From Magallana gigas (Eukaryota): 64,000 nt of DNA. Location of the stretch: contig NC_088858.1 in NCBI RefSeq assembly GCF_963853765.1, positions 3,286,001 through 3,350,000 on the forward strand. The letters are read 5' to 3'. Numbering within the stretch: the first letter of the stretch is position 1; each line of letters begins with the position of its first letter. Made by a program: the position numbers and the translations under genes. This document shows, in pieces, positions 1 to 64,000 of this stretch. The notes below the pieces were generated by a model. That model was not told the DNA's origin. It saw nothing but the letters and a program-made list of their open reading frames with translations, and ran no database searches.

Positions 1-2239
1 ACTGCAAACCAATAACCTCTGAAGAAATTTGACCTGTGTAATACTTATGTGTTTATGTGTGTGAACCACAGTAAACAAGCTTTAATACGGCCTGATTCTT
101 CATAAGTTCTGCCCCACCATGACAGATAAATTCCCATGGAGTTCAGAAAACTGTCGTCTTCCTGGTGATCAATAAAATTGATTGATTTTTTGGGTGACCT
201 TCTGTTTGACCTGTACAGGGTGTTGGGGGTGAGTTGAGGATTTGTGTCCTGTGAAGAGGTCTTACTCGTGGTGACAAGCCCTAACTCACGGCACACGGGC
301 GTCTGTGTGTGACAGATGGCTTGGGAAGTCTGTCTAAAGGGATTACTGGTACATGTATAGCTGGAGCTGTCGTACATACAAGACGAACGTTGAGCCGATT
401 TATATAAGTATTTATGAGTGGTCGAAAGAGAGCAATGAAGTTGACAACGTAGCGAAGTCTTTAGCTCTTATTTGTGTTGGAGTACAGTAGGTTATAGTGG
501 ATGTTCGAAGAAGGTTGAATTCAAACATCATACAAATACAAGACTCTGAACCCCACCATATTAACATAGGTGTTTTCTGAAACAATATGATAAACTTCTC
601 AGTGAGACTACAGGGATGTAAAAAATCCATCATTTTGATCCTATAGTGATAATTGTATTGATTGGTGAAAGTAAACTGTCTTATACTGATAGTTACAGCA
701 TATAATTGTATATTAAAAGCACAAGTTTGGGAAGTGGGAAAATGTCTGTATCAACTATTGCTTGCTTGTTTATTCACCAATAAAACAATGAAGAAGTCAG
801 ACAGACAGGTTAGGATAGGAATGAAGTTAATGATTAACACATGGTCAAACATTTCCTGTACAGTGTCCACGTGACTGACAGAAATGTGCCAAATCAGCAT
901 TTTATGCCCTGTACATATATACCATTACAGGCACTCAACACACTCTGATCTATTGATTTGAGAGACAATGTATTTGTTAGGATATACCACATACATGTAT
1001 AAATTTTCTATAATTTTAATGTCACATATAGGCAGATCTCTGTTCTTTGGGAGGGCTTTATTGGGGTGACTAGCTGTGTTAATACCAAACCACTCTGATA
1101 ATTGCCAAGTTAGTGTATTGTGTACCAAAGGGGTCTGGATCTTTCTATGTTGGACACCTTTGGGGATGACCTTTTTCATACTCTCAGGTTACTGGTGTGA
1201 TGTATGTGAGGTATTGGGGGACCACCCCACGCATTATTTGTGTAACTGTAGAGACCCCATTGAAGAGTAATTGACCCAGTTTGTTGTCCATAGGTACACC
1301 CCAGAATCCTGATCTACTTGTGTCGTACTGCCTATTGTCCCATTGTACACACCTGTGCTCTATTACCTGTAGTTTGTCTGTAGTCTGTGTATTGAAGATC
1401 CCTCTGCTGGCCTGGTCATTGTTCATGTCATTAGGAGTTTCTGGTTGGCTGAATTCCTCACTGGAATGTTGGTCCTTTATTGTCTAAGTACTTGCCTCAT
1501 TAGGATAACTCATTGTCACAGATATAAAGATATCTGAGTTAAGTCACTGACACGCATTATTGTAAACCCTGGTGAGATATCTAGTTAGGACCAGTGAATT
1601 TTTCAACACTGATGTCTTATGATGAATATTGTTTTTTTATTCATTTATTTGATGATTTGAATTCAATTGAAAAACTTTTTCATATATGTAAATTTCACCA
1701 GGTTTTAAGGACTGGGTGGATAGGGGTGGGCTCAGATAAATAGGGTTGGCATTGAAATCTAGTTGTTTATCCATTCACCACATTTGTTTTGTCCTCTGTT
1801 ACAATAGCTTAAGATGTCAATATAATTTTAATTACTTGTAATTTACAAGGAATGTTTGCACAATAAAAGTAACAATTGCTAAAATAATCAGTTAAAGAAA
1901 CAATTGTATTAGTCAAGGTCATTGCAATTTGTGAAGAAAGTATTATGCTCCACCTTAAGATTGAATGAGTCTGATTTTTTTCTTAAAAAAAGAATAGGTA
2001 TCTCTTTTGATTAATTTTAAAATGGCAAATGTTAAGATCATATGTATTGCATTTAATTAGAATTTCATTGAATAATTTTAAGTTAACATTATGTAAAGCT
2101 TGATCTATTCTCATGCTTCAAAAGTAATTTTTTATGCATTTCATTTTTCCTTCATTAGCGAACACTCTATGCATATAAATCATGTTGATATTACATGTAC
2201 TCAGATAAACACTTTATTCTAATGTTTCTTCCAATTAAG

Positions 2240-5200
2240 ATGTGTTGTGGTTTTGTTCAACCCGCGGCGCAACAAGCAGTCTCACATCTTCAACACCTCC
2301 AAGAAAACCATCACCTCCCTGGCCTTCTCTCCTGATGGCAAGCAGCTTGTTACTGGGGAGGTAAGTGTAATAGTCATAGACATGTTATACAGGGGAGGTA
2401 AGTGTAATAGTCTTGTTACTGGGGAGGTAGGTGTAATAGTCATAGACGTGTTATACAGGGGAGGTAGGTGTAATAGTCATAGACATGTTATACAGGGGAG
2501 GTAAGTGTAATAGTCAGACATGTTATACAGGGGAGGTAAGTGTAATAGTCATAGACATGTTATACAGGGGAGGTAAGTGTAATAGTCTTGTTAATGGGGA
2601 GGTAGGTGTAATAGTCATAGACGTGTTATACAGGGGAGGTAGGTGTAATAGTCATAGACATGTTATACAGGGGAGGTAAGTGTAATAGTCAGACATGTTA
2701 TACAGGGGAGGTAAGTGTAATGGTCATAGACATGTTATACAGGGGAGGTAAGTGTAATAGTCTTGTTACTGGGGAGGTAGGTGTAATAGTCGTAGACATG
2801 TTATACAGGGGAGGTAAGTGTAATAGTCTTGTTACTGGGGAGGTAGGTGTAATAGTCATAGACATGTTATACAGGGGAGGTAAGTGTAATGGTCATAGAC
2901 ATGTTATACAGGGGAGGTAGGTGTAATAGTCATAGACATGTTATACAGGGGAGGTAAGTGTAATAGTCTTGTTACTGGGGAGGTAGGTGTAATAGTCGTA
3001 GACATGTTATACAGGGGAGGTAAGTGTAATAGTCTTGTTACTGGGGAGGTAGGTGTAATAGTCATAGACATGTTATACAGGGGAGGTAAGTGTAATAGTC
3101 AGACATGTTATACAGGGGAGGTAAGTGTAATAGTCATAGACGTGTTACAGATTATCGCAAAAACTTCAGGAGAAGGGGTAAATTTTCACTGGAAAGGTTT
3201 AGTATTACTGACCATATGTAAATTAATTAAGATAAAATAAAGTACTGGTACTATTTATTTGAGTAATTAGTATTGAAGCAAGTTGACTAACTGTGGAATC
3301 ATCATTGTTTGTGGTGGACCAATGTTCATGGCTTTCGTGGGTAGCTCTTGCCCATATACATCCCCATGAATGTATAAACAATCATTTGTTTAATATTTAT
3401 TAAAGTATCCCAATTACACTACCAACGAAATTACATCCACGAACCAGTAAAATTTTGTCTACCCATGAACATCGACCACCACAAATAAAAATAATTCCAC
3501 AGTAAGCAATGCGCTCATATTTTAAGTCCTCCTACTTTCTATTGATAGATTATGGTATTGGACAGTCTGCATAATGACATTGTTGCAAGCCAGGGGTTTT
3601 GTTTGTGGAAATAGAAAGAACACAAAACCTGTGGCTTGTGACGATTGCATAATGGCTGTTGATTAGATATTAGACTTTTCAGATGTATTTTTGAATTTAA
3701 ACTTTAAACTTTTCCTGCAAAAAGTAAGATAAGTGAAACCAGTCCTTAGAATTTTTTATTTATATAAGTGAGCTACATACTTTTCTCTCTGTGGTAACAG
3801 ACTGGCCACCAGCCGGCAGTGCGAGTGTGGGATGTGGCGGAGAAAACACAAGTGGCAGAATTCCACGGACACAAGTTCGGAATTGTCTGTGTTGTAAGTA
3901 CTAATATTTCATCACAAACTTCAATCTGGTTTCTTGTTATATTATGAAATCATAAAAAAGTACCAGTAATTAATATTCAATGGAGAAGTAAATGATTGTG
4001 ACTTGAATGGTTGTTGTGTACTATAATGTTTGTTTACAAATAGTTATAATGAATATATTGTAGAAATTTTCACCCTCCCTGAAGCACCTGGTGTCTGTGG
4101 GATCCCAGCATGATATGATGGTCAATGTATGGAACTGGAAAACAGGCACCAAAGTAGCATCTAACAAAATCAGTAGTAAGGTGGGTCACCGATATTCTTA
4201 CTTCTGCCAGCTCAGAGTTTAATAAAAATGGTTCCGGTTCAGAGCTTGTTTGAAGGCTTTGGTAGGGAGAGGGAGAACTAAGACTCTTTTGCAGAGAAAG
4301 CAAGAGAAGTAACTCGTGCTCAAAAATACATTTTGGCTGGAAAATAAAGTATTAGCTGGTCATTAGATAAAGTTATGGTTGGTCATTAAATAAAGTTTTT
4401 GTTTTTGCAGCTGACCATGACTTTTCCTCCATTGTAGGTTAACTCCATTGCTTTCTCTAAAGATGGTTCCATGTTTGTCACAGTTGGAAATCGTCATGTC
4501 AAATTCTGGTATTTGGATAGCAGTAAAACAAAGGTATGTCTTTGTCTGAAATTTCCTTCATAACTCAAGAATAATACAACTGAAAACAAAACTCCTTTTT
4601 TAATTACCTTGTAGTAGTCTGTTTTAAAAATAGTTTTATCTTGCATTTCTCTTTAGATAAATGAGACTGTGCCTCTCCAAGGAAGGAATGGTATTCTAGG
4701 AGACCACAAAAATAACTACTTCTCTGATGTTGCCTGTGGAAAGGCAGTGTATGCTATCACACAGACCGGGCTACTGTGTCAGTTCAACGACAAACGTCAA
4801 CTTGACAAGTGGGTGGAGCTACGGGTAAGTCTGAAGTTCAGTCCAATCAACATGTAATGACCCAACTCCCTCATCTGTATTTTGCTAATTAATTATATTC
4901 AGAATAGGTTTTGGGAAGTAGCAAAAATGTAGTAAATGTTTAGGCTGTTTTACATGATATATGTGGAAATGTTGATGTGGGATGTTGTTTTCTGAAGAGA
5001 ATCGCAGAGAGTGACTACAAAGTGAGTAGCTGAGTTGTCTTTCACTTTGTCACTAATGCCTGGAGTGAGGTGGGTGTTTGTCTGTTTGATCTATCATGGT
5101 TTGCAGTCCAATACAATAAGACTTTTCTGATTTCCCTTGTAAAATTTTGAATTATTAAGGAATTTGAACAGGTTTTTAGTGAAGCTCAAGATCCTAAAAG

Positions 5201-8200
5201 GTTTGTACTTAGAATTCCTCAAATGACGGTTTTTGCTGCCTGCTATTAATTATGATTATCATCCTTTGCCATTGCAGACCACCAATGCTACATGTGTTTC
5301 GGCTGGAGAGGACAACATATTTATTGGCTGTGCCAATGGTGTTGTCCGGATTTTCGATGCTGTTAATCTTAATTATGTGGCCACAATGCCCCGCCCCCAT
5401 CAGCTGGGGGTGGATGTGGCCTCAGCTCTCAGTCCCAGGTAATTAGGCCAAATCAAACAAATTCTGCTAATTGAAACTAGACCAGAAACATGCACAGTGT
5501 CTGTAGGATTAGATTTTGTGTATTTGTTGGAAAATTGAAATTCATTGATAAGTATGTTTGGCAGTCAGCTGATTTTGTGTATTTGTTGATTAATGAAAGC
5601 TTTGTATGTTTGACAGTCAGCTGATTTTGTGTATTTGTTGATTAATGAAAGCTTTGTATGTTTGACAGTCAGCTGATCTCCCAGACTGAGGATGCCAAAT
5701 TCCCCGACACAGTGGCTGTTAGCTACAACGACTTCCATAAAAAGGTACCAAGAAATAAACTAATTAAGAATTACTGATATGTTGTCAAGGATGGGAATAC
5801 ATGTAATACTGGGATGTGCATTGACTTCATTCTGTATCTGTTTAGTTATTTTCTTGTTAACAGCTATGGATATCAGGAAATGATATATTAACTGTACATA
5901 TCATCATGTGATGATTTTTAAATAATCATTGATGACTTGTATTTTAAATGCTGATTTATATTCAGTATGGTAAAAAAAATATCTATGAGTATTGTAATCT
6001 TCTTGTCCAAACAGAAACTGATGAAAATGCTGTGTGTTGTATAGAGAGTGTAGGATGTCGTGGTTTGTGTTGTAGGTGACATGTATATACAACGACCACA
6101 GTTTGTATGTGTGGGACGTCCATGATGTGAGGAAAGTCGGAAAATCATGGTCCTTCCTCTACCACAGCAGCTGTGTCTGGGGCCTGGAGGTGTGTGTATA
6201 ACTCTCTCTCTCTCTCTTTCTCTTTCTCTCATCAACTTTTATATAAGTGTACTGATAATTTTATTGTTCTTAAAATGTAGGAGTTGAATATTATATTGAA
6301 ATACTGAAATAGTCTTGTATAGAATTTTATATTCTTTCTGCATAAGAAATCCATGTGTCAATTGTGGCCACAGTTAGATATATGCATGTACATGTATTTG
6401 TATGAGTTGTCTGTCTTTGTAGGTGAATCCAGCCACAACAGAAGAAATGAGACCCATTCTGCCATCCGATTCATTCATGACGTGTTCCTCTGACGACACC
6501 ATTCGGATTTGGAATCTAGATCCTCACATGGTAGAAACTGAGAGTTCTAAAAGGAATGTGTACTCTAATGTAAGAACCTCTCACAGAGTTTACTCAAGTA
6601 GATATACAATGTACCTATTAATTACAATAATCATGCATCAACTTCTCTTGCCCAAAGTTTAAGTTTCATCCCACTGTGAATGAATTGTTGCTACTCAGAC
6701 CTACTGTTCTGATACTGTTTTTCTTTTACAGGAATTACTGAAGGTGATCTATGTAGATCCGACCTTGACCTGCCTGAAAGATGTCAATTACAACCCAGGT
6801 GTGTAATAAACTCATAGAATCTTAAAATACTTTTAATTTAACAGAATTTTGTGGGTTTATTCTTACATGTTTCCCATTTCAAATTTCACAGCTGGAGGTA
6901 CAGACAAAACAGATACAAACTATGATGGCAAGAATGGAATTAGGTCGATTGGGATCAGTCCGGATGGACGGCACTTGGCCTCTGGGGACAGGATCGGGAA
7001 TGTCAGGTATATGTAGTGGTGAAAAGAATCCTATGAGTGGACTCTGTTCTTGCATTGAAAATAGACAATCAGGCTTGCACGTGCCCCAGAAAATCCCCAA
7101 TAAAGGAAAATTGGGAATATTCTGAACATAAATAGTATAGAAAACTATGAAGTTAACCTAATGATTGATTTTTTCAGGGTTCATGACTTAATCAACATGC
7201 AAGAGATTATGAAGATAGAGGCTCATGACCAGGAAATTCTTTGTGTTCAATACTCAGATTTAAATACAGGTAAGATGTTCTGCTTGATATTCTACTCAAA
7301 GAGTAGAAATAGGAAAATCATATTACATATGTTCATTGATTTGATCATAGTTTTAAAAGACTTTGTTACAAAATAACATCCATCATTATTATATTTTGAA
7401 GTTTAATCCAAATAATAAATGGGAAAAAAAAAGAAAAGAATTCCAACAGTTTCTTATGCTTCTTTATAAAAACTTTGGAACAACGAATTTTCCATCATTT
7501 ATAGATATTTTCTATCAGACGTGACTCAATAAAGCTGATAACTGATGTTTACTGATGTTTCATTCTCAGGTCCGCAGCTGCTGGCGTCATCCAGTCGTGA
7601 CCGCCTGATCCATGTCTTTGACGTGGAGCAACGCTACGGTTTACTGCAGACCCTGGACGATCATTCCAGTTCAGTTACCGCCATAAAGTTCACGGAGAAT
7701 GACGGACAAATCAAAATGCTCAGCTCCAGCGCAGACAAGTCCGTTCTGTTCCGTAATGCACAAATGGTAAGCTGTTCAGACATATATCAGAACCATTTGA
7801 AATGCAAATAGTAATCTGTTCATACTTGCACCAGAACCATTACTCACTAGATCTTGTAAACACATTTTTATGCCTTATTCATAGAAATTTTTTTTATTAC
7901 TGATTGAATTTTTTTTTCTCCAATTTTTGTTTATTTTTTTCGGTCACATGAGATGACCCATAAAATCTTTTCCATCTGGTTTTGTAGACTCCAACATTCC
8001 AGTTTGTTCTAGCTAACCAGCATGTTGTAGGAAATAACAGCTTATATGACATGGACATTGAACCTTCCCAAAGGTTCTTAGCGACTGCATGTCAGGACAG
8101 AAACATTAGGTAACGCCATAACCAAAATCCAGCCAAGGGCAGTAACTCCTGACTACTTCTTTTCTATTCACATTTAGAAAAGCTTGTCATAGGATAAAGG

Positions 8201-11200
8201 ATAATTGTAGAAATATTATTTGAAAACAGTTTTTTAGTTGTTTGATCAACAGAAATTAGATTGCTTAAAATAATTTTAAATGCTATTGCATGTATTTCTA
8301 TTTTGCACTGTTACAGAATCTACAATATTAAATCTGCCAAGCAGAAGCAGTGTTACAAGGGAGCCGTGGGGGACAGTGGAGTCCTCCTCAAGCTCCAGCT
8401 AGATCCATCTGGTCAGTTTGCCGTCACCAGCTGTACTGACAAAAGTCTTGCCCTGCTCGACTTTAAAACTGGCGACTTGCTGGCCACCATGTTTGGTCAC
8501 TCAGAGCTGGCTACGGGGGTCAAGTTCATGCCCGACCTGAAGAGGCTCGTGTCTGTGTCCAGTGATGGCTGTATCTTTGTCTGGAGGCTGCCCCCGGAGC
8601 TGACCGAATCCATGAAGGGAAGGCTGGAGGAGATGGGGAAACTTCCAATGGAGGCGGTCAATGGGGACATCAATAGGTGGGTAGGGGGTGTGGGGACTTA
8701 GGGTAGGGGTCAGGGGTAACAAAGCTTAATGGTTGCTCACACATGTCTCTTATCATGTAGGAAACCCAATAACTATGATGAGGCACTGGGAAGAGCTCCA
8801 CTGTTTCCAAATGAAGAGGTGATAAAAACACCGACCAAGATACTGGAGGAATTACAGAAAAAGAGAGAAAAAGAACAACCAGACTTTAGATACAGTATAG
8901 GACCACTACCTAACTGGGCCAAAGCTAAGGTGAGAAAAACTGATAAATACAGTATAAGCTAACTAATCAAAAAACACTAAACACTTGTCATTATTGTTTA
9001 GAGAGTACTTAAAAGAATTACTGCTGCCATAATATTTTTAAAAATATAAAAGTTTTCTTTATCAGATGGGAGAAAATAGTAATGGACAACAGAAAGTGGA
9101 CAACAAGCCCCAGCCCCGAGGCCGATGGGCGAGGCGTATAGATAGTGGGGAGGACCTGAGTCAGCTGGAAATAGCTGAGAGCAGAGACGGTGAGTGTACT
9201 TCAGATACCATTACTGATCAGTAACCACTGTATGTCATGTTTAAATCATTGCTGCACCAGTCAGCTTGGCACAAAGTATCCTGAGGTAACTGATGTGTTA
9301 AAATAAAGGGCCACATCCTTCTCAAAAGGGGATATAAAACCCCCTGAAAAAAGTATTTCTAAGTACCAGAAATACAAATATTTACAGTAATTTTTGTTTT
9401 AAATTATATTCTTTTTAATCCTTCATATCCCTGACCAATAGTGAGGTACCAAGAATGTCCAATTCACTGAAAAGTTATACAAAAAAATTAGGAAAAAATC
9501 TTTACAAATCATCACATATACTTCAATTCGTGAAACTATTATGAAAGTTTTCCTTTCTGATATACAGTAGATAATATTTTTAAAACCATGACCCATGGCC
9601 CATATTGGTGCTCAAGACATACTTTAGACTATGTAAGATCAACTCTTTAAATATTTCCGCAATATCTTTTTTTTTTATATATTAGATTTTATTTTTCAAA
9701 CTGAGAATGCTAACCCTTTATAATTAGAGATGTAAGTATTAACTTTAGAACTGTTAATTTTTTTAGTAATGTTGCAAATGTGGCTTTTAATTGCAAGAAA
9801 GGTTGACCAAATTAACTGGTTTTAAGATATACAGCCTAAGCACAGACATAAAGAACTGCGAACACTAACGCCCGTTTCCCGCCTACATTTTACATCCAAA
9901 TATTTCGGAATTTCTATCAGATATTCAAAAACTAAGTTTTCTACTAAAAAGTATAATCAAATCCTAATCAATTTATATCAAGTCAAATCTCTTTGTTTGA
10001 CTAAATCATTTATATTTAATGACATTATACATAAATGTTTACATTATTATAAAAAAATAATTTTAATTAGACAACTTTCAAAAAATGACTTTTAGTTAGG
10101 CGGCTAGACAATGCTATCGTTCGCAGTCCTTTCTATCTGTGAAAGGGAATTGAATTTGGAACAGTGATCTTCTAAAGACTACCAGTAATTCCTTAAACAA
10201 TTTATATTCTTTTATATTATTGAATAAAATGGTACTGAAAACAGGAAAATTGTCACCGCCAATTAAGGAGGCTGTGTGGTCAACAAATTAACCATTAGAT
10301 CTACCTTAAACTTTGACATATGGTATTCAGTTGAACTTTGATATCTTGAACACAGATACCTTGAATATAATGGATATGTCAATGTAATTTGCAAGTCCCA
10401 ACCACTTATTTACCGTTGATATCTGGAATACTTGGATATCTCAAAATTTTTAAATAGTCCTGTCTAGTTCGAGATAGCAAAGTTAGATTGTATGATCTGA
10501 TATTTGTGGTCATTAACTAACAGTAAAGAAATATCCAAATATTTAAGGTGGTATGGGACATCTGTCAATATTAATGTGGATTAAAGTACATTATAATTAA
10601 AATACTTTCACCAATTTAGAATTTTCAAATTTTACAATATTTCAACAAAAAACATGTTTTAAAAATTTTTGGAATGGTAAAAATTTTAAAATCCCCAGCG
10701 GAATTCGAACTCATGACTTACAGATTCATAGTACTGGTAAATCCTCTAATCCACTGCGCTATGCTGCTTCTAGGTGACAATTGCGGGAAAGAAACTACAT
10801 GTAATTATAAAATTTAACTTGATTTGATTGTTTATTTAGATAAATAGAACATCACAACATGGAGGTGTCCCCTACCACCTTAAGCTTTAAAATGAGCGTT
10901 TTCCTAAATCCTTAAACAGAGCTCTCCTTTATAAGGACCATCCACTCCTCTTAATTCTTTTGTCATCATTGTCAGTGGGCATATTTAACTGTGGCTGATT
11001 AATAGTTCAATTTATTTTTTAAAAATTTTTGTTGGCAGATATAAAACAGGGCAACATCTTTTGCTAACAGGTGTCATTGAGAAAAAAAAAATTAAAATGA
11101 AAAACAACCAAACAAAATCAAAGAAAGAAATGAATGCTTGGGCCAAAATAACCTTCACCAAGTTATTTTTCATAAGAAAAATTTTACTTTATTGTCTCAG

Positions 11201-34600: not shown

Positions 34601-36407
34601 GAATATTTTCTATTTTGCAAACTATATAATTTTTTTTTTATATGTCCATTTGGCCAATGCATATATATATTATCAATGTCGTATTTTGTAAACTGTTTAT
34701 AATGACCATATATACCGGTATGTAGAAGAATAAATCGTTCTTAAGAATTTTCCCCTGTCAAATTAAATATTAAATCTTCCAGACTTATTCCAAACAGAGT
34801 AATTGTAAATATATATCAAATAGTGTTGATATACAGTATAAAAATAGCAATAACAAAAAGAAAATTAATTAATAAATCTTCCATACTATTTGATAAAGTT
34901 TATTTATTGATTTTTTAATAATATTGATTTTATAATAATAATCTCCATAAATATATTAAATAAGAAATGCCTAGACTAAACATTGTTTTATGAAGTGTCC
35001 TTAGTATAATTTTGAAAGAGATATACGTATATTAAATAATTTAAATAATATTGGTGTTGTATATATGTGTTTTCTCTATATTTTCTATGACTTTTATATT
35101 ACAATATACACCATATAATTAAGTTAAAGAGAAATAGATGATAAAGATCACAACAGCATAATTATCTATATATACAAGATATATACTACATAATTAATTA
35201 AGAAAACCTTGCAAGTTATATGAACATTATACATAATTAAGTGAAATCACGGAAAATTGGCAAAAAATGATTTCACTCCAATGACAATGACATGACAAAT
35301 GTTCATAAAAGCATTAAGAAAGCAATGTAAGTAATCATATGTTAAAATTTTACATAACTAAGTAAAATCACGGATATATATCAATGAAATGGCTAAAAAT
35401 GCCTTCACTACACAAATGTTTATAAAAGGCATTATAGTCTGTCCCAAGTTATTGCTTCCATCACTTTTTGATGATTTTTAATAAAAATACAGATACCTGT
35501 AAAAGAAATACAATTGAAATCGATGAAAGGGAATATATCCAAGATATCTTCATTGAACAATTATCCCTTTTCACTCATTAAATTTCACAGGAACGAAAAC
35601 AATTTTCTTACGGAGATTTATAATGGGAAATGTTTACATCTTTTCTCCATTCGGAATACACTCGGAATACATCGCGCAATTTTTTAACGCTATCATCTGG
35701 GCTTATTAATGGCTGATGCAATGCTAAATCTCCGTAGACTTTCAATTTTGGGATGTGTATTGAAACCTGAAGCGGTAGAGGGGGCGTTTCAAAACAGATA
35801 ATCTGGACATTTTTCATATTAGCGGATGAACGTTGTTTGAGCACAAAGGTATTTACTATTATTGAAATATCAAGCAAAAAGTGGTGGAAGCAAAAACTCG
35901 GGACAGAGTATAAATAAAGACAGCTCGATTAGGTGAAATCACGATAATTTTAAATTATTCCATAAAACACAACGTGAGCAATTATGTGTGGTTTGCTTAG
36001 ATCGATAAATACAGGTAATCCTTGATCGTTAATAATACTTATATAATATATTGAGATGGGGCGAAACCACTCGGCGCGAACAAGTGATCGGAGCGAAACC
36101 ACCCGTTACCGAACACAACATCCAGAAAATGGGACTCGGTGTGACCCGATTCAGCGATTGCCCTCATACGTTTTGAACACCCTACATTATTAAATACAAG
36201 TGTGTAAGGCCTATGTACCTTTTAGTAGGTCCAAAATTATGCTAACCAGCTGCTAACATATCAACATTCTCACCTCCTTTCGTTTCTTCTTCTTTTCCTT
36301 TCCTTTTGCTGATTTACGCTAAAATGTCAAAGATCATATAACAGAAACTTATACAGATACATGATTATTAATAGGCAATCTTGTGTTGTGATTGATCTTA
36401 CCCCCAT
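28672..36407 (-). CDS. NAA40: N-alpha-acetyltransferase 40 (NatD, histone H4/H2A N-terminal acetyltransferase), 241 aa
   Basis: Minus-strand exons 36407-36402 (ATG GGG), 36318-36274, 34013-33963, 33612-33560, 33065-32970, 30424-30263, 29579-29496, 29243-29166, 28822-28672. Total 726 nt, all GT-AG. Peptide [59 protein letters not shown]...[28 protein letters not shown]...[43 protein letters not shown] contains the GNAT acetyl-CoA motif RRKGLG. Confidence 0.96.
30060..30220. repeat. 161-bp near-perfect foldback palindrome
   Basis: Arms TAAGCATTAAATCATTATTTTTTGAAAGATATAGTCTCATAACTG... and ...CAGTTATGAGACTATATCTTTCAAAAAATAATGATTCAATGCTTA; centre CGCGCTAGCGCG at 30134-30145. Confidence 0.92.
30626..32881. 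mobile_element. TTAA-flanked Kolobok-like element interrupted by a HINE
   Basis: TTAA|GGTAGCTCCA at the left end, TGGATCTACT|TTAA at the right end (reverse complement AGTAGATCCA); about 700 bp once 31051-32609 is removed. Confidence 0.55.
31051..32609 (+). mobile_element. Helentron-type HINE with a central higher-order tandem array
   Basis: TT|AACTTGAG start; about 3.3 copies of a 436-440-bp unit (GGCGTGCACT at 31091, 31527, 31967, 32407), each made of three roughly 146-bp TGACCTTGA..AGGTCAAGGTCA subunits; (AAGAAGAAT)n at 32503-32563; terminal 14-bp-stem hairpin TATGTCTCCCCTTT-G-AAAGGGGAGACATA (32580-32608), then TT. Confidence 0.88.
34057..36110. mobile_element. 2.05-kb non-autonomous TIR DNA element with an 8-bp TSD in NAA40 intron 2
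   Basis: TIR core CGGGTGGTTTCGCTCCGATC(G/A)CTTGTTCGC..(T/C)GAGTGGTTTCGC at both ends, with internal GGTTTCGC subterminal repeats; exact TSD GAACACAA at 34049-34056 and 36111-36118. Confidence 0.85.
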
Positions 36408-38176
36408 GTCTAAGATTAATGTATCTTTGAAGATTTGTGGGTTTTTTGTGGAGAAAAACAGGTGCGACAAGTTGCTTTCCCGCGAATACTGTGTATGTGT
36501 TAAAACCGGAATGGTAAAGACTGTAGATTTCCGAGAAAAAAAACAGACGCAAAAAAAAAAAAAATTTAAAAAAATTATATAATAAATGTTTGAAATACTC
36601 CATTTCCGTACATACCAATATATGATGTATAATATTGTTACTTGATTGTAGCATTTATGATAACCTAATTTGCAGATAACAATATTTTTTTTTACAAAAC
36701 TGATCTCTCAGTTTTTTGGACAATGTGAAAAAATATTGAAAGTTAATATAAAGACAAAATACGAGAGGTTTATTTTTGTTAGCTTTTTAACAATTACGAC
36801 ATATTGGTCATTTTTAGACTCTTTTAATTCTAAGAGCTGTGTATAAAGATAAAGAAAATGATGGAATCTCCAAGCTGAAATAGTTTGATTTTTGAGTTTG
36901 AGTTTTACGGGGGGGGGGGGGGGGGGTTACGGGGGGGGGGGGGAGCTTCCGTAATCACAAATCGGGAGCTCAAAACTTTGACCTTATGCAAATTGGGGGT
37001 GGGGGGGGGGGGGGTCTATCACCCCCTTCTAGATCTGCACATACGGGATAGGATTTAACATGTTTTTATAAGTTTTGGTGAAGTTTTGTTTTTTGTCAAG
37101 TAAAGATTGTTAAACGGAGGTATAGGTCCGTCCATGGTAGTCTAGATCACCAAGTATACCCCTGTCCTTTACTTTTATCAATACTGCCAATGTATAAATA
37201 ATGTTTGCATAATAGTTTAATAACATGTATACTTCCATGGCATTTTCAAATTATTCTCAGTAGTAAAAATCAAAATATTTAAATTTTGTGCCCTAACAGA
37301 CACGAAATTGTGGGCGGATGGGGGGTCGAACATCTATATCACCACCCCAATTATCTGGGGAAAAAATGGTTTCTGTTGTTTATTTTTCTTGTAGATTTTT
37401 CCTTGTCTGCCTACCGATGAATTTTCAATCTCAATCACAAAAACATGGTTCTATTACAATTATTTACTACAAGATCTTGAGTTGTGCACACTTTGAAAAA
37501 TAGAATCAGAGGTCTGGGCAAATACACGAACAAATAGAGACTTCACTTGCATGTATTAAAAATGAGTGCTTTACTTCATTAAATTTGAGTTTGAATTTCA
37601 AATATACCACAGCTCCTCTTATTATGTGCAGAATATTGACTGTCTCAACAACATGCAGGCGACCAATCTCAACCGGCAGACTATCACCCTTAGGCCCAAG
37701 CCTAATTCTCGGTCTGATTTAAGTTCTTGAGAAGTCTCCAAAACTTTTTTCAACAATTCACTTTATTTCTCGATAAGAAGTAGAAAATCGATTTCGTCGG
37801 CAAGTGCCTAATTAGTTCATCCACTCTATTAATCCATTTTATTGTTAATCTGTTTAATTAAGATAATCCATTTCAACACACTCTGCAAAAAGTTGCAATT
37901 CAAACAATATGGAGATTAAAATACCCGGCATTAAAACCTCTGGTTCGGTGCATGCCGAGTTGAGTGTGTAGCGATGTTAGATTGGGCGGCTCGTTGTGTC
38001 TTGGTTTTAGGTAATCTCTTGTGATCAGTAGATGTCGACAGTCTTGTGAACAAAGACGTTTGTGCAGAAACTGTTGACAGATTGTCATAGTTGTCCTGTC
38101 GTCACACACAACTAGTGCTTGGTAACGACGACCTGAGAGAAAACGGGAAACTGCGGACCTGACAGAAGACAAGAGG

Positions 38177-41100
38177 ATGCTCAGAACGGAACTTAGCCTT
38201 CCCCCGATCTACGGGGCTACAAGGTAAGGACCACTTGCTGTTTTGTTTTTAAATTCATTTGTGGTTGTATCATATGGTTGTATCATGAGCAACAATATAA
38301 CTAGGTTTATTTACTAGTATGTGTACATGACTTAAAAGTTAATATGCAAAATAAAACACAGATTACTATAGCCATACCAGACAACACCATCGATAGCTGA
38401 AGAATATCATGCGACTGGAACTCTACTCCAGTAAACCATCGTATATCAAATTTAAGTAATCATTTAGATAATGTTAAAGATAAAGCATTCTACTTTGATA
38501 TTGTAGAATTTAAGATATTTCGAAAATGGAAAAATTGGCCACACATTGCTGTGAAATGACAGTCGTTTATGACACATACCGCAACTTTCAATATCGACCC
38601 ATTTCAAGTAAAATTTAACGAACAAGTGAAACATTACGTGTATTGGATGTCCAGAAAGATGATAATTTTAAAAGAATTTTGTACGACAGAAGTTGTAACA
38701 TTTTTATATTAGGGTTGGTCGGGTTAATGTTATTAACATAATACGTATTGATTATCAAAAGCTGATTATGACATTGGGTTAGCGTTAACTAATTCATTAT
38801 TGAGACATAAACAATTCAGTAATTATTTAGAATGACCCGAGATGCTCTTTTATCGTCTATATCGTGTTCAAGACAGGAAAGGAAGGGAATATGGGCGGTG
38901 GTAGTGGGGGGGGGGGGGGTAGCATGAAGAGACTGAGCTTCTTCGAGGTGACGAGAATATTTGTATATTATTGTTATTTTCAAGTCACAGTCTAGCCATG
39001 CGCGGATCCAGAATTTTTTCCGGGGGGAAGGGGGGGGATCCGAAGGATAATTCTGTTTGCCTGGGAGGGGGGGGGGGGGGGTCCGAGGCATATTTGCGAT
39101 AATTTTACTATGTAAATTTGATAAATTTTCATTTTCCGGGGGGGGGGGTCGGGACCCCCCTCTAGATCCTCGCATGCTAGCATTAATCTTATGTGATGTT
39201 CTAATCATGTTATGGACTCATGTATTTCGGGTTAAAGAAACGCAAAGTGAGAAGAGATTTATTTACAATATACTCCATAAACGCTTGACAACAGAGCTTG
39301 CTACATTTGGTAAATCTGTCAGCACTCTGAGGCGGGCAGTGATTTTTAAGATTGAGACAATGCTTCCGCTGACTGGAATGGTCGTCACATTAGTCGGCTT
39401 TGTCGGAGATGGTGCCCCCGTGAATGGACTTGATGGGGTTTAATCTCTGTGGGTCATCTGCAGACGTTCAACAACATTATACCATTGAGAAATGTGGGCC
39501 AGACGACGGGCGGGCATAAAACACAACAATCACATCGTCAACATGCCGCAGCCATAAATCTCCAAACATGACACAGGAATGTTTGCTCAATTTTATAACC
39601 TTTTTACAATATAATGAATCTCAAACAAGACTAAGTATAAAACTGAGCTGACGAGACTCTGTATCTCAATATAGAGAGTTACCTTTCTTTCATCTCATAT
39701 GAGGTACATGAAACGAGACTTACCAGGTACCAAATTTGAGCGGATCTATATATAAAGGTTGGAGGGGGTGGGGTGGATGGTTCGAAAAATTCAAACTTAT
39801 TGAATTCCCACGGTAAAATTGCAGATAATAGGCTCAGACCCCCACCATCCTCCCCCCTAGCAAACCCAGTTATCCCACGGACCCCATCCGGAAATTTCTT
39901 TGATCCTCGCATGAATACTAAATACTAAAAAGTATATTTTTCGAACTTGACTGCAAATATTTTGCAAAGATTTACATGCTCATGGTAACGTTATGCATTT
40001 TCTCAAAATGTTTTTTTAAAGTTTTCTTCAGCTTTTAAAAAATGTAATATTTGATTGATCTTTATCTAATAAAATATGATTTCATGCACTACAGAAAAAC
40101 CGATATATTAATGATTATCTTACCTAAATCATTCTGGTAATTTTTTTTCCTCAGAAAAACTATATTTTATTTTCTTCTTTTTTTGAAAGGGGGGGGGGGG
40201 TAAAAAAACAAAATGAGGTCAACATCAGATGGATTTGGTTTGGCAACCTATGAAATATTCGCTCTGAAAATCAAGTGTTACCTAAGAGATACATAATCAA
40301 TCGATTATTTTTTACAAGTATTATCCAATATAAGTCGTTTCATAACTACTGCAGGGTGTATGGACAATATCTGTGTAATTATCAATTGCTGAGCATGTTT
40401 CCTCATTGTGTTTAAACGGCTAGTTAGACATGGGCATTATATATTATATTGACATCCACTGAGCACTTCTCTTTTATTTTTTTTCAAAGAAATTCCACTT
40501 TGCTCTTACAACTTTTGACAAAACCGAATCATGATCTTACTAGTTTAAATCAATTTGTCTGCGCATAATTTATACAAGTATATATACCTTTGCACCTTAA
40601 ACTGTTTATAACCGCCTTTAAGAGGGCTCGGTGGTATCTAGACTATATTAATCTCCTTGAAATAAAGAGCGGTGTATAAAACAATGTAGGAAAATATTTA
40701 CACTTAAAAGCTATACTATTTTGAGGTTTTTCTTTACTCAGTCTGACACAGGTAATGACTTAAATACAGCTTTTTCTGCGCTAGATCTGATGACAATTTG
40801 TTGAGCATCCATGCAGCCTCCCTAACACATTATCTAGCAGTGGTCAGTTTGTCAACTGACAACGTTTAATCAAATAGAAACCTATAATGAAGTATGTCTT
40901 ATGTTATTCTGAGGCTAACTGTACAATGGATTATTTGGGGATAATTTGAAACTTCACTACATTCGGTAGAGAGCATGGACTGAAAAGACAAGACATCCAT
41001 TTAGGTTGTAATAACCTTCCATATATGGAAGAACTGGCTGTTCCTTGTATTGCGACGTCATGGTCCACAATAAAGATTTTCTACGTATTGTTAATCAATT

Positions 41101-44100
41101 TATAAGAATTTTCGAACAGAGATCCAGAAAGAGATGTTAATAGAACCAGCAAAATGCTATCTACTGTAATTCTTACTGTATACTAGTATTGCTAATAAGG
41201 AATCAATCATTTTATTACCAGTAACCTGTCAATCTGATTGATTAACCTTTTGTGATGGGTTATGTAATTTTTTCTGCAATGCTCCCTACCTTCATACTCA
41301 CATGAACCACCACCAAAGAAAGTATTTCACAGTTTAGTAAGGCTTTTTAAAGTTAAACTTGATTGTTACGGAGTTGGATTCTTATTTTGAATTTAGGTTC
41401 GTAAGCTTCCTTTTTATTAACGTTTTTTGAAATTTTAGATCGGAACATACACATGGGATAAAACAGATTATCTACAATTTCCAATTGCCCCCAATATATC
41501 TTATTTATATTTTAAACAGGTGCACATGGTTTAAACCTACTTGGAACGAACCCCTTTCAATTTCCAAGCACAAAGTAAACTTCTCAATTAAACCAGATAA
41601 AAACTTTTAAAATATTTCAATCCATCTTACTTACACAATGTGTACTGTAACAGTTAATCATATAATTAAGGTGGACTTTAAAAGCTATAGGACCGTCGTT
41701 AATTCAAACATTTAAATTTCTCCCGTCAAACGTGTAAGCTTGGAACAGTTTTCTTTTCACTGCATTGTAAATCAGCTCTTTACCCCGCTGAGGCTTACGG
41801 AGCGGTTTAAAGTCTTTGACGTATTTGCTCTGTGTATAATCGTTGGAATTGCAGTCCTTTGGAGCAGCCGTGTACCCATTGTGGATTACTTCTGTTCTAT
41901 TGATATCTGAATCTATTACATTTCCGGTCTGTATCCAGGGTAACCGCTTACCCTTCCCTGACCGGAAGAGACACAAACTGATTCAGACCTTTTCTCCGTG
42001 TTTGATGTCATTCATTGAGTGAAAGTGTTTCTTCTCTAATGATCATTTGACACATTTGTTCAAAATGCCCGGACATAGAAGACCATATACTTCTTTAGAG
42101 GGATATGACGTGTAAGTATCTCGATAGTGTTTCTATGGCAACTTATTTCTATAGTTAAACGGAAGGTTTAATCTTAAAAGAATACTGTTGCTTATTTTAA
42201 AAGAAATCTTAAAATTCACTCGACTTACAGCGAAAATACAGACTGTTTTGACTTGTCACATACTAGTAATTGACAAATTATTTATTAAATTGCTTATATT
42301 TATTAGTTTTCTTTCATAAATATTCAAGTCTGAGCAATTTTTATGTCAAGGACACACATTAGTAGACGAATGATCAGGGACTTAATCTGATATGATCGCC
42401 AGATAGATATCTTTTTAAATATTGAAATTAATATCTATATTGATCACTGGGCTGCTTGAGTCTGCGCTATTTAAACTTCTTAAAATTCAGAGGTTCGTGT
42501 TCTAATTACTCCATGATAAAACCGCGGCCTTCGTTCAGGGGCAAGTTTTAACCCAACATTTATAATGAAGAATTCAGTCTTACAGATTGATTTTTTGATC
42601 TTTAAGAACTCAATCTTTTCACTTCTTTAGGAAACCTAAGGCTCAGACATGACTGGTGTGTTAAAGGTTCATTCATTGTGTCTTAGGCACTTCCACGGTT
42701 GCGTAATAGATTACATACACTTATTGCGCTAATACTCTTATTCCATTCATTCTGTGGAAACAGAATGTGTCCAAATACTGAAACAATCTTTTAAAATTAT
42801 CTCGTTTTCAATTTTATCTAATTGATTAATTGAATATTTCCCGATTGATTTAGGAGCTGCCAGCCAGGCGAGCGAATGGCGTGCGATAGGGCTTATTCAC
42901 GCCAATGCATTATGCCGATATTCGCATTGAAACGCGCGGGAGACAAAGATGTATTTCAATACCTTATCCTATAGACAGGTATACGGACATTGATACTTGA
43001 AATAGAATTCAACTCCGAGGCGAGTGTCATTGATTTGTAGAAGGAATTTAACACCTAAGTCAATATTGCACCTTCCATTGTTCGATGGTACCGATTCCTG
43101 AGTTGCCAACATCCGATATTCTCATTGATATACCGGTATATCTGCTGGTTATACTTTAAGATACTCAGAATCATCTCAAATTTGATTGTTTTGTGAACAA
43201 TGTAAACAGTATTGGTCAGTTGTACGATAGTTTTTTTCCTCTTAAGCAGGTAGCATCGTTTTCCAATTGGCTTGTATTTATTTATTTTACTCTATATTAA
43301 TATCAGAAAAAGTACATTTAAAAAGAAAGTTAGGGTGTGTGTGTGTGGGTGTGGGGGGGGGGGGGGGGGGGGGTAGGACAGGCAGTCTTTTGCTAAACAT
43401 AGTCACATTAAAGTTTTTGGCATAAATCTAATCGGTCCACTGTAAAGTCTGTCTTTTGGAAGCGACACCTAAATTGAGTTCAGTTCATTCTTACCTCAAT
43501 TTTCTCCATACACTGTATAACACTATACACTGTATAACACTATACACTGTATAACACTATACACTGTATAACACTATACACTGTATAACACTATACACTG
43601 TATAACACTATACACTGTATAACAATTACTGGAGCTTTGATATAACGTAAAATATTATAAGGATTTAATGGATTGGAAAGTGGCGCTGGTATTACCCCGT
43701 CCTTGGTATTATTTAGGTTTGTAAATAAATTAAAAAAATCTTTTATGTAGCTCTATTCTGTTGATTTAATTGAATTTATATATTGCTCAATTCTGCGAAG
43801 GCTTACAAACCCTTGAATAAGGCAAATAAGTGGCAGTTTTCAATTTTTAGAGAGAGATAACGTCATTCTAAATCATGTGATGCCAAAGGATTCACCAGTT
43901 TAAAAACAGCGGCAATTCCTTAAGTTTATCATCAGACGATAAACACTGTTTTTGATATAGTTAAGACAACTTTTTCACCCAGAAAAAACAGTCAAAACAA
44001 TGATTAATGACAACAAATTATTCCACGCTTTGTGTAAATAATGGTTCTATTTAATGACAAATGTCCTTTGGTTGACTGATTGTCAATCTGTTTAGATGAC

Positions 44101-47100
44101 AGTTCTGTATAGGTCTTACTTTCATGTTTATAAAATACCAATTTATAATGGGCCCAAGGTTTGGTTCTTTTTGATAAAGAAATACACAAAAATATTAATT
44201 GTATTGAAAATTACCATGCCTTGAATGATGGTTAATTTGATCTTACAATGGTTATGAAAAAACCCACATTGATTTAGAGCTTTGATGCTTGTCCTGTCAT
44301 ATTTAATGCAATTTTGTGGCAAAAGCATGCCTGGGAAACATTAAGATAATGAGTATAAAAATAGTTGAAAATGCTCTCTGTAGAACCATGCAACTTTCTG
44401 CATAAGAAACACATTAATAACTGCTGTTTAGTTTACTCAAAAGAATACCAGGTAACACGAATTGTAGAACCATTGTTCAGATAAGAATTACTAGTACTTG
44501 TCCAGTTTACGTTCTAGCTCTAAACATTAGGGTTTTTTCTCCGTAGTTGTTTCTCTTTTCAGTGACTTAAGGTTTGCATGTAAGATTGCCATAAATATAG
44601 AGAAGATCTCCAAACTTCAGGAAAATCCACTGAACAGTCGCTGTAACATTACCTGTGCACTACCTCTTTAGTAGACGGGTAGACAAGTCTTTGAAATAAA
44701 TGCGTAGTTTCCCTGGAGAAAAAAGGAAATATGTTGAATTATTTATTTGTTGTGAATACACAACAGATATCTAACTACACACTGTTAAGACTTGTCCAAG
44801 TTTTTGTCAAGTTTCAGTCGAACTAGTATCATGACGTTTTTTGTGGGTGCCCCAGAAAAATAGACAATTTCACAAAATCTGTGGTAATGCAGCGACCTGA
44901 ACGACACGGCACGCCCAGAAACGTCGTCTGGCTGGACACGTCTAATCTGGACATCGTGCTCCGCAGACGCCGGACGCCGCGTCACTTCAGTGGCAGGTGC
45001 GTGTCCGAGTCAGTGGAACGTTTATGTCCGAGTCAGTGGTTTCTGAGGTCAAAGGGCGGTTTATATCAGTGTCCGAGGTCATGAATAGGTCCGGTAGAAG
45101 TGGAAAAAAAATTGTCAGTGTCAAAAAGCAGGGCTTTTTTCGAGTCATTGGTATCTGAGGTTTGTGTTAGTGGGTCAAAGGAATGTCAGATTCATAAGAA
45201 TGTTTATGTCAGTGGCCGAGGTCAAAGAAACGTTTGGTTAAGTGTGAGAGGAAGGTTTGTTTCAAAGCCAACGGAAGATTTATGTTTCTTATTTGTGAAT
45301 GAGTTCTTGACTGTGGTTGAGTTTCGCTAGGAATGAGTTGGATATGTATGTCGAGTTTAAACATCTAACGTATGTAAATGTATATATGTACGTATATAAC
45401 GTGGCTTTACTTTTCCTACTTGAGCGTCTGTTTGTCTGTTCAACAGGTACCCCTCCGATGTGTACCAGACCAATGATTATGACGATGGGATGATGTATCC
45501 CCCCGCGAATGAAGGACCCTACTCTGGTCGATACACCCCTATGAAGGAGGGTCGGGGAACTCCCCTCAGAAGGTCAAACACAGTGGTGCTGGGGTCAAGG
45601 CCATCCTCAAGGATAAATCTAGGAACACAGGTAAGGCTACTCACAGGTATTGTGTACTACATTCGCTCAGACAAGGCTTCTCACAGGTACTTGTGTACTA
45701 CATTCGCTCAGACAATTTCCTTACCTCTATTCTTTCTATAAGTGTATTGATTACAATGTATATCAACAAATTCGAGTAGAATATTCCCTTTATTGTTCAT
45801 CAGTAGAATATGTCAATAATCTTGTAAACTTGGTAAAACATTTTTGAAGGATACATTTATTTTAATGTGTAAATTATTTTATATCATTGTGCTTTCACGG
45901 GACAATTTAGGATAACGTTCAGAGGGTAAGTTGAAAAGTAACAACAAAATATAGATCAAACAGGAAATGATAGCATATCATCTAATGACATCATACAATG
46001 TGGTATTATTAGAAGTATACCACATGGCATCATAATGGTATACCACTTCAAACACTTTGCAATTTATGTACAGCAAATGAGAGGAAAGCGATATTTAAAC
46101 TTACAAAGAATTAAAGGCATTCAACCACAAAAAAAAAGTGAAAGTGAAAAATGACTTTTTTAAAAACCTCTTGGTAATCAATATAAAATGTTGCTTCTCA
46201 TGAAACATTATTTGCAGTAAAGGTTTGCTTTAAAAGTCTTAACCATTGCATGCAGTTGACATGTTGACATAAACTGTAGCTTAACTTTATCGTGTGTGAT
46301 CTTGTTTCTTTGTTTACTTTAGGTATATTACTATTAATCTAATGATCACGAGGCAATTTGCATGCATTAAAATAAAGGTCTTGAAATAACATTCCTCATT
46401 CTTTAAGAAGCGTTTCTTCCTTTACAAGGCCGTACACTAGCGTAAGAAATCTTTATATGCTGACTGTTAGTAAAGTATGGCCCCAAAAAGACACGGGCCA
46501 TTTTATCGATATGATAATTAGATCTTTAATCTGTTTTATTGATTGTGTTGAATTATTTGTGCAGTACGGGGACTACCTACGGCCGGTAAACAGTCTATGT
46601 AGCACCACCAACAGATGCCTTACCATCCAAGGGCACCTGCCAACGCTCGCTATCAAACAATCTAAACGTCTTATCGTATTTGATCAAAATTAAAAATTAA
46701 GCAACGCTGCACTTTTAAGTTAAAGGTCTCTGGAAACTTGTAAGGCAACTGTTGGTGTAGGTTCGTTTGTATGACGAACGGAAGGTGGCGGATCGTGTAC
46801 TAAGCTTAGGTCGAGAGAAAACTTGTAGAAATTGGAACGTTTGTAAATAGGCTAGAAGCGATGGATGGGAGTGTTGCCTTAAATCAAAATCTAACAGTTG
46901 TCATGTATGTAACGTGTATATTAAAATTATATACATGTATATGTATTACAGACTAATTCTTTACTTAAAATCTTCTAACTGAATGATACTTCATGTATTA
47001 ATAATGGAAATGGTCAACATATTTAAATCAATGTAGTGGTATGAAATGTTATGTATGAATAGGATGTGTTTTAAAAGAAAATGAAATCAAGAAAGAAAAG

Positions 47101-59025: not shown

Positions 59026-59402
59026 GCCGGTATTTGAACCCGTCTGACCATCACATATGTCATACTAGCACTGGCTAGTGGGTAGACGAGCCTTTTGCTC
59101 AATCGGTAGAGACTAGGTGTGCTGGATTTTTATGCCAGAGGACCTGATGTCAAAACTCAGCAGAGGTAATAAGTGTCTCTGTTACAATAAAGTACCTGGT
59201 ACCAGGGCATTTTAAATTCACATGCAGACCAAGAGTATTTATTTGTATATCTAAACATACCAAACTTGTTTACTTGGGATGGTAAGGATGTGAAAAAAAG
59301 GAATATAAGAGACAAGTAAAGTGGTGACATGTCATCTCTCATCAGAGATTGAAACTAGAGAGATAGCATTCTTTTGATTCCATCCACAGATATTGGTGAA
59401 GC

Positions 59403-61807
59403 ATGAAGATTTCAAAGACTCTTCAGGTGGGAATCCTTGTGGCTGTGTTTGCAGCCATGGTTTCCTGTGATGACAAGGAAGAAAAAAAGAAGAAGCTTCA
59501 AATCGGTGTCAAGAAACGTGTCGACCCAGACAAGTGCACCATTAAATCTAGAAAGGGCGATGTATTGAAAATGCATTACACAGTAAGAAATTATGTTTAA
59601 AAAGGCTAAAACTTATATTATTTTAAGAATTTGTATTACAGTAACAATTAGTAGCAGGGCAATACATACTTGATAGTCCTGTAGATTTTGTAATGGAATA
59701 TAACCTGTAAAACATTTTGCATATCCTATTTCATTTCATAAATAGCAAGTTTATAAACAGAGCAGTATTCTGTTTTAATTTATTTTTAAAATTAAAATTC
59801 AATTTTAAAAAAAAGCTACCATAATAGTACTTTTCATGCATTATTTGACAAGTTGATAAGAAATGTATTGAACTTAGGGAAAATTGGAAGATGGAACTAA
59901 GTTTGACAGTAGCTTGGACAGAAATGAACCTTTCAAGTTCACCCTAGGGTCAGGGCAGGTGATAAAAGGATGGGACCAGGGCCTATTGGGGTATGTAACT
60001 TAGTATTAGACATGTTTAACCCTACTTCAATTGTGTACAATATTAAAACCTGCCGCCAAAAACCAAAATGTTTGAATTTAATTATATCAAATAATCTCAG
60101 CAGTTTAGTAATTAATTCATTGAGATTGGCATAGATACAATGTATATCTATACATTAATTTTAAAAAATGAATTTGAAATAGGGTCATAAAGGCATCAGA
60201 ATGTGGTTTTAAAAAAGTAAATATGAAAAGAGAAGTCACATTTTGGCAAAAGATCCCCATCATATATTAAGTATCCAATTATAATGATAAAAAAAATCCC
60301 AGTAAAAAAAAATTTACAAGATATTCTTAAGAATATTTTTGGGACCCCTAAAATTTTGATATATACAAGTGTTTATACAGAGTTTTCTGTACTAAAGGTT
60401 CTGTAGATGAGGATTTAATTAAAATTTTTATTTGAAGCATGTGTGAAGGAGAGAAAAGGAAGTTGGTGATCCCCTCTGACATGGGCTATGGAGACAGAGG
60501 TGCTCCTCCCAAAATCCCACGTAAGTTAGATGTCTAGGGAACATTCTCTGTCAAATGTTCTAATTTTCTCATCAGTCAGTCAGTCCTGTTTTTTTTGTAA
60601 GCACATCTCCTCTTAAACCGCTGCATGGAATTCAGTAAAACTTTGTAGGTATTGAAGACATAATGTGTTGATGTGCATATTATCAGGAATTTCCAATTCC
60701 ATCAATTTTTTGGGAATGTTGGCCCTTTTAAACTTAAAATTTTGGCCACATATTGAATATACCGTTGTAATAAACAGTATGAAAGCTTAAGGTGGTATGG
60801 GATATCTGTCAATATTAATGTGGATTAAAGTACATTATAATTGAAATACTTTCACCAGTTTAGAATTTTCAAATTTTACAATATCTAACCAAAAAATAGC
60901 TTTGAAAAATATTTTGAAAGGTAAAAATTGTAAAACCCACAGTGGGATTCGAACTCATGACTTACATATTCATATTAAACCCTCTAACTCACTGCGCTAC
61001 ACTGTTAGATGACAATATTGGAAAAGAAACTACTTATATAACTGCACTTAATTTTATTGTTTATTTCGATAAACAATAAAATTAAGTTTCGATAAACAAT
61101 ACGTCACAACATGGAAGTGTCCCGAACCACCTTAACTCCTCTTAAACTGCTGCATGGAATTCAGTAAAACTTTGTAGGTATTTTGTGTAGTGTGTTGACA
61201 TGCATATTACCAGGACATTTTGATTCCATTATTTTTTAGGGAATTTTGGCCTTTTTTAACTTAGAATTTTGGCAGTATAATGAATTTTGTAATGAACAAT
61301 TTTTAAGTTCAACTCCTTTTAAACTGTTGTACAGAATTTAGAGAAACTTAGAAGGCATTTTTGAATTTCGTTGTTGTTAAAAACAAAGGAATATTTGCTT
61401 GAATTTTAAGGCTGATGATTTTTGCGAGTTATATGCCCTTTATCAAATTATTTTGCACACTTTTTCTTTTATTTTTGGAATAATATTAATACTTTGGATT
61501 GTAAAATAAACCCCGGTTCATCCTAGGCAAGTAATTTTGAATTTCCTTTAAAATCCACTGCCTAAAAGTATGCTTTATGAGAATTTACTTCTGAAATAAT
61601 AGTTGCTCATCCATGTTTCCAACAAGTGATGTAATTTTTATAAATGAATTAATAATATATGTATGGCTAACATGTTGAAGTAACCATCTCCATATGGAAT
61701 GCTTTTGCTGCTACATTTTTTAAAATTTGACTTGTTTGATTTCAGCCAAGGCTGTGCTTATATTTGAGGTGGAGCTGCTAGGAATAGAGAGGAACGATGA
61801 ATTATAA
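59403..61807 (+). CDS. FKBP2: ER-luminal peptidyl-prolyl isomerase FKBP2 (FKBP13), 145 aa
   Basis: Exons 59403-59582, 59878-59990, 60438-60520 and 61746-61807; total 438 nt. Hydrophobic signal peptide, then [39 protein letters not shown]...[45 protein letters not shown], ending in the ER-retrieval signal NDEL. Confidence 0.96.
60571..61350 (+). repeat. HINE-like array of about 175-185-bp units resembling the oyster Cg170-type satellite, interrupted by a MITE
   Basis: (TCAG)n start, then CTCCTCTTAAAC(C/T)GCTGCATGGAATTCAGTAAAACTTTGTAGG units at 60607, 61136 and 61313. The Cg170 label is from recall and was not searched. Confidence 0.6.
60791..61131. mobile_element. TTAA-flanked MITE with internal tRNA-like segment, copy 2
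   Basis: TTAA|GGTGGTATGGGATATCT ... AAGTGTCCCGAACCACC|TTAA; colinear with 10547-10879; minus-strand A box TAGCGCAGTGA and B box GAGTTCGAATCCC. Confidence 0.85.
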
Positions 61808-64000
61808 GAAGATATGGGACAGCACCATCAAGTGGCTTTATTCTCTCACTTAAAATATTCATTTTTAGCTCAGTGTCAAGTTTTTTGTGTGGAGAGAATG
61901 GTAATAAATTATACGTGTATTGACTTAAGGAAATATCTGATGTATGTATCTGTGTAGTGCAATTTCATTTCTCATTGTCTGCATTTGGTAAAGTTTCTTA
62001 GAATAAAACTTTTTAATATTGCCATTGTTTAGTACTGTATTTTTAGTTCTTTACTGTTATATAAATTTTTATCAGAAAGACTGCAAAGGCAGACACCTCC
62101 CACTGACCAACAAAACTGGTTCTATAAATAAATTTCTGGTTTCAGATACATGTTGTTTTACATTGAAAGTAATTTTAGCATTGGACTGGCCTTACTAGGC
62201 TTCCCTTACAATATACAATGTAGTAGGTTTTGAGGGAAAGTGACCCCTTTTCCTTGTTGTATTTTATGAATACCTCAGTATTCTAATCTCGTTATTTATG
62301 TTCTATATATATTTATTAGGCTGTATTTTAAAAATCATTAAGAATTCACAAATAATAAAAAAATCTATGATATAAATTTTGTCTTTAATGATAAATCTTG
62401 TATTCAATAAGAAACACACAATTCCCTGGCACGTATAACACTCTAGCTGAGTCATCCACACACGAGTGATCTCCCCTTATTGGAAGTCCTTAAAGACCAG
62501 AAAATAGCAGCATCCAATGTGTTGCTGAATGATAAAGAACTATGAAATTTAATGCATTGAAAATTGGAGACTTCCAATAAAGGACAGATCTATTTTTACA
62601 CCTCTCTTGCTGAGATAGTCTACTAAGAGTAGTCTGACACCTTCTACAGTACATTATTGCTTCAAATTAATTTAATTCAAATTATCATAAAACCAAATTT
62701 AAAAGTTACCTGTCAGTACTAAAGAAAATTGTTTACCAACACACATTGATATGTTTCAAAAATAAAACAAAATGTAAAACCCCTAAGTTTTACAACATGC
62801 AAGACTTTAAGAAATAATTAGTACTTACAAATTTAAAGGGGTCAGGTTTTCCAATTGAAAGAACATTCACTTTTTCCCACTGAATGACTGTCATTGTAAA
62901 GCAATGCAATAATAGGACTCTTAAAACTCTGGTCTTGAGCAAACTTATCAAATGTTTGAGGTAATCTTTTTTGTATGTTATTATATCTGCATTTCACAAT
63001 TAATTCACCATGAATTTAATCTAAAATACTTAATAAATATAGTGAAGACATTAGAAAATGTTATAATAGTAATATATATATATATGTAATCTAAAACCCC
63101 ATTGTTCTCCACATAACCTAAACTTAAACTGTTGCTGCTCAATGTAAATATTTCATTCTCACAAAAGTTTTCACAATTAATGAAGAGGTACAATTTCAAA
63201 ATCAGTTTGGACTGGGTACTGTGATAAACAAAGACTTGCCGTGGGATTAAAAATCTGCTGTCAGTTTTACTGAGAAACAGGTACAATGATTTAAAATTCA
63301 TCCAAAAACTGCAGCAGGAAGTATGTCTGATCTTACTTTACTGATAATCTGTTTGATGTTTCAGAGTTTCTTTAGTGTGTAGCAACAACACAATAAGTGT
63401 AAGGTTTATTTACATGAAGGATGAGGACATGGTACAGGTGAGGGGTACACAATGTGAGAGACTGGGCATTCTCGGGTTGTACAGGAGTATAACCTACTTG
63501 GTTACAACTTCTCTAATTTACATAACACAGTCACACACAGGTAAAACTATCATGCACACAAAATGGGTCCAAATGAAAACTATCACTCTAGATTTAGTTA
63601 CACATGCATTCTTGTGATGAGAATTCTAAAGGTTTTTTTACACATGAGAAAAAACAGATGCACTGTTTTAAAATAATTGATAAACTGATTAAAACATGAA
63701 ATCAGGGGGGTGGTAAAATTGGAATCTGACACAAGTGAAATTTATAAAATGTCAATATATTAAATTAGCAGCACTCTCTAAAATCATTTGAAGAACTCAA
63801 GAAAATTTCACCATGTGTATAGTTCTATTATTGCTGAGCTTGCAACAGTGTTCATATCATGACATATCTATTCTCCAGAGGTCACTGGCCATACATCACT
63901 ACATTGTACAAAAAATGTTTCTTCAAGAATCTTCTTGTATTGTTATAAATCAATTTGCATATTCATATTAAAACAAAACTCTCAGCTGTTTTGTTAATTA

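Follow-up and report, generated by a model that had tools for sequence, protein, structure and literature searches.

Alternative first coding exons spliced to one common acceptor in an uncharacterized Magallana gigas gene

Does one oyster gene open its protein with several mutually unrelated peptides, each supplied by its own first exon? The question arises in a 64,000-nucleotide stretch of the Magallana gigas genome (contig NC_088858.1, positions 3,286,001 to 3,350,000, forward strand; hereafter the window, to which all coordinates refer). A preliminary description made from the letters alone had proposed four variable first exons, spread over some 7 kb and spliced to a single acceptor at 45447. 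Its literal claims check out in the sequence: the four mini-exons all start with ATG, have an open frame and a length that leaves 2 modulo 3, are followed by GT, and join 45447 in frame, where the acceptor reads ...TTCAACAG/G. The mini-exons were also said to lie in GC-richer patches, which is roughly right (GC of 0.55, 0.43, 0.41, and 0.63 compared with 0.36 for the region). Between 38000 and 45446 there are, however, 33–35 ATG-started open stretches, 40–200 nt long, whose phase-2 end abuts a GT, 7 of them with a passable donor, against about 8 in shuffled sequence; there is thus no excess, and the mean over other 7.4-kb blocks of the window is 11.5. A pattern as frequent as chance predicts proves nothing by itself, and the case must therefore be made from other evidence.

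Three first exons of one annotated gene

The segment from about 38.1 to 51.5 kb is very probably a single protein-coding gene on the + strand, with an alternative-first-exon architecture in which E1a, E1b, and E1c lead to the acceptor at 45447 (Table 1). It corresponds to LOC105346164 in M. gigas and LOC128177211 in C. angulata, both of which bear the name "uncharacterized protein"; LOC111128803 (C. virginica), LOC125650960 (O. edulis), and K1RH71_MAGGI are records of the same gene. All 16 public isoform proteins mapped for the M. gigas and C. angulata loci could be rebuilt exactly from the window, with GT..AG at every intron and with E1a, E1b, and E1c as the sole starts; these isoforms are automatic predictions whose listed pairings of N and C terminus are likewise predicted, and they come from 17 inspected members of a cluster of 63. 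RNA reads at the locus are all oriented as + strand RNA, and a spliced public Logan transcript contig (L003) runs from E1b through exon 2 to 51086 and onward, with a 3' UTR to about 51509.

Table 1. Exons and candidate exons of the gene, in window coordinates (a slash marks the exon border)
Feature	Position	Strand	Description
E1a, alternative first coding exon	38177–38223	+	16-residue N-terminus MLRTELSLPPIYGAT+R; donor AAG/GTAAGG
E1b, alternative first exon	41850–42111 (coding 42065–42111)	+	MPGHRRPYTSLEGYD+V; donor CGT/GTAAGT
Candidate 3	42905–42978	+	Rejected as coding first exon; weak donor GTATAC
E1c, alternative first coding exon	44887–44996	+	37-residue basic N-terminus; donor CAG/GTGCGT
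Constant exon 2	45447–45630	+	Shared acceptor; enters in phase 2, leaves in phase 0; ends CAG/GTAAGG
Cassette microexon, 15 nt	45911–45925	+	In some public isoforms, not in others; canonical AG and GT flanks
Cassette microexon, 21 nt (YGDYLRP)	46565–46585	+	RNA reads pass from 45630 through these 21 letters to 47192 onward
Three constant core exons	47192–47376, 47739–47830, 47942–48127	+	In the 16 rebuilt isoforms and in spliced L003
Alternative 3' coding exons, at least six C-termini	48613–51138	+	From exact rebuild of public isoforms
3' coding exon	48613–48638	+	
3' coding exon pair	48993–49072 then 51086–51106	+	
3' coding exon	49268–49320	+	2012 model only
3' coding exon	49499–49548	+	
3' coding exon	50057–50091	+	
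3' coding exon	50245–50330	+	
3' coding exon	51086–51138	+	L003 uses 51086 onward

The attachment of E1a is seen in RNA as loose read letters just 5' of 45447 that match window positions 38192–38221, the final AG being shared; they occur in runs X20 (4 reads) and X21 (8 reads) and in one X1 contig (depth 365). Among the public isoforms, P0029, P0031, P0034, and P0037–40 begin with E1a. In C. virginica it lies at the syntenic place with its donor kept and with four synonymous codon changes and one non-synonymous; in O. edulis a search of the 10 kb upstream did not recover it, and it has been seen in Crassostrea and Magallana only.

For E1b the joint 42111→45447 (GT..AG) is present in runs X20, X21 (9 reads with 7 starts), and X22. 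Its 5' UTR begins at about 41850–41900, where RNA depth rises and where adapter sequence terminates an X1 contig. E1b is the start carried by L003, opens public isoforms P0012 and P0030, and encodes an N-terminus of a type (MPG..R.YTSY) that is spread across bivalves from Solemya to Mya. The polyA runs with the 42111→45447 joint also hold the last 30 letters of E1a on 45447, which disposes of the possibility that a single exon is ever spliced to this acceptor: both are attached in the same RNA samples.

Public isoforms P0010, P0032, P0033, P0035, P0036, P0041, and P0042 begin with E1c, as do the C. virginica, O. edulis, and Saccostrea orthologues. Its codon changes are mostly synonymous (synonymous to non-synonymous 12:2 compared with C. 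virginica and 13:1 compared with O. edulis), and GT donors are kept. Reads across 44996→45447 did not reach the reporting threshold in three raw-read RNA runs (E1c depth 0.4–0.8), and E1c thus rests on public predicted isoforms and on conservation.

E1a, E1b, and E1c are real alternative first coding exons, each joined to 45447. They are mutually exclusive on one acceptor, as found by RNA for E1a and E1b and by seven rebuilt public isoforms for E1c, and each has its own start codon, hence the differing N-termini. Their order is the same in C. virginica (E1a-E1b-E1c-E2), and O. edulis has E1b-E1c-E2; Mytilus, scallops, and venerid clams likewise carry two distinct N-termini at this junction. 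A repeat origin can be rejected for all four mini-exons, candidate 3 included, each of which occurs only once in the 564-Mb genome. The only high-copy repeat in the region is an intronic stretch at 38997–39177.

Of the four first exons put forward by the preliminary description, three therefore stand by RNA, isoforms, and conservation, and that at 42905–42978 falls for want of isoform, joint, and conservation. The junctions it predicted to 45447 were found from 42111 and, by the loose read letters, from 38223, but not from 42978, with 44996 below threshold; conservation of the first exons extends to C. virginica for E1a, bivalve-wide for E1b, and through the oysters for E1c, but in C. virginica and O. 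edulis it fails for candidate 3. Its central idea, that several ATG-bearing and mutually exclusive exons on one acceptor put unrelated N-termini on a common body, is well supported. Its suggestion of an undescribed system is not borne out: exactly these three N-termini are already present in RefSeq and UniProt models (M. gigas, C. angulata, C. virginica, and O. edulis), records that likewise include the pair of microexons and the alternative C-termini. The literature returned no papers for LOC105346164 or K1RH71 and nothing relevant on alternative first exons in oyster. The architecture is real but ordinary, its alternative-first-exon usage being on record in public gene annotation.

Chance matches and the choice of start

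Could all four mini-exons be fortuitous ATG..GT matches, with the true 5' end of the gene elsewhere? The equal frequency of the pattern in shuffled sequence would allow it, but for three of the four exons the junction reads, the spliced transcript contig, the exact isoforms, and purifying selection contradict it, and for E1a and E1b it is refuted outright by the RNA joints; as an account of the whole set it has practically no chance of being right and holds for candidate 3 only. Candidate 3 is such a chance match, adjoining a conserved non-coding block. It is missing from all 16 mapped isoforms, no RNA read joins 42978 to 45447, and in both C. virginica and O. edulis its ATG is replaced, its frame contains in-frame TAG codons, and its GT donor is absent. 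We regard it as very improbable that candidate 3 is nevertheless a real but rare, tissue-restricted, or Magallana-specific first exon that would bring the starts to four. The surrounding region (42700–43099) does show low read depth (1.4–2.6) in X20 and X21, a block at about 42990–43090 is conserved in two other oysters, and the inspection of isoforms covered just 17 of 63 cluster members; yet the candidate is absent from every isoform inspected and has no joint in RNA, its donor is weak, its start, frame, and donor are all lost in the two other species, and the conserved part sits downstream of the proposed donor, outside the proposed coding part.

The choice among E1a, E1b, and E1c could be made by transcription or by splicing. 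The most probable arrangement is a separate promoter for each first exon, so that the site of transcription start would set the N-terminus. Each exon contributes its own ATG, ends in phase 2, and splices directly to 45447 to the exclusion of the others, and the shared body begins with one of three unrelated peptides (16, 16, or 37 residues). Conserved blocks of 150–450 nt lie upstream of each first exon and are compatible with separate promoters, and the depth step together with the adapter-ended contig at about 41850 suggests a transcription start for E1b. A single shared upstream promoter, with the three exons as mutually exclusive internal exons selected by splicing, appears improbable. It would accord with the lack of read-start pile-ups in the RNA runs, which were aligned to a 6-kb stretch of the locus exclusive of E1a, and with an AG at 41853–41854, near the onset of E1b coverage. 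Against it, E1a joins 45447 directly with neither E1b nor E1c between them; RNA shows no junction that enters E1b from its 5' side, and the X1 contig stops in adapter at 41849/41850 with no upstream exon; each of the three first exons is preceded by a conserved block of its own; and no E1a was found upstream of E1b in O. edulis. Separate promoters thus remain our preferred reading. Start choice may be under the control of two conserved non-coding blocks, at 39420–39600 and at about 42990–43090, which lie in the introns that separate the alternative first exons. Their folding energies are no better than those of shuffles (z from −1.25 to +0.24), giving no sign of RNA structure in them. Rfam matches in the window are two tRNAs only, away from these intronic blocks.

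A protein predicted to be disordered, found in bivalves, with variable ends

Exon 2, to which the first exons are joined, is covered at depth 3–12 in the raw-read runs and at 376 in X1 contigs. The 21-nt microexon is present or absent among public isoforms, as is the 15-nt one, and the core exons (47192–48127) contain bivalve-wide invariant motifs. The alternative 3' coding exon blocks are conserved in C. virginica and O. edulis.

The product has about 250–300 residues and is predicted to be largely disordered (AlphaFold mean pLDDT 50, pTM 0.18), with no ordered structure modeled in the first-exon peptides. A Pfam search with the protein returned no family and a PDB profile search no relative, and an ESM Atlas feature search gave sub-threshold leads only (0.78 and 0.75). 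The preliminary description took the first-exon peptides for putative targeting peptides; by composition none of the three is hydrophobic or signal-peptide-like, and that of E1c has a net charge of +6. No relatives outside bivalves were found among the named matches of two profile searches, the sensitivity of which is limited by their word index and length window. Restriction of the family to bivalves is thus supported by sequence comparison within the reach of these searches, in line with the earlier expectation of an uncharacterized, possibly lineage-restricted protein.

E1b is the ancestral start, found across bivalves, and E1c is common to oysters and possibly to other pteriomorphs. Further variety comes from the two cassette microexons and from the alternative last exons, of which there are at least six, and the protein probably acts via short linear motifs and phosphorylation sites. 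We tentatively raise the possibility, which we consider rather unlikely, that the product is a bivalve-specific disordered adaptor whose N-terminal (three), microexon (four), and C-terminal (at least six) modules combine to re-wire its localization or partners. If true, such a combinatorial adaptor would have more than 70 possible isoforms, with specificity residing in the variable ends and not in a folded domain. The MPG..YTSY start recurs from Solemya or Mytilus through oysters, as do the C-terminal modules ..RFRLKAR.. and ..WHPVF, and under the adaptor reading several such modules may have been kept since the bivalve ancestor.

Relation to known alternative-first-exon genes

In animals, few sources of isoform diversity are as common as alternative first exons. 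The present gene shares with generic animal genes of alternative first exons and promoters the mutually exclusive ATG exons, the common exon 2, and the N-terminal variants, and differs from them in nothing essential, its promoters being inferred. The preliminary description had likened the locus to UGT1A, protocadherins, and plectin. The variable exons of the clustered protocadherin and UGT1A loci are large; they are paralogs duplicated in tandem, and the main functional domain is encoded in them. Our gene resembles these loci in joining variable 5' exons to shared constant exons, but its first exons are short (47–110 nt) and have no meaningful DNA similarity to each other, even with 300 nt of upstream sequence added; pairwise peptide scores do not exceed the shuffle means, and each exon encodes 16, 16, or 37 residues and not a whole functional domain. 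The gene is outside that class, and plectin-style first exons are the better analogy. In plectin (PLEC), several short, unrelated first coding exons lead into a common exon 2 and a constant body, as is the case here. Plectin N-termini direct localization. Unlike plectin, the oyster gene has three starts only, encodes a protein unrelated to plakins, and varies its C-terminus in at least six ways.

The mechanistic weight of the locus is small, the mechanism being common and this instance already publicly annotated. A tool-free reading of raw sequence nonetheless found three real first exons, and the locus brings to notice a protein family, spread across the bivalves and unstudied, that is predicted to be disordered and varies to an unusual extent at either end. 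The N- and C-terminal modules of the family are conserved over hundreds of millions of years, and the two intronic blocks serve as pointers to a possible control of start choice.

Three first exons on one acceptor

The 61 residues encoded by constant exon 2 returned five strong matches among 1.8 billion representative proteins, including a 283-residue Ostrea edulis protein whose N terminus matches that of the most downstream proposed first exon, E1c. With this protein as query, we retrieved entries named "uncharacterized protein" from M. gigas (LOC105346164), C. virginica (LOC111128803) and O. edulis (LOC125650960), and further ones in Saccostrea, Pinctada, Mytilus, scallops and Mya; the M. 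gigas cluster, inspected for 17 of its 63 members, includes C. angulata LOC128177211. Many numbered isoforms, all automatic predictions, are given per gene, and exactly three kinds of N terminus occur among the isoforms listed in the clusters. The E1a type reads MLRTELSLPPIYGATR (MHRTEL... in C. virginica), the E1b type MPGHRRPYTSLEGYDV (MSRLRRPYTSLDGYDV in C. virginica, MPGERRPYTSLDGYDV in O. edulis), and the E1c type comprises 37 residues, the last 26 identical across four oyster genera. Each of the 16 isoform proteins available from M. gigas and C. angulata could be rebuilt exactly from the window using canonical GT..AG introns.

Exons of the gene and neighboring features in the window
Feature	Position	Strand	Basis
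First exon E1a	38177-38223	+	exact isoform reconstruction
First exon E1b	42065-42111	+	exact isoform reconstruction
First exon E1c	44887-44996	+	exact isoform reconstruction
Constant exon 2	45447-45630	+	exact isoform reconstruction
Cassette microexon, 15 nt	45911-45925	+	canonical splice sites
Cassette microexon, 21 nt	46565-46585	+	canonical splice sites; seen in reads
Constant exons	47192-47376, 47739-47830, 47942-48127	+	exact isoform reconstruction
Alternative last coding exon	48613-48638	+	
Alternative last coding exons, paired	48993-49072 with 51086-51106	+	
Alternative last coding exon	49268-49320	+	
Alternative last coding exon	49499-49548	+	
Alternative last coding exon	50057-50091	+	
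Alternative last coding exon	50245-50330	+	
Alternative last coding exon	51086-51138	+	
Large WD40-repeat gene, upstream	2000-25500	+	
Sm-like (Sm D2-type) small nuclear ribonucleoprotein gene	55990-57750	-	
tRNA gene	58722-58794	-	Rfam 38.6 bits
tRNA gene	58954-59026	-	Rfam 41.6 bits

We aligned RNA from three conspecific polyA raw-read runs (X20, X21, X22) and one oyster metatranscriptome assembly (X1) to positions 39700-45699; E1a lies outside this stretch. A GT..AG joint from 42111 to 45447 is present in X20 (1 read), X21 (9 reads from 7 starts) and X22 (1 read). Other reads stop just 5' of 45447 and carry 30 different letters that occur in the window only at 38192-38221, the end of E1a, whose final AG coincides with the AG of the intron. 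These letters are attached at 45447 in 4 reads of X20, 8 reads of X21 and one X1 contig at depth 365. Splicing to 45447 therefore involves E1a as well as E1b within single samples, contrary to the outcome that would have refuted the preliminary description, use of one exon alone. The first mate maps to the minus strand in all reads, which fits plus-strand RNA in the usual stranded library. A 1174-nt public transcript contig (L003), fully spliced, runs from E1b through exon 2 and 47192 to 51086 and onward, and reads leaving 45630 enter the 21-nt microexon and continue at 47192. For E1c, depth is just 0.4-0.8 and no joint from 44996 to 45447 reaches the reporting threshold in X20-X22 or X1. Together, reads and isoforms show three mutually exclusive ATG-bearing first exons joining one acceptor, two of them used in the same sample.

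The exon order E1a-E1b-E1c-E2 (E2, exon 2) is kept at the C. virginica locus, and E1b-E1c-E2 at that of O. edulis, where E1a was not found within 10 kb upstream. Codon changes in the first exons are mostly synonymous (synonymous to non-synonymous 12:2 for E1c, 4:1 for E1a and 5:4 for E1b against C. virginica; 13:1 for E1c and 4:2 for E1b against O. edulis), and the GT donor is kept at every first exon compared.

Candidate 3 and the choice of start

The preliminary description had proposed four first exons, the additional one (candidate 3) at 42905-42978; three are borne out. All four stretches read as described (ATG start, open frame, length of 2 modulo 3, GT next), join 45447 in frame (4/4; acceptor ...CAACAG/G, exon 2 ending CAG/GTAAGG) and are single copy in a search of the 564-Mb genome. 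This pattern alone is unremarkable: between 38000 and 45446, an ATG opens a frame of 40-200 nt that reaches a GT in phase 2 in 33-35 cases, and the 7 with a passable donor do not exceed chance (~8 in shuffles of the region). The mean for other 7.4-kb blocks of the window is 11.5, and endings in phase 0 or 1 occur as often as those in phase 2. In C. virginica and O. edulis, candidate 3 has lost its ATG, carries in-frame TAG codons and lacks the GT donor, and conservation is confined to a non-coding block at ~42990-43090, downstream of the proposed donor; we therefore rejected it as a coding first exon. Its N terminus occurs in none of the isoforms listed in the clusters, and no joint from 42978 reaches the reporting threshold in X20-X22 or X1 within 39700-45699. 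That it is a rare start peculiar to Magallana appears highly improbable.

Conserved blocks of 150-450 nt lie upstream of each first exon. E1b coverage begins at ~41850-41900, where an X1 contig stops in adapter sequence, suggesting a transcription start there. We infer that each first exon would have its own promoter, the choice of start setting the N terminus, and that microexon inclusion and last-exon choice would then add variety. A single shared promoter combined with mutually exclusive splicing of the first exons is an unlikely alternative to separate promoters.

Alternative first and last coding exons make the gene variable at both ends, of which the preliminary description had seen only the 5' half. 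The alternative C-terminal coding exons (48613-51138), at least six in number, are all entered from 48127, a variety exceeding that of the 5' end; types kept across bivalves include ..RFRLKAR..G.GY/W, ..DETLWDSLV..WHPVF and ..YSAKYSFGA... In the public isoforms, the presence of one microexon is independent of that of the other, and reads directly show the 21-nt exon being included (X21 agreement 0.76, some reads differing).

The protein and its history in bivalves

Searches of Pfam and PDB returned no family and no relative, and the named matches of two profile searches are all bivalve, in agreement with the proposed uncharacterized, possibly lineage-restricted protein. An AlphaFold model (31 homologues) is essentially disordered (mean pLDDT 50), its sole confident element being a short helix at residues ~153-166 of the public isoform P0010. 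Invariant positions group in short motifs (..DP.T.QYY.R.., ..R.GRAGG.WRH.., ..G.F.EGTVK..DN.., ..GFKYWYQE..KP.D). Peptide comparison confirms that the three genuine N termini are mutually unrelated; none is hydrophobic, and that of E1c is strongly basic (net charge +6). We infer a putative motif-based regulatory or adaptor protein, and Ser/Thr sites rich in basic residues, RRSNT and RRRRTP among them, point to phosphorylation.

Sequences of Mytilus-like, venerid, myid, unionid and protobranch (Solemya) bivalves carry an E1b-type start (MPG..R.YTSY), and this wide spread marks it as the ancestral start. Other bivalves also have a second, different N terminus at the homologous junction: MGRGKNRMQRLMETMKWSR versus MPGQIRRPYTSY... 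in Mytilus, MQHSGKD... versus MPGSRSG... in scallops, and MDKRVKFKKS in Ruditapes versus MPTEMPGRFYTSY... in Mercenaria among venerids. Alternative first exons thus recur at this junction across the class, which does not imply homology of the extra exons between orders.

The architecture is that of generic alternative first exons. The likeness drawn to plectin, with its short first exons, holds; that to UGT1A and protocadherin clusters does not, because the variable exons here are neither paralogous nor domain-encoding. Nor is the system undescribed: RefSeq and UniProt already contain these exact isoforms, one of which appears as a 2012 model (K1RH71), and the feature is therefore already known. 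The literature searched contains no paper mentioning the gene, and the family itself is still uncharacterized.

Other elements of the locus

Positions 42085 and 45603 are G in RNA reads and A in the window, the former in all X20 and X21 reads and in L003 (synonymous CCA to CCG in E1b); the simplest explanation for both is strain polymorphism rather than editing. The block at 42990-43090, in the E1b-E1c intron, is conserved at ~77% in C. virginica and ~72% in O. edulis with long invariant runs, has low RNA depth in X20 and X21 (1.4-2.6) and shows no sign of RNA structure (z = -1.25 and -0.53); it may help to regulate which first exon is used. In the E1a-E1b intron, a single-copy block at 39420-39600, with neither an open frame nor a structure signal, is 74-84% identical at its syntenic position in C. 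virginica; no counterpart was detected in O. edulis. The same intron holds an interspersed high-copy repeat of ~180 nt (38997-39177; >2000 candidate genome matches, the 40 scored being 81-91% identical on many chromosomes), with weaker copies at 39786-39918 and 41257-41336. An intronic 17-nt tandem repeat at 43508-43624 is perfect (6.9 copies, 100% matches). Short tandem duplications directly follow the donors of E1c (44987-45039, 23-nt unit, 2.3 copies) and exon 2 (45633-45715, 41-nt unit, 2 copies), every copy repeating GT-containing sequence near the splice site.
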